A stretch of DNA of 64,000 nucleotides from Candidatus Chewarchaeum aethiopicum (GTDB lineage: Archaea > Halobacteriota > Halobacteria > Halobacteriales > Hikarchaeaceae), in assembly GCA_034190395.1 (NCBI GenBank), contig JAXINS010000021.1:51230-115229 (forward strand), given 5' to 3'. Below are positions 1 through 64,000 of this stretch, one piece after another (position 1 is the stretch's first letter; each line of letters begins with the position of its first letter). The notes under the pieces were generated by a model. It did no database searches. It was not told where the DNA came from and saw only the letters and a list, made by a program, of their open reading frames with translations. A program made the position numbers and the translations under genes.

Positions 1-1
1 T

Positions 2-1480
2 GGCGGCACCTCCCGGTTCAGTCGGGCGATCGAAGCCGCAAAGGGAACGGTCACCAGCCGAACCTCCCTGATCGTCTCGGCGGATCCGGTTCGGATCCGA
101 CTTCGTCGGGCCCCCAAGGTGGCGGCGACTCGGCAGCTTGATCAGCTGCAGGTCACGGGCACCGAGGGGAACCTCAATACTGCGATCGCCCGCGCGACGG
201 CGATCGCTGGCGAGGACGCACGAATCGTCGTATTGAGTGACTTCGCGGATGACAGCGATTGGCAGACGGCCGTTCGATCGGCTCGCGCTCGCGGGTATGA
301 CGTGAGCCTCAAACAGTTCGCTGGCGGGGGCGGCGACAACGTCGGGATCGTTGGGTATTCCCTTTCGAGTGGCGCCGTCGACGTTCGGGTGCAGAATTTC
401 GGGACAGACACCGTCTCGCGGCAACTTACACTCGGCGATCAGGCCACACGCATCTCGCTTCAGCCTGGCGATATCGCCACCCACCGGTTTACTATTCCGG
501 GTGGGGGCGGGGTGGTCCGACTCGCTCCCGGTGACTCCTTTGGCATGGACGACCGCCTTCCGATCGCAGCCCCACAACAGCCTACCGTCCGGGTATTAGT
601 CGTTTCGAACGACCGCAACCGGAACCTCGAAACCGCGTTGTCGGTGATCGATCAGGTCGAGTTGACGGTCAAATCACCACCTGCCTCGATCTCCGGGCAG
701 TACGATGTCGTGGTCTTCAGCGGGGTTCGTCCCGACCGACTGCTTTCGGGGACCATCCGGGTCGCTCGGGAGACACTTGCTCGTGGCGGTGGGGTAGTCA
801 TCCAGGCTCAACCACGCGGGGAACTTCGGCGGTTGAATTACGGCGATCTGTTGTTGGTCGATCCTGTGGGGATGGGCGATACGCCGGCGCTTACTGACCC
901 CCGCGAGCACCCACTGACGGCCGATATCGCGTTTCCGACTCCGCGCCGCCATGTCACCGGTCGTCTCAAGACCGGTCAGACGTTGCTCCGGACGGCCAAC
1001 GGAACGCCCCTCGTTGCGATCGGTGAGCGACGCGGTGGCCGCCTGCTCTATTATGGCTATCTCCAGAACACCTCCGCGTTCCAGTACAACTACCGATATC
1101 CGGTGTTTTGGAAGCGTGCGATCTTCTATCTCACCGACCGACCCTCGGTGGCCCGACTCAACCGGCCGACGGGCTCTCGTCTGCAGTTCCCGACAACGAC
1201 TGTCGTCCAGACACCGGCCGGTCAGCAGGAAGGCACGTCGATATTCCTCGACCATGTCGGCTTCTACAACGCCGGGGAGCGTCGATACGGTGCCGGCCTT
1301 GTGAGCCGCGAGGAATCCGCCGTCGATGTCGACCGGATCGACGGCTCGGGAATCGGGGGCGTGACAGGCCGGATCGAACAACAGCAAGTCCCTCGAGAGC
1401 TGACGCATTTCGTGATCGTCGGTGTGCTCGCGGTATTGCTATCGGAACTACTCTTTCTCCGACGCCGGGGTGATCTCTGA
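2..1480 (+). CDS. VWA-domain membrane-anchored protein (BatA/BatB-like), 5' end outside window
   Basis: Frame 2 is open from the window edge through the GTG at 119, so track ORF 119..1480 is a truncated view. The N-terminal residues (..TSLIVSADP.., ..ARIVVLSDFADDSDW..) read like the distal strands of a VWA fold. A single C-terminal TM helix is followed by LRRRGDL. The stop overlaps the next start (TGATG at 1478-1482). Confidence 0.7.
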   Translation, partial: GGTSRFSRAIEAAKGTVTSRTSLIVSADPVRIRLRRAPKVAATRQLDQLQVTGTEGNLNTAIARATAIAGEDARIVVLSDFADDSDWQTAVRSARARGYDVSLKQFAGGGGDNVGIVGYSLSSGAVDVRVQNFGTDTVSRQLTLGDQATRISLQPGDIATHRFTIPGGGGVVRLAPGDSFGMDDRLPIAAPQQPTVRVLVVSNDRNRNLETALSVIDQVELTVKSPPASISGQYDVVVFSGVRPDRLLSGTIRVARETLARGGGVVIQAQPRGELRRLNYGDLLLVDPVGMGDTPALTDPREHPLTADIAFPTPRRHVTGRLKTGQTLLRTANGTPLVAIGERRGGRLLYYGYLQNTSAFQYNYRYPVFWKRAIFYLTDRPSVARLNRPTGSRLQFPTTTVVQTPAGQQEGTSIFLDHVGFYNAGERRYGAGLVSREESAVDVDRIDGSGIGGVTGRIEQQQVPRELTHFVIVGVLAVLLSELLFLRRRGDL

Positions 1481-3885
1481 TGCAGGGTACCATCGCCGCG
1501 GCCGACGTGCTCGTCGGTATCGGTGGTCTCCCCGAGATTAGCGGATTGTTCGGGGCAAGCGATGCCGGCTTCGAACGACCGCTTGCTCTCCTCGGCATCC
1601 CGATCGGTATCGTGATCCTCTGGGCTCTGATCTTTCGTCGTACCGCCCCGAGTACGACCGGACAGCGTCCCCGGCTCGGGCTGTTTGGCTCCCGGTTGTT
1701 GATCGCGACCTGTTTGATCGTTGCTGCCGCGGGCCCGTATACCGTGACGACACAGGCGACGACCGGCGACCCCCGAGTCACGCTGTTAGTCGATCAGTCC
1801 GCGAGCATGGCCGTCACCGAGTCGGTTGCCGAAGACCTCGAAACCGGGATCGAACGCGAGGGGGTCACCGTCTCCCGGTCGGTGATCGCCCAGGGCAACA
1901 CCTCCCGGATCGGGGACGGCGTCATTGCGAATCTCGAGGCGGGCGGGAGTCTGGTAGTCGTTTCCGACGGGCAGGTAACCGACGGCGAGCAGCTCTCGGC
2001 GGCAACCGAGCTCGCCCGATCGCTCAACGCCACGGTCAACGCGGTCCGGCTCGATGTCTCCGACCCCGAACACTGGATCACTATCGATGGGCCGGGCAAG
2101 ACAAGCGTCGATGTCACCACCCGGTTTTTCGTGACCGTTGGGGGCGTCAACGAGTTGCCCGGCGGTACCCAGATCGTCGTCCGGGTCGATGGCGAACCGG
2201 TCACGACCGCCCCGGTGCCGGATGCCGGTACGCTACGCGTAACACATAATTTCTCTACAACGGGAACTCACCGAATCACAGCCCAACTCCGAACTGACGA
2301 TCGATACCTCCAGAACAACGTCTTCCGACGAACCGTTCGGGTCGTCGATCAGCCACGGATCCTCTATGTCAGCCGTGGGGAGTATCCACTGCGGACCTAT
2401 CTCGGACAACTCTACGATGTGACGACCGCCGATCGCATTCCGGACGATCTCTCGGCGTACTACGCGGTTGTCATCCAGAACGTCGCGGCGCCGGCGCTTG
2501 GTAATGTCAGTGCGCTCCAACGTTTCGTTATCGACGGCAACGGGCTGGTCGTGGCCGGTGGGGAGCGTGCTTACGAACAGGGCTCGTATTCGAACTCGCC
2601 GATCGCGTCGATGTTGCCGGTCCGGTTAGGCCAGTCAACGGGGGAGCGTTCCCGGATCGTGCTCGCGATCGACGTCTCGGGGAGTACTGAGGGCGGGATG
2701 CGAGTCCAGAAGGCGCTGGCCTTGGACGTGTTGTCCCAACTTGGGGACCGCAACGTCGTCGGCATCGTCGCGTTCAACAACAACGCCCATCTGATCGCCG
2801 AACCCGTGACCCTCGAAGAGGGGCGGGCCGATCTCAAGACGAAGATCAAGCGACTCCGGAGCCGCGGAAAGACGAACATCGCCCGCGGGCTTCAAGGTGC
2901 GGGCCAGTTGCTCGGTGAGCAGGGCGGGACGGTCATCCTTCTCAGTGACGGCAACGACAAACCAGGTCCGGCCGCTGCGGTCGCACGCAACCTCGGGGAT
3001 CGTGAGAGCCGCGTGATCAGCATCGGCGTCGGTCAACAAATCAAAGCGTCGTTGCTCCGGACGATCGCCGCCGAGTCGGGGGGAACCTATTTCCGAGCCG
3101 ACGAAACCAACCGGCTTCGATTGCTCTTTGGCGGAACCCAAAAACAGTTCCAGGGCAAGGGGCTGACGATCGTTAACGGCAATCACTTCATCACCTCAGG
3201 CGTTCGCCTCCAGACCGGGCTCGCCCAAGCCAACGAAGTATCGGTCAGGGCCGGAGCGGATTACTTGGTTGCAACCGGGTTTGGCGCTCCGGCGATGGCG
3301 GCCTGGCGGTTCGGGCTCGGTCGGGTGGTCGCGATTACTGCCTACGGTGCCAACAGCCGGCTTGATGGCCTTCTCACGCGACCGGATTCGTTGGTGGTCT
3401 CGAAGTCGGTCAACTGGGCGATCGGCGATCCACAGCGCAAGGCCGGTGGCGTGGTCGAACTCGAGGATACCCGGGTCGGCCAACAGACCCGGCTGGTGTA
3501 CGTCGGCGCCGACCGGCCGACGATCGCCGATGGCTCAGTCTCGAAGGTCGGCGATCGACGGTACGAGGCGATCCTCACCCCCTCGAGGCGTGGATTTCAC
3601 TCGGTGCTTGAGACGGACTATGCCGCCAACTACCGGCGTGAGTACGCCGCCTTTGGACTGTCCCCGTCGCTTGTGGATACCGTGTCGGCGACCGGCGGCA
3701 CCGTGTTCGAACCGACGGATACGGCCGCGATTGCCCAGGCCGTCACACGACAGTCGACGCACGTCCGCGAGACTCGCCAGGAGTGGGACTGGTTGTTGGT
3801 ACTCATCGCCTTGATCGCGTTCCTCGCGGAGGTTACGGTCCGTCGACTCCAGCGATACCGCGGCACGGGCCGGGCAACACTCTGA
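1480..3885 (+). CDS. large VWA-domain protein with N- and C-terminal TM anchors
   Basis: 801 aa with N-terminal TM helices. The internal VWA domain has MIDAS-type DVSGSTEG .. GKTNIARGL .. VILLSDGND. A C-terminal TM helix is followed by RRLQRYR. The start overlaps the upstream stop by 1 nt. Confidence 0.8.
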   Translation: MQGTIAAADVLVGIGGLPEISGLFGASDAGFERPLALLGIPIGIVILWALIFRRTAPSTTGQRPRLGLFGSRLLIATCLIVAAAGPYTVTTQATTGDPRVTLLVDQSASMAVTESVAEDLETGIEREGVTVSRSVIAQGNTSRIGDGVIANLEAGGSLVVVSDGQVTDGEQLSAATELARSLNATVNAVRLDVSDPEHWITIDGPGKTSVDVTTRFFVTVGGVNELPGGTQIVVRVDGEPVTTAPVPDAGTLRVTHNFSTTGTHRITAQLRTDDRYLQNNVFRRTVRVVDQPRILYVSRGEYPLRTYLGQLYDVTTADRIPDDLSAYYAVVIQNVAAPALGNVSALQRFVIDGNGLVVAGGERAYEQGSYSNSPIASMLPVRLGQSTGERSRIVLAIDVSGSTEGGMRVQKALALDVLSQLGDRNVVGIVAFNNNAHLIAEPVTLEEGRADLKTKIKRLRSRGKTNIARGLQGAGQLLGEQGGTVILLSDGNDKPGPAAAVARNLGDRESRVISIGVGQQIKASLLRTIAAESGGTYFRADETNRLRLLFGGTQKQFQGKGLTIVNGNHFITSGVRLQTGLAQANEVSVRAGADYLVATGFGAPAMAAWRFGLGRVVAITAYGANSRLDGLLTRPDSLVVSKSVNWAIGDPQRKAGGVVELEDTRVGQQTRLVYVGADRPTIADGSVSKVGDRRYEAILTPSRRGFHSVLETDYAANYRREYAAFGLSPSLVDTVSATGGTVFEPTDTAAIAQAVTRQSTHVRETRQEWDWLLVLIALIAFLAEVTVRRLQRYRGTGRATL

Positions 3886-3891
3886 TAAACC

Positions 3892-4545
3892 ATGGCATAC
3901 ATCGGCAAATCGATTAACCTCGCGCTCACGCTGTTGATCGGTCTCTCAGTCGTCGGGATGGGCGGTGCGACCGTCTATTACCAACAGTCCGTCGAGGAAC
4001 TCCGCACCCAGAACCAACAGCTCCGGGAGTCAAACGCCCAGCTGCGATCACAACTCAACGACCGCATCAAGGAGCTTCGACGGACCAAACAGCGACTCCG
4101 GGCGCTTAACCAGAGTCTCCGAACACGGCTCTCGGATATCCAGCAAGTGTCAACGAAGCTCCGTCGGACCGAGACCCGCCTCAATCGGACGCAGGCCCAA
4201 CTCGAGGAAACCGAACAGCAACTCGCTCGGACCCGCCAACAGCTCTCGTCGGTCCGGGAACGGGCCGCACAGCTCGAAGACGAGAACGAACAGCTCCAAC
4301 GTCGAACGAACGCGCTTGAAAATCAGGTCCAGCAGCTCCGTGACCGCCGCGACGAGCTCGAAGAACGCCAAACCGAACTCGAGGATCGACTCGAACGGTT
4401 TGCCGACGAAATCGACTCGCTCGAACAGGAAAACGATAATCTCCGTGATCGGATCGACGACCTCCGTGCGGAAAACCAGCAACTCCAGGACCGGATCGAC
4501 GAACTCGAGGCCAAACTCAACGACCAGGGTGATAGTAATGGCTGA
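3892..4545 (+). CDS. membrane-anchored coiled-coil protein
   Basis: 217 aa. An N-terminal TM helix (LALTLLIGLSVVGMGGATVYY) is followed by ~190 aa of Q/R/E/L-rich heptad-like sequence. It lies 6 nt after the upstream stop. Confidence 0.7.
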   Translation: MAYIGKSINLALTLLIGLSVVGMGGATVYYQQSVEELRTQNQQLRESNAQLRSQLNDRIKELRRTKQRLRALNQSLRTRLSDIQQVSTKLRRTETRLNRTQAQLEETEQQLARTRQQLSSVRERAAQLEDENEQLQRRTNALENQVQQLRDRRDELEERQTELEDRLERFADEIDSLEQENDNLRDRIDDLRAENQQLQDRIDELEAKLNDQGDSNG

Positions 4546-5476
4546 TAACACCGACACGCAGTCGGCCGATCCGACGGCTCAGGGAGCCACCGACCACCAG
4601 GCCGAGATCCGGACAGCCATCGCCGAAATCCGACGCGAGGGTCGAAAGGCGGCCTTCATTCATGCGATCGTCGACGCGGTAGCAGCCGTAATGATCCTGA
4701 ATCTGGCGCTCTCGATGCTCGGGCCGGCGGTTCTCGATCGGACGGTTGGCCCGCCAATAACGGTCAACCGGCTGATCGCGATCCATCTCGGAACACAAGG
4801 CGTGATTCCGCCGGTTCGCTATGGGACGCTGCTCGCGATCGCGACCGGCCCGTTCGTTTTCATCGCGGAATTTCTGTGGCTCCTTCGCCGGCCGTTGGTC
4901 GAACGGTTCGAAGCGGCCAACCCGTCGGTCCAGGAGGCGCTTCGGACCGCCCGGGACACGGTCCAGCGGGACGCCGATGGCCCGATCGCTCGGGCCCTCT
5001 ACGCCGACGTCATCGATCGACTCCAGACGACGTCGAGCATCGGACTGTTGAACGTCGCTCGGATCATGATCGCGCTGGGGCTGATCCTCGGTGCTGGTCT
5101 GGCTGCCGTCCAGGTGTCGGTCGTTGGTTTCGAGGTCGAACTCGCCACGACGGACGAATCGGATGGCGCAGGGCCGACCGTCGAAACCACTCACACGCCG
5201 GATCCCGACGAGTTACAATCGGGTGAATCGGTACTCGGCGAGCCGACCGACGTGACTGCGGGGTCGGAGAACCTCTCGGCCGAAGTTGCGGCAAGCGCCG
5301 GCGGTCGCGGCACCGAACAACGACCGTACGGTTCCGGGGGGACGACCGACAGCGACAGTGCGGTCGATTCACAGCGAGCGGGGTACGCTCGCCCCGAGGA
5401 AGTCGAGGACGCAGAGCTGATCCGGGAATACGCACGACGTATTGCGTCCCAACAGGAGGAAACCAACAATGAGTGA
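4538..5476 (+). CDS. polytopic membrane protein with acidic C-terminal tail, unknown family
   Basis: Starts at the internal ATG of track ORF 3965..5476; the first 191 codons of that ORF are just the alternate frame of the coiled-coil gene. 312 aa (MADNTDTQ..) with several hydrophobic helices and a D/E/S/T-rich tail. It overlaps the upstream stop by 8 nt. Confidence 0.65.
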   Translation: MADNTDTQSADPTAQGATDHQAEIRTAIAEIRREGRKAAFIHAIVDAVAAVMILNLALSMLGPAVLDRTVGPPITVNRLIAIHLGTQGVIPPVRYGTLLAIATGPFVFIAEFLWLLRRPLVERFEAANPSVQEALRTARDTVQRDADGPIARALYADVIDRLQTTSSIGLLNVARIMIALGLILGAGLAAVQVSVVGFEVELATTDESDGAGPTVETTHTPDPDELQSGESVLGEPTDVTAGSENLSAEVAASAGGRGTEQRPYGSGGTTDSDSAVDSQRAGYARPEEVEDAELIREYARRIASQQEETNNE

Positions 5477-6434
5477 CAACGATTCCGACCCAGGTGCCCA
5501 GTTGACATCGATCGACGACGTCGTCCAGCGGATCGATCGCGTTCGCGATCAGATCCGTCGCCGGATGGTGGGCCAGGAGGACGTCATCGACCAACTGCTC
5601 GCCTGTGTCATCTGTGATGGTAACGCGTTGCTCGAAAGCACCCCGGGACTCGGGAAGACGATGCTGATCCGGACGATCGCCGCCGTGACGGACCTCTCCT
5701 TTTCGCGGATCCAGAATACGCCCGACTTGATGCCCTCAGATATTATCGGGACGGAGATCATCCGGGAGACCAACCGTGGCCGGGAGTTCGAGTTCCAACG
5801 CGGTCCGGTGTTCGCGAACATCGTCCTCGCCGATGAGATCAACCGGGCGACCCCGAAAACCCAGTCGGCACTTCTCGAAGCAATGGAGGAACAGCAGGTC
5901 ACTGCCGGCGGGGAGACATATGCCCTCCCCAGCCCGTTTTTCCTCCTGGCGACACAGAACCCGATCGATCAGGAAGGGACCTATGCCTTGCCGGAGGCCC
6001 AGGCCGACCGGTTCATGATGAAGATCCGGGTGGAGTATCCATCCGCCGAGGAGGAACGCGAGATCGTTGACCGGTATACCCAGGAGGTCGATCGACAGAT
6101 CGCGGTCGATCGCGTGCTTGATGCCGATTCACTCCGACGGATCCAAGAACTCACCCACCAGGTCCCGATCGCCGACGACCTGCGTGACCGGGCGGTCGAC
6201 ATCGTCCAGCGCACGCGCCGGTCCGACGCCATCGAGTACGGCGCCAGCCCCCGGGCGAGCATGTCGCTGGTCCGGGCGGCGAAGGCCCGGGCCCTGCTGG
6301 CCGGACGGCCCCACGTCAGCAGCGAGGATCTCGATGCGATGGCGTTGCCGGTCCTACGCCACCGGATCATCATCGACTTCCGAGCCGAACGGGAGGGCCT
6401 GACCGAGGACGACGTTATCCGTGACCTCCTCTGA
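5469..6434 (+). CDS. moxR: MoxR-family AAA+ ATPase
   Basis: Walker A TPGLGKT; Walker B and sensor region IVLADEINRATPKTQSALLEAMEE; MoxR-type lid ..GASPRASMSLVRAAKARALLAGR... I chose the ATG at 5469 (8-nt overlap with the upstream stop) over the track start at 5442. Confidence 0.9.
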   Translation: MSDNDSDPGAQLTSIDDVVQRIDRVRDQIRRRMVGQEDVIDQLLACVICDGNALLESTPGLGKTMLIRTIAAVTDLSFSRIQNTPDLMPSDIIGTEIIRETNRGREFEFQRGPVFANIVLADEINRATPKTQSALLEAMEEQQVTAGGETYALPSPFFLLATQNPIDQEGTYALPEAQADRFMMKIRVEYPSAEEEREIVDRYTQEVDRQIAVDRVLDADSLRRIQELTHQVPIADDLRDRAVDIVQRTRRSDAIEYGASPRASMSLVRAAKARALLAGRPHVSSEDLDAMALPVLRHRIIIDFRAEREGLTEDDVIRDLL

Positions 6435-6436
6435 AT

Positions 6437-7297
6437 ATGACGATCACTACCCAGTTTCTGACCGCGCTCGATCGGTTCACTACCTCACAGAAACGTCAGG
6501 TAAGCTCGATCTTTCAGGGTGAACAGAGCTCCGAGACGGTCGGTGAGGGGCTCATCTTCTCGGATTACCGTCGGTACACACCGGGCGATGAGCCCCGGCT
6601 GATCGACTGGAAACTCTATGCTCGTACCGAGGAACTGTATATCAAACAGTTCGAAGAGGAGCGCAACCTCACCGTCCACGTTCTCGTCGACGCCAGCGGT
6701 TCGATGGATTTCGGGGACGAGGACACCAACAAGTTCGAGTACGCGGCGAAACTCGGACTTGGCTTTGCCTATCTCACCGCCAGCGAGCACAACGACTTCC
6801 GGTTTACCGTCTTCGACGATACCCCCGAGCGGCTCGATAGCGGCCGGTCGAACCGCGGGGAGATCCTGGGGTTGATCGATCGGTGTAATGCGATCGATCC
6901 CGCCGGCGGTGCCAACTTTGCGGACGTCCTCACCGAGTACGCCGGAACGATCGACTCCCGTTCGTTGCTTTTGATCGTGAGCGATTTCCTCGAAGACGTC
7001 TCGGCGATCCGGACCGGCGTCGAATCCCTCGTTGACAACCAGCTTATCCTCGCCCACGTTCTCGCCCCCGAAGAACGGGACCTCCCGGCCGATGGGGATA
7101 CCGTGTTTCGGGATCTCGAAACGGATCGGACCGAACGGACGTATTTCGGCCGGCGACTGGCCGAATCCTATCGTGATCGGCTGTTGGATCACGTCGACTC
7201 GATCGAGGAACTGGCCGACGAACTCCGGATCCGACACGAAGCGATCGATACCGGCGCGCCGTTTTTCGAATCGTTTGCCGATGTCTGGATCGAATGA
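6437..7297 (+). CDS. DUF58 domain protein (VWA-like MoxR partner)
   Basis: ..FSDYRRYTPGDEPRLIDWKLYARTEELYIKQFEEE.. is followed by VDASGSMDFG, the classic DUF58 layout. The start is 2 nt after the moxR stop. Confidence 0.85.
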   Translation: MTITTQFLTALDRFTTSQKRQVSSIFQGEQSSETVGEGLIFSDYRRYTPGDEPRLIDWKLYARTEELYIKQFEEERNLTVHVLVDASGSMDFGDEDTNKFEYAAKLGLGFAYLTASEHNDFRFTVFDDTPERLDSGRSNRGEILGLIDRCNAIDPAGGANFADVLTEYAGTIDSRSLLLIVSDFLEDVSAIRTGVESLVDNQLILAHVLAPEERDLPADGDTVFRDLETDRTERTYFGRRLAESYRDRLLDHVDSIEELADELRIRHEAIDTGAPFFESFADVWIE

Positions 7298-7510
7298 CGG
7301 CCGGATCCGATCGGGATTCGATGCTCACGATCCGTGGCGTGTGGACGGATCGCAAACTCGAGTCGTTATTTCACTCCACAGAAGGGGTTTATCAGTTCCC
7401 CCGCTACTGTCGATCGTAGTCCCGGATTGCCGCCCTGTCACCCTTCGGCCCTCCACATCATCGCGTTGTCGACTCGGCGATCCGGGGTAGCTACAGGTAC
7501 GCACAGACGT

Positions 7511-8794
7511 ATGCAACTTCGCGCATATCTGGCTGTGTTGCTGGTGGTCGGCATGGTGGTGCCGGCCGCTGGGGCACAGATGGTTCCCGCGACGGATCGA
7601 GCGACAACTGATACACTATCGGCTGTCACTCCGACCGCCTCGCCCACCTCGATGCAGGCGGCTGAGGAGGACTCGACCTCCAACTACACATCCCTGTATG
7701 TCGAGGAGGATTATCATCACCTCGAACTCAAACCGGGCGAGGCGTTCAGCTTCGAGGCCACCGTCGAGAACGGCGAAGACGAGACGGTGACGCTCACCCC
7801 GCACGTGTTCGTCCCGGAGATCGGCGACCGACCGATCAAATCCGACTGGGTCACCATCGAGGGTGACACGACCCTCGATCCCGATGAGGAGACGACGTTC
7901 TCGATCACGGTGTCGGTGCCGAAAGACGCCGAACTCGGTCGCTACCGCGGTTGGGTCTCCTTTACCAACGAGACGATCTCCTATCCCGGCCGCCCGCCCC
8001 GGCCGGTGCACGCGGCATCGTTCAGCGTCGAAGTCTGGAAGGAACCGACGGTGACTATCGAGACTGAGCGACACATCCATCGCCAGGTCAAGGCCGGTGA
8101 GACGTTCACCCGGACGATCGAGATCAAAAACAGCGGTGATCAGTCGGTGCCGGTTAGCCCCGAGTTGAACATCGAGCGCGGTCACCGCCGCGCCCGTGAG
8201 GATTCGATCAAACGCGAGTGGATCGATATCGAGGCACCGACCGAGATCGCCCCCGGCGAAACCGGCACTGTCGAAATCAGTGTCTCGATTCCCGAGTCGG
8301 CCGATCGCGGCGACTACGACACCGAAATCGATCTCGGACTCAAAGACCCAGCCCGTCCGGATCGTGACTCCTACTGGCAGCAGCTCCATTTGCACTTCCA
8401 GGTGTGGAAACAGCCCGAAGACCCCTACACGACGTCGTTTGCCGTCGGTGAGGACGTCGAGACCGTCACGCTGACGCTTGAGACCCACACACGGCGCTAC
8501 ACTGAACAGGCTACTGTTGCCCCACCGAGTTTCGATGTGACCTTCGTCGGGCCAAACGGCACCGAAATCGACGCCAAGCGTGTCCAACGCTCGGATCACG
8601 GCTATGTCGATCTCGGTGGTGACGACGACCGTCGAAACGCCGAGGACGACTCCGCCTACGCCGTCCGCGGCGGTCGGACGACGTTCACCTACCGAATCGA
8701 GGAGCCTGCCGCCGGCGACTGGACTGCGGCGATCATGCCCCACAACACGGTTGAATTCAGCTACGAGATCGTTCGCGAAACGACCGACGATTGA
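7511..8794 (+). CDS. secreted acidic protein with two beta-sandwich (CARDB/NEW3-like) repeats
   Basis: The ATG at 7511 gives a signal-like N-terminus, MQLRAYLAVLLVVGMVVPAAGA; the track ORF starts 59 codons earlier in basic, atypical sequence. Two similar units are present (..GEAFSFEATVENGEDETVTLTP.. and ..GETFTRTIEIKNSGDQSVPVSP..). The domain family is a guess. Confidence 0.6.
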   Translation: MQLRAYLAVLLVVGMVVPAAGAQMVPATDRATTDTLSAVTPTASPTSMQAAEEDSTSNYTSLYVEEDYHHLELKPGEAFSFEATVENGEDETVTLTPHVFVPEIGDRPIKSDWVTIEGDTTLDPDEETTFSITVSVPKDAELGRYRGWVSFTNETISYPGRPPRPVHAASFSVEVWKEPTVTIETERHIHRQVKAGETFTRTIEIKNSGDQSVPVSPELNIERGHRRAREDSIKREWIDIEAPTEIAPGETGTVEISVSIPESADRGDYDTEIDLGLKDPARPDRDSYWQQLHLHFQVWKQPEDPYTTSFAVGEDVETVTLTLETHTRRYTEQATVAPPSFDVTFVGPNGTEIDAKRVQRSDHGYVDLGGDDDRRNAEDDSAYAVRGGRTTFTYRIEEPAAGDWTAAIMPHNTVEFSYEIVRETTDD

Positions 8795-8942
8795 TCGATC
8801 CATCCCGATCGAGGATTGAGTGGCGGTTGCTCGGTGTCGATCGGACGTGGCGATATCGTCGAACGCTCACTACCTGAATAAGACCACGCTCGAATCAGCG
8901 ATCGCCGTCGATTTCGGCGGCCCGGTTTCGCGCTACCCCGAG

Positions 8943-9110
8943 CTACAGCTCTTCCCACTCGGTCCCACAGTCCGGACAGACCCGGACCGTCCCGACGCTG
9001 TCCGCCTCGTTGTCGCGTTCGAGCTCGGCCTCACACATCGCACACTGGAGGCGATTGAAGGTATCCCGCCGCAGCTCGTCCTTGCGGAGCCCTTGTTGTA
9101 CGGAGTCCAT
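8943..9110 (-). CDS. small zinc-ribbon protein (55 aa)
   Basis: These are the last 55 codons of track ORF 8943..9431; the rest of that ORF is antisense to sucD. The sequence MDSVQQGLRKDELRRDTFNRLQCAMCEAEL..VRVCPDCGTEWEEL carries two CxxC pairs and has acidic composition. Confidence 0.55.
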   Translation of the reverse strand: MDSVQQGLRKDELRRDTFNRLQCAMCEAELERDNEADSVGTVRVCPDCGTEWEEL

Positions 9111-9180
9111 TATTCGCTTCTCGGGGAGGAACCCAATAAAAACACTCGGAACTCCATACGGCGTGCTGGTGATCCGTCGA

Positions 9181-10050
9181 TCAGAGGAAATCAGCGACGT
9201 ACTCGACGACCTGATCGGGCGTATCGCCGACGGGAACGCCAGCGTCGTTGAGCGCATCGATCTTGCTCTGGGCGGTCCCGGTACCCTCGCCCGAAACGAT
9301 CGCGCCGGCATGGCCCATCCGTTTGCCTGGCGGGGCGGTCCGTCCCGCGATGAAGCCGGCGACCGGCGTGTCCATGTACTCGGCGATGTAATCGGCGGCC
9401 GCCTCCTCGTCCTCGCCGCCGATCTCGCCACACATCACGACGGCATCGGTCTCGGTATCGGCTTCGAACAGCTCGAGAGCATCGATGAAGTCCGTCCCGA
9501 TGATCGGATCGCCGCCGATCCCGATGGCGGTCGTCTGGCCGATCCCCCGGCTGGTGAGGTTATCGACGATCTGGTAGGTCAAGGTCCCCGACCGGGAGAC
9601 CAGACCGACGTTGCCGTCGGCGAAGATGTTCCCCGGTAGGATGCCGAGTTTGCTCTCGCCCGGCGTGATGATCCCCGGACAATTCGGGCCGATGAGTCGG
9701 GTGTCGACCTCCTTTAGGCGCTTGTAGACACCGCTCATGTCCTGGGTCGGGATGCCCTCGGTGATCGCCACCACGAGATCGAGCGACGTATCGAGGGCCT
9801 CGTAGATGGCATCCGCCGCGAAGGCCGGTGGCACGAACACAACCGATGCGTCGGCGTTTTCCTCACGGACGGCGCTGTGGACCGTATCGTAGACGGGCAC
9901 GCCGTGGACCGTCTCGCCACCCTTGCCGGGGACGGCACCGGCGACCACGTTCGTCCCGTAGTCGATCATCTGTTCGGTGTGGAACGACCCCTCGCCGCCG
10001 GTGATGCCTTGGACGACCACGCGGGTGTCGTCGTCGACGAGAACGCTCAT
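9181..10050 (-). CDS. sucD: succinyl-CoA synthetase alpha subunit
   Basis: N-terminal [23 protein letters not shown], and the phosphohistidine loop [10 protein letters not shown]. It overlaps sucC by 4 nt. Confidence 0.95.
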
Positions 10051-11192
10051 GCGGCCACCTCCTGGGCTCGCTCGACGGCCCGTTGGACGGCGGCCTCAAG
10101 GGTCTCTTCGACTTCGACGACCTCCGTATTGAGAATCTCCATGCCTTCAGTGGCGTTGGTGCCCGCCAGCCGGACGACGACCGGCTTGGGTAGTTCGTCG
10201 AACTCCGCGAGCGCCTCGTTGATCCCCCGGGCCACTTCGTCGCCACGCGTGATCCCGCCGAAGATGTTGAACACGACGGCGTCGACGTTCTCGTCGGCGA
10301 ACACCATATCCAGCGCGTTCCGGACCCGTTCGGCCTTGGCACCGCCGCCGATGTCAAGGAAGTTCGCGGGCGTCCCCTCGTAGTAATCAACCAGATCGAG
10401 GGTCGTCATCACCAGGCCGGCGCCGTTGCCGATGACGCCGACGTTCCCCGACAGCCGAACGTAATCGAACCCGTATTCGTTTGCCTTGGCTTCGAGTTCG
10501 TCGCTGGCGGCCTCGTCTTCCATCTCCGCCAGATCGGACTGGCGAAAGAGCGCGTCGTCGTCGATGTTGAGCACGGCGTCCGCCGCGATGACATCGTTAT
10601 CGGCGGTCACCATCAGCGGGTTGATCTCGGCCTCGGAGGCGTCTTTCTCGTCCCAGAGGTCGTACAGTGTCGTCAGGATCGACGCCACATCGCCCGCGAT
10701 CTCGCGGGGAATCCCGGCCTCGTAAACGGCCTTGCGAGCCTGGAAGGGATGCATGCCAAAGGCCGGGTCGATGTGTTCGCGGGCGATCGCATCGGGCGTT
10801 TCGGCGGCGACTTCCTCGATGTTGACCCCGCCCTTCGAGGAAACCATCGCCACCGGCCGGCCTTCGCCGCGATCCATCGTCACGCCGACGTACAGTTCGT
10901 TCGTGAAGTCGACCGCCTCCTCAACGAGGACCTTCTCGACGTGATACCCTTTGAGGTCCATTCCGAGGATTTCCTCGGCGGCCGTCCGAGCCTCGGATTC
11001 GTCCTCTGCCAGTTTGATACCCCCGGCCTTGCCGCGGCCACCGACGTGGACCTGCGCCTTGACGGCGACCGGATAGCCGATCGACGCCGCGGCCTCGACG
11101 ACGTCGTTGACGGTCGTCGCGAGGGTCGCCGATGGCGTCGGCATCCCCGCCTCGGCGAACACCTCTTTGGCCTGATACTCGTGGAGTCGCAT
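10047..11192 (-). CDS. sucC: succinyl-CoA synthetase beta subunit
   Basis: [20 protein letters not shown].. ATP-grasp N-terminus, ..[19 protein letters not shown].., and a C-terminal ligase-CoA domain. Confidence 0.95.
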
Positions 11193-11333
11193 ATATCCCT
11201 AGGCGGTCTCGCGGTTCGCTTAAACCCACCCATATCTCTACGATGCGATCCCCACACGGTATGAATGGATCATCGAACCCTCCCGCCGGCTGTCGTGAGT
11301 CTCGCCTTCGTTCCGGCCGATCCCGGGGATCGA

Positions 11334-11582
11334 TTACTGCGTCCTGGTTTCTTCTTCGGTCGGGATGAGCCGCCCCTCACGAACCAATTCATCCAACGGC
11401 TCTAAGGTAATCAACTCGCCACTCTGGCCGTGGATCACCCCGTAGGCCTTGTTATCCCCGACCCCGGTGAGTTTCACCGTCGATTCGATCTCGTTGGCCG
11501 CCGGGTCTTTGAGATGGTACGTCTCGAGCGGTTCGATTTCGACGGTGTGATCCTCCAACTCGATCTCAGCGGACGACATCAC
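11334..11582 (-). CDS. small acidic hypothetical protein
   Basis: 82-aa ORF with haloarchaeal-like acidic composition and no overlapping better ORF. I recognise no family. Confidence 0.45.
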   Translation of the reverse strand: MMSSAEIELEDHTVEIEPLETYHLKDPAANEIESTVKLTGVGDNKAYGVIHGQSGELITLEPLDELVREGRLIPTEEETRTQ

Positions 11583-11684
11583 TGTAGTGTACTCGGATTG
11601 TGGGATTTAGTGCTTACGGCTATCCTTTCCGTATTCGATCGCTCACACCGCCAATAGTTCCGAATTCGACAACCGTGCCGTTAG

Positions 11685-12392
11685 TTATGCTTCGCCATAC
11701 ACCGGCACGGCCGCGCCGCTGGTGACCTCCGCTGCGTCACTACTGAGGAACAACACCATCTCGGCGATCTCGCTTGGATCGACCCACTTCGAGAAATCCG
11801 CCCCGGACATCATCTCCCGGTTCATCGGCGTGTCGATGACGCTCGGCATGACGGCGTTGGCCCGCACAGTACCGAGGTTCTCCTCGGCGATGGTTTCGGT
11901 CAGCAGGCGTACTCCCGCCTTCGATGCCCGGTATGGACCGTCCCCCTCACCACCCTCAAGCGATGAACGGGCCGACACGGACACGATGGTGCCGTTGGTT
12001 TCTTGGAGGTGGGGAAGGGCGTGTTTCGAGGCCAGGAACATGGTCTTGAGATTCACATCGAAAATGAACTCGAATTCCTCGACGTCGGTTTCGTGGATCG
12101 GGTCCCCGCCCCGCCAGGTGCCGGCGATGTTACAGAGGGCATCGAGCTGCCCGTGATCGTCGATAACGCCGTCGATAACGGTTTCGACGGCGGCCTCCTC
12201 GGTGAGATCGGCCTCGTAGAACTCTACCACCTCCGGATCGACCAACGCGTCGTCGTTCTCGGGGGCAACCAGATCCGTTCCACAGACCGTCGCGCCGGCC
12301 GCATCGAACGCTTCGGCGATCGCACTGCCGAGCGCGCCGCTGACACCCGTGACCAACACCACATGCTCGCTGAAATCAAACGTCGTCGACAT
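11685..12392 (-). CDS. SDR-family oxidoreductase
   Basis: The TGxxxGxG motif (VLVTGVSGALGSAI) and the catalytic YRASK motif. Confidence 0.85.
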   Translation of the reverse strand: MSTTFDFSEHVVLVTGVSGALGSAIAEAFDAAGATVCGTDLVAPENDDALVDPEVVEFYEADLTEEAAVETVIDGVIDDHGQLDALCNIAGTWRGGDPIHETDVEEFEFIFDVNLKTMFLASKHALPHLQETNGTIVSVSARSSLEGGEGDGPYRASKAGVRLLTETIAEENLGTVRANAVMPSVIDTPMNREMMSGADFSKWVDPSEIAEMVLFLSSDAAEVTSGAAVPVYGEA

Positions 12393-12513
12393 GGTCTATC
12401 CGTCCAGTCGGTGTAAACACGAATAAATGTAGTTGCGATCATCCTGCGATCCCCCCGAAAACGGCCGGCCGGAGTGAAAGAATTATGCGCCGGTCACCGT
12501 ATGCTCCGGTAGC

Positions 12514-13464
12514 GTGACCGAGCTTGGCGATGGCTGGTACTCCCGTCGACGGGCGATCGGGGGCCTCCTTTCGATGGCCGGGACGTCTCTTGCTGGCTGT
12601 ACCGGGGTCCTCGATCCCGACCGCACCGACGGTGACTCGACCGGCGGTTCGAGGCCGCCGGTTTCGATTCTCGCCGCTGGCAGCCTCCAGCTGGCACTGT
12701 CGGAGGGGTTGGCTGCGCTGGTCGATGTGCCACTCCGGATCGAGGCCCACGGATCGACGACCGTGGCACGCCTCGTTGCCGATGGCAACCGGACGCCGGA
12801 TATCGTTTCGCTGGCCGATACTGCGCTTTTCGATACGCTGCTGCCCGCCTCCTGGTACGCTGTCTTCGCGAGCAATGCGATCGTCATCGCGTATAACACC
12901 GACACTGATGGTGGACAGCGGGTGGCTGCGGCGGGCCAGGACGCATGGTTTCGCTCCCTGCTTCGCGACGATATTTCACTTGGTCGGACCGACCCCGATC
13001 AGGATCCGCTCGGCTATCGGACGCTGTTTATGCTCGATCTTGCCAGCCGCTACTACGATGGAGTGGCCGATCTCCGGTCCCGACTGACGAGCAGAGAGCA
13101 ACTCTATCCCGAGACCGCCCTGCTCAGCCAGTTCGAGACTGGCGCCATCGATGCCGCCGTCGTCTATCGCAACATGGCCGTCGAACGCGATTTCGATTAT
13201 ATCGAACTCCCCGACGAAATCGATCTGAGTAATCCCGACTTCGTCGAGGACTGGTATTCGACGGTTGCGTACGAGCTCCCTTCCGGAGCGACCGTGACTG
13301 GCGATCTCATCAGCTACGGAGCGACAACGCGTCGGCTGAGCCAGCCGATCATCGATGTCTTTAGGGCCCACGTCACCGGTGAGTATCTCACGGAGTACGG
13401 TTTCATCGTTCCCGACAACTTCCCTCGATACCCCGGTGATGTTCCCGACTCGATCCCCGAGTGA
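12514..13464 (+). CDS. molybdate/tungstate ABC transporter substrate-binding lipoprotein (WtpA/ModA-like)
   Basis: Twin-arginine motif SRRRAIGG plus lipobox LAGC. ILAAGSLQLAL and RTDPDQDPLGYRTL are typical of archaeal oxyanion-binding proteins. GTG start. Confidence 0.7.
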   Translation: MTELGDGWYSRRRAIGGLLSMAGTSLAGCTGVLDPDRTDGDSTGGSRPPVSILAAGSLQLALSEGLAALVDVPLRIEAHGSTTVARLVADGNRTPDIVSLADTALFDTLLPASWYAVFASNAIVIAYNTDTDGGQRVAAAGQDAWFRSLLRDDISLGRTDPDQDPLGYRTLFMLDLASRYYDGVADLRSRLTSREQLYPETALLSQFETGAIDAAVVYRNMAVERDFDYIELPDEIDLSNPDFVEDWYSTVAYELPSGATVTGDLISYGATTRRLSQPIIDVFRAHVTGEYLTEYGFIVPDNFPRYPGDVPDSIPE

Positions 13465-13489
13465 CCGCCGTTGGTTTGCCCCCGACTGG

Positions 13490-14251
13490 ATGACCGTTAG
13501 CGTCGTCCTCGGGAGCGTCTTGGTTCTCTATTATGTCGTGCCCTTGCTTGCGATGTTCGTCGCCCAGCCGTGGTCGGTGGTCCTCGCTAGGATGGCTGAT
13601 CCGACCGTCATCGCCGCCGCGACGACCTCGCTCCTTTCGGCATCGATCACGACCGTCATCGCCGCGATCTTCGGTGTGCCACTCGCCTACTGGCTCGCCC
13701 GGACCGAAGGTCGGTGGAAACCGGCTATCCATGCCGTCGTGGTATTGCCGTTGATCCTCCCACCGACGGTCGGCGGGCTCGTGTTGCTCACAGTCATCGG
13801 ACCGAACACACCGATCGGTACCGCCGCCGGGACACTCGACATCGCGCTGACTCGCTCACTCATCGGTGTGATTCTCGCCCAGACGTTCGTCGCCTCGCCC
13901 TTTACGATCGTGACCGCGACCGCTGCCTTCGCGGGGGTTGATCGCCACCTCGAGCACGCTTCCCGGACGCTTGGGAAAGGGCGCTGGACGACGTTCCGTC
14001 GGGTGACACTGCCCCTTGCCTGGCCGGGGATCGTCGCGGGGGTGACTCTGACGTTCGCCCGGGCGATGGGGGAGTTCGGCGCGACCTTGATGCTTGCATA
14101 CTATCCCCGGACGATGCCCGTGCAGATCTGGGTAGCGTTTATCGAACTCGGGGTCGCCAACGCCTACCCGGTCGCGGTGATTCTGGTGGTCGTTGCCATC
14201 GTGGCGCTCGTGATTTTGAACACCGTTGGCACGAATCCGTGGGGTGGGTAA
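13490..14251 (+). CDS. ABC transporter permease (ModB/WtpB-like)
   Basis: Internal ATG of track ORF 13355..14251, lying after the upstream stop. Polytopic, with a binding-protein-dependent transport motif region (..FARAMGEFGATLMLAY..). Confidence 0.8.
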   Translation: MTVSVVLGSVLVLYYVVPLLAMFVAQPWSVVLARMADPTVIAAATTSLLSASITTVIAAIFGVPLAYWLARTEGRWKPAIHAVVVLPLILPPTVGGLVLLTVIGPNTPIGTAAGTLDIALTRSLIGVILAQTFVASPFTIVTATAAFAGVDRHLEHASRTLGKGRWTTFRRVTLPLAWPGIVAGVTLTFARAMGEFGATLMLAYYPRTMPVQIWVAFIELGVANAYPVAVILVVVAIVALVILNTVGTNPWGG

Positions 14252-15306
14252 CCGTGCTGGTTCTCGAAGCCATCGAGAAATCCTTTGAAGGATTCGAACT
14301 CGGCCCGATCGATTTGTCGGTCGATTCGGAGGTGCTCTCGGTGTTGGGCCCCTCCGGCTGTGGGAAGACGACCTTGCTCTCGATTATCGCCGGTATCACG
14401 ACGCCGGATGAGGGATCGATCGCACTCGATGGTGTCCAGCTTACCGACCGACCACCCGAGGATCGCGGGACAGTGTTGCTCTTTCAGAACCGGTCGCTGT
14501 TCCCGCATATGACCGCCCGGGAGAATCTCCAGTATGCGGCGGCACCGTCGGCTGATATCGAGACCCTCGTCGCTACGCTTGAAATCGGGGATATCCTCGA
14601 TCAACAGGCGGCAACGCTCTCGGGTGGTGAAGGCCAACGGGTAGCACTGGCACGAGCGCTGGCGGCCGATCCGGCGGCCCTGCTGTTGGATGAGCCACTC
14701 GCGAATCTCGATGCCCCGATCAAACGTCGGTTGCGTGACGATCTGCGTGACCTACTGACCCCGCTCGACATTCCGGTACTCTATGTCACGCATGACCAAA
14801 CGGAGGCGAGCAGTATCGGCGATCGACTCGCGGTCATGCACGACGGCCAGTTCATCCAGGAGGGATCGCCGGCGACGGTGTTCGAACGACCGGCGACGCC
14901 CTTCGTCGCCTCGTTTACCGGCAGCCAGAACGTCTTTCGGGCTACCGTCGAGCCTCCCGAGGACACGGCGATCCTCCGGTGGGGCGACCAGCAGTTGACG
15001 GTCGCCGGGCAGCCATCCATTGTTGACGGGTCGGTCTGGGTCTCGATTCGGCCGGAACAGATCGAACCGGTCGCTGGGACGGCCGAGGTCACGAACTCCA
15101 TACAGGGGACGATCGTCGATCGCGTTTTCGAGGGCGGTACCCATCGACTCACCCTCTCGTTCGACGGTACCGACGACCCGCTCACGATGACGGTGCTCCC
15201 GCCGACGTATCGACATCACGAACTCGCGAAACGGGACCGGGTCACGGTCTCGATCCCACCGGAGGCCATCCATCTGATCGCGGCCGATAGTAACGGCTCG
15301 ACCTGA
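14239..15306 (+). CDS. ABC transporter ATP-binding protein (ModC/WtpC-like)
   Basis: Walker A GPSGCGKTT, signature LSGGEGQRVALARAL, Walker B LLLDEPL, and a C-terminal TOBE-like region. The start may instead be the GTG at 14254, just after the permease stop. Confidence 0.85.
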   Translation: MGWVTVLVLEAIEKSFEGFELGPIDLSVDSEVLSVLGPSGCGKTTLLSIIAGITTPDEGSIALDGVQLTDRPPEDRGTVLLFQNRSLFPHMTARENLQYAAAPSADIETLVATLEIGDILDQQAATLSGGEGQRVALARALAADPAALLLDEPLANLDAPIKRRLRDDLRDLLTPLDIPVLYVTHDQTEASSIGDRLAVMHDGQFIQEGSPATVFERPATPFVASFTGSQNVFRATVEPPEDTAILRWGDQQLTVAGQPSIVDGSVWVSIRPEQIEPVAGTAEVTNSIQGTIVDRVFEGGTHRLTLSFDGTDDPLTMTVLPPTYRHHELAKRDRVTVSIPPEAIHLIAADSNGST

Positions 15307-15370
15307 GTACCGTCGGTGTCGATCGACGGATCGGCTCACCCGATCATTTCGGGGATTGAACCGACGTACC

Positions 15371-15376
15371 GTTTTT
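15371..15376 (+). terminator. T-run downstream of the ABC operon (possible archaeal terminator)
   Basis: GTTTTT lies ~65 nt after the ATPase stop, and archaeal termination commonly uses oligo-T. The evidence is weak and purely positional. Confidence 0.25.
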
Positions 15377-15592
15377 CCTGCTGATAACTCGGACCTGAGT
15401 TTTAAATAATCGCTTGAGACCGTCCAAACGAGGGACAGGGGATATGATCGCCTGTACGAGAGGGAGGGGTTTCCCCAGCGATTCGTGGCCAGTCACACCT
15501 GGCCGTGATCGTGGGGGAGTACGACCAGTACTCGAACTGCTCGACGACCATCCAACTAGCATCACCGGCCAGGAGGTGGCTGTTCTCCAGCC

Positions 15593-15600
15593 GATAAAAT
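15593..15600 (+). promoter_or_regulatory. TATA-like box for the histidine kinase gene
   Basis: GATAAAAT is centred ~22-25 nt upstream of the ATG at 15619, which is leaderless-mRNA geometry. Confidence 0.35.
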
Positions 15601-15618
15601 CCAGGGGAGGAACTGGCC

Positions 15619-16713
15619 ATGGCCGGTTTTGAGATCTCCAAACGCGATCTGGGGGGTGCTTATTTGTTCAGCTTGGCCATCGGATTCGTCCTGGCGGTCG
15701 GGGTCAATCTGTACCTTTATCCGCTACGGGAAGCCTCGATCGTCATCGGCGCAGCCAGCGGCGGCCTCCTCGCGCTTTCGCTTGTCTACGTCGGTATCCG
15801 GATCTATCGAAGCAATCTGAACGATGAACAGGTCTGGACCATCTCCCAGTGGAGTTCGGTTGGGCTCGGTATCACGACGCTGCTCGCCGTTTTTGGTATC
15901 TTTACTTTCGATCTGTGGACGGCGTTGGGACCGACGTACTTTCTCAATCTGAGCGCTGCCGGTGGCGTGACGGGAGCGCTTGTAGCGTCAATTCACAGCT
16001 TGCAGACGGAGAATCGACAAACCGTCCGGCTCTACCGACGGAATATCGTCCTCCAACGAGTCCTGCGCCACAATATCCGCAATAGCATGAACGTCATGCG
16101 AGGGTATGCCGACATCCTGGAGGACGATCTCCAAGGTCCTAACGAAGAGATGGCCGAATCGATCCGTCGCCAGGCTGATTCGGTAGCGAGCCTCAGCGAG
16201 ACGGTCCGGGATTTCACGTCTCTCGATGCGGATCGCACGACCAAGTCGGTCGATATCGTCTCCTTGCTCGACGCTCAACTCGACGCGTTCACTGAATATC
16301 ACCCATATGTGACCATCGAACGAACGATGCCCGCGGAGGCTTGGGGCCGGGTCGATGATCTCCTCGAAGTCGCCGTCTGGCATCTCCTCGAGAACGTCAT
16401 CCACTACAACGACGATCGAGCCCCCACCCTCTCTCTTTCCGTCTCGACGGACGCCGATACGATCACGGTCCACCTCAGTGACGACAGCACGGGCATCCCC
16501 CAACAGGTCCTTGCCGCCGTCCGACAGGGCCAGGAAACCCAACTCGAACACACCGATGGACTCGGACTCTGGCTGGCCAAATGGCTGATCGAAGATTACG
16601 GCGGCGAAATCCGGTTCGATGACGATGACGCGGCGGGGACCGACGTCCGGTTTACGATCCCCCGAGCAGAGCAACCGGTCCAGCCGACCAACGAGGTGGA
16701 GGTGGTCGCCTGA
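15619..16713 (+). CDS. membrane sensor histidine kinase (4 TM, HisKA + HATPase_c)
   Basis: Four N-terminal hydrophobic helices; H-box VLRHNIRNSMNVMRGYADIL; ATPase motifs ..NVIHYN.., DDSTGIP, GLGLWLAKWLIEDYGGEI. Confidence 0.85.
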   Translation: MAGFEISKRDLGGAYLFSLAIGFVLAVGVNLYLYPLREASIVIGAASGGLLALSLVYVGIRIYRSNLNDEQVWTISQWSSVGLGITTLLAVFGIFTFDLWTALGPTYFLNLSAAGGVTGALVASIHSLQTENRQTVRLYRRNIVLQRVLRHNIRNSMNVMRGYADILEDDLQGPNEEMAESIRRQADSVASLSETVRDFTSLDADRTTKSVDIVSLLDAQLDAFTEYHPYVTIERTMPAEAWGRVDDLLEVAVWHLLENVIHYNDDRAPTLSLSVSTDADTITVHLSDDSTGIPQQVLAAVRQGQETQLEHTDGLGLWLAKWLIEDYGGEIRFDDDDAAGTDVRFTIPRAEQPVQPTNEVEVVA

Positions 16714-17618
16714 TGGCATCTGGGGCGGTCGCGCAGTTTTCCGGGTCGATCCTCGGCGATATTCCCCACGCCGATGGACCGACCACCTCAAAGATAACCC
16801 TCGATCAGGATCGGCTTTGTGTCGACTCCGCTCAACTCCCGGACGACGATGGGGAGATCGACGATGAGTGGAGCATCGAAATCCCGCTCGCGTCGGTCTT
16901 CGATATCGTTCTCGGGCCACCACCACAGGCGATTGCCGATCACTTCACGACCGAGACGGTTACTATCGCCTATGATGAGGACGGACGAAGCGTCCTCCAT
17001 ATCGGACATCCTGACGAATCCACTCTCTCTCGATTCGGCAATATCCTCTTTATGAGCATCCTCAACGAGACCGATATCGTTTTTCGCCATCCCGCCGAAA
17101 TCGGCGGCCGGGTTACGGGTCAATCATCCGCTCCAGGGGAACTCTATCTTCGAGAAAACACCGTTCAGGTCCTCAACCCGACTGGATCGTTTACAATCCC
17201 ATCGAATGCCGTGATCGATTTTTCGACCCAGCAACGCGAATTCGACGACGAAGCGCTCCCCTGTGTTTCGGTTTCGTATCTCCGTGACGGCACTTCGATT
17301 CTCGCCGAGATCGCGGTTGATTCCCAACGGAAGATCAATCTCCTCGGTCGCTTTTTGCGCCGGAAATACCGGAAGTTACGCCGTGAGCTCAGTGATTTCG
17401 AACTCTCCGAGGACGAAATCGAGGTGTTGACCAAGCTGTATACCCTTGGGGGCCAGGCAAAGGTCCGATCACTGCTCTCGGAGCGATCCCGACAGTCGAT
17501 CGAGAAGCTGGCGAAACTGGACGGTCGTGGATTGGTCACCGTCGAGGACGGTCTGGTAACGATGTCTCCCGAGGCTTGGATCATCGTCACCGATGAGATC
17601 GAAGTCGTAAACACATAA
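16713..17618 (+). CDS. CheF-family (archaeal DUF439-like) protein
   Basis: The start overlaps the kinase stop (TGATG). The layout matches my recollection of CheF: ..KITLDQDRLCV.., ..IPLASVFDIVLG.., ..TVTIAY.., FRHPAEIGGRVTG, ..RKINLLGRFLRRKY.., and a C-terminal LSEDEIEVLTKLYTLGG wHTH-like tail. Not verified by search. Confidence 0.6.
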   Translation: MASGAVAQFSGSILGDIPHADGPTTSKITLDQDRLCVDSAQLPDDDGEIDDEWSIEIPLASVFDIVLGPPPQAIADHFTTETVTIAYDEDGRSVLHIGHPDESTLSRFGNILFMSILNETDIVFRHPAEIGGRVTGQSSAPGELYLRENTVQVLNPTGSFTIPSNAVIDFSTQQREFDDEALPCVSVSYLRDGTSILAEIAVDSQRKINLLGRFLRRKYRKLRRELSDFELSEDEIEVLTKLYTLGGQAKVRSLLSERSRQSIEKLAKLDGRGLVTVEDGLVTMSPEAWIIVTDEIEVVNT

Positions 17619-17744
17619 CCGCCGCCACCGCCTCGACGGCGACGAGCCGACCGGTTCCTGATTCCGGACCAGATCGGTCGTCGGCTAGGGAGGCTCTTGG
17701 CTTCCCGGAATCCTTTTGAGGCGGCCTCCGGAAACCGCGGGCTG

Positions 17745-19295
17745 ATGACCGACGAGGAGCGGATCGAGGAACTGCGGGAAAAGAAAGCGGCGGCCCGGAA
17801 GGGCGGCGGCGAGGACCGTATCGCCTCCCAACACGAAAAGGGGAAACTGACCGCCCGCGAGCGCATCGAGTATTTCCTCGACGACGGGTCGTTCACGGAG
17901 TTCGATCAGCTCCGGACCCATCGATCGCACAACTTCGACATGGCCGAAAAGCAGTACTATGGCGACGGCGTCGTCACCGGCTACGGCGAGGTCGACGGGC
18001 GAACCGTCTTCGTCTTCGCCCACGATTTCACCGTCTTCGGTGGCTCCCTCGGGGAGGTCTTCGCCGAGAAAGTCTGTAAGGTCATGGACAAGGCGATGGA
18101 CGTCGGGGCGCCGATCATCGGGCTCAACGACTCCGCGGGCGCCCGCATTCAAGAGGGCGTCGCCAGCCTTGCCGGCTACGGCGATGTCTTCCATCGAAAC
18201 CAGCAGGCGAGCGGTGTTATCCCACAGATCTCGGCGATCATGGGCCCTTGTGCGGGCGGGGCCGTCTACTCGCCGGCGATCACCGATTTCGTCGTGATGG
18301 TCAAGGACACCTCCCACATGTTCATCACCGGGCCGGACGTGATCAAGACCGTCACCGGCGAGGAGATCAGCTTCGAGGACCTCGGCGGCGCCGTTCCCCA
18401 CAGCTCCGACAGCGGCGTAGCCCATTTCGCCGTCGAAGACGAGGAGACAGCCCTCGATCGGATCCGCGAGCTGTTGTCCTACATGCCTCAAAACAACGTC
18501 GAGGATCCACCCCGCATTCAACCGAACGACGACCCCGACCGCCCCTCAGAGGGGGTCGGTGACATCGTCCCGGCCGCTCCCCAGAAACCGTACGACATGG
18601 TCGATGTGATCGAGGGCGTGGTCGACCAGGAGTCGTTTCTGGAAATCCAACCGGCCTTCGCCGCGAACATCGTCATCGGCTTCGGTCGTCTGGACGGCGC
18701 GTCGATCGGTGTCGTCGCCAATCAGCCCCGGGTCAACGCCGGTACCCTCGACATCGACGCCTCCGAGAAAGCCGCCCGATTCGTGCGGTTTTGTGATTCG
18801 TTCAACATCCCGATTCTCACCTTCGTCGACGTGCCCGGTTTCCTCCCCGGCAAGGATCAGGAACACAACGGGATCATCCGCCGGGGCGCGAAACTGCTGT
18901 ATGCGTTCTCCGAGGCGACGGTGCCGCTGTTGACCGTCATCACTCGGAAAGCATACGGTGGGGCCTACGACGTGATGGCCTCCAAGCACATCGGTGCCGA
19001 CATCAATTACGCCTGGCCGTCCGCCGAGATCGCCGTCATGGGCCCCCGAGGGGCCGTAAACGTACTCTACTCCGACGAACTCGAGGCCGCCGATGATCCT
19101 GACGAACGGCGTGAGACCTTGATCGACGAATACCGTGAGGAGTTCGCCAATCCCTTTACGGCGGCCGATCGTGGATTTCTCGACGACGTGATCGAACCGC
19201 CCGAAACCCGTCCGCGACTCATCGAGGACCTCCAGATGATCAAACGCAAACGCTCCCAACAACCGGAGAAGAAACATGGGAACATCCCGCTCTGA
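17745..19295 (+). CDS. pccB: propionyl-CoA carboxylase carboxyltransferase (beta) subunit
   Basis: [14 protein letters not shown].. start (17th codon of the track ORF). Carboxyltransferase motifs ..[16 protein letters not shown].., [11 protein letters not shown], ..[13 protein letters not shown]... Confidence 0.9.
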
Positions 19296-19542
19296 GCTGC
19301 ACCTCCCCGAGACCGTCGATCCGGAGGAGGCGGCGGCGATCACCGCGGCCATCCGGACGCTCCTCCGTGAGGAACGGGCGACAGCGGTGGCCGCCGAATC
19401 GAGCGACACGACCGATTCGTGGAGCGGAAATCGGTGGACCTTCGCCGGCCGCATGGCCGCCCTTCAGGGCCGTACATCCAGGGCTCCCGATGGGGCGCCA
19501 ACCGATCCCTGGACGGCCGCCGGTCGAACCGATCGCTTCTGA
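19276..19542 (+). CDS. pccX: small acyl-CoA carboxylase accessory (epsilon/PccX-like) subunit
   Basis: 88-aa ORF whose start overlaps the pccB 3' end by 20 nt. The Ala-rich N-terminus (..[17 protein letters not shown]..) resembles small carboxylase subunits. Position immediately after pccB matches the haloarchaeal PCC arrangement. Confidence 0.5.
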
Positions 19543-19551
19543 GTCGGCGGG

Positions 19552-20928
19552 TTACCGTTTGCGCACTCGCATCTCGATATCTGATGCCGGTCTGAGGGTC
19601 GCCGCCATCCGTACCGATGGTTCCGGATCGCTACACAACTCGAAATCCACCCGCTGTGCCATCGTCGCGATCATCGTCTTTAGCTCCATCATCGCAAACC
19701 GCATCCCGATGCAGTGACGCGGGCCGCCACCGAAGGGGAAATACGCGTACTCCGGCCGATCAGCCGTCCGATCGTCGGTCCATCGTTCCGGACGGAACGC
19801 GTCGGGGATGTCGTAGAATCGATCGTCCATGTGGACGTGAAACTGGGGGAGTGTGACTTTGGTGCCTGCCGGGATCCGATACCCCCCGATCCGGATGTCC
19901 TCAGCCGCCTCCCGGAAGATCACGTACGCCGGTGGATACAGCCGCAGGGACTCTTTGATCACCTGTTCGGTGTACTCCAGGGCGGGGAGGTCTACCATCG
20001 TCGGATCATCGTCCCCGAGCACGCGATCGAGTTCCTCTCGGAGTTTCTGTTGTTTCCCAGGGTGGATACTGAGAAGCAACCACGTATACGCCAGCGCAAG
20101 CGCCGTCGTTTCGTGGCCCGCAAAGAGGAACGTGATCAACTGATCCCTGATCTCGCGTTCGGTGAGGGTTGTACCGTTGTCTTCGGCGGTGATGAGGATG
20201 CTCAGAAGGTCATCCGCGTTTCCCCCGGTTTCGCGTCGGGTCGCGATGAGTTCTTCGAGCATCGCCTCGAGGTCGGATTTGGCCGCTTTGTATCGACGAT
20301 TCGCCGGCGTTGGCACCCAATCGGGCAGAAAGGCGGACGGCTGACGGGTCGAGCCGCGTCGATTCAACGCGGCAGTGAACGACTGAATGACATCACCTCG
20401 GCGCCCGTCGTCAATATCGATGTTGAACAGCGAGTCCGTCAGAATACGGAGCGTCAGCTCCCGGGCGGCCTCGTTCAACGCGATCCGTTCGCCCTCATTC
20501 CAGCTCCCGACTTGCTGTCGGGTGTACTCGACGGCGGCGCTACCATACGACTGGATGCGATCGACGGTAAACGCCTCCTGGAGTAGCGTCCGTTGGCGTT
20601 CCCACTGCTCGCCATCAGTCAAAAAGAGGCCTTCCGAGGCGAATTCGACGCCGACCTCCTCGAATTGCCACTTGCGGAATTTCTCGTGGTCGTGGAGCAA
20701 CACCCGTTCGATGTAATCGGGATGGAGTAACGTACAAAACTGATTGCCGGCGACCTGATACCGGACGACATCACCGTATTCGGCGAGCGTCGCATAGAAG
20801 CTACGCGGATCCCACATGAGCTGGTGGGTGTTCCCGACCACCGGCAGCCCACGGGGGCCTGGTGGTAGTTCAGGGGTGTCAACGGGGGACCGATCGCCGG
20901 GTTGATCGGGTTTGGAGGGCTCGCTCAT
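19552..20928 (-). CDS. cytochrome P450
   Basis: Heme-binding loop FPFGGGPRHCIGMRFA, I-helix FAGHETTA, and ExxR (ESLRLYPP). Confidence 0.95.
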   Translation of the reverse strand: MSEPSKPDQPGDRSPVDTPELPPGPRGLPVVGNTHQLMWDPRSFYATLAEYGDVVRYQVAGNQFCTLLHPDYIERVLLHDHEKFRKWQFEEVGVEFASEGLFLTDGEQWERQRTLLQEAFTVDRIQSYGSAAVEYTRQQVGSWNEGERIALNEAARELTLRILTDSLFNIDIDDGRRGDVIQSFTAALNRRGSTRQPSAFLPDWVPTPANRRYKAAKSDLEAMLEELIATRRETGGNADDLLSILITAEDNGTTLTEREIRDQLITFLFAGHETTALALAYTWLLLSIHPGKQQKLREELDRVLGDDDPTMVDLPALEYTEQVIKESLRLYPPAYVIFREAAEDIRIGGYRIPAGTKVTLPQFHVHMDDRFYDIPDAFRPERWTDDRTADRPEYAYFPFGGGPRHCIGMRFAMMELKTMIATMAQRVDFELCSDPEPSVRMAATLRPASDIEMRVRKR

Positions 20929-20982
20929 GTCGTACTCTTGTAGTCGTTATTCGAAGACGGTTCTGTCGATCCACCTAGCTTC

Positions 20983-20993
20983 TTTATATATTA
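20983..20993 (+). promoter_or_regulatory. TATA box for the Bat-type regulator (leaderless geometry)
   Basis: TTTATATATTA is centred ~22-27 nt upstream of the ATG at 21010, in the 81-nt divergent gap shared with the P450 gene. Confidence 0.45.
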
Positions 20994-21009
20994 CGCGCTT
21001 TGCTGGAGT

Positions 21010-21693
21010 ATGAAATACCTCGATCTCAGTGTAAATCTCCCGCCCCATCTTCGTCACCCGATGGAGGAGTTTCTTCGGTCGACCGATGCTATCGATCGCG
21101 AGGAATTGCTGGCATGGAATCTAACACCGACGACCGTCGAGTATGCGCTCTTTTATGTCGAAGGGGAACTCGAGGCATACCGCTCCCGCATAGCGGCCGT
21201 CGAGTCGATCCGCTCGTTCACTCTGAGGGCGATCGATGCCCGGAGTTTCTATTCGTATGTCTGTCAGGAGACTCGCGAGGAGGACGAACGCTGGCGGGAG
21301 GCGTTCGCTCGTCGGAATCTGGTCGTCGTTCCACCGATCGTCTACGATGGGACGGGCATGCATCTAACTATCGTCGGTGAAGGGGCGGATCTGCGGAGCA
21401 TGCTCGAGGCATTGCCCGAGTCGATCGACACCGAGATCGATGGGATCGGTGACTACGACCGTCGCCACGGAACGATCGCCGGTCATCTGACCGACCGCCA
21501 GCTGCAAGCGGTCGCGACGGCCGTCGCGCTCGGATACTACGACGTCCCCCGAACGGCGTCACTCGCCGATGTCGCCGATGTCCTCGATTGTGCGGAAAGT
21601 ACTGCTTCTAACCATCTCCGCAAGGCAACGGCCGATGTCATGACACGGCTGGTCGACCGGTACGCGCCGGTTGCCTACTCGCCGAACCGATAA
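21010..21693 (+). CDS. HTH_10 (bacterio-opsin activator-type) transcription regulator
   Basis: The C-terminal LTDRQLQAVATAVALGYYDVPRTASLADVADVLDCAESTASNHLRKA is the canonical Bat HTH. Confidence 0.85.
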   Translation: MKYLDLSVNLPPHLRHPMEEFLRSTDAIDREELLAWNLTPTTVEYALFYVEGELEAYRSRIAAVESIRSFTLRAIDARSFYSYVCQETREEDERWREAFARRNLVVVPPIVYDGTGMHLTIVGEGADLRSMLEALPESIDTEIDGIGDYDRRHGTIAGHLTDRQLQAVATAVALGYYDVPRTASLADVADVLDCAESTASNHLRKATADVMTRLVDRYAPVAYSPNR

Positions 21694-21725
21694 AATGAGG
21701 TGGGTGCTGTCGGATAGTTGCGGGC

Positions 21726-23549
21726 ATGTTTGATAAGGTGCTCGCCGCCAACCGGGGGGAAATCGCCGTCCGGGTGATGCGGGCGGCTAACGAACTCGGG
21801 GCCGAGACCGTCGCCATCTACTCCGATGCCGATAAACACGCCGGGCATGTCCAGTACGCCGACGAGGCGTACAACGTCGGGCCGGCCCGGGCGGCCGATT
21901 CCTATCTCGACCAATCGGCGATCATCGAGGCTGCCGAACGTGCTGGTGCCGATGCGATCCATCCCGGCTACGGCTTTCTCGCCGAAAACGCCGACTTCGC
22001 GGCCGCCGTCGAGGCGAGCGACGCCACCTGGGTCGGGCCGTCGAGCGAGGCAATGGAACAGCTCGGCGAGAAGACGAAGGCACGCTCGGCGATGCAGGCG
22101 GCTGACGTCCCCGTCGTTCCGGGTACCGTCGAGCCTGTTGAGTCCGCCGATCGTGTCGCTACACTCGGTGAGGAGTATGGCTATCCGATCGCGATCAAAG
22201 CCGAGGGTGGCGGCGGTGGCCGCGGCCTGAAGGTCGTCCGCGGACCGGATGACGTCGAGGAGGCCTTCGAAAGCGCCCAACGGGAAGGGGAAGCGTACTT
22301 CGATAATTCGAACGTCTACGTCGAGAAGTTCCTCGCCGATCCAAAACACATCGAGGTCCAGATCCTCGCGGACGAACACGACAACGTCCGGCATCTCGGC
22401 GAACGTGACTGCTCGCTCCAGCGACGCCACCAGAAGGTCATCGAGGAGGCCCCAAGCCCGGCACTCGATCCCGACCTGCGCGAGGAGATCGGGAATGCAG
22501 CCCGTCGGGGTGCCCGTGAGGCGGGATATACCAACGCCGGTACCTTCGAGTTCCTGCTCGAAGACGGGGAGTTCTATTTCATGGAGGTCAACACCCGGAT
22601 CCAGGTCGAACACACCGTCTCGGAGGTCGTCACTGGCATCGATATCGTCAAATGGCAACTCCGGGTTGCCGCCGGCGAAGAGATCACGTTCCCCCAAGAC
22701 GCCGTCGAAATCGATGGTCACGCCATGGAATTCCGGATCAACGCCGAGAATCCGGCCGAGGAGTTCGCCCCGACACCGGGACCGCTCGCGACGTATGCGC
22801 CTCCAGGGGGGATCGGCGTCCGGATCGACGATGCGATCCACGAGGGCGATGAGATCGGCGGCGACTACGACTCGATGATCGCTAAACTCATCGTCGGCGC
22901 CGAGGACCGCCAGGAGTGTCTGGCGCGCTCGGGCCGGGCGCTCAAGGAGTTCGATGTCGAGGGGGTTCATACCACGATCCCGTTTCACCGGTTGATGCTC
23001 AACGACGAGACGTTCGTCGCCGGCGAACACACGACCAAGTATCTCGACGAGCAACTGGACCCGACGGCGATCGACGATGCGGTCGAACAGTGGGGGCCCG
23101 ACATCGTCGAGACCACGGCCGAGGGGACGGTCGCCGAACGGGAGTTTACCGTCGAAGTCAACGGCAAACGGTTCGATGTCGTCCTCGAGGAGGCGATCCC
23201 CGGCGACATCGATGGCCCCGCAAACGAGCCGGCGGATCGATCCGGTGGCGGATCCGGTCGGGCTGCATCGACCGATGCATCCGGGGGAAGTGACACTGAC
23301 ACCGACGACGATGGGGACGCCGTGGCGGAGGGTGACGGCGAGGTCGTAACCGCGGAAATGCAGGGGACTATCCTCGACGTCGCCGTTGCACAGGGTGATA
23401 CCGTCGATGCGGGCGATGTCCTCTGTGTCCTCGAGGCGATGAAAATGGAAAACGACGTCGTCGCCTCCCGGGCGGGGACGGTCTCGGCCGTCAACATCGA
23501 GGAAGGCCAGAGCGTCGATATGGGCGACACCCTCGTGGTGATCGAGTGA
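21726..23549 (+). CDS. pccA: biotin carboxylase fused to biotin carboxyl carrier domain (propionyl/acetyl-CoA carboxylase alpha)
   Basis: [20 protein letters not shown].. N-terminus, ATP-grasp [14 protein letters not shown], an acidic linker, and the C-terminal biotinylation motif EAMKMEN. Confidence 0.9.
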
Positions 23550-23589
23550 CGCTCACGACGCCTGCTCGGATAGGTGGGTTTCTCACTCG

Positions 23590-24525
23590 ATGAGTTCGAT
23601 CTCATCCGCCGCTTTGCTTCGGGCACTCACTGCGGGCGACGAACCCGTCGCCGTCGAGACCCTCGCTGACCGGCTATCGAGTACCGTCGGGGCAGTGGAG
23701 GACGCGATCGGTGTGCTTGAAGCGAGCGGATTCGACGTGGATCGAACCGGCGCGGGCATTCGGATCGATACTGTTCCTGCGTACGGGCTCGGCGTCCAAT
23801 ACGGGCTTGCAGCCCCGTTTTCGATCGAGTATCACGACCGCCTCGCCAGCACTAACGATCGGGCACGGGAACTGGCTCGAACCACGGCCGGGGAGTGGGC
23901 GGTGCTTGCCGATCGACAGACCGGTGGCCGTGGTCGGCGTGATCGCCGATGGACCTCGCCGACCGGCGGGATCTGGTGTTCCGTCCTGCTCCGGCCCACC
24001 CTCTCATCGGACCGTGCATCGCTGTTGACCCTGGCGGCGGCCGTCGCCGTTACCGACGCGGTCCGTGAGGCCGGCGTCCAGGCCGCTATCAAATGGCCAA
24101 ACGACGTACTGGCACCCGATGGCGGGAAACTCGCCGGCATTCTCCTCGAGACGGCATCGAGCGGCGCGTCGGTTTCGTGGGCGATCATCGGCCTTGGACT
24201 CAACGCCGCCGTCGATCCAGCGGCACTGCCGGCCGATGCAACCAGCCTTCAAGCGTGGACCGACGCGGTCGATCGACGGTCGCTGACACAATCGATTCTG
24301 GAGGGTCTCGACGATCTCCGGCATCGGCTTGATACGGTCCCCGATGCTTGGCGCGACCGGTCGACCACGCTTGATCGGCGCGTTCGGATCGATGTCGATG
24401 CCGACACAGGATCGGTCATCGGGAGGGCAGTCGATATCGATGCGACCGGCGCGTTACTCCTCGAGACCGACCAGGGTCGCCGAAGAATCACGGTCGGCGA
24501 CTGTGAACATCTCCGTCCCGTTTAG
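23590..24525 (+). CDS. birA: biotin-protein ligase with N-terminal HTH (BirA)
   Basis: N-terminal wHTH-like region, signature QTGGRGRRDRRWTSP, and ..IKWPNDVL... Confidence 0.85.
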   Translation: MSSISSAALLRALTAGDEPVAVETLADRLSSTVGAVEDAIGVLEASGFDVDRTGAGIRIDTVPAYGLGVQYGLAAPFSIEYHDRLASTNDRARELARTTAGEWAVLADRQTGGRGRRDRRWTSPTGGIWCSVLLRPTLSSDRASLLTLAAAVAVTDAVREAGVQAAIKWPNDVLAPDGGKLAGILLETASSGASVSWAIIGLGLNAAVDPAALPADATSLQAWTDAVDRRSLTQSILEGLDDLRHRLDTVPDAWRDRSTTLDRRVRIDVDADTGSVIGRAVDIDATGALLLETDQGRRRITVGDCEHLRPV

Positions 24526-24546
24526 CGGCGTATCGCCGTTCGCTGG

Positions 24547-25023
24547 TCAATCGGCCGACGACTCCTCGGGCTCTTGGAACTCCTCGCTGGGTTCGCCGAC
24601 CCGTACCGTCAGCACAGGCACCGTCGATCCCCGAACGACGCGTTCGGCGACACTCCCCAGCAATAGGCGATCGATCCCGCCCCGTCCGTGGGTACCCATC
24701 ACGATCAGGTCACACTCCTCCCGTTCGGCGTACCGGACGATCTCCTTGCTCGGCGATCCTTCCAGCAGCGTCGTTTCGACGCTCACGCCCGCTTCGGCGG
24801 CGATCTCTTCGACGGTATCGAGCGCGGCGATCCCATCTTCCTCGAGCATTTCGTTGACGCCCTCCCAGGACGTTTCCATCGGGAGACTTGCATAACTCGC
24901 CGAATTCACGACGAAGACGCCACGAATCGTCGCCCCGTGGGCCACGGCCAGCTCAACGGCGTGGTCGATAACGGGACGCATTCCGGACGACCCATCGGTC
25001 GGGACGAGAATCCGGTCGTACAT
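24547..25023 (-). CDS. universal stress protein
   Basis: MYDRILVPTDGS.. N-terminus and the C-terminal ATP-binding motif GTHGRGGIDRLLLGSVAERVV. Confidence 0.9.
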   Translation of the reverse strand: MYDRILVPTDGSSGMRPVIDHAVELAVAHGATIRGVFVVNSASYASLPMETSWEGVNEMLEEDGIAALDTVEEIAAEAGVSVETTLLEGSPSKEIVRYAEREECDLIVMGTHGRGGIDRLLLGSVAERVVRGSTVPVLTVRVGEPSEEFQEPEESSAD

Positions 25024-25160
25024 CCGGCTGTTACTTTCGTGTGTGTTCGCTTAACTCTTTGTAGGATGTTAGCGTGGTGCGTACTCGTAAACGCGTCCCC
25101 GGTACGTCGGTGTGTCCTGTCGCTGGGCGCTGTTCGTCGACTAGCGGATCCGTCGACCGG

Positions 25161-26183
25161 TTAGCCGTATGGATAATGCACCCGCTTGACATCACCATGG
25201 CCGGCCCGACGAACGACCGCCCGTACCGGGTTCTGTGCCCCCACCAGATTGTCCGAATCACCATCGAGAACGAGTACCGCCGCATCACGGCCTTCCTCGA
25301 TCAACCCACAGTTCAAGCCGGCCAGCTCGGCGCCGTTGTAGGTTGCCATCCGGAGGACGGTCTTTGCGGATACGTCCGAGAGTTTGGCCGCGAACTCCAT
25401 CTCCCGGAACATCGATGGGCTGTTGAGCATCACGTTGTCGGTCCCGAGCGCGACCCGGGTCCGTTCACAGAGCTCGGCGATGGGCGGGACGCCCGAATCG
25501 GTGACGAGATTTGACCGCGGACAAACCACGACGGGGGTCTCCCGATCGGCCAATCGATCGAGATGGATCGGTTCCGGATGTACCATGTGGACCAGAAAAT
25601 CCGGCTCGAGGTCGAACGCACCGTTAATATCGCCGCTGTCGCGTTCGCCCGCGTGGATTCCAAAGAGTTTGCCCGCCTCCCGGGTGGCATGTCGTTTCTG
25701 GCTGTACTCGCCGTCCCGGGCGCTGCTCGCCCCGAAGCCGTCAGCGAGCTCCATGGCGGCTGGCGTCTCACGGCCGAGGATGATCGGCGTGATCGCTTGG
25801 CCGTCGGCGGCTTCCCGGAGCATCTCGACACCTTCGACGCCACCTTCCCGGAAATCAAGGAAGGCGACGGTCCCGGTACTATGCATAAACTGGAGGGACC
25901 GTTTGATCGCCGCCACGGTCTCGTCGTAGCTGGCATCGGCCAACAGCCGGTGTTTCAGCCCGTCTGGCGGTGCAACTAGCTCCGTCAGCGAGAGACCGGC
26001 GCCGGCTTCCTTGGCGATCGAGTCGCCGATGTGGGTGTGGGCATTGACGAACGCCGGGAGCACGATGTCATCGGTCGGGACGGCCCGTTCCTCGATCGTG
26101 TCGATCGTCCCGTCCTCGATAATGACTCGGCCCTCGATGGGTTCGAATTCCCGACCGACGAGCACCGTTCCCTCAACGATCAT
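25161..26183 (-). CDS. amidohydrolase-family protein (chlorohydrolase/deaminase-like)
   Basis: Metal-binding LPAFVNAHTHIGD, with later HAGE and ..LGTDN.. motifs. Confidence 0.8.
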   Translation of the reverse strand: MIVEGTVLVGREFEPIEGRVIIEDGTIDTIEERAVPTDDIVLPAFVNAHTHIGDSIAKEAGAGLSLTELVAPPDGLKHRLLADASYDETVAAIKRSLQFMHSTGTVAFLDFREGGVEGVEMLREAADGQAITPIILGRETPAAMELADGFGASSARDGEYSQKRHATREAGKLFGIHAGERDSGDINGAFDLEPDFLVHMVHPEPIHLDRLADRETPVVVCPRSNLVTDSGVPPIAELCERTRVALGTDNVMLNSPSMFREMEFAAKLSDVSAKTVLRMATYNGAELAGLNCGLIEEGRDAAVLVLDGDSDNLVGAQNPVRAVVRRAGHGDVKRVHYPYG

Positions 26184-26213
26184 GGTGGCGCTCCGACCGA
26201 GTGCGTGTTAAGA

Positions 26214-27443
26214 TCATCCGTTTTGATTGAACTCCGAGAGGGGGACGTATCGCCCCCGACGTTCACTGATCAGCCGGCCATCGGTTTCGAGTCCCAATTC
26301 CCGTTCGGCGGCGTGGCCGACCGCCTCAACATGGGACGGCGGCGTGTAGACGCCGAACCGCCACTGTTCGCGTTGGGCGGCCCGGAGGGCCTCGACGAGG
26401 GTCGATTGGTCGCCGAGGCGGCGGATCTCCCCGCCGACGATCACACGCGTCGTCGATTCGGCCATCTCTTCGAGGGGCCTGGCGTCGATGATGACGTTCG
26501 GCTCGGGAATGCCGACGGCGTCGGCGATGGCCCGTTCCCAATCCCGGATCGTGTCGTGATCGGCCGTTCTGACGGCCTCGGGGACGTGGTCGTATTCCGC
26601 CCAGACGGCCCGTTTGTAGAGGTCCCGGTACGCGATCCGGTCGGCGAACGTCCGTGTCGAGGGGTTTTCCCGCAAGGCTGCGTGGAGGTCGTGATCGTCC
26701 ATCCGCCGGAGTGACTCGGCGGTGATGTCGGTATCGGTGAGCAACTGTTCGGTCGCCCGCCGAAGCATCGACTTGCTGATCCGGGCGGCATGGTGGTTGT
26801 AGACGGTCGGATTCATGAGCGCCCGGGCGACCAGGAGGCTTTCTGCCGACTGGACGTTCCCCTCAGCGAGGACCAGTTGATCGTCCAGGAAGGTCAGCTC
26901 CCGGACCAGTCGACCGTGATCGATTGTGCCATACGGGACGCCCGTGTGGTGGGCATCACGTACCAGATAATCCATCCGGTCGACGTCGAGTTCGCTCGAT
27001 ATTAACTGCCCGTACCGACCTTCACCGGCGATCAGGCTGGCGATACGGTCGGGATCGAGGTCGTGGTCGGCAAGCACCGACGCGAGTGCATCCGTCTCGA
27101 GGAGGTCCCTGATATCCTCGTGTCGTTTGTCGGTTCGTCGTTCGATCAATGCCTCGATGTTATGGCTATACGGGCTATGGCCGATATCGTGGAGGATCGC
27201 GGCGGCCCGGACATGGTCGGCGGCAGCGCCTTCGACGCCCAGATATTCCAAGGCCTGTTCGGCGAGGTGATAGACGCCCAGACTGTGTTCGAACCGGGTG
27301 TGGTTGGCCGACGGGTAGACCAGCTCCGCGGTTCCGAGCTGTTTGATGTGGCGGAGCCGTTGGACGGCCGGGGTCTCGAGCAAGTCGAGTGCCGCACCGT
27401 CGATTTCGATGTGATCGTGGACGCTGTCCTTGATCGTCTTCAT
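26214..27443 (-). CDS. HD-domain phosphohydrolase (dNTP triphosphohydrolase/SAMHD1-like)
   Basis: ..TRFEHSLGVYHL.., ..AAILHDIGHSPYSH.., ..DVDRMDYLVRD... Confidence 0.8.
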   Translation of the reverse strand: MKTIKDSVHDHIEIDGAALDLLETPAVQRLRHIKQLGTAELVYPSANHTRFEHSLGVYHLAEQALEYLGVEGAAADHVRAAAILHDIGHSPYSHNIEALIERRTDKRHEDIRDLLETDALASVLADHDLDPDRIASLIAGEGRYGQLISSELDVDRMDYLVRDAHHTGVPYGTIDHGRLVRELTFLDDQLVLAEGNVQSAESLLVARALMNPTVYNHHAARISKSMLRRATEQLLTDTDITAESLRRMDDHDLHAALRENPSTRTFADRIAYRDLYKRAVWAEYDHVPEAVRTADHDTIRDWERAIADAVGIPEPNVIIDARPLEEMAESTTRVIVGGEIRRLGDQSTLVEALRAAQREQWRFGVYTPPSHVEAVGHAAERELGLETDGRLISERRGRYVPLSEFNQNG

Positions 27444-27564
27444 GTCGGGCGGTTGTTTGCGTCTTTGTGCCGTGACGTATTAATCTTGAGCGGCCAGCGA
27501 GCGGCGCGTGATTCGGCCGGGAAGCCAAAACCCTATTGCATCCCCGGTCTACCGATCCGTCGCT

Positions 27565-28548
27565 ATGGTGACGTTGCTCTCGGGGGGCACCGGGACTCCG
27601 AAACTGCTGGCCGGGATCGATGATTGGAGCGATGTCACCGTCATCGGTAACACCGGCGACGACGTCGAGATCGCCGGCCATCTCGTCTGTCCGGATCTCG
27701 ATACGGTCCTGTTTCTCGCCGCCGGAATCCTCGATCGGGATACCTGGTGGGGAATCGACGACGACACCACGACGACCCACGACCGGCTGCGTGAGTTGAC
27801 CGCCGCTGCCGGCTTGGAGGTAGGACCGCGCTATCTCGACGCGGCGGCCCAGACGGCCGGCCGACGGCTCGCCACCTGGCGGCGGTTTTCGGGAGTCGGC
27901 GAGTTTATGACGATCGGCGATCACGATCGGGCGGTTCATCTACTGCGGACCGGCCTGCTCGATGAAGGGTTGACGCTGACCGAGACAACCCGTCGGTTGA
28001 CCGACGCGTACGATGTCGAACTCGAGTTGCTCCCGATGAGCGACGACCCCGTCGCGAGCATCATCCACACGCCGACGGGTGAGATCCATTTTCAGGAGTT
28101 CTGGGTCGCCGAACGTGGGGAGCCGACGGTCGAGGATGTCGAATTCCGTGGGGCGACGGACGCCGAACCGACCGGGGCGGTCATGGATGCGCTGGCCGAG
28201 CCGGTGGTGATCGGTCCGTCGAATCCGGTCACAAGCATCGGTCCGATGCTGGCGCTTGACCCGTTTCGGGCTGCCCTCGATCGAACCCCGGTGGTCGCGG
28301 TGTCGCCGTTCGTCGAGGATGAGGTCTTCTCCGGGCCGGCCGCCAAGCTGATGGCCGCCGTGGGATATGACCCGAGCACGCGTGGTGTCGCCGAGGCCTT
28401 CCCGTTCGCCGACGCGTTCGTTCTCGATACCGAGGATGGAACCGACCTCGATCGCCCGACGGTCCGAACCGATACCACGATGGCTGACCCGACGGACGCA
28501 GAGCGTGTCTACGCGGCCGTCGAAGACGCCCTAGCGGAGGTGCAGTGA
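27565..28548 (+). CDS. cofD: 2-phospho-L-lactate transferase (F420 biosynthesis)
   Basis: [18 protein letters not shown].. (20th codon of the track ORF), and ..[14 protein letters not shown]... Confidence 0.85.
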
Positions 28549-29297
28549 TGTTCGATCCGCCCGTCGCGATCGCGAGTTTGAGCGGCCAGTCGGATGCCCA
28601 ATGGGCGCTGGCGGTCGAGGAGTACATCGGGGCGGCGGTTCTCGGCGGGCTCGCGATAGACGATCGGAGCCGTGAGGCCGCCCGAGCGATGGTTGAACGG
28701 GGCCGCGATGAATTTCTCCCATCCGACCCGATCGCGTTCATGGACGCCCAACTCTCGGCCTTGGACTCGGCGTCGATCCAGCCGGGATTCAACGTTCGAT
28801 CCACGACCCTTGAGCCGATCCGCCGGGCGGCGGCGTGTTGTGCCCGCCACGACGCGATCATCGAGATCAACGCCCATTGCCGCCAAGAGGAACTCTGTGC
28901 CGTCGGTTGTGGGGAGACGCTGTTGGCCGACACCGACCGCCTCTGTGACAGCGTCGGGGCCGCTGTGACGGCAGAGGCGCCGGTCAGCGTGAAAGTCAGG
29001 ACGGAGGTTCCCGGCGTCGACCTCGCCGAGACCGCCCGCCGCGTTGCGGCCGCTGGCGCGGACATGATTCACGTCGATGCGATGGACTCAGAGCCGATGG
29101 TCGCGACCGTCGTTGAGGCGGCCCCGGAGCTCACCGTGATTGCCAACAACGGCGTTCGCGATGCCCACAGCGTCCGTGAGTATCTCGACTACGGGGCCGA
29201 TGCAGTCAGCGTCGGCCGACCGAGCGACGATCCGCGGGTACTGCGGCGAGTCCGGCGGGCAGCCGTCGATTGGTTTGCCCCCGAATCTAAGGTCTAA
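28548..29297 (+). CDS. Dus/DHOD-like TIM-barrel flavoprotein-family protein
   Basis: The start overlaps the cofD stop (GTGATG; the track uses the GTG at 28545). The pattern ..IEINAHCRQEE.. / ..VSVKVR.. / ..GADMIHVDAM.. / ..IANNGV.. / ..GADAVSVGR.. resembles dihydrouridine-synthase/dihydroorotate-dehydrogenase-type barrels. The function is not established. Confidence 0.55.
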   Translation: MFDPPVAIASLSGQSDAQWALAVEEYIGAAVLGGLAIDDRSREAARAMVERGRDEFLPSDPIAFMDAQLSALDSASIQPGFNVRSTTLEPIRRAAACCARHDAIIEINAHCRQEELCAVGCGETLLADTDRLCDSVGAAVTAEAPVSVKVRTEVPGVDLAETARRVAAAGADMIHVDAMDSEPMVATVVEAAPELTVIANNGVRDAHSVREYLDYGADAVSVGRPSDDPRVLRRVRRAAVDWFAPESKV

Positions 29298-29349
29298 TAG
29301 CGGCTGTGCTTTCCGACCATTCTTACCACGCGCTCGCCAACGATGACCT

Positions 29350-30195
29350 ATGCGATCCCCGGCACAACGGGCCGTCCTCGCGATGTTGCTCGAGGTCGCG
29401 GGCACGCCCAAACCCGGGAACGTCGACCGACAGCGGGAGTATCCGGATCTCCGTTTCGAGCACTTCTTGGCCGGCGCGATCGGGGCTCTTCCCGGATTAC
29501 GGGCCGCTGTCGAGGGGCGGTCGATCGGAGCCGCCTTCGAGACCGCCGTCGCTGGTATGAGCGACCAGGAGGGGGGCAACACGCAGTTCGGAACGCTGCT
29601 GTTGCTCGTCCCGCTGGTGGCTGTGGCAGCGGACGACTCATCGTCGCTTGCCCCCCAGGCCGTAACCGATCACATCGAGGCGACGACGGTTGAGGACGCG
29701 GCGGCGTTCTATCGGGCACTCGAACACGTCTCGGTAGCCGCTGGCGACCCACCGGCCGATGCCGCGGCGATCGACGTCCGTCGGGGTGCCGACGCGATCC
29801 CGGCCGTCCGTGATCGTGAGCTGTCGTTGTACGATGTGATGGCGCTTGGAAGCGATCAGGATGGCGTCGCTGCCGAGTGGACCTCCGGCTTCGATCGATC
29901 GTTCGCCGGCGCGGCCCGGCTCGGGGATCTCGACGGCGGTGTGCTCGATCGAACCGCCGATCTCTTCATCGAGCTTTTGGCCGCTCAGCCGGATACCCAC
30001 GTCCGCAATCAACACGGTGGGACCGTGGCGAACGAGATCTGTGAGCGAGCCGGGGACCTGATCGACGCCGATCCGGCGGCGATCGATCAGTTTGCGACGG
30101 AACTGATCGACCGGGAGATCAACCCGGGAACCACCGCCGACATCACGGCCGGAGCGTTGTTTATCGCACTCCATCGGGGGGTGATTACGGTATGA
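29350..30195 (+). CDS. triphosphoribosyl-dephospho-CoA synthase-like protein (CitG/MdcB family)
   Basis: ..AMLLEVAGTPKPGNVDR.. and ..EINPGTTADITAGALFIAL.. are typical CitG-family blocks. Confidence 0.7.
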   Translation: MRSPAQRAVLAMLLEVAGTPKPGNVDRQREYPDLRFEHFLAGAIGALPGLRAAVEGRSIGAAFETAVAGMSDQEGGNTQFGTLLLLVPLVAVAADDSSSLAPQAVTDHIEATTVEDAAAFYRALEHVSVAAGDPPADAAAIDVRRGADAIPAVRDRELSLYDVMALGSDQDGVAAEWTSGFDRSFAGAARLGDLDGGVLDRTADLFIELLAAQPDTHVRNQHGGTVANEICERAGDLIDADPAAIDQFATELIDREINPGTTADITAGALFIALHRGVITV

Positions 30196-30764
30196 GTCTG
30201 GACTGGCCCGTCGCCATCGAGGGCGTGACCGAGTCGATCGCCGCCACGTTGGGTCCGAACGACCGCTGGAATCTGGCCGCCCTTGGTCTTCATGCCGGCG
30301 ACCCCGTTACCGCCCGGACATGGGGCCATACGCGAACGCGAGGCAACTTCGAGCGACAGGGCGGAGGTTATATCGTCTTTGCTGCCGATCCGGTGTTGTT
30401 CGTCGAGGCCGCCCTGGGGATCCGTGAGGCCGACCGTCCCGTCCCCGAGGGGGCTGACGCGTGGGCCGCTATCGACGTCGAACGGATCGACACCGGAACG
30501 AGTGACGGAACCGACTGGGCGGAGTGGGCGCTCACGCCGACGGAAACCGGTATCGAACGTGAACGGGTCCCGACGATCAATCGTGGCTACAACGCGGTGA
30601 TCGAGGCCACCGTCGCGGCCTCCCGGCTCGATGTCGATGCCTACGACACGGCAACGTTGCTCGACCGATTGGCGTACCTCGAATCGGTCACCCGTCGTTG
30701 TGGCGGCGATCGTGATCGGGCGGCGTTCGATCGATTGAACGATCTGGTCGATCGTCCGGAGTGA
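30192..30764 (+). CDS. DUF447-family protein (FMN-binding split-barrel-like)
   Basis: 4-nt overlap (ATGA) with the CitG-like gene. ..VTESIAATLGPNDRWNLAALGLH.. followed by ..TRGNFERQGGGYIVF.. matches my recollection of DUF447. Confidence 0.6.
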   Translation: MSLDWPVAIEGVTESIAATLGPNDRWNLAALGLHAGDPVTARTWGHTRTRGNFERQGGGYIVFAADPVLFVEAALGIREADRPVPEGADAWAAIDVERIDTGTSDGTDWAEWALTPTETGIERERVPTINRGYNAVIEATVAASRLDVDAYDTATLLDRLAYLESVTRRCGGDRDRAAFDRLNDLVDRPE

Positions 30765-30835
30765 TCGGTTCGACCAGCTCGGACGTCGACGGCGGACACG
30801 GTCGTACCCACCCGATCGCTTTCCGATTAGATGGG

Positions 30836-30842
30836 TTTATCA
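30836..30842 (+). promoter_or_regulatory. TATA-like box for rps17e
   Basis: TTTATCA is centred ~27 nt upstream of the ATG at 30866. Confidence 0.4.
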
Positions 30843-30865
30843 ACGGCAATCAAGAATGAACGGAC

Positions 30866-31060
30866 ATGGCAATCAAACCGGCCTACGTCAAAAACCTCGC
30901 AACGACACTGCTTGAACGCTATCCGGAGGCGTTCTCGACTGACTTCGAGCAGAACAAAGAAAGCGTCGCCGAGCTGACGAACATCGATTCGAAGGGCGTC
31001 CGTAACCGGGTTGCGGGGTATGTCACCCGCAAGAAACAGTCCCAGCAGGCGACCGCGTAG
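30866..31060 (+). CDS. rps17e: 30S ribosomal protein S17e
   Basis: MAIKPAYVKNLATTLLERYPEAFSTDFEQNK..VRNRVAGYVTRK. Confidence 0.9.
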   Translation: MAIKPAYVKNLATTLLERYPEAFSTDFEQNKESVAELTNIDSKGVRNRVAGYVTRKKQSQQATA

Positions 31061-31126
31061 GCCCTACCGTACGGCGAGGACGGCCGGATCACAACCGTTT
31101 TGCCATCTGTCGCGATATCCTCCCGC

Positions 31127-32161
31127 ATGACTACGACCGTCGGCATCGTCGGAGCGACCGGAGCCGTTGGCCAACGGTTCGTTCAATTGCTCGACGGCCA
31201 TCCCGGATTCGAAATTGGTGCTCTGACCGCGAGTTCCGAAAGTGCGGGCACCCCATATCACGCGGCCGCAAAGTGGCGTATCGATACCCCGATCCCCGAC
31301 ACAGTCGCCGATATGACGGTCCGGGAGACGACACCCGACGCCGTGCCGGATGACCTCGATTTGCTCTTTTCGTCGCTTCCGTCAGGCGTCGCCGAGGAAG
31401 TCGAACCCCGGTTCTGTGAAGCGGGTTACGTGGTTTCCTCGAACTCCTCGAACGAACGGCTGGCCGATGATGTGCCGCTGGTCATCCCGGAGGTGAACCA
31501 CGATCACCTCGAGCTGATCGAAGTCCAGCGTCAGGAACGCGGCTGGGACGGGGCCCTGATCAAAAACCCCAACTGTTCGACGATTACGATGGTGCCGACG
31601 CTTGCAGCTCTCGATGAATTCGGGCTCGAGCGGATCACCGTCTCGACGCTCCAAGCTGTGTCCGGGGCCGGTTACTCGGGCGTGACCTCGATGGAGATTA
31701 TCGACAACGTCCTCCCGTACATCGGCGGTGAAGAGGAGAAAATGGAGACCGAATCCCGGAAACTTCTCGGAACCCCATCGGCTGACGGCGTCGACTGGCA
31801 CGATGTTACGGTTTCGGCGTCCTGTAATCGCGTCCCGACGATCGACGGCCATCTGGAGAACGTCTGGGTTGGCCTCAACGAGGACGTCTCCGTCGAGACG
31901 GCCGCCGAGGCAATGCGGGCGGCGCCATCGCTCGATCTCCCCCATTCGCCGGAGCCGTTGATCGAGGTATTCGAGGATCCCGACCGGCCACAACCCCGGC
32001 TCGATCGGATGCTCGGGGACGGCATGCAGATCGCGGTTGGTGGCATCCAAGCAACCGAGAGCGGGCTCCAATACGACTGTCTGGCGCATAATACGATCCG
32101 CGGGGCCGCCGGTGCCAGCCTGCTTAACGGCGAATTGCTCGTCGAAGAAGGGTGGATCTGA
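31127..32161 (+). CDS. asd: aspartate-semialdehyde dehydrogenase
   Basis: MTTTVGIVGATGAVGQRFVQLL (10th codon of the track ORF); active-site NPNCSTI; ..LQAVSGAGYSGV... Confidence 0.9.
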   Translation: MTTTVGIVGATGAVGQRFVQLLDGHPGFEIGALTASSESAGTPYHAAAKWRIDTPIPDTVADMTVRETTPDAVPDDLDLLFSSLPSGVAEEVEPRFCEAGYVVSSNSSNERLADDVPLVIPEVNHDHLELIEVQRQERGWDGALIKNPNCSTITMVPTLAALDEFGLERITVSTLQAVSGAGYSGVTSMEIIDNVLPYIGGEEEKMETESRKLLGTPSADGVDWHDVTVSASCNRVPTIDGHLENVWVGLNEDVSVETAAEAMRAAPSLDLPHSPEPLIEVFEDPDRPQPRLDRMLGDGMQIAVGGIQATESGLQYDCLAHNTIRGAAGASLLNGELLVEEGWI

Positions 32162-32209
32162 CCGCACTGAGTCGATCGACACCCCGTTTGGTGGCCGTAT
32201 TTTGTGAAG

Positions 32210-32974
32210 TTAGCTCGTTCGGCAGGACAGCACCCCCCTCTCTTCGAAGCTTGACGATAAAGACTGGATCGTCTGTTGGGTGAGGTTTTTGACCGCTCGT
32301 CGAAACCGCTCGGAAGCCGCCGTCTCGGAAATACCGAGCCGTTCCGCGAGATCAGCGAGCGCCGTCTCGCGGGGAATCTCCAAAAAGCCACACTCGACCG
32401 CCTCGATGAGAATCTCCTGTTGGGGCTCGGTTAGCTTCGGTCCATCACTCCCGATCCAATCGGTCCGTTCGTACAGACTGTGAAACGTCCAGTCGATATC
32501 TTGTGTCCGATAGAACCGATAGATCTCTTCGGCGGCTTCACGGTCAGGGAGTTGTACCCGACACCGCCACCCATCGCAGGTACCGATTGCCCGCTGGAGT
32601 AATCCACCGACTTCGTTCGTCTTCAGCGAGAGGTTCGTCTCCTGACCGCGCTCGGTCAAATCGACACAATAGAGACGACGGTCTTCGGTCGCCGAAAGCA
32701 CCTCCGGCCGTTTCGTCCCCGGATCGGCATCAACCGCGGCCTCGAACGCCTCGAAGTCATCACACCGTACCCAGACGATCATCTGTTTCGGACCGGCGAG
32801 CTGGTCGGACGTCTGTTCCCACACGATCTCGACCTCGGGAAGCGCTCGAAACGGTTCACGGAAAATCGGATGATCCAGCTTGACCTCCTCTCGGCCCTTC
32901 AGGGCGGAGATTCCCACGTTGGGAGTTGAAGGTTTGCAGTCCGGTCGGCATGACCGGACTCCTGGCGGGGCCAA
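32210..32974 (-). CDS. HTH_10 (Bat/DmsR-type) transcription regulator, start uncertain
   Basis: C-terminal LTEPQQEILIEAVECGFLEIPRETALADLAERLGISETAASERFRRA. The family-typical N-terminus begins near ..VKLDHPIFREPF... The 25-30 residues upstream (MAPPGVRSCRPDCKPSTPN..) are basic, Cys-rich and atypical. The GTG at 32918 is an alternative start. Confidence 0.75.
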   Translation of the reverse strand: MAPPGVRSCRPDCKPSTPNVGISALKGREEVKLDHPIFREPFRALPEVEIVWEQTSDQLAGPKQMIVWVRCDDFEAFEAAVDADPGTKRPEVLSATEDRRLYCVDLTERGQETNLSLKTNEVGGLLQRAIGTCDGWRCRVQLPDREAAEEIYRFYRTQDIDWTFHSLYERTDWIGSDGPKLTEPQQEILIEAVECGFLEIPRETALADLAERLGISETAASERFRRAVKNLTQQTIQSLSSSFEERGVLSCRTS

Positions 32975-33844
32975 GCCGCTGTTACTCCTATCCCGGCATG
33001 GGATTCAGAGTTACCGTACTTGTTGGAATCCACAACCAGCGGTCCGAAGGGGAGTTCTTCAGACATGGTGTGGCCCGAATCCCGATATTATCCGTTTACG
33101 TGGGCGGCACAACCGCCTCGGTGTGGGCATCCTCCGTCTCGATTGAGGATAAAACTCAGGGATGGTGAAATCATGTGGATCGACTCCCCTGGTGTCGGCT
33201 TCATCCCCGCGCTAAAGCGCGAGGCTCTCGCCTTGAATTTCCGTAAATTCGGCGATGATCACGTTCTCCCACCCGCTAACTGATCATATTCCAGCAACAC
33301 TGATAAAACACCGGAGAATTCCGGTGGTATTCATTTACCGGTTATGCTTATGGATACTACCGAGTGGGTCTCCGATAGCAGTCACCATCGCTGGACTCGG
33401 GTCACCACCGTTCAAACGAAAGGGGAGGCTCGATCTCGAATCATGAGGGGAGGGCGAACGAAACACACCGAATCGATACCCGCTCGGATATCGATTCGTT
33501 GGACCCAAGAACCGAGACAGACCGGAGTCCTACGGGTGGCTCACCCCGGATCCCACTCAATACTCCCGATATCCGTGTCCGTCCATGCGGTCTATCGGCT
33601 GACAGTTCGGCGTACCTCCGAACCCACGTTGCGATGGGTCGCCTGGGGTGATGCGGACTGCCCTCGCTGATGTCGAATGGAAACGGGGGGAGGGGACATC
33701 CACGACCCCGACGTGGATTTTTCCGCCATCGATTGGATCGATCGCACCTTGCATAGTGATGGGTACGATGTCCCTTCTTTGGGGAACAGGCAGCCCCGTG
33801 CCGTGGGCAAGGCTGAGGCCACGAGGAATGTCGCAGGTAGGGCC
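32975..33844. other. unassigned ~870-bp non-coding region with depressed GC and multiple hairpins
   Basis: All six-frame ORFs here are basic, Cys/Arg-rich and unlike the acidic proteome. I counted 30/60 GC for 33241-33300 and 24/60 for 33301-33360. There is a perfect 10-bp stem at 33469-33498 and a 7-bp stem plus T5 at 33698-33722. Confidence 0.5.
33698..33722 (+). terminator. hairpin followed by T5 (candidate plus-strand terminator)
   Basis: ATCCACG-accccga-CGTGGAT runs directly into TTTTT. No plus-strand CDS ends here. Confidence 0.3.
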
Positions 33845-35587
33845 TCACTCGCCGTAGGCGTCGATGAACCGTGTTGTGGCCGCCCGGGCCCGTTCGATCC
33901 GATGGCCGAGTTTTGCTTTCCCACGCTGGATCGTCGTCTCGGCGAACCGCCGGTCACGACCCTGTAATTCCGGCAGGTCCTCGGCAACGCGCAGATAGGG
34001 AAGTCGTTTATGCGGGAGGGCCGGATCCTGTTCGTAATCCGGCTCCTCCATGTACAGCGCTGGGATCAGTTGGTTGCCCAACTCCACTTGGAGGTCTTCG
34101 GCGGCCGCGGCGACGTCAGCATCGGTTCCCGCCCGCTCGTTGATGATCCCGTTGGCCCGTTTGAGTGCCCCTCGAAGAGCGTTCAACCGCATGTCGAGAT
34201 CGTCGAACGCAACTGCCTCCCCGGCTTCATCGGCGATCGCATCGAGCACTGCTCGGATGTCCTCAACCGTGGCCGTATAATCGTGGGGTAATACGGGTGA
34301 TTCACAGATCCGACAGGACAGCGCCAGGTAGAGCTTGATCTCCTCGGTGAGTACGTCGAGGTCGACCTTATCGAGCGTGTCAGCGGGTGTGTGCCACCAC
34401 CAGCCGCCGCCGACGGGGCCGCCTTCCTCGGTTCCCGGGGTCAATCGGCCGCCGGAGAGCAGCGACGACAGGCCTGTACCCCAGAACGATTGGTCGGAGT
34501 TGCGACTGGGTCGATCCGTACTCCCCAGGATACTGTCCTCCGGTTCCTGGAGGGAGAATCGGGTGATTTCGGCGGCATCGAGCTGTTCGTCCTCGAGTTC
34601 GGCCATGTGTGTTGTCGACAGCGAGTCGGCGCCTTTGAGCCCATTGAGATCGAGATGGAGATAGGCGACACCGTTGTCACGTAGGTCGAGCCAGTGTTCG
34701 TCGTTGTACCAGGTGCTTCCCGCGTACCGGCCCGTCGAGTGGGCCGACCAGAAACCAAAGACTAGGCCGCGGTTGGGTTCCCGGTCGGCGAAGATCCGGG
34801 CGATCTCTAAGGTTGCCGCCATCGCCGTCGCGTTGTCGGTCAACCCTTCGTGCCAGGAATCGACGTGGTTGCCGATCACGAAGTATCGATCGCTTTCGGC
34901 GCCATCGATTTTCCCAACAGGACAGGGTAGCGTCGTCAGCTCGGTCGTTACTGCGGTGGTGATCGTCGCCTCGACCGGTCCGTGTGCCAGCCGCTCACGT
35001 AACCAGTCGCCGTCGGTCTGTTTGATCTCGACGACCGGCAGCTCCGGCAGCCGATCCGCCGTCTTCGTACTGGGGGTCCCCCAGATCGGTGTGACGATCA
35101 TCTCGTGGAGATAGCCTTCCGTGACCGACTCCATGATCAATCCCGCGGCACCGGCCGTTTCGAGATGGTTTACCGCGTCGGGGGTCGGGAGCCCGCGGCT
35201 GAACACCAGTTTGTTTTCGACGACCGCTGGATCGACCGACTCCGCATCGATCTCCCCGAGGTGGACGACCTCGCCGTGAATCCCGCTCGGCGGGGTACTG
35301 GCCGAAAAGGAAGTCGTGATCGCGTCGTCGATCCGGCGGCCCGTCGGGGTCGTCACTTCGACACTCGCCTCTTCGGGGACGCTGATGTAGCCCTCGTATT
35401 CGTGCAGCGTGGCGTCGACGCCGTACTCCTCGAGCGTTTCGATCACATATTCGCTGGCCTCCCACTCGTCGGCGGTCCCCGAGACTCGTTCGAGCCCGTC
35501 GAACACCTCGAGATGGCGCTGGAGTTCCTCACGATCGATCTCGTCGAGTAGCTGGTCTTCGGTTTCCCGGTCGATCGGCTCAAGCAT
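33845..35587 (-). CDS. M28-family metallopeptidase with PA domain
   Basis: 580 aa. The zinc-ligand region ..IGNHVDSWHEGLTDNATAMA.. and ..FWSAHSTGRYAGSTWY.. are present, with a PA-like insert and a C-terminal helical domain similar to transferrin-receptor-like peptidases. Confidence 0.75.
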   Translation of the reverse strand: MLEPIDRETEDQLLDEIDREELQRHLEVFDGLERVSGTADEWEASEYVIETLEEYGVDATLHEYEGYISVPEEASVEVTTPTGRRIDDAITTSFSASTPPSGIHGEVVHLGEIDAESVDPAVVENKLVFSRGLPTPDAVNHLETAGAAGLIMESVTEGYLHEMIVTPIWGTPSTKTADRLPELPVVEIKQTDGDWLRERLAHGPVEATITTAVTTELTTLPCPVGKIDGAESDRYFVIGNHVDSWHEGLTDNATAMAATLEIARIFADREPNRGLVFGFWSAHSTGRYAGSTWYNDEHWLDLRDNGVAYLHLDLNGLKGADSLSTTHMAELEDEQLDAAEITRFSLQEPEDSILGSTDRPSRNSDQSFWGTGLSSLLSGGRLTPGTEEGGPVGGGWWWHTPADTLDKVDLDVLTEEIKLYLALSCRICESPVLPHDYTATVEDIRAVLDAIADEAGEAVAFDDLDMRLNALRGALKRANGIINERAGTDADVAAAAEDLQVELGNQLIPALYMEEPDYEQDPALPHKRLPYLRVAEDLPELQGRDRRFAETTIQRGKAKLGHRIERARAATTRFIDAYGE

Positions 35588-35741
35588 AGACCGTCCAATC
35601 GCGGGTCCCGGACTTAATTGTTACAACCCGATTTGGTGTGACCGAGCCGACCGTTTCAACACGTCGATCCATTCCCGGGGGTTCACCATCGGCGTTGATC
35701 AAGCCCCGTAGTTTTTGATACCTACCAGTATAGGATAGGAC

Positions 35742-36386
35742 ATGGCCGATGATACCGACGCCGGTCGTGACAACGAGCTGTCGGCGACGGAGACCGACCG
35801 CTTCTCGGCGACGACCGATGACGAGACACCCATTGAAGTCGGCGATTTTCGCGAAAAACACGTCCGCATCGTCACCGATGACGGCGAGGAAATCGACCAC
35901 AGCTCGGTGTATTTCAAACACTCGGCGACGGAGTTTATTGTCTCACAGGATCCGGACTTTCCACCCGAAGACACCGAACGGTATTCGAAGGATGAGGTCG
36001 CAACCGCCGAAATCACCCAACACCATTCGGCGTGTTTCATTACGACCGCCACGACTGGCAGTGGGTCGACGCTTGAGCGGCTTCGTATCTTCCGTGATGA
36101 GGCCCTTTCGGCGTCACCGATCGGCCGGGGCTGTATCGCGCTCTACTACGCGGTGAGTCCCCCTATCGCCGCTACGCTGGACCGATACCCACAAAGCGTG
36201 CCGACACGGGTCGTCCGGTGGCTCGTCCACCGATGCGGGGACCTCGCGGCTCGTCGCGGGGAAACCCGTTCGTCACTCCGACGGGCGGGGTTTTCAACGA
36301 TTCTCGTTGGGCTGTATATGATTGGCATCGTGCTAGCCGGCGTGGGTCATCTGGGCCTTCGATGTCGGGAGTTCCTTACCGTGTGA
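35742..36386 (+). CDS. CFI-box-CTERM-type protein with acidic cytosolic-looking N-terminal domain
   Basis: ..HHSACFITTATTGSGSTLERLRIFRDEALSASPIGRGCIALYYAVSPPIAATL.. matches the CFI-box motif (C-F-I-x-T-A .. LR.FRDE .. YY..SPP.A). It is followed by a C-terminal TM helix. No signal peptide is seen. Confidence 0.6.
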   Translation: MADDTDAGRDNELSATETDRFSATTDDETPIEVGDFREKHVRIVTDDGEEIDHSSVYFKHSATEFIVSQDPDFPPEDTERYSKDEVATAEITQHHSACFITTATTGSGSTLERLRIFRDEALSASPIGRGCIALYYAVSPPIAATLDRYPQSVPTRVVRWLVHRCGDLAARRGETRSSLRRAGFSTILVGLYMIGIVLAGVGHLGLRCREFLTV

Positions 36387-36917
36387 TCACCGTCGGTAGA
36401 ACCGTCGAATGCTCTCCAGCGGCGTGAAGCCGAGTTCGTATTTGACATCACAGGCGAGCTCGTGGTTGCTCGCCGTTTCGCGGAGTTCGTCGGCCAGCGC
36501 CTCGAACTCGATGTCATCGTGGAGCCGATAGGCGTGAGACGCTTCCCTTGCCGGGTAGATCGCCAATTTCGGTCGTCCCATCCAGCTGCCGTCATAGAGA
36601 ACGATCCGGTCGATGGCGTCGTAACTGAACCAGTAGACCGAGTCCGCCCGGAGGAGCACCTCATCGAGCCCATGGATGTCGTAGATCGCCTGCATCGAGG
36701 CGGCTTCACGCCGATGACGCTTGGCCCCAAGGCCGAACATCGGCGTGATGTAGGCATATTCGGCGATATGGAGGCCGTCGTCGGCAAAGAAAATCTCCGC
36801 CATCCGGAGGGGGAACGAGCCGGTCATCCCAAAGTGGACGTGGGTTTCGACCTCGATCGCCGTTGAGGGAAACTGGTCGACATCGTCGGGATCGATGTCC
36901 ATCTCCTCGATCGACAT
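36387..36917 (-). CDS. hypothetical protein
   Basis: 176-aa acidic ORF lying 6 nt downstream of the preceding minus-strand gene. I recognise no family. Confidence 0.5.
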   Translation of the reverse strand: MSIEEMDIDPDDVDQFPSTAIEVETHVHFGMTGSFPLRMAEIFFADDGLHIAEYAYITPMFGLGAKRHRREAASMQAIYDIHGLDEVLLRADSVYWFSYDAIDRIVLYDGSWMGRPKLAIYPAREASHAYRLHDDIEFEALADELRETASNHELACDVKYELGFTPLESIRRFYRR

Positions 36918-36923
36918 GCCGGA

Positions 36924-37367
36924 TCACTCTCCAATGCCCGTGTCGGTCGGTTGGTTTCCGTTCCCCCGGTCTCGCCGGAACGCCATCGCCCCGAAGAGAT
37001 ACGAGCCGATGATAAAGAGGATCCCCACGAGCGTGTTGACCTCGAGAGTCACATAGATGCCGACGGCGACCCCGATGACCGCCATACCGACGGCAAGGCG
37101 AACGGCGAGGTCGTACTCGCGGTCCTCGTGGCTGCCTCCGTCGTCGCGGCCCCGCACGCGACGTTCGGCGAGGTAGGTCAGGATCATAAACAACAGCGTC
37201 ACCACCACGATGACGGTCCTGGTCTCCGGTGCCAGCCTGATGTCGGTGAACGTTCGCAATCCCCGCGGGATGAGGATGGCGATCAGGCCGCCGATATAAA
37301 TCGGCAACCGATTGGCGTACAGAAACTGCGTGAGTGCCGTCATCCCCGAGCCCTGGTTGGAAGCCAT
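36924..37367 (-). CDS. small membrane protein (4 predicted TM)
   Basis: 147 aa with hydrophobic helices (..LPIYIGGLIAILI.., ..VIVVVTLLFMILTYL.., ..VGMAVIGVAVGIYV.., ..LVGILFIIGSYLFGA..). Confidence 0.55.
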   Translation of the reverse strand: MASNQGSGMTALTQFLYANRLPIYIGGLIAILIPRGLRTFTDIRLAPETRTVIVVVTLLFMILTYLAERRVRGRDDGGSHEDREYDLAVRLAVGMAVIGVAVGIYVTLEVNTLVGILFIIGSYLFGAMAFRRDRGNGNQPTDTGIGE

Positions 37368-37434
37368 GCGCTACGAGTGGTTCGTGAGTGGGCCTAAAAA
37401 ATTGGGGTGCTACTTGGACGGGCGAGCCGGTCGA

Positions 37435-39177
37435 TCAGGCGAGGAAGCCGGAGGCGTCCTCGGCCCCATCGACGGTGCCACTTTTGTCCATCTTTCCGCG
37501 GGCCGATCGATACATCGTGTAGACCTGCACGACCAGCGCGATCACCCAGAGGAGGTAGCCACCGGGGCTCGAACTCACGACGTCGACCGTCGTCGCAAAC
37601 GACGAAAGGCCAACGCGGCTGACCAAGGTGTCACCGATCAGCAGGACGCTGAAGTAGCCGAAGAAGCCCGTCGCCCACCACATGGCGACGACTCGTGCCC
37701 AGCCCGGTTGGGTGTGTTCGGGCAGGCGAGTCGTGTTCATGATGATCGACAGGGCGTTATACGGCCACATCATCACGCCGGCGATGGCGGCACCGAGCAC
37801 CAGCAGGATCCACGGCTGCTGGAACTGAGCGCCGATGATCAGGATGCCCCACAACGTAAAGAGGGTCAGTAGTCCCCAGAACACACGATTGAGGTCCCAG
37901 CCCGCGCCGCGGCCGTACATCTCAAAGAGGATGTCGACGCTGTTGCGGACGAAGGACTCGGTGATCGCGTATTGGGTGCTGAACAGCGCGATGAAGATCA
38001 CCGCATACAGCAGGAACTGATTGAGCGGCCCGAGCTGTGGGATCACCACGTTGATCCACATGTTGATCGCGCCCTGGTCAGTGCCGGCCGCGAACTGGGC
38101 CGTGATCGTCATCGCGATCGTCGCGACGATCAGCAGACCCAACACGAAGGTCAGGAAGTGTTCCTGCTGGGTGACGCGCCACCATTCCTTCCAGCGGCGC
38201 AAGTTCTTCTGGGTCGGCTCGAACGTGAAGCCGTTCGCCTGGATGTCCTCCGGTTCGGCACCGCGAAGCGGGTTCTTGATCCGCCCTTGGTAGGTCGCCA
38301 TACCGTAGCCTTTCTCCCGGGACCAGACGCCCTGGGAGAGGTTCACGTACCCGCCGGCACCCGCGTAGGCGAGCCCGCCAAGAAACACTGCGATGTCCAT
38401 ATCGCCGGGCAGGGCGCCGAAGTTAATCGCCCCCGCCGGGACGTTGGCCAACTGACCGATCGAACCAACGATGAACACCAGGATGACCGCGGCGATGACG
38501 GCGATGATCATCAAGGCCACCTGGGCCTTCTCGATGATGTTATAGAGGATCGGGCCAGCCTGGTAGGACAGCCAGATCACAATCATCGTCAGCACGCCGA
38601 TAATCGGCCAGCTCGACGTGCTCATGCCGATCCAGTCGGCCAGTACCTTCGAGGATCCGGCTGCCCAGCCGGGCCAACCGACGTGGATGAATCCCGCGAT
38701 GAGGAAAAACCACGGCCAGATACTGTGGACGCGGTCAAGGCCTCGGAAGATCGATTCCCCGGTCGCGATCGTCCAGCGTTGCAGCTCCGTGTTGATGAAG
38801 AACTGCGTGATCACGCCGACCCAGAAGGCCCAATAGAGGCCCCAGCCGTTCTGGGCGATGATCGTCGGCCAGAACATCGTTTCACCCGACCCCAGCGATG
38901 CGCCGAGCATGACGGCACTGGGGCCGACGATGTGGCTGACCTTTGGCACCTTCGGCATCTCGGTGAGCTTGTAGTTGCCCTTGCCGCTGGTGTCCGGATA
39001 CTCGCTGGTTTCGGGTGCGGTTTCGAGCTCGTCGTAGTTGAGCTCTCGATAGACTGTTTGTCGATACTGTTCCCCGACTTCTACTGGCGCGAAAATGTCG
39101 TCGTCGGCGACACCGCCGTCTGGCCGTACATCAGAGCCGGTCTCTGATGTTGATGCTGAGTCCGTGTCCTTTGACAT
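37435..39177 (-). CDS. polytopic transporter, Nramp-related family (tentative)
   Basis: ~580 aa with >=11 hydrophobic helices. The ..IVGPSAVMLGASLGSGETMFWP.. block resembles Nramp-related archaeal transporters but lacks the canonical DPGN. I chose the ATG at 39177 (MSKDTD..) over 39216. Confidence 0.5.
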   Translation of the reverse strand: MSKDTDSASTSETGSDVRPDGGVADDDIFAPVEVGEQYRQTVYRELNYDELETAPETSEYPDTSGKGNYKLTEMPKVPKVSHIVGPSAVMLGASLGSGETMFWPTIIAQNGWGLYWAFWVGVITQFFINTELQRWTIATGESIFRGLDRVHSIWPWFFLIAGFIHVGWPGWAAGSSKVLADWIGMSTSSWPIIGVLTMIVIWLSYQAGPILYNIIEKAQVALMIIAVIAAVILVFIVGSIGQLANVPAGAINFGALPGDMDIAVFLGGLAYAGAGGYVNLSQGVWSREKGYGMATYQGRIKNPLRGAEPEDIQANGFTFEPTQKNLRRWKEWWRVTQQEHFLTFVLGLLIVATIAMTITAQFAAGTDQGAINMWINVVIPQLGPLNQFLLYAVIFIALFSTQYAITESFVRNSVDILFEMYGRGAGWDLNRVFWGLLTLFTLWGILIIGAQFQQPWILLVLGAAIAGVMMWPYNALSIIMNTTRLPEHTQPGWARVVAMWWATGFFGYFSVLLIGDTLVSRVGLSSFATTVDVVSSSPGGYLLWVIALVVQVYTMYRSARGKMDKSGTVDGAEDASGFLA

Positions 39178-39357
39178 CTGCACACCCCCGCGTTGATCAC
39201 AACGGTGGGTTACCAACCGATTACGCCACTACATGCCACGGTAGCCCCTATCGTGGCTATCGATAACAATACCCTCTACTGATATTAATTCTATCGGTAT
39301 TTAAACGGAAATGAAGTTAGTTAATTGACAAATAGGAGGGTGTCGATGCCGCTGACG

Positions 39358-42300
39358 TCAGTGTGTGAGAGATTCAGCGAGGGTTTCGATCGGATGGGGC
39401 GGGTGTTCATGGCCGGGACGGTCGCCCAACTGGGTCCGACAGGAGGCTCCCGGGGCGACGACGCGGTCGCCCGGGCTTTCCTCTACTTGCTCAAAGAGGA
39501 TCCGTCCGATGGCCTGTGAGAGGTCATAATGTTCGGCTTCGTACCCGAAACTGCCGGCCATCCCACAACATCCCGAGTCAAGGAAGTCGACCTCGAACCC
39601 GGCACGATCCAGTACCTCGGCGGTATGCCCCGCCTCGTTCATGGCTTTCTGGTTGCAGTGGCCGTGGTAGGTTAGTGTCTCGCCGTCGGTTTCGAAATGC
39701 AGGTCCTTGTCGATCCGGTGGACATCGAGGTATTCACAGACGCCGTAGGCGGCCGCGCCGACCTCACGGACGGCTTCCCCGTCGAGGAGGTCCTGATACT
39801 CGTCGTGGAACATCACGACGTCAGACGGCTCAACGAACAGAATCGACCAGCCGTCCTCGACATAGGGGTGGAGGAGATCGACGTTGTGGCGCGCCTGATC
39901 GTTGGCCTTGTCGAGATACCCCATCGAGAACGCTGCCCGGCCGCTCGGTTCGATGTCACTTGGAATCGCTACGTGGATTCCGGCAGCTTCAAGCACCCTG
40001 ACGGCCGCCTTCCCGGGTTCGGGATGGCTGTAGTTCGTGTAGGTATCGGGGAACAACAACACCTTGTCCTCGGCGTCGGCAAGCGCCACGTTCGATCCAC
40101 CACGGTTCTCGAACCACCGTTCAAGGGTTTCCCGGCGGAACGTCGGTAGTTCTCGCTCCGGCGCGATTCCGGCGACCTTCTCCATCAGCGCCCGGGCGCC
40201 AGGCAGCCGTTGTCCCCAGTTCGACAGCGGCGCCAGCATACTGCCGATCGCCGAGAGCCGGTCAATGTTCGCGAACAGTTTGTCGCGGACACTGCCACCG
40301 CCCTCGTGGTGGTATTGGTGTTTGATCTCGGCTTTCAGTTTCGCCAGGTCGACGCCGGTTGGACAGTCGTTCATGCATCCCTTACAACCGACACAGAGGT
40401 CGAGGACTTCCTTTTGGAAGGTCTCGGAGTACAGTTCGTCCTCGGGGAGTTCGCCGCTGATCGCCGCCCGGAGCATGTTCGCCCGGCCACGCGTGGTCTC
40501 CATTTCGTCCTTCGAGGCCCGGTAGGTCGGACACATCGTATCCTGGCCGGTCTGCCGGCAGGTCCCACAGCCGTTACACAGCTCGACGAGATGGGAGAAT
40601 CCCCCCTCATCGTCGAAATCAAGGGCGGTCTGTGGTTCGAGCGATTGATAGGTCGCCCCATAGCGGAGGTTCTCGCGCATGTCCGCGCCGATCCCACGGT
40701 CGTTGTCCGGACCGATGTCGTCGGGGTCGTCGCGATAGACGACGTTGCCGGGATGCATGAACCACTCCGGATCGAACGCCGTTTTGATCTCTTTGAACGC
40801 CGTCCAGAGGTCCTCCCCGTACATCTTGGGGTTGAACTCGGTGCGGGCCATCCCGTCACCGTGTTCTCCCGAGAACGAGCCATGGTGTTCGAGGACGAGA
40901 TCGGTGACGTCGTCGGTGATCCCGTGCATCGTCTCGATTCCGGCTTCGTCTTTGAGGTTGAGGATCGGGCGGATGTGTAGGGTGCCGGCGCCAGCATGGG
41001 CGAAATACGCCGCCGAGGTACCGTGGTCCTCGAGGATCTTCTCGAAGGATTCGACGTATTCGGCGAGCTCTTCGGGGGGCACCGTTGCGTCCTCGATGAA
41101 GGGATAGGGTTTGGGATCACCCTCGAGGGACATCAGGAGTGGAATGGCGGCCTTTCGGAGCTTCCAGAGGTCATCCTGGTCCGCCTCGGTGTAGGCTTCG
41201 ATGACCTCGAAGGCGTCGCCCTCTTCAACGAAGTGGGTGTTCGTCTCGCCGATCGCCGCCTCGAAATCCTCGACCAATTCATTGTCGAACTCGAGCATCA
41301 AGGCGGCGGCCGTCTCCTCGGGGATCGGCTCGACGAACTTCGCGTATCCCTCCGATTCGTCGGCCAGCCGGAACACCTCGTCGTCCATCAATTCGACGGC
41401 GCTGACGTCGTACTCAAGGGCCTCCGGGACGGCTTTAAGTGCCTCGATCAGATCCGAGAAACAGTAGAGCGCCAGCGCGGTCGCTTCGGGTTTCGTGACC
41501 AACCCAACCGTCGCCTCGACGACGATTCCGAGCGATCCTTCCGAGCCGACCAGCAGCTTCGAGAGGTTGATACACCGTTCGCCGGCCTCGTTTTCGTAGA
41601 TCACCCGATCGAGGTTGTATCCCGAGACGTTTCGTTTGAGGTCGGGATATCGGTCCTCGATCGCCGCTTCGTTTTCCTCGACGCACTTTCGAACGGTCTC
41701 GTAAATTGCCGCTTCTCGGTCGTCCTTGTCGACGATCGCCTCGTACTCCGGGGAATCGAGGACGATCTCGCGGGTATGGATCACCGAGCCGTCGGCTAAC
41801 ACTACCTGTAACTCCTCGGTATAGGCGTCGGTGATACCATAACGAACCGAGTGAGCGCCTGTCGAGTTGTTCCCGATGCCACCACCCACTGTCGCTCGAT
41901 TCGAGGAGGCCGGGTCGGGTGCAAACTTCAGTCCATGGGTGGCCAGTTCGTCGTCGAGATCGTCCTGGACGACACCCGGTTGGATCGTCGCCTGTTGTGC
42001 ATCGGGATCGATCTCATGGATCTGGTCCATATATTTCGTGAAATCGAGGACGACACAGCCCGGACCGACCGCTTGTCCTGCCAGTGAGGACCCGGCGCCA
42101 CGCGGGATGACCGGCACTTCATGTTCGGTCGCGGTCCGGACGGTCGCTTGAACGTCCTCGATCGTTCGCGGCAACACCACCCCAGCCGGCCGAGCCTGAT
42201 AGACGCTCCCGTCTGACGCATAGAGGATCTGGGAGTACTCATCGAAACGGACTTCGCCATCGATCCGATCACGGAGATCGGTCGCCAGCGCGGCGTACTC

Positions 42301-42384
42301 CTCGACATCGGGCGTTTCGTATTCCATCGCGCCACGGAACGTCTGGAAATCACTGAGATCGTTTTGCGGCTCGTCGACAGCCAT
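39358..42384 (-). CDS. fused FAD-binding (GlcD-like) and Fe-S/CCG (GlcF-like) oxidoreductase, D-lactate/glycolate dehydrogenase-type
   Basis: FAD-binding RGAGSSLAGQAVG; two ferredoxin-type clusters (CNGCGTCRQ.., CVGCKGCMNDCPTG); C-terminal CCG motif CCGMAGSFG. I chose the ATG at 42384 (MAVDEPQ..). The track start at 42510 is a TTG preceding a basic, atypical 42-aa extension. Confidence 0.85.
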   Translation of the reverse strand: MAVDEPQNDLSDFQTFRGAMEYETPDVEEYAALATDLRDRIDGEVRFDEYSQILYASDGSVYQARPAGVVLPRTIEDVQATVRTATEHEVPVIPRGAGSSLAGQAVGPGCVVLDFTKYMDQIHEIDPDAQQATIQPGVVQDDLDDELATHGLKFAPDPASSNRATVGGGIGNNSTGAHSVRYGITDAYTEELQVVLADGSVIHTREIVLDSPEYEAIVDKDDREAAIYETVRKCVEENEAAIEDRYPDLKRNVSGYNLDRVIYENEAGERCINLSKLLVGSEGSLGIVVEATVGLVTKPEATALALYCFSDLIEALKAVPEALEYDVSAVELMDDEVFRLADESEGYAKFVEPIPEETAAALMLEFDNELVEDFEAAIGETNTHFVEEGDAFEVIEAYTEADQDDLWKLRKAAIPLLMSLEGDPKPYPFIEDATVPPEELAEYVESFEKILEDHGTSAAYFAHAGAGTLHIRPILNLKDEAGIETMHGITDDVTDLVLEHHGSFSGEHGDGMARTEFNPKMYGEDLWTAFKEIKTAFDPEWFMHPGNVVYRDDPDDIGPDNDRGIGADMRENLRYGATYQSLEPQTALDFDDEGGFSHLVELCNGCGTCRQTGQDTMCPTYRASKDEMETTRGRANMLRAAISGELPEDELYSETFQKEVLDLCVGCKGCMNDCPTGVDLAKLKAEIKHQYHHEGGGSVRDKLFANIDRLSAIGSMLAPLSNWGQRLPGARALMEKVAGIAPERELPTFRRETLERWFENRGGSNVALADAEDKVLLFPDTYTNYSHPEPGKAAVRVLEAAGIHVAIPSDIEPSGRAAFSMGYLDKANDQARHNVDLLHPYVEDGWSILFVEPSDVVMFHDEYQDLLDGEAVREVGAAAYGVCEYLDVHRIDKDLHFETDGETLTYHGHCNQKAMNEAGHTAEVLDRAGFEVDFLDSGCCGMAGSFGYEAEHYDLSQAIGRILFEQVEESPGDRVVAPGASCRTQLGDRPGHEHPPHPIETLAESLTH

Positions 42385-42645
42385 TAGTTGGTCTGCGATA
42401 CCGATCGGATTAAACACTATGGTTGCCGTTACCATGTCATCGTTTACCATGAAAATCCGGTGTCGGCGCCGGTGTGTCACCCAATCCGGCCGGGTGATAG
42501 CCGTTTTCAACTGTGATACTCGTTGACAAACATTTTTATAGGGAGTCGCCTAATCGCCGTCTGGAACCGCAATGCCCACCGGCCCAGGTCACCCGATCGC
42601 TCGGACACTCCGTGACTCTCAGCGCCTCCATTGGGGAGGGTACTC

Positions 42646-42855
42646 ATGAGCATCACCGACCGCACCAACGACCGGAACGCCAGCCAGGAGAACGTCGTCG
42701 ATACTCCACCGGAATTCGAACTGGAGTATCTCTACGACGATCCCGACGATCCAGCCGAGGTCACCATCTTCCTCGATGCCGATGAGGCCGACCTCTCGAC
42801 CCACTGGATCACGATCGACCGATCGAGCGCTGTGCCGATCGAGGACACACGATAG
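42646..42855 (+). CDS. small acidic hypothetical protein
   Basis: MSITDRTND..PPEFELEYLYDDPDDPAEVTIFLDADEADLSTHWITID.., 69 aa. The composition is typical of haloarchaeal small proteins. Confidence 0.5.
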   Translation: MSITDRTNDRNASQENVVDTPPEFELEYLYDDPDDPAEVTIFLDADEADLSTHWITIDRSSAVPIEDTR

Positions 42856-42971
42856 CCGCCTGCTCCCCCCGCTCCGTCGCGATCTTTCCGTCGCCTGCCG
42901 ACAGTGGCTTGTCGGATCAGCGGGTTTCGATGACGCCGAACTTTATATCATCGCCCGTCGGAGGTGCGTGC

Positions 42972-43346
42972 ATGGAATTTATCCATACCTGTCTCAATGT
43001 CGCCGACGCCGACCGTGCCGTCGAGTGGTATACCGAACAGCTCGGGCTTAAGGAATCGTGGTCGTTCGAGACGGCGGACGGCCGGACGGTCAACCGGTAC
43101 GTCACTGACGATAACGGGTTCGAACTTCAACTCTCGGACACCGAAGGTGAGACAGCTCTTGAGGAGGGAACACTGTGGGATCACGTCGCGCTCGGTGTCG
43201 ATGATGTCGATGCTGCGTTCGATCGGATCGACAACCACGGCGTCGTTCAACCACCCCAGGACAACAACGCAGCCGGTGCACGGACGGCTTTCATCAAGGA
43301 CCCTGACGGCCACGTCGTCGAACTGGTCGAACCCCTTGAGGACTGA
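42972..43346 (+). CDS. VOC-family protein (glyoxalase I / epimerase-like)
   Basis: MEFIHTCLNVADADRAVEWYTEQLGL.. and ..DHVALGVDDVDAAFDRI.. ..FIKDPDGHVVELVE.. form the paired beta-alpha-beta-beta-beta modules. Confidence 0.8.
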   Translation: MEFIHTCLNVADADRAVEWYTEQLGLKESWSFETADGRTVNRYVTDDNGFELQLSDTEGETALEEGTLWDHVALGVDDVDAAFDRIDNHGVVQPPQDNNAAGARTAFIKDPDGHVVELVEPLED

Positions 43347-43422
43347 TCAACCAGTTTACGCCAACGCTTTATTCACTGCTGTAAGAGTTGTGTCGATAAC
43401 GGTCTGAATCGGACCCCAGTCG

Positions 43423-44343
43423 TCAGAGAATACCGGCAGCTTTGGCTTTCTCGACGATTTCCTGGGCCATCTTGTTAGTCGCCTCGTCGACCATCTGGCC
43501 GTCGACGGAGACGGCACCCCGGCCCTCTTCCATGGCTTCGGCGTAGGCGTCGACGATCCGTTGGGCACGGTCGGCGGTCTCGGGATCGGGCGCGAAGACC
43601 TCGTTTGCGATCTCGATCTGGTCGGGATGGATCGCCCATTTGCCGTCACAGCCAAGCATGTTCGCCCGAGCACAGGAATCACGGAACCCTTCCTCATCAT
43701 CGAGGTCGGCGTAGGGGCCGTCGATACACGGCAGCCCGGCGCTTTTGGCCGCGGAGTTACACTCCGAGAGGGCGTGGTGCCAGTAGTGGCCGGGATATTC
43801 GGGGAACTGCCCGATATCGAGGCCGGGCGTTCCCATCGCTGCCGAATAGTCCCCCGGCCCGAAGATGATCGAATCGAGCCGATCGGAGGCATGGGCGATC
43901 TCGTAGACGTTGTGCATCCCTTCGCCGTCCTCGATCTGGGGTTCTAAACCGATGCTCCCGACCTCGAGACCGGCGTTGACCTCGACCTGTTCAAGGAGGT
44001 TCTCGACGGTGTGGATATCGCTCGGGCCGGCGACCTTCGGAATAATGATGTCGTCGATGGATTCGCCGGCTTGGCTGACGACCTCGATGACATCGTCGTA
44101 CCACCACTTGGTGTCGATCCCGTTGATCCGGTAGGCGAGGATCGTATCGCTCCAGTCCTCCTCGTTGGCGGCGTCGATGAGCGGCCCCCGCGAGTCGGCT
44201 TTCTCGTTCGGTGCCACCGAGTCTTCGAGATCGAGAAAGACCTCATCGGCGCCGCTGTCGGCGGCGTTGTGCATCATCCGTTCATCGCTGGCCGGCGTCG
44301 CCAACTGGGTCCGCCGGAGTTCGACCGCGTTGTCCTCTGCCAT
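43423..44343 (-). CDS. HpcH/HpaI aldolase / citrate-lyase beta (CitE)-family lyase, possible (methyl)malyl-CoA lyase
   Basis: ..ELRRTQLATPAS.., ..GADEVFLDLEDSVAP.., and ..IGLEPQIEDGEG.. are CitE-family blocks. Substrate not determinable here. Confidence 0.7.
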   Translation of the reverse strand: MAEDNAVELRRTQLATPASDERMMHNAADSGADEVFLDLEDSVAPNEKADSRGPLIDAANEEDWSDTILAYRINGIDTKWWYDDVIEVVSQAGESIDDIIIPKVAGPSDIHTVENLLEQVEVNAGLEVGSIGLEPQIEDGEGMHNVYEIAHASDRLDSIIFGPGDYSAAMGTPGLDIGQFPEYPGHYWHHALSECNSAAKSAGLPCIDGPYADLDDEEGFRDSCARANMLGCDGKWAIHPDQIEIANEVFAPDPETADRAQRIVDAYAEAMEEGRGAVSVDGQMVDEATNKMAQEIVEKAKAAGIL

Positions 44344-44489
44344 GGTGAATAACCTCTACTGTGATGTACTCACATGGAGTTTCATAAGCTTATCTTCATC
44401 TAACAGCTCCGAGTAGCCACATTTTTCGATCAAAGTGCACGCAAGCGGTGGGTTAATCGTGCCCTGTCACTGTCGGTCGTCCCCTTCTA

Positions 44490-45494
44490 TTAGCTTGAGC
44501 TGGGATCGATATCGGTCTCGAGGTTTCGGAGATCGGTGTAGTCGTCGGTCGCCTCGATCCGATCGACGTTCTCCGCGAGGATGTCCGCGACCCGTTCGTA
44601 ATACTCGGGGGTATGGCCGGAGCTGTGTGGCGTAATCATGACGTTCCCGAAGGTCCACAGCGGATGATCCTCGGGTAGGGGTTCCGGATCGGTGACATCC
44701 AGGACGGCGCCCCGGATCAACTCCCCTCGGAGCGCCTCGATCAGTGCTGATGTCTCGACGACCGGACCGCGGGCGATATTGATAAGGACGCTTTCGGGGG
44801 AAAGCGTTTCGAGGGCGGCGAAGTCAATCAGGCCTTCGGTCGTTTCCGTCAACGGACAGGCCAACACCAGGTAATCCGTCCGGGCGTAGGCGTCGTGGAG
44901 CGCGTCGGTATCGAAGCCGATCACCTCGTCGGTGGGACCGCCTTTCTCGGGGGTGTACCGCACGCCGATCGTCTCGACATCGAACGGTTCGAGCCGTTCG
45001 GCGGTCGCGGTGCCGATCGCGCCGAGTCCGACAATCGTGACGGTGCTCCCCTGGAGTTCCCGCGCCTGGAAATGGCGCCACTCGCGGCGTTGCTGGCGCC
45101 GGAAGCCGAGATGAAATCCGCGCGCGAAGGCGAGAATCCCACCGATGACGTATTCGGCGATATTCGGCCCGTGGACACCGGCGGCACTGGTGACGGCGAC
45201 GTTGCGGGCTTCGAGCTCCGCCAGCGGGAGATGGCCGACACCAGCGTACAGACAGGCAAACACCCGGAAGTTCTCGGCGGCCCCCATGAGGCCGTCGTCG
45301 ATATGCAACCCGGTCACGATCGGTGCGTGTTGGATCAGTTCCCGTTCCTCGCGTGGGGTTCGGGCCAACTGGACGTCATAGTCGGGCAGTCGGCGTCGGA
45401 TCGCGTCGGCGTACTGTTCGATCGGCATTCCGTGCACTTCCCGGCGTAACACGAGAATATCCGGTCCGTCCTCGGTCGCACTCATATCCGACAT
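44490..45494 (-). CDS. D-isomer-specific 2-hydroxyacid dehydrogenase (paralog 1)
   Basis: NAD-binding VTIVGLGAIGTA; catalytic region ..INIARGPVV.. / ..LDVTDPEPLP.. / ..ITPHSSGHT... Confidence 0.85.
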   Translation of the reverse strand: MSDMSATEDGPDILVLRREVHGMPIEQYADAIRRRLPDYDVQLARTPREERELIQHAPIVTGLHIDDGLMGAAENFRVFACLYAGVGHLPLAELEARNVAVTSAAGVHGPNIAEYVIGGILAFARGFHLGFRRQQRREWRHFQARELQGSTVTIVGLGAIGTATAERLEPFDVETIGVRYTPEKGGPTDEVIGFDTDALHDAYARTDYLVLACPLTETTEGLIDFAALETLSPESVLINIARGPVVETSALIEALRGELIRGAVLDVTDPEPLPEDHPLWTFGNVMITPHSSGHTPEYYERVADILAENVDRIEATDDYTDLRNLETDIDPSSS

Positions 45495-45582
45495 GCTCGT
45501 TCACGGCCCCTATAGTTGTCCGGGAACTAACCTTTCGGCGCTGCCCTGTAAGCCCGCGTGCGTTTTTATGCCGGGATGACCC

Positions 45583-46560
45583 TCACTCGGGACTCAGGAC
45601 CGTATTTCGCAGCGATGCATCGGCGCCATCAGTCTCGATTCGTTCGACGTTGTCCGCGAGGATATCGGCGAGACGGTCCCAGTGTCTGGGGGTATGGCCG
45701 GCGTTATGTGGAGTGATCAGGACGTTTTCGAAGCTCCAGAGTGGATGGTCTTCCGGCAGTGGTTCGGGATCGGTGACGTCCAGCGCCGCCCCACGGAGCC
45801 CCTGTCGACGTAGTTCGCCGACTAGCGCATCAGTGTCGACGATTTCCCCACGCGCAACGTTGATGAGGACCGCTTCGGGCTCAAGTGTGGCCAGCGCATC
45901 GGCATCGATCAGTCCCCGCGTTGTCTCCGAGAGCGGGCTCGCAATGGCCAGGTAGTCGGTTCGGGCCAAGGCGTCGTGGAACGGTCGGTCTTCGAAGCCG
46001 ATCACTTCGTCGGTGGGGCCGCCTTTCTCGGGGGTGTACCGCACGCCGATGGTTTGGACCCCAAAGCCGGCGAGCCGATCGACGATCGCCTGGCCGATCG
46101 CCCCCAGGCCGACGACCGTTACGGTGCTGTCAGTCAGTTCATGGGCCTGATAATGGCGCCATTCACGGCGTTGGGTCCGTCGTAGCCCTTTGTCGAGCCG
46201 TCGATCGAAGAGCAGCATCTTGCCGATAACCTGCTCGGCGATGCTCGGGGCGTGGATGCCCGAGGCGTTCGTCACGACGACTCCCCGCTCGGCAAGCGCG
46301 GCCGTCGGGAGGTGTTCATAGCCAGCAAAGGCACAGGCAAACAGCCTGAGGTTCTCGGCGGCGGTCACCAGCGCCTCGTCGACCCCGACGCCGGTAACGA
46401 TCGGTGCCGTGGCTGTCAGTTCCGCTTCCTCGTATGGGGTCCGTGCAAGCCGGATATCGTGGTTAGGCAACCGGTCACGGAGGGCATCGGCGTAATCGGC
46501 CATCGGTAAGCCATGGGTCCCGTCCCGGAGGACGACGATGGGTTCGGTCTGGGTGGACAT
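45583..46560 (-). CDS. D-isomer-specific 2-hydroxyacid dehydrogenase (paralog 2)
   Basis: Alignable along its whole length with the neighbouring gene (VTVVGLGAIGQA, ..INVARGEIV.., ..LDVTDPEPLP.., ..ITPHNAGHT..). Confidence 0.85.
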   Translation of the reverse strand: MSTQTEPIVVLRDGTHGLPMADYADALRDRLPNHDIRLARTPYEEAELTATAPIVTGVGVDEALVTAAENLRLFACAFAGYEHLPTAALAERGVVVTNASGIHAPSIAEQVIGKMLLFDRRLDKGLRRTQRREWRHYQAHELTDSTVTVVGLGAIGQAIVDRLAGFGVQTIGVRYTPEKGGPTDEVIGFEDRPFHDALARTDYLAIASPLSETTRGLIDADALATLEPEAVLINVARGEIVDTDALVGELRRQGLRGAALDVTDPEPLPEDHPLWSFENVLITPHNAGHTPRHWDRLADILADNVERIETDGADASLRNTVLSPE

Positions 46561-46646
46561 GCATGCGCCTGCTCAGCCCCGCCGGTCTTGAATGCTCCCG
46601 TGCAGGCGCCTTGTCCGGCTCGTCGTTTCCGCCCCGGACGGATCGG

Positions 46647-47246
46647 TCACGCTTCCATCCGGTTCATCAGATCGACCAGTTCCTCGAGGTCAGGAAACAT
46701 ATAGGCCATCAGCCGGACGTCGGCATCCGGCACCTGGATCTCCGAATCGAACAACAGGGCCAGGTCATAGGGCATCGAGCCGAGCAGGTCATCGACGATC
46801 TGGTCGCTTCGTCCGACGGAGAAATGCGGTGTCGAGATATCGATCGTCGTGTTCAACGCGTTCGCCCAGCCGTCGATGAAGGCGCTGGTCATGATGTTAG
46901 CGATCTCCTGGATCGCGCTCTTTTCCATCTCGCTGAAGCCGGCGCCATCGCTCGTTTCGCCCATATCGCCGACCATTCGGCTGGCGAGGTATTTCGCGCT
47001 GGCGCCGTCCAATAAAAAGAGGATATGGCCGTGTGGGGCTTCCACCAACTCGACGCTGATGCCGATCCGTTCAGCCTCCCCGACATGGGCTTTCAGATCG
47101 GCGTGATCGATGAAGTTGATCCGCGTTAAGGTTGTCTCGGTCTCGACGTTGATCATCTGACCCAGATCACGGGCGACTGTCGTCCCGCCTTTGCGGGCCA
47201 TCTCGTTGAACAACCGGAGCTTCCGAATATCGATCAGCAGGCTCAT
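46647..47246 (-). CDS. cheC: CheC-family protein (CheY-P phosphatase-like), single intact active-site motif
   Basis: MSLLIDIRKLRLFNEMARKGG.. (23rd codon of the track ORF). The second-half motif S-AIQ-E-IA-N, then 22 residues, then P (EKSAIQEIANIMTSAFIDGWANALNTTIDISTP) fits D/S-x3-E-x2-N-x22-P. The first-half motif is not intact. Confidence 0.7.
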   Translation of the reverse strand: MSLLIDIRKLRLFNEMARKGGTTVARDLGQMINVETETTLTRINFIDHADLKAHVGEAERIGISVELVEAPHGHILFLLDGASAKYLASRMVGDMGETSDGAGFSEMEKSAIQEIANIMTSAFIDGWANALNTTIDISTPHFSVGRSDQIVDDLLGSMPYDLALLFDSEIQVPDADVRLMAYMFPDLEELVDLMNRMEA

Positions 47247-47580
47247 GACAGGCTCTCCGTCGGGGCGTACCCGGTCTTCGGGCGACCCGACCTTAATTCG
47301 TGGGTTGTACACGCGTTATCTGCGCGGTGAACTCCACGCGGCCTAATCGCGGGCTCGCATCGTTAAGACGGAGGTGGTCGGGCAGCTGACTCCAGGTTGA
47401 TCGGCCCCCGACTGGCCGGTTTTTCGAACGGACCCGATGATGGCACCCGCTTGCGTCGCTTGGATACGCGAGCGATGAACAATCGGTACGTCGGCCGTGG
47501 TCTCTTCTGGGTCGAGCGCCGATTGTTCGAAATCAACCGGTACAGCAAGCGTTTTGCCAGTCACGGTTGAACGACGGGTA

Positions 47581-47880
47581 ATGGCGGAGACTCCTGCCCG
47601 CGAGCTATCCTGTGACGCGAAACTCGCTCGCGTCGTGCTCGCGAACTGTGGCCCGCTGTCCCCCTCCGAGATCGCCCAGGAGGCGTATCTCTCGACGGAG
47701 CGGGCCAAGAGCGGGGTCGAAGAACTCACCGATGCCGGACTGGCTGAACCGGTCTGTGGCGTCTGCAAGCGCCGCGAAGAGGTCTTTGCGTTGACCGAGA
47801 CAGCCAAAGAACAGGAAGCCGAGGCCGAGACCGAGGACGACGATGATTCGACATCGGAATCCTTCGAGGCCGATTCTTAG
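47581..47880 (+). CDS. small winged-helix DNA-binding protein with acidic tail
   Basis: MAETPARELSCDAKLARVVLANCGPLSPSEIAQEAYLSTERAKSGVEELTDAGL.. (29th codon of the track ORF), followed by an E/D-rich tail. Confidence 0.55.
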   Translation: MAETPARELSCDAKLARVVLANCGPLSPSEIAQEAYLSTERAKSGVEELTDAGLAEPVCGVCKRREEVFALTETAKEQEAEAETEDDDDSTSESFEADS

Positions 47881-48086
47881 TTCTCTGCGCAATCTTAGAT
47901 CTGCACGATCGGTCGGCGCGTGACTTAACCACTCTCGCCGTATACCATCGATTGCGTGCCGCAGTCCCCGGCCGAGCTTGTCCACACGGACGCGATGATT
48001 GCCCGGCGAACCCCGGCACGCAATAGACGCCCGGCACGAGGGTTTCCCGGCTGAGACGGCACACCGCCCGCGATGATGCCGGTCGT

Positions 48087-48099
48087 TAGTGTTCCGGGC
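48087..48099. repeat. 13-bp direct repeat copy 1 (TAGTGTTCCGGGC)
   Basis: An identical 13-mer recurs at 48941-48953. Together the copies bracket doc and the small ORF. Confidence 0.4.
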
Positions 48100-48211
48100 A
48101 ACACCCTTTCGATTCTATCGGTTCTGCCTGTAAACGATTTGTAGAGCCATTCCAAGACTCGTACAGTCGTAGAGAGAAAATAATAGGTCTGTTCGGCGTG
48201 AGACTCCGACG

Positions 48212-48700
48212 ATGACCGACGCGTTCTGGTATCCGTCGGTCGAAGACATTCTCGACATCCACGAGGACATCGTCTCGGAGTATCCCGACACCAGCCCTGG
48301 GATACAAAGGCGTGGCGACATCGAATTCGCTCTGGAATACATCAGCGAGGGGTGCCTCGGGCCGGTCTCAGAGACGATTCATGAGAAGGCATTTCATTTG
48401 CTTCGGCTCCTCGTCGCTAACCATCCGTTCGTGGACGGCAACAAGCGTACCGCACTCAACGTAACGACCGTGTTCTATCTGCTCAACGGGTATCGGCTCG
48501 ACTACGACGACGAGATTCGAAAAATACTGAAGCAGTTCGGAACGGACGAAACGACGGTCGATAAGGACCACGTGCTCGAATATCTCCGAACTCATACGAT
48601 GGAGGCTGATCTGAATGGAGTGGTCGGCCAGTGGCGAGACGACCTGGTTGCGTACGGACTCGATCAACTGTCCGACGATTCATCGGATCCGAACGATTAA
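48212..48700 (+). CDS. doc: Fic/Doc-family toxin (death-on-curing type)
   Basis: Doc-type Fic motif HPFVDGNKRTA within ..AFHLLRLLVANHPFVDGNKRTALNVT... 162 aa, with an acidic C-terminal extension. Confidence 0.85.
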   Translation: MTDAFWYPSVEDILDIHEDIVSEYPDTSPGIQRRGDIEFALEYISEGCLGPVSETIHEKAFHLLRLLVANHPFVDGNKRTALNVTTVFYLLNGYRLDYDDEIRKILKQFGTDETTVDKDHVLEYLRTHTMEADLNGVVGQWRDDLVAYGLDQLSDDSSDPND

Positions 48701-48725
48701 TTGGACCGATGGACAACAAATACGC

Positions 48726-48866
48726 ATGGCGACAGAAGAGAAGACGGGCGAACAATCCCCTCTCGACGACGTAATGGCGGATATTCGTCGAGAACTCGTA
48801 CTGCGGGTCGCCAAGAGTGACCGAGATGAACACCGCGAGATTTACGACGCCCTCGAAAACGAATAG
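48726..48866 (+). CDS. 46-aa acidic ORF downstream of doc (candidate cognate antitoxin)
   Basis: MATEEKTGEQSPLDDVMADIRRELVLRVAKSDRDEHREIYDALENE. Its ATG is 25 nt after the doc stop, it is on the same strand, and no ORF lies upstream of doc. The evidence is position only. Confidence 0.35.
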   Translation: MATEEKTGEQSPLDDVMADIRRELVLRVAKSDRDEHREIYDALENE

Positions 48867-48940
48867 CTCTCTCACGTCCGTCGATTTGTGATTCACAAAT
48901 CCTAGCCTTACATCGAACTTACTGGTAGATTCTCGTCCGA

Positions 48941-48953
48941 TAGTGTTCCGGGC
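48941..48953. repeat. 13-bp direct repeat copy 2 (TAGTGTTCCGGGC)
   Basis: Identical to 48087-48099. A partial third copy, AGTGTTCC, lies at 49069-49076. Confidence 0.4.
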
Positions 48954-49180
48954 TTACATTTCCGAATGGCATATAAATAGTTAAATACAATAATAATAGA
49001 TTATAAAAAGGTCGATTTTCTGAATTGCTATCACTTTGGTCGACGGGAATTCCACCGACTGACCGATCAGTGTTCCACTATCGAACGAAAGTAATGGCGC
49101 TCTCTCGTTCGACTGTCGAACGATTCGTCCTTTCAGCCGTAAGGCGGCCAGAATCGAAGGGATTGTGATTCACCGATAAG

Positions 49181-49196
49181 GCACAGTATTCTGTGC
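49181..49196 (+). promoter_or_regulatory. perfect palindrome GCACAG-TATT-CTGTGC upstream of the RHH antitoxin-like gene (candidate operator)
   Basis: 6-bp arms and a 4-nt spacer, ending 17 nt before the ATG at 49213. TA operons are typically autoregulated at such sites. Confidence 0.4.
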
Positions 49197-49212
49197 TCAC
49201 ATAGTTTTCTGT

Positions 49213-49443
49213 ATGCCAAGTATCACAGTCAACGTGGACGACGACCTCAAAGAGCGGATGGAAACTCATCCAGAGATCAACTGAAGTGAGGTCACACGAC
49301 AGGCCATCGAAGAAAAAATCGAAGCGCTCGAAGGGATGGACGAACTCACTAGCGAGAGCGATCTCGGCAAGAACGATGTCCAGGAAAATGCCGACAAAAT
49401 AATCAAGAGTGGACACAAACACGTTGACGAGGAATCGACTTAG
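49213..49443 (+). pseudogene. ribbon-helix-helix (VapB/CopG-like) antitoxin gene with in-frame TGA
   Basis: It reads MPSITVNVDDDLKERMETHPEIN*SEVTRQAIEEKIEALEGMDEL... The TGA at 49282-49284 sits where related proteins, as I recall them, have ..INWSEV.. (TGG). The frame continues to the TAG at 49441-49443. Confidence 0.55.
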
Positions 49444-49452
49444 AGACGACGA

Positions 49453-49592
49453 ATGAAGCTGGCTATCGACGCCAACATCGTCATCTCCGCACTCATCGCT
49501 GATTCGAAAACGTGGGAACGTATCGTCATGCTTGAACCAGATCTCCTGACACTCGCGTTCGCCCACGACGAAATCGGGAAAATCGACAGCCG
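49453..49592 (+). pseudogene. PIN-domain (VapC-like) toxin gene, 3'-truncated
   Basis: MKLAIDANIVISALIADSKTWERIVMLEPDLLTLAFAHDEIGK.. is a typical PIN N-terminus with the first acidic residue (D6). Beyond ~49592 the open frame (track ORF to 49779) is merely antisense to the trkH 3' end. Confidence 0.55.
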
Positions 49593-51236
49593 TCAGGGTT
49601 GGAGCCCGTACAACGCGGCCCGAACGAACACGAGCACGGGGATAATCTCCAGGCGACCGATCCACATGTTCAACACGAGCATGCTCTCGGCGAGTGGTGA
49701 CATCGATGGTCCGGTGATCCCCGTCGACAACCCGACGTTCCCCTGTGCGCTGGCCACCTCAAAGAGCACGTCGGCGTAGCCGAACTGTGCTGGCGTCGTG
49801 TTCACCATCACGAAACTCCCCACGGCGAGCAACACCAACCAGAGCAACGAGACGACGGCCGCCTCGGAGAACTCCCGTTCCATTTCGGTCCGGTCGAGCT
49901 GGCGGTCGCCGATCCGGGTGGTGACGACTGCGTTCGCCGGCAGGAACACGCGGCCGAACTGCCACATGATGCCTCGGATAGCCGTGTAACCCCGGATAAG
50001 TTTGATCCCGCCGACGGTCGATCCGGCGGCGCCGCCCAACACCATCGCCCCGGAGACGATGAGCTTGCCGCCGTTTCCCCACGAGCCGATCGGCGAGGAT
50101 TGAAACCCAGTGCAGGTCAGTGCACTGACGAACTGGAAGACCCCGTCCCTGGCCGCGTCGGCGCCCGCAGTCGAGAGTCCGAGCCAGGCCGGAGCAGCGC
50201 TCGCGCGGCCGAAGTCGGCATGGCTGATGTCGATTACGTTCTGGACAGCGAGGGTGATCGCCCCGACGATCAGGAGTGTGAACAACAGTCGTGTCTGGAG
50301 GTCCTCCCGCAACCGTGTGAGATCGCGTTCATGTAACACGGCGTAATGGATCGGGAAGGCGATCGCACCAAGCGTCATAATCGGCAATAGGACACCCTCG
50401 ATCAGCGGTGAATTGTACGTCGCCATCGAGTTGTCGGTGACTGAGAATCCCCCCGTCGCGAGGGCTGTCATGGCGTGATTGAGCGCCTGCCACGCCGTCT
50501 CGAACAGCGAAAGCTGTCGGCCGTAATCGCTCAGCGAGATCGCACCGAACATCGCGGCGATCGCCACCCCCGTATACAACAGAAATACCTTCCAGATCGT
50601 CCGGACCGTCGAGACGATGCTGGGATGGATCCGCTGTTCGCGGGCTTCACTTCGGTATAGCGCGTAGGACCCGCTGCCGGGACGGGCGAGGATCGAGACC
50701 GTGAGCACGATCACGCCGACACCACCGACCCACTGCATCAACGATCGCCACCATTGGATCGTCCGGGGAAGCGACGGCTCGTGGACCGCCATCGTCAGTC
50801 CGCTGCCGGTCCATCCCGACATCGACTCGAAGATCGCATGCAGTGGATTGGTGAAATGCTGCAAACTCGACGTATATGTCGCCCCGGCCGGCACGTAGCT
50901 TGCCTGGACCGTCGGCGGAACCAGCCACGCCGCCAAGAACAACGGCAGAGCGCCACCCAGCGCCACGATTAGCCAGCCGGCGGCGGCGATCACCATTCCG
51001 TGTTTCATCACCGGCGGTGGGGCCGACTCGAAGAGCCGTCGGGCACCGTAGCCGATCCCGGCCACGACAGCGCCCGCGATGAGAAACGCAAGCGCTGTCT
51101 GCCACTCGCGGAAAAGGGCCCCGACGACGACCGAGACCGTCATAAGCCCGGCCTCGATCAGGAGCAGGGCGCCGATATCCCGGGCGATTATCGCAAAATC
51201 CGTCGGCACGCCGTTGTATCGTCGGTCTCGGGCCAT
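49593..51236 (-). CDS. trkH: TrkH-family potassium uptake membrane protein
   Basis: 547 aa and polytopic, with repeated pore-loop motifs (..TGGFSVTD.., ..TCTGFQSS.., ..AQGNVGLSTGITG..). Confidence 0.9.
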   Translation of the reverse strand: MARDRRYNGVPTDFAIIARDIGALLLIEAGLMTVSVVVGALFREWQTALAFLIAGAVVAGIGYGARRLFESAPPPVMKHGMVIAAAGWLIVALGGALPLFLAAWLVPPTVQASYVPAGATYTSSLQHFTNPLHAIFESMSGWTGSGLTMAVHEPSLPRTIQWWRSLMQWVGGVGVIVLTVSILARPGSGSYALYRSEAREQRIHPSIVSTVRTIWKVFLLYTGVAIAAMFGAISLSDYGRQLSLFETAWQALNHAMTALATGGFSVTDNSMATYNSPLIEGVLLPIMTLGAIAFPIHYAVLHERDLTRLREDLQTRLLFTLLIVGAITLAVQNVIDISHADFGRASAAPAWLGLSTAGADAARDGVFQFVSALTCTGFQSSPIGSWGNGGKLIVSGAMVLGGAAGSTVGGIKLIRGYTAIRGIMWQFGRVFLPANAVVTTRIGDRQLDRTEMEREFSEAAVVSLLWLVLLAVGSFVMVNTTPAQFGYADVLFEVASAQGNVGLSTGITGPSMSPLAESMLVLNMWIGRLEIIPVLVFVRAALYGLQP

Positions 51237-51260
51237 CGTGTTATCCGGGAATCTGTCTCG

Positions 51261-51950
51261 TCATCGGTCGGGGTGGTCGTCGAAATAACCGAACACGTCG
51301 GTGACATCGGGTCCGGCACCGCTGGCCGAGTAAACGGTCACCCGGTCTCCGGGGTGGATTTCCGTCTCCCCGCGGGGGATGATGGGCGTCTCGCTTTCCT
51401 CCCGGGCGATCGCGACCACGAGGACGTCGTCGTCGAGAAGCCCCGCCTCGTGGGCTGCCTGGAGGCTCTGACCGGCGATCGGCGCTTCCTCCTCGACATC
51501 GATTTCGAAGACCTCGGCGGTGTCGTCGACGCGCATGAAATCCCCGATCGTCGGTCGCTTCACCGCTCGATACAGGTAATCGGCGATGAGCCGTTGGGGG
51601 TTTTCCATGGTGTTGACCCCGATCCGCTCGTAGAGGGCCATGTGTTCGGGATCGTGGACCACTGAGACGATATCGGGGACTTCCAACTCTTGGGCGAGCA
51701 GACAGACCATGATGTTCGTGGCGTCCTGATCGGTCGTCGTGATGAGCGCATCGGCCCGATCGGCTCCGGCGTCGACGAGCGTCTCCCGAGTCGTCGCATC
51801 GTCGTTGATCACCAAACAATCGAAGGTGTTGGCCGCCGCCTCCGCTCGTTGTGGATCCCGTTCGATGACGACGACCTCGTTTCTGTCGTCGGTCGCGATT
51901 TCGATGAGTGGCGTCCCGATGTCACCGCTCCCGACGATGACCAGATACAT
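51261..51950 (-). CDS. trkA: TrkA potassium uptake protein (NAD-binding + TrkA-C)
   Basis: MYLVIVGSGDIGTPLIEIA.. Rossmann motif and a C-terminal TrkA-C region (..EIHPGDRVTVYS..). Confidence 0.9.
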   Translation of the reverse strand: MYLVIVGSGDIGTPLIEIATDDRNEVVVIERDPQRAEAAANTFDCLVINDDATTRETLVDAGADRADALITTTDQDATNIMVCLLAQELEVPDIVSVVHDPEHMALYERIGVNTMENPQRLIADYLYRAVKRPTIGDFMRVDDTAEVFEIDVEEEAPIAGQSLQAAHEAGLLDDDVLVVAIAREESETPIIPRGETEIHPGDRVTVYSASGAGPDVTDVFGYFDDHPDR

Positions 51951-52050
51951 GGCTCGAAAGGTTGCCCACGCGGTGTTGAAACGCTAACGATCCACGCGCC
52001 CGACCGAGAGATGGGAGCTTTATTAATGGTTGCAAATATTACATATTCGT

Positions 52051-52263
52051 ATGGCGGATACAACGAACGTCGGCGGTCGTGATCGCCTCCTTCGCGGGGT
52101 CCTCGCGGTCGTGTTCACGGTGTTGGCGATCAGTGCGTTTCGCAACGGCAAACGCGCTCGCGGCCTCCTCGTCGGCCTCGCCGCGATGGGATTTGGATTC
52201 AACGTCGTGACGCAGTTCTGTGGACTGAATCGAGCGCTGGGTATCGATACGACCTCGGAGTAA
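52051..52263 (+). CDS. DUF2892 (YgaP-like) small membrane protein
   Basis: MADTTNVGGRDRLLRGVLAVVF..GLAAMGFGFNVVTQFCGLNRALGI. The N-V-G-x-x-D-R motif plus two TM helices and a conserved Cys are typical of this family. Confidence 0.65.
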   Translation: MADTTNVGGRDRLLRGVLAVVFTVLAISAFRNGKRARGLLVGLAAMGFGFNVVTQFCGLNRALGIDTTSE

Positions 52264-52323
52264 TTCCTTTTGAATCCGGGGTGTCGATCCGGTCCGGTTA
52301 TCGATAAGCCCTTCCGCACACCG

Positions 52324-52704
52324 TTACTCGGAGACTGCAGCCGCGAGATCGAGGATATCCATGACGGCTGGATCGGCGATCCGGTAGTAGTTCCACTTGC
52401 CTTTCTTTCGGTTTTTGACTAATCCAGCCTCCCGGAGTTTGCGGAGATGAGTCGAAACCGTCGACTGGGGCGCATCAAGGATCACCATCAGCTCACAGCC
52501 ACAGCGTTCGTCATGGCGTAGCGCCTCGAGCAACCGTAATCGATCCTTGTTGGCCAACGCTTGGAACACGGCGTGTTTCCCCGCGAGTGCGTTCTCCTCG
52601 AGACGGTGCTCGAGTAACTCCTGGATTTGCCGATCCGGATCGTCGTAGAGCCGTTCAAGCGGCTCGCGGGCATCCTCGACTGACGGGTCCGACTCGCTAC
52701 TCAT
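52324..52704 (-). CDS. arsR: ArsR/SmtB-family metalloregulator
   Basis: ..LANKDRLRLLEALRHDERCGCELMVILDAPQSTVSTHLRKLREAGLV... The CGC sits at the position of the As(III)-binding CVC of classical ArsR. Confidence 0.8.
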   Translation of the reverse strand: MSSESDPSVEDAREPLERLYDDPDRQIQELLEHRLEENALAGKHAVFQALANKDRLRLLEALRHDERCGCELMVILDAPQSTVSTHLRKLREAGLVKNRKKGKWNYYRIADPAVMDILDLAAAVSE

Positions 52705-52837
52705 ATCGTTCTGGTAAAATGTGTGCGGGCTTATAGCCGTTGCTTCGAACTACACAACGAGTGATTTGGCCCGGAATTTCGGCTTTGTCGGTTACGGATA
52801 CCAAGCGCTTATATCGACTACATACGATGTGCCGGAT

Positions 52838-53311
52838 ATGGAAACGGAACTGTCGGTCCGGACGGTCGGGCCGGCCGACATCGAGTACGTCGAGGGACTT
52901 TTGGCTGCCAATGACCTCCCGACGGCGGACATCTCCGAGCTGATGGATCATCTCTATGTGTTCGAAACCGACGGCGAACGGATCGGCGTTGGTGGACTCG
53001 AACCGTATGCCGATGTCGGGCTCCTCCGGTCGGTGGCGATCGAGGACGCTTGCCGCGGTCAAGGGTACGGATCCGCGGTGTGCCGGAGGTTGCTCGCGGT
53101 GGCCCGGCAGGCGGAGCTCTCGACAGTATACCTGCTGACGACGACGGCCGAGGAATTCTTCGCCCGGCTTGGGTTCGAGGTCGTCGACCGGACAGCGGTC
53201 CCCCATGCGATCCGACAGACCCGGGAGTTCAGCGATCTCTGTCCTACGACCGCCGTCTGTATGCGCCGAGGTGTGCCCGCGGATCCCGTCGTGGAGGCGT
53301 CCGTCGAATGA
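52838..53311 (+). CDS. GNAT acetyltransferase, ArsN2-like
   Basis: METELSVRTVGPADIEYVEGLLAANDLP.. (40th codon of the track ORF). Acetyl-CoA site ..RGQGYGSAVCRRLL... Divergent from arsR. Confidence 0.6.
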   Translation: METELSVRTVGPADIEYVEGLLAANDLPTADISELMDHLYVFETDGERIGVGGLEPYADVGLLRSVAIEDACRGQGYGSAVCRRLLAVARQAELSTVYLLTTTAEEFFARLGFEVVDRTAVPHAIRQTREFSDLCPTTAVCMRRGVPADPVVEASVE

Positions 53312-53366
53312 ACACCGCCCATCGGGGACGGTCCCTGTATACTCCATCCTGTCACGGGAGGGACGG

Positions 53367-54185
53367 ATGACCGACGGCATGGCGTTCTCGGGATGGGATC
53401 GGATCGACGCTACCGACGATACGGCGGCGTTTCAGTCGTATCTCGATACCGTCACCGGTCTCGATCGGATGCAGGCTCTCAAACGCCGGAGCCATCGGCT
53501 CCTCGCGCCGACATCCGGCGATACACTCCTCGATGTCGGGTGTGGGACTGGGGATGATGTACTCGCGCTGGCCGAATTGGTTGGTTCCGAGGGCATTGTC
53601 ATCGGTGTCGACAACAGTGTGACGATGGTCCGGACGGCCCGGAACCGAGCTCCCGAATCGAGCACTGACTTCCGGGTCGCGGACGCCGAGGACCTCCCGT
53701 TCGCATCGGACGCTATTGCCGGCAGCCGGGCTGACCGCGTGCTCCAGCATCTCGATCACCCCCGACGGGCCTTTGAGGAACTCTGTCGGGTTACACGACC
53801 GGGCGGACGGGTCGTCGTGACCGATTCGGATTGGGGCACGCTGACCGTCGATACCCCGACACAGCCCGATCTCACCGCCCGGATCCTCGATCCCGACTGG
53901 TCCTGCGCCCAGAACGGACGTATCGGCCGACAACTGCGCCGGTGGGCGACCGAGGCCGGTCTGATCGATCTTGACATCGACACGGCGACGCTCGTGTTGA
54001 CGGACTTCGAAACCGCCGACGAAGTGCTCGGACTGACCGGCCGGATCGAGACGATGCAAGCGGCCGGTGTTCTGTCCGATGTGGACGGCCATCAGTGGCT
54101 ACAGCGACTCCGAAGGGCCGATACTGACGGCGAATTTTTCAGTTCGCTCGATATCTTTACTGTGGCGGGGACCGTCCCGGAGTGA
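53367..54185 (+). CDS. class I SAM-dependent methyltransferase
   Basis: Motif I LLDVGCGTGDD, with post-I and II regions (..VIGVDNS.., ..FASDAIAGSRADRVLQHL..). I chose the ATG at 53367 (67th codon of the track ORF). Confidence 0.8.
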   Translation: MTDGMAFSGWDRIDATDDTAAFQSYLDTVTGLDRMQALKRRSHRLLAPTSGDTLLDVGCGTGDDVLALAELVGSEGIVIGVDNSVTMVRTARNRAPESSTDFRVADAEDLPFASDAIAGSRADRVLQHLDHPRRAFEELCRVTRPGGRVVVTDSDWGTLTVDTPTQPDLTARILDPDWSCAQNGRIGRQLRRWATEAGLIDLDIDTATLVLTDFETADEVLGLTGRIETMQAAGVLSDVDGHQWLQRLRRADTDGEFFSSLDIFTVAGTVPE

Positions 54186-54285
54186 ATGTAAGTTCACGGA
54201 TCCGTGATGTCGGTCGTGGGTTTGGCGTCTCCATAGATCGCCGGGATAGGAACGCTTTATCGAGTTGTCCGTCTTGTCCCGTTCG

Positions 54286-55155
54286 ATGAGCGACTCGACG
54301 GACGCCCCGGATATCGACGGGAACGATGGCTGGCCAGCGCAGGATCGATCCGTGCCGGCGGTCCCGGATCTCACGGGTTGGTTGGCGCGTCGGGACACGA
54401 TCCGTCAGTTCGATCCCGAGGCGGACATTCCCGAGACAGAGCTCCGGGAGATCATCGATGCCGGCCGGAAGGTCCCGACCAGCGGAACGATCCAGATGTA
54501 CAGCTTTGTTCGAATCACCGATCCCGATACACGCGCGAAGATCCACGCTCACTGTGGATATGGCCAACCGCAAGTCGAGGAGAGCAGTCACTTTCTGTTG
54601 GTATGTGTCGATCTCCGCCGCGTTCGAATGCTGCACGAGCATCGCGATCTCGATTTTTCGATGTCACCCCTTTCGGCGCTTCTCAAGGGATCAGTCGACG
54701 CGTCCCTTGCGGCCCAAGGAGCGATGATCGTCGCCGAGAGCCGGGGCTACGGAGTCTGTCCGATCGGTGCCATCGGCGAACAGCTGGATGAGGTCGCCCA
54801 AACCGTCGATCTTCCCGCGGAGGTGTTACCGATCTGGGGGCTGTGTATCGGTGTGCCAAGCGACGAGGCACCCGACCGGAGCACTCCCCGCGTGCCGCTG
54901 GATGCCGTCCTTCACGACGGTGAGTATCGTGACCCTTCACCGGCGCTGTTGGAAGCGTGTTACGAGACGATGAACGAACGGTACGCCGATTCCGATCGCG
55001 TCTGGGAAGGAACGCTCGCAAACTACTGGACACCCGCACCCGAGGGATCGATGAACGATCGTGAGGACACGCTGTTGGAGGCGTTGCGACGCCAGGGATT
55101 TTTCGCATACCGTGGGGTCGATGAACCCGTCCAACCCCCGACCGCCAGGGATTGA
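54286..55155 (+). CDS. nitroreductase-family flavoprotein (NfsA-like)
   Basis: ..LARRDTIRQFDPEADIPETELREIIDAGRKVPTSGTIQMYSF.. The start could instead be 54265. Confidence 0.75.
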   Translation: MSDSTDAPDIDGNDGWPAQDRSVPAVPDLTGWLARRDTIRQFDPEADIPETELREIIDAGRKVPTSGTIQMYSFVRITDPDTRAKIHAHCGYGQPQVEESSHFLLVCVDLRRVRMLHEHRDLDFSMSPLSALLKGSVDASLAAQGAMIVAESRGYGVCPIGAIGEQLDEVAQTVDLPAEVLPIWGLCIGVPSDEAPDRSTPRVPLDAVLHDGEYRDPSPALLEACYETMNERYADSDRVWEGTLANYWTPAPEGSMNDREDTLLEALRRQGFFAYRGVDEPVQPPTARD

Positions 55156-55245
55156 GCCATTTCCTACCGATCGGTTTGCCGGACCGTCGATTCCGTTAAC
55201 GGAATCATTTAGTGGCTCGCCCGAGCAGCTGGATCGGACGCCAGG

Positions 55246-57222
55246 ATGGCCGCGATCGCACTCCGGGACGTTCTTGCTGTTTTCGAGAATCAACACACGT
55301 CGGGGACGCCCCTGACTGCGCCCGAAGTCGCCGATGCACTCGATTGTACCCGCCGGACCGCTCACAAGAAACTCACGAAGCTGGCTGAACAGGACGTCCT
55401 ACGGACGAAGAAAGTCGGTGCGCGTGGACGGATCTGGTGGCGCCCAGTCGAACCCCCGTCGTCAACGACTGCTCTCGATACCGATTCGGCTCCGGCTGAC
55501 CGACGCGAACGGCCGGCCCATCGCCAAGCGCTCCGCGAGCTGCACGATGCCAGCCGTGAGTTGATGCGAGCGGAGACTCACGAATCGGTGGCCAACATCG
55601 CTGTCGAGGCCGCCCAACGCATCCTCGGGTTGCCGTTGAACGGTCTCTGGCGCTATGACCCTGATCGTGACGTCCTTGAGCCGATCGCCTGGACCGACCC
55701 CGGGGCCGAAGAATTCGGGCCGCCGCCCGCCTTTCCGATCGACGACAGCCTCGTCGGCCAGGCTTTCCAGGAGGGTGCCTTTCGTGTCTACGACGATGTC
55801 CGTACCGAAGAAGGTCTGTATGATCCCGACACCCGAGTGCGGAGTGAACTCATCCTGCCCCTCGGTGAGCACGGCGTATTGAACGCCTCCTCGCTTGCGG
55901 TTGGCTCGTTCGATGCGATTGACGTCTCGCTCGGACGGATTCTCGCGGCCAACGTCGAAACAGCATTAGAACGGGCCGATCAGCTCGAAGCCCGACGGGC
56001 ACGTCGTCGGGAACTTCGACGGCAGCGCGACGAACTCGACCGATTGAACCAAATCAACGCCCTCATCGAACAGACCATCGGGGCGCTCATCGAGGCCGCC
56101 ACTCGTGACGAGATCGAGGAGACTGTTCAGGGACAACTGGCTGCGTCGACTGTCTACGCCGACGCCTGGATCATCGAGCGGGATACTGCCAACGATACGG
56201 TCGTTTCCAGAGCGGGCTCGGACCTCGATTGGGCCGTCACCGATCCCGCCGAATCGGAAACGCACACCGGTGCGATCGTCGATGCTATCGAGACGCGTGA
56301 GGTCCGTGCCGTTTCGATTCCCGTCGATCCGGATCGCTCCACAGCGCCCCAACTGCCGTCGTCGACGGCCTCCTTGCCCTGTCTTGTGGTCCCGCTTGCC
56401 TACGCCGATACCGTCTTTGGCGCGTTGCTGGTTGCCGCTCCCGAGGCAGGACAGTTTAGCGACCGCGAACGGACCGCCTTCGAGACGCTTGGTCGGGTGG
56501 TCGGCTTCGTGATCAACGCGACGAACAATCGACAACTGTTGGTCGGAAACACGGCTGTTGAGTTGGAGGTGGCGCTCCGAAACACGGATGTCTGGTTTCT
56601 CGCTGCTGCCGATCACCATGACACGACCGTCAGGATCGAGGGTGTGATCCCGACCACCGCCGACACAGTGGTGGCCTACGTCCGCGTCGACGGTACTGAA
56701 GAAGCGACACCGTCGTTTGAGACTGTGGCCGACTCGATCGACACCCGCGTGCTTGCGACCAGTGAGGATAGTCAGTTCCTCGAGTGTACGATCCACACCG
56801 AGGCGGGTTTACGCCGGATCGTCGAGTACGGGGCCACGATACAAACAGCGAAAGCAACCGACGGCCATGCGACGATTACCGCCCGATTTCCGGCGACGAC
56901 GAGCCCGCGCGAGGCAATGGCACTCATCGAGGAGGCGTTCCCCGATCCGGAACTCAACGCCAAACGGGTGGTCGATCTCTCCGATCGTTCGCTTTTGACG
57001 ATCCGCCAACGACTCACCGACCGCTTGACCGAAAAACAACTGGCGGCTCTCCGGGCGGCCTTTCTCGCCGGCTATTACGCCAGGCCTCGGCGAACGAGTG
57101 CCCAGGATCTCGCTGCGTCCTTGGATATCGCGCCCGCGACCCTCCACCAGCACCTCCAGGCCGCACACCGGAAAGTGCTCGATGCGGTGCTTGCGGACGT
57201 CTCGATCGACGACGCCATTTGA
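55246..57222 (+). CDS. Bat-type regulator: N-terminal wHTH + GAF domains + C-terminal HTH_10
   Basis: N-terminus ..LTAPEVADALDCTRRTAHKKLTKLAEQDVL... Central GAF-like regions. C-terminus LTEKQLAALRAAFLAGYYARPRRTSAQDLAASLDIAPATLHQHLQAAHRKVL. Confidence 0.8.
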   Translation: MAAIALRDVLAVFENQHTSGTPLTAPEVADALDCTRRTAHKKLTKLAEQDVLRTKKVGARGRIWWRPVEPPSSTTALDTDSAPADRRERPAHRQALRELHDASRELMRAETHESVANIAVEAAQRILGLPLNGLWRYDPDRDVLEPIAWTDPGAEEFGPPPAFPIDDSLVGQAFQEGAFRVYDDVRTEEGLYDPDTRVRSELILPLGEHGVLNASSLAVGSFDAIDVSLGRILAANVETALERADQLEARRARRRELRRQRDELDRLNQINALIEQTIGALIEAATRDEIEETVQGQLAASTVYADAWIIERDTANDTVVSRAGSDLDWAVTDPAESETHTGAIVDAIETREVRAVSIPVDPDRSTAPQLPSSTASLPCLVVPLAYADTVFGALLVAAPEAGQFSDRERTAFETLGRVVGFVINATNNRQLLVGNTAVELEVALRNTDVWFLAAADHHDTTVRIEGVIPTTADTVVAYVRVDGTEEATPSFETVADSIDTRVLATSEDSQFLECTIHTEAGLRRIVEYGATIQTAKATDGHATITARFPATTSPREAMALIEEAFPDPELNAKRVVDLSDRSLLTIRQRLTDRLTEKQLAALRAAFLAGYYARPRRTSAQDLAASLDIAPATLHQHLQAAHRKVLDAVLADVSIDDAI

Positions 57223-57279
57223 TGCCAAAACATCATGGCATGGCGCTATTATGTATAGCCGTTATATCCATATCTACCG

Positions 57280-57630
57280 ATGTCGACGATCGAGCAGTTG
57301 GGTCCACAGCAGGTTGTCGAGCCGAGTTCCGAGCCCGAATTCATCCATTTAGAGGATGCGGGGCCGGTGTTGGAAGCACTCGCTTCGGAGACCGCACGGG
57401 CGATCGTGGCCGAACTCCAAGACGAACCGGCGACAGCGACCGAGATCGCTGAGCGAATCGATACCTCCCTCCAAAACGTTAGTTACCATCTTTCCGATCT
57501 CAAGGAGACGACGCTCGTTACCGACGTCGGCACGCGATATTCCGAGAAAGGCCGGGAAATGACGGTCTACGCGTCCGAGGCTACCGCGCTTGTGATCGGT
57601 GCTAGTCGTGATTACGGCCTCCCAAAGTAG
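57280..57630 (+). CDS. ArsR-like winged-helix transcription regulator
   Basis: ..LEALASETARAIVAELQDEPATATEIAERIDTSLQNVSYHLSDLKETTLV... Confidence 0.7.
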   Translation: MSTIEQLGPQQVVEPSSEPEFIHLEDAGPVLEALASETARAIVAELQDEPATATEIAERIDTSLQNVSYHLSDLKETTLVTDVGTRYSEKGREMTVYASEATALVIGASRDYGLPK

Positions 57631-57846
57631 TAACCGCTGGATGGTCATGCGGTTCCCGCTGGCATTGCTTCGATCGGTTCTCGGTGGTTTGATCGGGCCG
57701 ATTCACCGTGCCAGCGGCTTTCATCGACACTCCCCTTGTGCCTGTTCGGGAATCGGCCGATCTCTCGCAGTTCGGTTGTGACTCGCTGTGATCGATCTGC
57801 TTGGTCACAACTGCTAAGAGACGACCGGAGCTACCACCGAAGCGTT

Positions 57847-58272
57847 ATGTCTGATCTGGCGTTCACGATCGGCGATCACGAGCTTTCGGCCACCGTGTTG
57901 GATACGGCGGCCCCGGCAACCGCTGATCAGCTTCGAACACTGACACCCCTTGAGACGACCGTCAAACACGTGCGCTGGAGTGGCTATTCGATCTTCATCG
58001 AAGACTTCGGACAGTCCGATCCTGATTTCACACACCTACCCCGGGAGAACCATACGGTCTATCCCTCCCGTGGCGATGTTCTGTTTTATCCCGGTTTCGA
58101 GAACGTCCCCGAAATCCTGATTGCCTGCGGGCCGACGGCGTTTAAGAGCCCCGCCGGGGAATTGGCCGGCAATCACGTCGCCACACTCGACGCCGATCGG
58201 GATACTCTCGCGGCCATCGAGACCGACGTGCTCGAAAACGGAACCAAGCCGGTCTCGATCCGGTCGGATTGA
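57847..58272 (+). CDS. DUF3830-like (cyclophilin-like fold) protein
   Basis: MSDLAFTIGDHELSATVLDTAAPATADQL..VKHVRWSGYSIFI..GDVLFYPG.. (38th codon of the track ORF). The family is recalled, not verified. Confidence 0.5.
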   Translation: MSDLAFTIGDHELSATVLDTAAPATADQLRTLTPLETTVKHVRWSGYSIFIEDFGQSDPDFTHLPRENHTVYPSRGDVLFYPGFENVPEILIACGPTAFKSPAGELAGNHVATLDADRDTLAAIETDVLENGTKPVSIRSD

Positions 58273-58287
58273 GATCGACCGGTCGGC

Positions 58288-59436
58288 TCAATGGAGTTCC
58301 TGGAGATCGAAGTCAGGCGATCGTGATTCGAACCGATCGAGTTCGAACGGGCGCCGATCGAACGGGGCCGATTCGCCGGTCACTACCGCCCGCGTCGCCG
58401 CCGCCGCGATCGGGGAGGTCATAATCCCGAGGCCAGAGAACCCGGTCGCAACGACCAGCCCCGCTGGACCGTCCGATGGCCGATCGATAATCGGTCGGTT
58501 ATCCGGTGTCCCGCCGTCGACACCGGCCCAATCTTCGATGACTGACGCCTCCTGGAAGGCTGGAAGGATTTCGGGTAACGTGTCGGCGATCCGGTCCCGG
58601 AACGCCTCGTCGGCCGGAATCCCGGTCGCCGCTGTTTCGGGAGTGGGTTCGGGGTCATGACCACCACCAACGAGCAGGGCACCGGTCTCTTCGGGCCGGA
58701 AGTAGATGCCGGCCGCATCGACCCGGGCCAAGGGAAACGAATCGTCGAGCGGTGCCGGTGGTTCGAGGACGAGACACTGGGTCCGATAGGGTTGGACCGG
58801 CAACGTTACGTGCTCACCGAACAGGTCAGGGGTCCGCCAACCAGCGGCGGCGACCACCGTCGAGGCATCGTAGCTGTCGGTGGCCGTGTCGACGCCGGTA
58901 ACCCGGCCGTCCTCGACACGGAGATCCGTGACGGTCTCGCCGGTCCGAAAGCGGACCCCTCGTCGGCTGGCCGCCGTCTCGAGGGCGACCGTCAGCGAGT
59001 GGGGATCCACCCAGCCGGTATCCCGATACTCGACTGCGCCGACGAAATCCGTCATCTCGAAGGCGGGATAGCGATCCTCGACCGTCGACGGTTCCCGAAA
59101 CGCCACTGGAAACCCGATCCCGGCAAGTCGCTCGGCGCGATCGCGGGCGTCGGATTCCCGATCCGGTGCGACGAGTTCGAGTCGTGGTCGCCGGGCAAGC
59201 CGAAACGACTCGGTTCCGTCGAACTGTTCGAAAAACGCGGTGGCATGGGCGGCCATCGCCGGGTGATCTGCGTAAAACAGTGTCGGCGAGACAAGACCGG
59301 CCGCAAGTCCCGACGCCTCGCCGGCGATCTGTTCGCGTTCGATGACCACGACGTCGTGATCCGGAGCAAGGCGGTGGGCGACGGCACAGCCGATAACGCC
59401 GCCACCGACGATGACGATACGGGATGAATCGCTCAT
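58288..59436 (-). CDS. FAD-dependent oxidoreductase (DAO/glycine-sarcosine oxidase beta-like)
   Basis: These are the C-terminal 382 codons of track ORF 58288..60852. MSDSSRIVIVGGGVIGCAVAHRLA carries GxGxxG. The upstream 472 codons of that ORF are antisense to hisD. Confidence 0.85.
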   Translation of the reverse strand: MSDSSRIVIVGGGVIGCAVAHRLAPDHDVVVIEREQIAGEASGLAAGLVSPTLFYADHPAMAAHATAFFEQFDGTESFRLARRPRLELVAPDRESDARDRAERLAGIGFPVAFREPSTVEDRYPAFEMTDFVGAVEYRDTGWVDPHSLTVALETAASRRGVRFRTGETVTDLRVEDGRVTGVDTATDSYDASTVVAAAGWRTPDLFGEHVTLPVQPYRTQCLVLEPPAPLDDSFPLARVDAAGIYFRPEETGALLVGGGHDPEPTPETAATGIPADEAFRDRIADTLPEILPAFQEASVIEDWAGVDGGTPDNRPIIDRPSDGPAGLVVATGFSGLGIMTSPIAAAATRAVVTGESAPFDRRPFELDRFESRSPDFDLQELH

Positions 59437-59607
59437 GGGTGCCCCACCGATCCGACGATCGACATGCCCGACTCCTTGCGACGAAGCTATATAAAGCGTC
59501 ACTCTCCGCGGTGGTGGCCCTGCTCGGCACCCGGTAATGCTTAGACTGCCCGGCGTGTTGCCGATCCAGTCGGGATAACAACGGTTTTTCGCTCGCCAGC
59601 CCGACGG

Positions 59608-60891
59608 ATGGGCATGCAACGACAATCGCTGTCGACGCTCGATCCCGATCGGAAGGCGGCGCTCATCGAGCGTGACGCCGGGATCGACGCGGTGCGAGAC
59701 GATGTCCGTGAAATCATCGATCGCGTCCGGACGGACGGTGATGCGGCTCTGCGCTCGTTTTCTGCCGAATTCGACGATGTCACGATCGAGGACTTCGATA
59801 TCACTGCCCACGCCGCCGCCGCTGTCGACCGGCTCGATGCGACGATGCTCGAGGCGATTCACACCGCCGCCGAGAACATCCGTGCCTTTCACGAGCGACA
59901 GCGACCGACGGACTGGCGAGAGACGTTCGATGAGCGTGAACTCGGTCGACGGTTTCGGCCGATCGAACGGGTCGGGGTCTACGCGCCTGGCGGAACGGCT
60001 GCCTATCCATCGAGCGCTCTCATGGGGATCATTCCGGCGACGGTCGCTGGCGTCGAGGAGATCGTCGCTGTGACGCCGCCGGCCGAAGAGATCAACCCGG
60101 TCACCTTGGCGGCAATCGACATCGCGGGGGCCGATACTGTCTATCAGATCGGCGGGGCTCAGGCGATCGCTGCCCTCGCCTACGGCACGGAATCGATCCG
60201 CTCGGTCGAGAAGATCGTCGGGCCCGGCAACGCCTGGGTCACGGCCGCCAAGACCGAAGTGCAGGGCGATGTCGCGATCGACTTCGCGGCCGGCCCCAGC
60301 GAGATCCTCGTCATCGCCGACGAGACCGCCGATCCGGCCTACGTCGCCGCCGATCTCGTCGCCCAGGCCGAACACGATCCCCACGCCTCGGTGGTCGCCG
60401 TGACCGACGATGCCGATACGGCCTCGGCGATCGAGGCGGCGGTCGCCGATCAGATCGAAGACCACGACCGAACGTCGATCATCGAGGAGGCACTCTCGAA
60501 TGACGCCAGCGGGCTGTTCGTCGCCGACTCGATGGAGGCCGCGATCACCTTCGCCGATGCTTACGCCGCCGAACACCTCTCGATCCAGGCCGCCGAGGCC
60601 GATCGGATCGCAGCGTCGATCGCAAACGCCGGCAGCGTCTTTCTCGGCCCCTACACACCCGTGGCGGCCGGCGACTACGCCAGCGGAACGAACCACATCC
60701 TCCCGACAAACGGCCGAGCGCGGGTCGTCGGTGGGTTGTCGGTCGATACGTTCATGCGATCGACTACGATTCAGCGACTCGATCGAGCGGCCCTCGAATC
60801 GATCGGTGAGGCGATCACGACGCTTGCCCGGGCTGAAGGGCTCGACGCCCACGCCGCCAGCGTTGAGCGTCGCCTTGCCGAGGATGACTGA
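59608..60891 (+). CDS. hisD: histidinol dehydrogenase
   Basis: ..IVGPGNAWVTAAK.., ..AGPSEILVIAD.., ..AQAEHDP.., ..GDYASGTNHILPT... Confidence 0.95.
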   Translation: MGMQRQSLSTLDPDRKAALIERDAGIDAVRDDVREIIDRVRTDGDAALRSFSAEFDDVTIEDFDITAHAAAAVDRLDATMLEAIHTAAENIRAFHERQRPTDWRETFDERELGRRFRPIERVGVYAPGGTAAYPSSALMGIIPATVAGVEEIVAVTPPAEEINPVTLAAIDIAGADTVYQIGGAQAIAALAYGTESIRSVEKIVGPGNAWVTAAKTEVQGDVAIDFAAGPSEILVIADETADPAYVAADLVAQAEHDPHASVVAVTDDADTASAIEAAVADQIEDHDRTSIIEEALSNDASGLFVADSMEAAITFADAYAAEHLSIQAAEADRIAASIANAGSVFLGPYTPVAAGDYASGTNHILPTNGRARVVGGLSVDTFMRSTTIQRLDRAALESIGEAITTLARAEGLDAHAASVERRLAEDD

Positions 60892-60944
60892 GCTGCTCGA
60901 CTTACGGCGTCAGCATTAACACCGTTGATCGCTAAGGGGCCACT

Positions 60945-61307
60945 ATGAGTTCCGCCACCGAGGAGCAATCCCGGCCGGAGATCGAGGTCACGCCTACCGC
61001 CGCCGAACAGGCCATCGACCTCATGGAAGGTGAAGGGCTCGATACCGATGAATCGGGACTGCGACTGTTCGTCCAACAGGGTGGCTGTGCCGGCCTCTCC
61101 TATGGCATGCGGTTTGATACCAGTCCGGACGACGACGACGAGATCTACGAACACCACGGGTTACGGATCTTCGTCGACCCTGCGAGCATGCGCTATATCG
61201 AGGGCTCGGTACTCGACTTCGAAGGCGGACTCCAGGGTGCGGGGTTCACCGTCGACAACCCGAACGTCGTCTCCGAGTGTGGCTGTGGGGAATCGTTCCG
61301 GACCTGA
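60945..61307 (+). CDS. HesB/IscA-family iron-sulfur cluster insertion protein
   Basis: ..GGCAGLSYGM.. and the C-terminal ..CGCGESF motif. Confidence 0.9.
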   Translation: MSSATEEQSRPEIEVTPTAAEQAIDLMEGEGLDTDESGLRLFVQQGGCAGLSYGMRFDTSPDDDDEIYEHHGLRIFVDPASMRYIEGSVLDFEGGLQGAGFTVDNPNVVSECGCGESFRT

Positions 61308-61545
61308 TCGGCGACTGGCCCCTTAGTGGCGGAGGTTTCTTTTATTGTTCTGCGTGACGACCGTGACCGATGCCTCGGTAAGGCGTCTATTTCATGGATT
61401 TATATTGCTCAACATTCCGTTCGAAACCAGGAGCGTATCGGGTCTTCATCGGAAAATCCGGGGGATTGACGTTGGTACGGAAATATCAGTATTGAAAGAA
61501 TAGCCAAAATACTTATATGGCGAGAGGGGCGCTTGATAAGACCAG

Positions 61546-61956
61546 ATGGCGCTGACGTCCCGTTTGGTCACACAACTCGAAGAACGGGTGGGGGACGCAC
61601 TTCGGGTCGTCGCTACCTATGACACGGATGGATACACCCTCGCCTCGGTCCGGTCCGATCTCGATCCGGATCGTGTCCACGGTCGTATCGGCCTCCTCTA
61701 TACCAATCTCGTTGCACCCGATCACGGCAGCGAACCGGCACTCGACCGTGACCTTGGTCCCCAGCAGGCGACGGTGTACGTCCGTACACGGGCGGTGTTT
61801 CTCCGGTTGCCCATCAGCGACACGAGCGGGATGTTGGTCGGCGTCGATCCGGAGTTCTCCGAGGATTTCGTCGACCTCATTGACCTCGTCCGATCCCAGC
61901 TCGACCATCGGGACAGCCCCCCCGACGAACAGGTTTCGACCACGGGCTCGTCGTGA
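61546..61956 (+). CDS. hypothetical protein
   Basis: 136-aa acidic ORF preceded by a low-GC promoter-like region. I recognise no family. Confidence 0.45.
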   Translation: MALTSRLVTQLEERVGDALRVVATYDTDGYTLASVRSDLDPDRVHGRIGLLYTNLVAPDHGSEPALDRDLGPQQATVYVRTRAVFLRLPISDTSGMLVGVDPEFSEDFVDLIDLVRSQLDHRDSPPDEQVSTTGSS

Positions 61957-62059
61957 TCGCGAGAGTGATTGTCACTCGCGTCAGCGTCTGACTCGATCGT
62001 GGCTGGCCACCACCATTTGACTAACTCCCCCTGTTTTTCGTCGTCCTCTGTGATATCGA

Positions 62060-62722
62060 CTACCCCGACAGCCGGTCGTTGAATCGGCGGCCGAGACTGC
62101 CGACGACATCGGTGAGGTAGGCTGTTCCCCAGACGGCGACCAGAATACCACCGACCACGTCGAAGATCAGATCGAGCATCGTGTCATCGAGCCCGTACTG
62201 CGTGAGTACCGCCTCGCCGCCGAGTACAGCAGCGATCCCGCCGATGGCGAACTCGATGACCTCCCAGACCACCCCGAACGCAACCACGAATAGGATGATG
62301 AACACGAACATCAATTTTGGCGGAATCGAGATCAGATCGGAGTGTTCATCGAGTGCCCGAATCGTCGAATATCCGACGGCGGCCACGACCGACGAGGACA
62401 GGGCATGCGTGAGGTGGTCCCACCACCACAGCGATCGATAGAAACTCTCCTCGGCACCGGGAAGCCCGACCGTCCCCCAGGCGTGAAGAAAGACTGCCGA
62501 CACGATCCAGAGGGTCAGTCCCGGATCCATCGGGATGTCGTAGTCCCGTTCGAGGATCGCGGGCAGCTGCGTGGCCGCGAGGGCGACCCCGGTGTTGACC
62601 ATGATCCCGGTACTGCCCCGTTCAAGGCCGATGAAAAACAGCCCGATCAAACTGACTTCCATCACCCGGACGAGCCGTTTCTGTCCGGTTTTCGAGATCG
62701 GGAGGTATTCCCGGAGCTTCAC
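62060..62722 (-). CDS. membrane protein, unknown function
   Basis: 220 aa with ~6 hydrophobic helices and a His-rich loop (..WWWDHLTHAL..). It overlaps the upstream gene by 4 nt. Confidence 0.55.
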   Translation of the reverse strand: MKLREYLPISKTGQKRLVRVMEVSLIGLFFIGLERGSTGIMVNTGVALAATQLPAILERDYDIPMDPGLTLWIVSAVFLHAWGTVGLPGAEESFYRSLWWWDHLTHALSSSVVAAVGYSTIRALDEHSDLISIPPKLMFVFIILFVVAFGVVWEVIEFAIGGIAAVLGGEAVLTQYGLDDTMLDLIFDVVGGILVAVWGTAYLTDVVGSLGRRFNDRLSG

Positions 62723-63357
62723 GGCTCGCTCACCTCGATATCCTCCGGTAGTCGACGTTTGATCCGGGACCGTCGTCGGAAGTACCCCTCAAAGATCACG
62801 CCGCCGACGATGCCGGCGACCGTCGAGTAGACGAACTCCCACATCAGTCGCTTTTCGATTGTCGCCTCCTCAACGCCGGGTATCAGCAGAAACTGTGTGC
62901 CAAACAGGATATCGAGGCCCCAGCGGACGACCGCCCACGTCCCGGCGGCCGCCATGGTCGTGATCACGACGAAAAATACCGCGAACGACGGCGTCATCAA
63001 CACCCGGGTAAAGACGTGTAACTCGACGGCGATAATGAGTGCGATGGCGGCGACCGAGAGATAAGTCGCAAACCGGCTCGTGAGCGCGACCGTCGCGAAC
63101 GATCGCCCGAGCAACGGGAGGGTCGCCAACAACAGTACCTCCCACGGGAGCATGACTGCCGGCCGGCGATGGGTCACCGTCGGTATGAGAGCCAAGAGCA
63201 AGACCGTCCCGGCGAACCCAGCCCAGAGCAGATCCCCTGACACGACGTTCTCGATAACGACCACACCGAGAAACACGACGAGCAACCAGGCCAGCGTTGC
63301 GTTGGTCCGCTCGTCTTCGAGGACTGTCGCCAACCGTTCCGTCTGTGATCCCGCCAT
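62719..63357 (-). CDS. membrane protein, unknown function
   Basis: 212 aa with ~6 hydrophobic helices. Confidence 0.55.
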   Translation of the reverse strand: MAGSQTERLATVLEDERTNATLAWLLVVFLGVVVIENVVSGDLLWAGFAGTVLLLALIPTVTHRRPAVMLPWEVLLLATLPLLGRSFATVALTSRFATYLSVAAIALIIAVELHVFTRVLMTPSFAVFFVVITTMAAAGTWAVVRWGLDILFGTQFLLIPGVEEATIEKRLMWEFVYSTVAGIVGGVIFEGYFRRRSRIKRRLPEDIEVSEP

Positions 63358-63430
63358 CCGTTGGTATTGCTATCGCCCTCGGGATACAAAACCTGCCTGG
63401 GACGGCCCGGAATGGCCGCGTATCGACCGG

Positions 63431-64000
63431 TTACTGTGTTGTGCCTCGTTTCGTCCATCGTTTTTCGATGTCAGCGTTGCCACGGACAACGGTGTCATCC
63501 CCGGTCTCAAACCTGGTCTTGCGCAGTTCGATCGTCTTGACAACGCCGGTCATGTCGCCGACGACGACCTCGTCACCGGGATTGAAATCGGGATCCCGGA
63601 GCAGGTAGACGCCGGCGACTGCGTCCGCGATCATCCCCGAGAGGGCGTATGACACCCCCAGTGCTAGAAAACCACTGGCGGTACCCAGGGCGGTCGCAAT
63701 CCCCTCGAGGCCGACGATCGAGAGAAACGACAACAGCACACCAAACCAGAGAAAGACCGCGATGATGGTCCGGATAAACTGGCGATAGACCGGTGACGTC
63801 CCCGGTAACGATCGTATCAGTACCTTCCCGATGACCCACAGCAGGAGCTTCACCAGCGCCGCCGCGATCGCAAGAAACAGGATGCCGGTGATGACTTTTG
63901 GGACGGCAGCGATGGTGGTGGTGATCGTTGCTTCGATCGCGTCACCGATACCCGTCGGGCCCGTCGTCTGTAGGACATTGATCGGTTCGGTCCCATACAT
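63431..64000 (-). CDS. mechanosensitive channel (MscS family), N-terminus at or beyond window edge
   Basis: TM helices are followed by ..YLLRDPDFNPGDEVVVGDMTGVVKTIELRKTRFETGDDTVVRGNADI.., which looks like the MscS beta-domain. The ATG falls exactly at the window end, so the true start may lie outside. Confidence 0.7.
   Translation of the reverse strand: MYGTEPINVLQTTGPTGIGDAIEATITTTIAAVPKVITGILFLAIAAALVKLLLWVIGKVLIRSLPGTSPVYRQFIRTIIAVFLWFGVLLSFLSIVGLEGIATALGTASGFLALGVSYALSGMIADAVAGVYLLRDPDFNPGDEVVVGDMTGVVKTIELRKTRFETGDDTVVRGNADIEKRWTKRGTTQ

Follow-up and report, generated by a model that had tools for sequence, protein, structure and literature searches.

A membrane histidine kinase paired with a divergent CheF paralog outside che clusters in uncultured Halobacteriales: a candidate signalling pair

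Introduction

To our knowledge, CheF alone connects the archaellum with the bacterial-type chemotaxis system, and so far it has been treated as a protein of che clusters. In canonical CheF, the C-terminal domain (CTD) dimerises and binds CheY-P, and the PH domains dock to ArlCDE (PMC9126983). Helix alpha8 contacts CheY-P, the C-terminal tail reaches the active site of CheY, and the C-terminal carboxylate has been suggested to aid CheY-P dephosphorylation (PMC9126983). According to a 2009 report, CheF genes are located in the che gene region. Precedents for diverged copies are CheF2 (of the H. salinarum OE2404R type), whose genes lie within che clusters next to a HEAT protein, and the two extra DUF439 paralogs of Haloarcula marismortui; the latter are said to resemble the main CheF group, with no kinase link reported, and are set beside the copies studied here by description only. 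On the sensor side, HisKA_4TM and REC-HalX are known parts of haloarchaeal two-component systems (PMC5847659).

The CheF gene described here breaks the che-region rule, as no che/arl operon was found in the 64-kb window (the whole stretch of 64,000 nucleotides that was analysed) or near 13 other pairs of the same kind. It follows the gene of a membrane histidine kinase (HK), and we compare this HK-CheF pair with its relatives in other genomes and with the described systems.

Results

The features of the locus are listed in Table 1. Both open reading frames were found where the first-pass annotation had placed them, and the TGATG coupling that it had proposed is borne out by the sequence: the junction reads gccTGATGgca, with the stop codon TGA at 16711-16713 and the ATG at 16713-16715, so that the base at 16713 is common to both genes. 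The CheF-like motifs quoted at that stage are likewise present in the 301-aa translation. Neither phmmer (three REC queries) nor a REC HMM that recovered its positive controls detected a receiver domain in the window, in agreement with the earlier reading. The location outside any che/arl operon held in so far as no such operon was detected in the window by a homology scan or by Pfam analysis of about 40 window genes. On the other hand, a solitary CheC-family gene at 46.6 kb had been overlooked; it lies about 29 kb from the HK-CheF pair among metabolic genes, and the window is therefore not wholly free of che-type genes.

Table 1. Positions of the features in the window and the evidence for each.
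Feature	Coordinates	Strand	Evidence
Kinase gene, 364-aa membrane sensor (HisKA_4TM + HisKA + HATPase_c)	15619..16713	+	ORF, Pfam
HisKA_4TM, haloarchaea-specific 4-TM sensor region, aa 46-122	15754..15984	+	PF16926, 28.3 bits, cutoff 22.6
HisKA/DHp domain, aa 147-204	16057..16230	+	Pfam 35.7 bits; H box VLRHNIRN
HATPase_c catalytic domain, aa 247-350	16357..16668	+	Pfam 49.4 bits; HK853 alignment
TGATG stop/start overlap of kinase and CheF-paralog genes	16711..16715	+	sequence
CheF-paralog gene, 301-aa, divergent, HK-linked clade	16713..17618	+	PF04283, AF2 model, Foldseek, tree
Two tandem PH-like beta-sandwich domains, aa 7-117 and 120-202	16731..17318	+	model secondary structure, Foldseek, PMC9126983
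Long helix (LGRFLRRKY) and C-terminal domain, aa 205-300	17325..17612	+	model, alignments
Solitary CheC-family gene	46647-47312	-	PF04509, 49 bits

The assignment of the downstream protein to the CheF family was confirmed with the PF04283 (CheF-arch) profile, which matched far past its cutoff (E=2.2e-29, 103 bits, cutoff 25) and covered aa 54-220 of the protein, corresponding to profile positions 44-217 of 218. An AF2 model was obtained with a pLDDT of 86.4 and a pTM of 0.80. Its best fold match in the PDB by Foldseek was CheF itself (7ovp_A, E=3e-12), followed by the tandem-PH proteins Pob3/Rtt106; a sequence search of the PDB returned nothing relevant, so 7OVP was reached by fold comparison only. 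The predicted model retains the CheF fold, with two PH-like domains, a long helix and a CTD arranged as in PDB 7OVP. The dN/dS value of the gene is 0.20, which indicates purifying selection, and the same applies to the kinase gene with 0.22 (window vs L014 ortholog).

The upstream product had been described as a 4-TM HisKA/HATPase kinase other than CheA, and the domain analysis agrees: HisKA_4TM, HisKA and HATPase_c were matched, and the Hpt, P2, dimerisation and CheW-like domains, which the true CheA proteins of che loci possess, were not detected in it by Pfam. HisKA_4TM was also found by Pfam in the kinases of L001, L019 and L098. When aligned with HK853, the predicted phospho-acceptor His151 coincides with the His in the HK853 H box ISHELRTP, the N box (LLEN) retains its Asn and the G2 box (DGLGL) is intact, while the G1 box reads DDSTG and not DxGxG, with Ser in place of the first Gly. 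The motif ETQLEHxDGxxLWxAKW in the HATPase_c region is conserved across the clade. The window kinase is identical to P0158 from a Halobacteriales MAG.

The same kinase was found directly upstream of the same type of CheF in 14 distinct lineages (window, L001/L014, L011, L012, L013, L015, L016, L017, L019, L096, L097, L100, L104 and L105/106), with 33-70% identity and an intergenic spacing of -23 to +30 nt in the orthologous pairs. On both points where the first-pass annotation could have failed, the searches thus spoke in its favour: the CheF-arch match exists, and the adjacency is conserved in other genomes. The carriers are uncultured Halobacteriales known from MAGs and metagenomes, Halodesulfurarchaeum MAGs among them. 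Distant HK-CheF loci have only the two genes in common, with diverse flanks and no third conserved gene found, and no receiver genes were detected in the flanks of the 14 pairs with the REC HMM, which again recovered its positive controls. The kinase orthogroup is sharply bounded, with a drop from 213 to 127 bits. Predictions were borne out both ways: the kinase was present next to CheF-clade members not seen before, and the CheF next to kinase orthologs not seen before. The exceptions were L010, a CheF-clade member without the kinase upstream, and L099, a kinase ortholog without CheF downstream; P0011 and P0013 are on contigs too short to inform on adjacency. Taken together, the strong CheF-arch match and the adjacency in 14 lineages support what, judged from sequence, would be a genuine functional partnership of HK and CheF away from che clusters. 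No description of such a pairing was found in the literature searched, in keeping with the earlier remark that none was known.

The module is rare and, among the loci found, is confined to uncultured Halobacteriales. The plasmid collection gave no match. As candidate Rosetta-stone fusions, the exhaustive search yielded 15 proteins of 580-840 aa with a CheF domain at the C-terminus. In each of the 10 that were tested, the N-terminal half is not a kinase and lacks any Pfam match, so that fusions lend the pairing no support.

In the phylogenetic tree, the HK-linked CheF copies form a clade of their own (16 terminals, 193/200 bootstraps), apart from CheF1 and CheF2 of che clusters. The alignment shows P70, G142, Y189, G247 and W289 as invariants specific to the clade, the last two being located in the region aa 205-300. 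Y189 stands in the position of an invariant His of canonical CheF1, and W289 opens helix alpha8, the CheY-P-contacting helix of canonical CheF, where CheF1 has Q/R. The C-terminus of canonical CheF1 reads HLEDVNx, whereas most members of the HK-linked clade carry unrelated, variable tails. The window protein ends in EIEVVNT, which resembles the canonical tail, while its W289 differs from the Q/R of CheF1; both are only sequence proxies for CheY-P binding.

Canonical CheF1 (H. salinarum OE2402F and H. volcanii CheF; PDB 7OVP) is like the window protein in its PF04283 match, its length and its architecture of tandem PH domains, helix and CTD, and the LGRFLRxxY helix and the hydrophobic core of the CTD are common to both. 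The two are, however, only about 30% identical and belong to separate clades, and CheF2 scores 25-36 bits against the window protein. The canonical relatives are encoded in che clusters, whereas the HK-linked CheFs follow a membrane kinase and none of them is in a che cluster.

Orphan CheFs of the canonical type were considered as further kinase-linked cases and rejected, as their upstream genes are unrelated (none in L022, GCV_T in L030, DUF7112 in L046, an integrase in L078 and a radical SAM gene in L083). In L051, a Halosimplex MAG, a PAS kinase is located upstream of a canonical-type CheF. This was taken as chance, because other Halosimplex species have GCV_T at that position and the kinase family differs. 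The pattern used to scan the genome collection, [LI]LGR[YF]LR[LR][EQK]Y, fails to match canonical CheFs with the reading LRIEY, and a single CheF match in those MAGs is therefore uninformative as to a second copy.

The catalytic motifs of the CheF-linked kinases are decayed in most lineages. The N-box Asn needed for Mg-ATP is lost in 8/11 assessable kinases, with Y, F, T or G instead, and the G1 and G2 boxes are eroded in most of them (motif table); five further CheF-linked orthologs have the same decay of the N, G1 and G2 boxes. The window kinase is among the most intact. The His of the H box is kept in 10 of the 11, the kinase of L013 having Asp instead. A His so widely kept is not obviously needed by a purely phosphorylation-independent scaffold.

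The sister kinase L098, on the other hand, has canonical catalytic motifs, and 4 nt downstream, in the slot of CheF, lies the gene of a REC-HalX response regulator (RR), an arrangement observed at this single sister locus. The Asn that follows the H-box His (His+1) was considered as a mark of inactivity and rejected, because the RR-linked and otherwise canonical L098 has Asn there too.

Discussion

The explanation that fits best is a dedicated, co-inherited signalling pair, in which the CheF fold has been recruited to partner a sensor, in many cases a pseudokinase; taken as a whole, we judge it about evenly poised between right and wrong. The CheF-like protein would replace the response regulator as the cytoplasmic partner of the sensor. 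It may act as a dimer, an adaptor built of tandem PH domains and a CTD, probably in a stoichiometric complex with the DHp/CA portion of the sensor, and the membrane-derived signal would be relayed by protein-protein contacts and not by a classical His-to-Asp relay. The PH domains or the CTD could engage a target, such as the archaellum switch, a CheY-like receiver with its gene at another locus, or both.

The first-pass annotation had offered two readings. One had the CheF fold put to a new use, as partner or substrate of the kinase; the partner part of it fits best, because L098 has REC-HalX in the same slot and the CheFs form a separate clade with their own invariants, while the substrate part is weakened, since the orthologous kinases have lost the N-box Asn in the majority of cases and mostly also G1/G2. 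The same losses weaken the other reading, a simple CheA-independent sensory input, which may still apply to the window lineage. As the kinase of this lineage has its His, N box and G2 box and the CheF tail is canonical-like, a step that depends on phosphorylation may occur there, by way of a CheY-type protein encoded at another locus.

Such a CheA-independent input would run from the kinase to CheY or a single-domain receiver encoded elsewhere, from there to the CTD of the CheF paralog and on to ArlCDE, changing rotation. It could draw on the conserved H-box His, on the N-box Asn and G2 box of the window kinase, on the full CheF architecture of its partner with a tail close to the canonical one, on the CTD of canonical CheF being a CheY-P binding module (PMC9126983), and on the solitary CheC-family gene, which suggests that the organism has che-type components. 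We nevertheless consider it unlikely. The ATP-binding motifs are degenerate in most orthologs, and kinase activity therefore cannot be the conserved function; the window kinase itself deviates in G1; a receiver gene is near none of the 14 pairs; most clade members vary in the tail that, in canonical CheF, extends to the active site of CheY; and helix alpha8 starts with an invariant Trp instead of Q/R. If the membrane protein were instead an anchored sink or phosphatase, its DHp His and the Asn at His+4 would dephosphorylate CheY-P or accept back-transfer from it without ATP, the CheF-like CTD recruiting CheY-P. That the ATP site decays and the His and HNIRN persist would agree with this, and T/N at His+4 is a phosphatase determinant in HisKA kinases. 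The CheY-P binding of the CheF CTD and the proposed contribution of its C-terminal carboxylate to dephosphorylation would agree as well (PMC9126983). However, HNIRN is also present in the RR-linked L098 and is thus a family trait, not an adaptation, the L013 ortholog has lost the His, and no receiver was identified near any pair. In addition, the DHp domain and the CheF CTD would be expected to compete near the receiver active site, as far as can be deduced from PMC9126983 and known HK-RR complexes. We regard a sink or phosphatase as quite improbable.

There is little to recommend a sensor-controlled transcription factor, in which a winged-helix-like CTD would bind DNA and the membrane sensor would sequester and release the CheF paralog. 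A TrmB-type wHTH match at aa 226-280 is weak (E=0.087) and, at 13 bits, far under the Pfam cutoff of 25.6. Canonical relatives are named 'helix-turn-helix protein' by JGI, but the same CTD in canonical CheF dimerises and binds CheY-P, not DNA; and although the CheF-like protein takes the place of a REC-HalX regulator that may act by binding DNA, DNA binding by HalX itself is undemonstrated. That an orphan kinase and a stray CheF paralog lie side by side by chance, without any functional link, is scarcely credible. Orphan kinases are numerous in haloarchaea and L051 shows that chance CheF-kinase adjacency does occur, but in 14 lineages members of one kinase orthogroup are joined to members of one CheF clade, the two genes being closely spaced and having diverged together in flanks that vary, and these conservation data effectively refute chance.

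To return to the recruited CheF partner, the data point to what may be a so far undescribed wiring of two-component sensors. We propose only tentatively, and with more doubt than belief, the specific path in which the RR is displaced by a CheF-type tandem-PH adaptor, giving a phosphorylation-independent 'sensor + adaptor' arrangement where an HK-like pseudokinase controls an adaptor that communicates with the archaellum switch or some other PH-domain target. If this displacement is true, two-component sensors would have an output mode that has gone unrecognised, and archaeal motility would be controlled by a second route as well, independent of CheA/CheY. The clade defines a distinct CheF subfamily that appears to be tied to a membrane sensor instead of CheA/CheY, which suggests either that the motor has an extra sensory route or that the CheF scaffold is reused to serve a different output. 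The kinases form a natural series of losses and gains: the ATP site goes, the His stays and a non-receiver partner is acquired. They may serve as a useful case for the turning of two-component sensors into pseudokinase scaffolds.

A built-in comparison is provided by the RR-linked sister pair. The L098 kinase, from a pair of HisKA_4TM kinase and REC-HalX, is 39% identical to the window kinase, and the H box LRHNIRN is common to both. Gene order and tight spacing are the same in the two kinds of pair, whereas the downstream product is a receiver-domain protein in one and a CheF paralog in the other, and the catalytic domain is decayed in most CheF-linked kinases, unlike in L098. Caulobacter DivL is a catalytically inactive, HK-like scaffold that has Tyr for His and binds a phosphorylated receiver. 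By analogy, the CheF-linked kinases may have kept the HK fold for partner binding and signal relay and not for ATP-dependent autophosphorylation. They differ from DivL, with which homology is limited to the HK fold, in that they keep the His, lose the ATP site and are linked to a PH-domain adaptor.

The gene pair and its surroundings

The window DNA is of haloarchaeal type, with a G+C content of ~62% and acidic predicted proteins. The membrane kinase gene and the CheF-family gene, described in the first-pass annotation as overlapping in TGATG, were both recovered as ORFs (table below), and their junction reads gccTGATGgca, so that one A is common to the TGA stop and the ATG start. The kinase carries HisKA_4TM, HisKA, and HATPase_c domains, all above the Pfam cutoffs, and Pfam detected no CheA domains in it, in line with the claim that it is not CheA. 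The CheF-like protein scored 103 bits with PF04283 (CheF-arch; cutoff 25, E = 2.2e-29), a strong match that confirms its assignment, while an NCBIfam scan of the pair gave nothing specific beyond Pfam. Each protein is identical to a 'MAG: Halobacteriales archaeon' database entry, and that of the CheF-like protein already carries the name 'CheF family chemotaxis protein'.

Features of the window discussed in the text
Feature	Position	Strand	Remarks
Three-gene ABC transporter operon	12514-15306	+	substrate-binding protein, permease, ATPase; between SDR gene and kinase
Kinase gene	15619-16713	+	ORF, 364-aa protein
CheF-like gene	16713-17618	+	ORF, 301-aa protein
Short Bat-type regulator	32210-32974	-	BAT-HTH_10; no receiver domain
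ORF	35742-36386	+	no Pfam match; neighbour of 593-aa ORF
ORF	36387-36917	-	no Pfam match; neighbour of 593-aa ORF
Hydrophobic 593-aa ORF	37435-39216	-	no Pfam match
Solitary CheC-family gene	46647-47312	-	PF04509 at 49 bits, weak CheX match
Low-G+C segment	48001-50000		G+C 0.54 vs ~0.62 in remainder
Fic/DOC-family gene	48212-48700	+	inside low-G+C segment
Long Bat-type regulator	55246-57222	+	HTH_20-GAF-GAF-BAT-HTH_10; no receiver domain

As previously noted, the 64-kb window lacks a receiver-domain gene: no REC domain was found when all six frames were searched with three receiver queries, nor with a small REC HMM, although the HMM found its positive controls. Among ~40 window genes scanned with Pfam, which include transport, CoA-ligase, carboxylase, cofactor, and regulator genes, there was no arl/che operon. 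The placement of the pair outside any such operon therefore stands, but the CheC-family gene had been overlooked. This gene lies ~29 kb from the pair, flanked by an unannotated ORF of 154 aa and two genes for 2-hydroxyacid dehydrogenases, with other che genes absent nearby. The low-G+C segment may be foreign DNA.

Upstream of the pair, the window is syntenic with the related locus L014, except that the ABC transporter operon is missing there, so that these close relatives differ by an insertion or a deletion. The flanking proteins of the two loci are 88-93% identical, as compared to 69% for the kinase and 66% for the CheF-like protein. The dN/dS values were 0.22 for the kinase gene and 0.20 for the CheF-like gene. 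Of five flanking genes, four gave 0.07-0.10 and the remaining one 0.19. Therefore, both genes are functional, though the constraint on them is about threefold weaker than on the housekeeping genes beside them.

Conservation of the adjacency

Close relatives of the CheF-like protein are few: among 5.8 billion proteins, a word-indexed search matched nine, and when 1.84 billion representatives were searched exhaustively with HMMER, only 157 clusters belonged to the CheF family. Homologs ~30% identical to the window protein are located in canonical che clusters, in the order CheB-CheA-CheR-HEAT-CheF-CheF or CheA-CheC-CheC-CheD-CheR-CheF. Those at 34-67% identity lie outside che clusters and, in all informative cases except one, have a window-type kinase directly upstream. 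Kinase and CheF-like protein diverge in parallel, with respective identities to the window of 70% and 67% at locus L001 and 35% and 40% at L013. One genome per GTDB species was scanned, giving 80 uniformly annotated loci. Wherever a CheF homolog reached 156 bits or more against the window protein (L014, L015, L016, L017, and L019, two of them Halodesulfurarchaeum MAGs), the window-type kinase was upstream, and below 156 bits only che-cluster CheF1 or orphans with unrelated neighbours were seen.

In a neighbour-joining tree of 166 homologs, the kinase-linked CheF proteins form one clade (16 terminals, bootstrap 193/200), and the kinase is also present beside clade member P0015, whose context was previously unseen. 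Scanning metagenomes with the kinase alignment added two pairs (L097 and L100). A protein search showed that the kinase orthogroup has few members and a sharp limit, scores falling from 213 to 127 bits, and a CheF-arch gene follows each of two previously unseen orthologs. In total, the adjacency recurs in 14 distinct lineages, with -23 to +30 nt between stop and start. The exceptions are L010, which belongs to the clade but has an epimerase-like gene upstream across a 424-nt gap, and L099, a degenerate kinase ortholog followed by a convergent gene. Distant loci have only the kinase and the CheF paralog in common, without a third conserved gene or a receiver gene across the pair loci, and no homolog was found on haloarchaeal plasmids. 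This shows that the two genes form a dedicated module, and their chance adjacency is effectively excluded.

Second, canonical-type CheF copies were seen far from the che cluster of their own genome in Salinibaculum litoreum (CP046866.1, L078) and Halovenus marina (L083). As one neighbours a phage-type integrase and the other a radical SAM/CofH-like gene, orphan CheF paralogs may in some cases be mobile.

The kinase and its sister

Kinase motifs were read from an alignment to HK853. The window kinase has its phospho-acceptor His in LRHNIRN, an N-box Asn in LLEN, and an intact G2 box (DGLGL), while its G1 box reads DDSTG instead of DxGxG. Among 11 assessable CheF-linked orthologs, ten retain the His, but only three (window, L011, and L013) the Mg-ATP Asn, which the others replace by Y, F, T, or G. 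In most, the G1 box has degraded or disappeared; G2 is usually G-x-E/D-L, and a protein search revealed the same ATP-site decay in five more orthologs. The motif ETQLEHxDGxxLWxAKW, by contrast, is strongly conserved. The L013 kinase (257-1351 of its locus) shows the opposite pattern: its N, G1, and G2 boxes fully match the canonical form, but an Asp replaces the His (LRDNIRT).

The decisive comparison, useful as an 'ancestral-type' reference, is with the sister kinase of locus L098 (282-2072), which belongs to the same HisKA_4TM family and is 39% identical to the window kinase. Its H box is as in the window and its N, G1, and G2 boxes are fully canonical; 4 nt past its stop lies a REC-HalX response regulator gene (Response_reg 74 bits, HalX 59 bits). 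Thus, a sister lineage combines an intact kinase with an ordinary response regulator in the downstream position, whereas kinases with a CheF paralog in that position tend towards decay of the ATP site.

The CheF-like protein and its possible role

A confident AlphaFold2 model built with ten clade sequences (pLDDT 86.4, pTM 0.80) contains a pair of beta-sandwich domains together with a long helix and a C-terminal domain (CTD) of helical/beta type. In the PDB, the model came closest to 7ovp_A, a crystal structure of CheF (E = 3e-12), and next to eukaryotic proteins with tandem PH domains. CheF itself forms a twisted homodimer with two PH domains and a CTD (Altegoer et al. 2022, PMC9126983). When 18 clade members were compared with 36 non-redundant CheF1 sequences, P70, G142, Y189, G247, and W289 were invariant in the clade. 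CheF1 has an invariant His in place of Y189 and Q/R in place of W289, at the start of alpha8. As a side observation, P0069, P0074, P0078, P0088, P0092, P0101, P0105, P0112, and P0123 (580-840 aa) carry the CheF domain C-terminally behind ~280-500 aa without a Pfam family match, which is an undescribed fusion architecture.

The first-pass annotation offered two readings, CheA-independent input to the archaellar adaptor or a CheF repurposed as kinase partner; its interpretation is supported only in part, namely in the partnership. Of the readings weighed, the one with the strongest support, which we put at about even odds, is recruitment of the CheF fold as cognate cytoplasmic partner of the 4-TM two-component sensor. 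The CheF paralog would then occupy the place of the response regulator, and in most lineages signalling would be independent of ATP-driven autophosphorylation.

The canonical CTD binds CheY-P via helices alpha5, alpha6, and alpha8, the terminal carboxylate extending into the CheY active site, and is dispensable for polar, ArlCDE-dependent localisation (PMC9126983). CheF1 ends in a conserved HLEDVNx, whereas the kinase-linked clade varies in length and composition after GWI, except in the window's own subclade (EIEVVNT, RIEQVND), which also has the most intact kinases. CheA-independent kinase input through an unlinked CheY is thus conceivable especially in the window's lineage, but on the whole unlikely. 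Weaker alternatives are a CheY-P sink or phosphatase, which seems rather improbable, and DNA binding by the winged-helix-like CTD, which we regard as less probable still.

The module is rare, confined to uncultured lineages, and would be relevant to specialists in archaeal signalling. Full-text literature searches found no description of the pairing. The 2009 family-defining paper mentions two Haloarcula marismortui CheF paralogs outside the che region, with an 'elusive' function and no reported kinase link, and the census of archaeal two-component systems covers HisKA_4TM and REC-HalX without mention of CheF (PMC5847659). We rate the finding as a new CheF subfamily and a new type of partner for a two-component sensor: the protein differs from canonical CheF in lying outside che clusters and the CheF1 and CheF2 orthologous groups, but shares the sequence and fold of the family.
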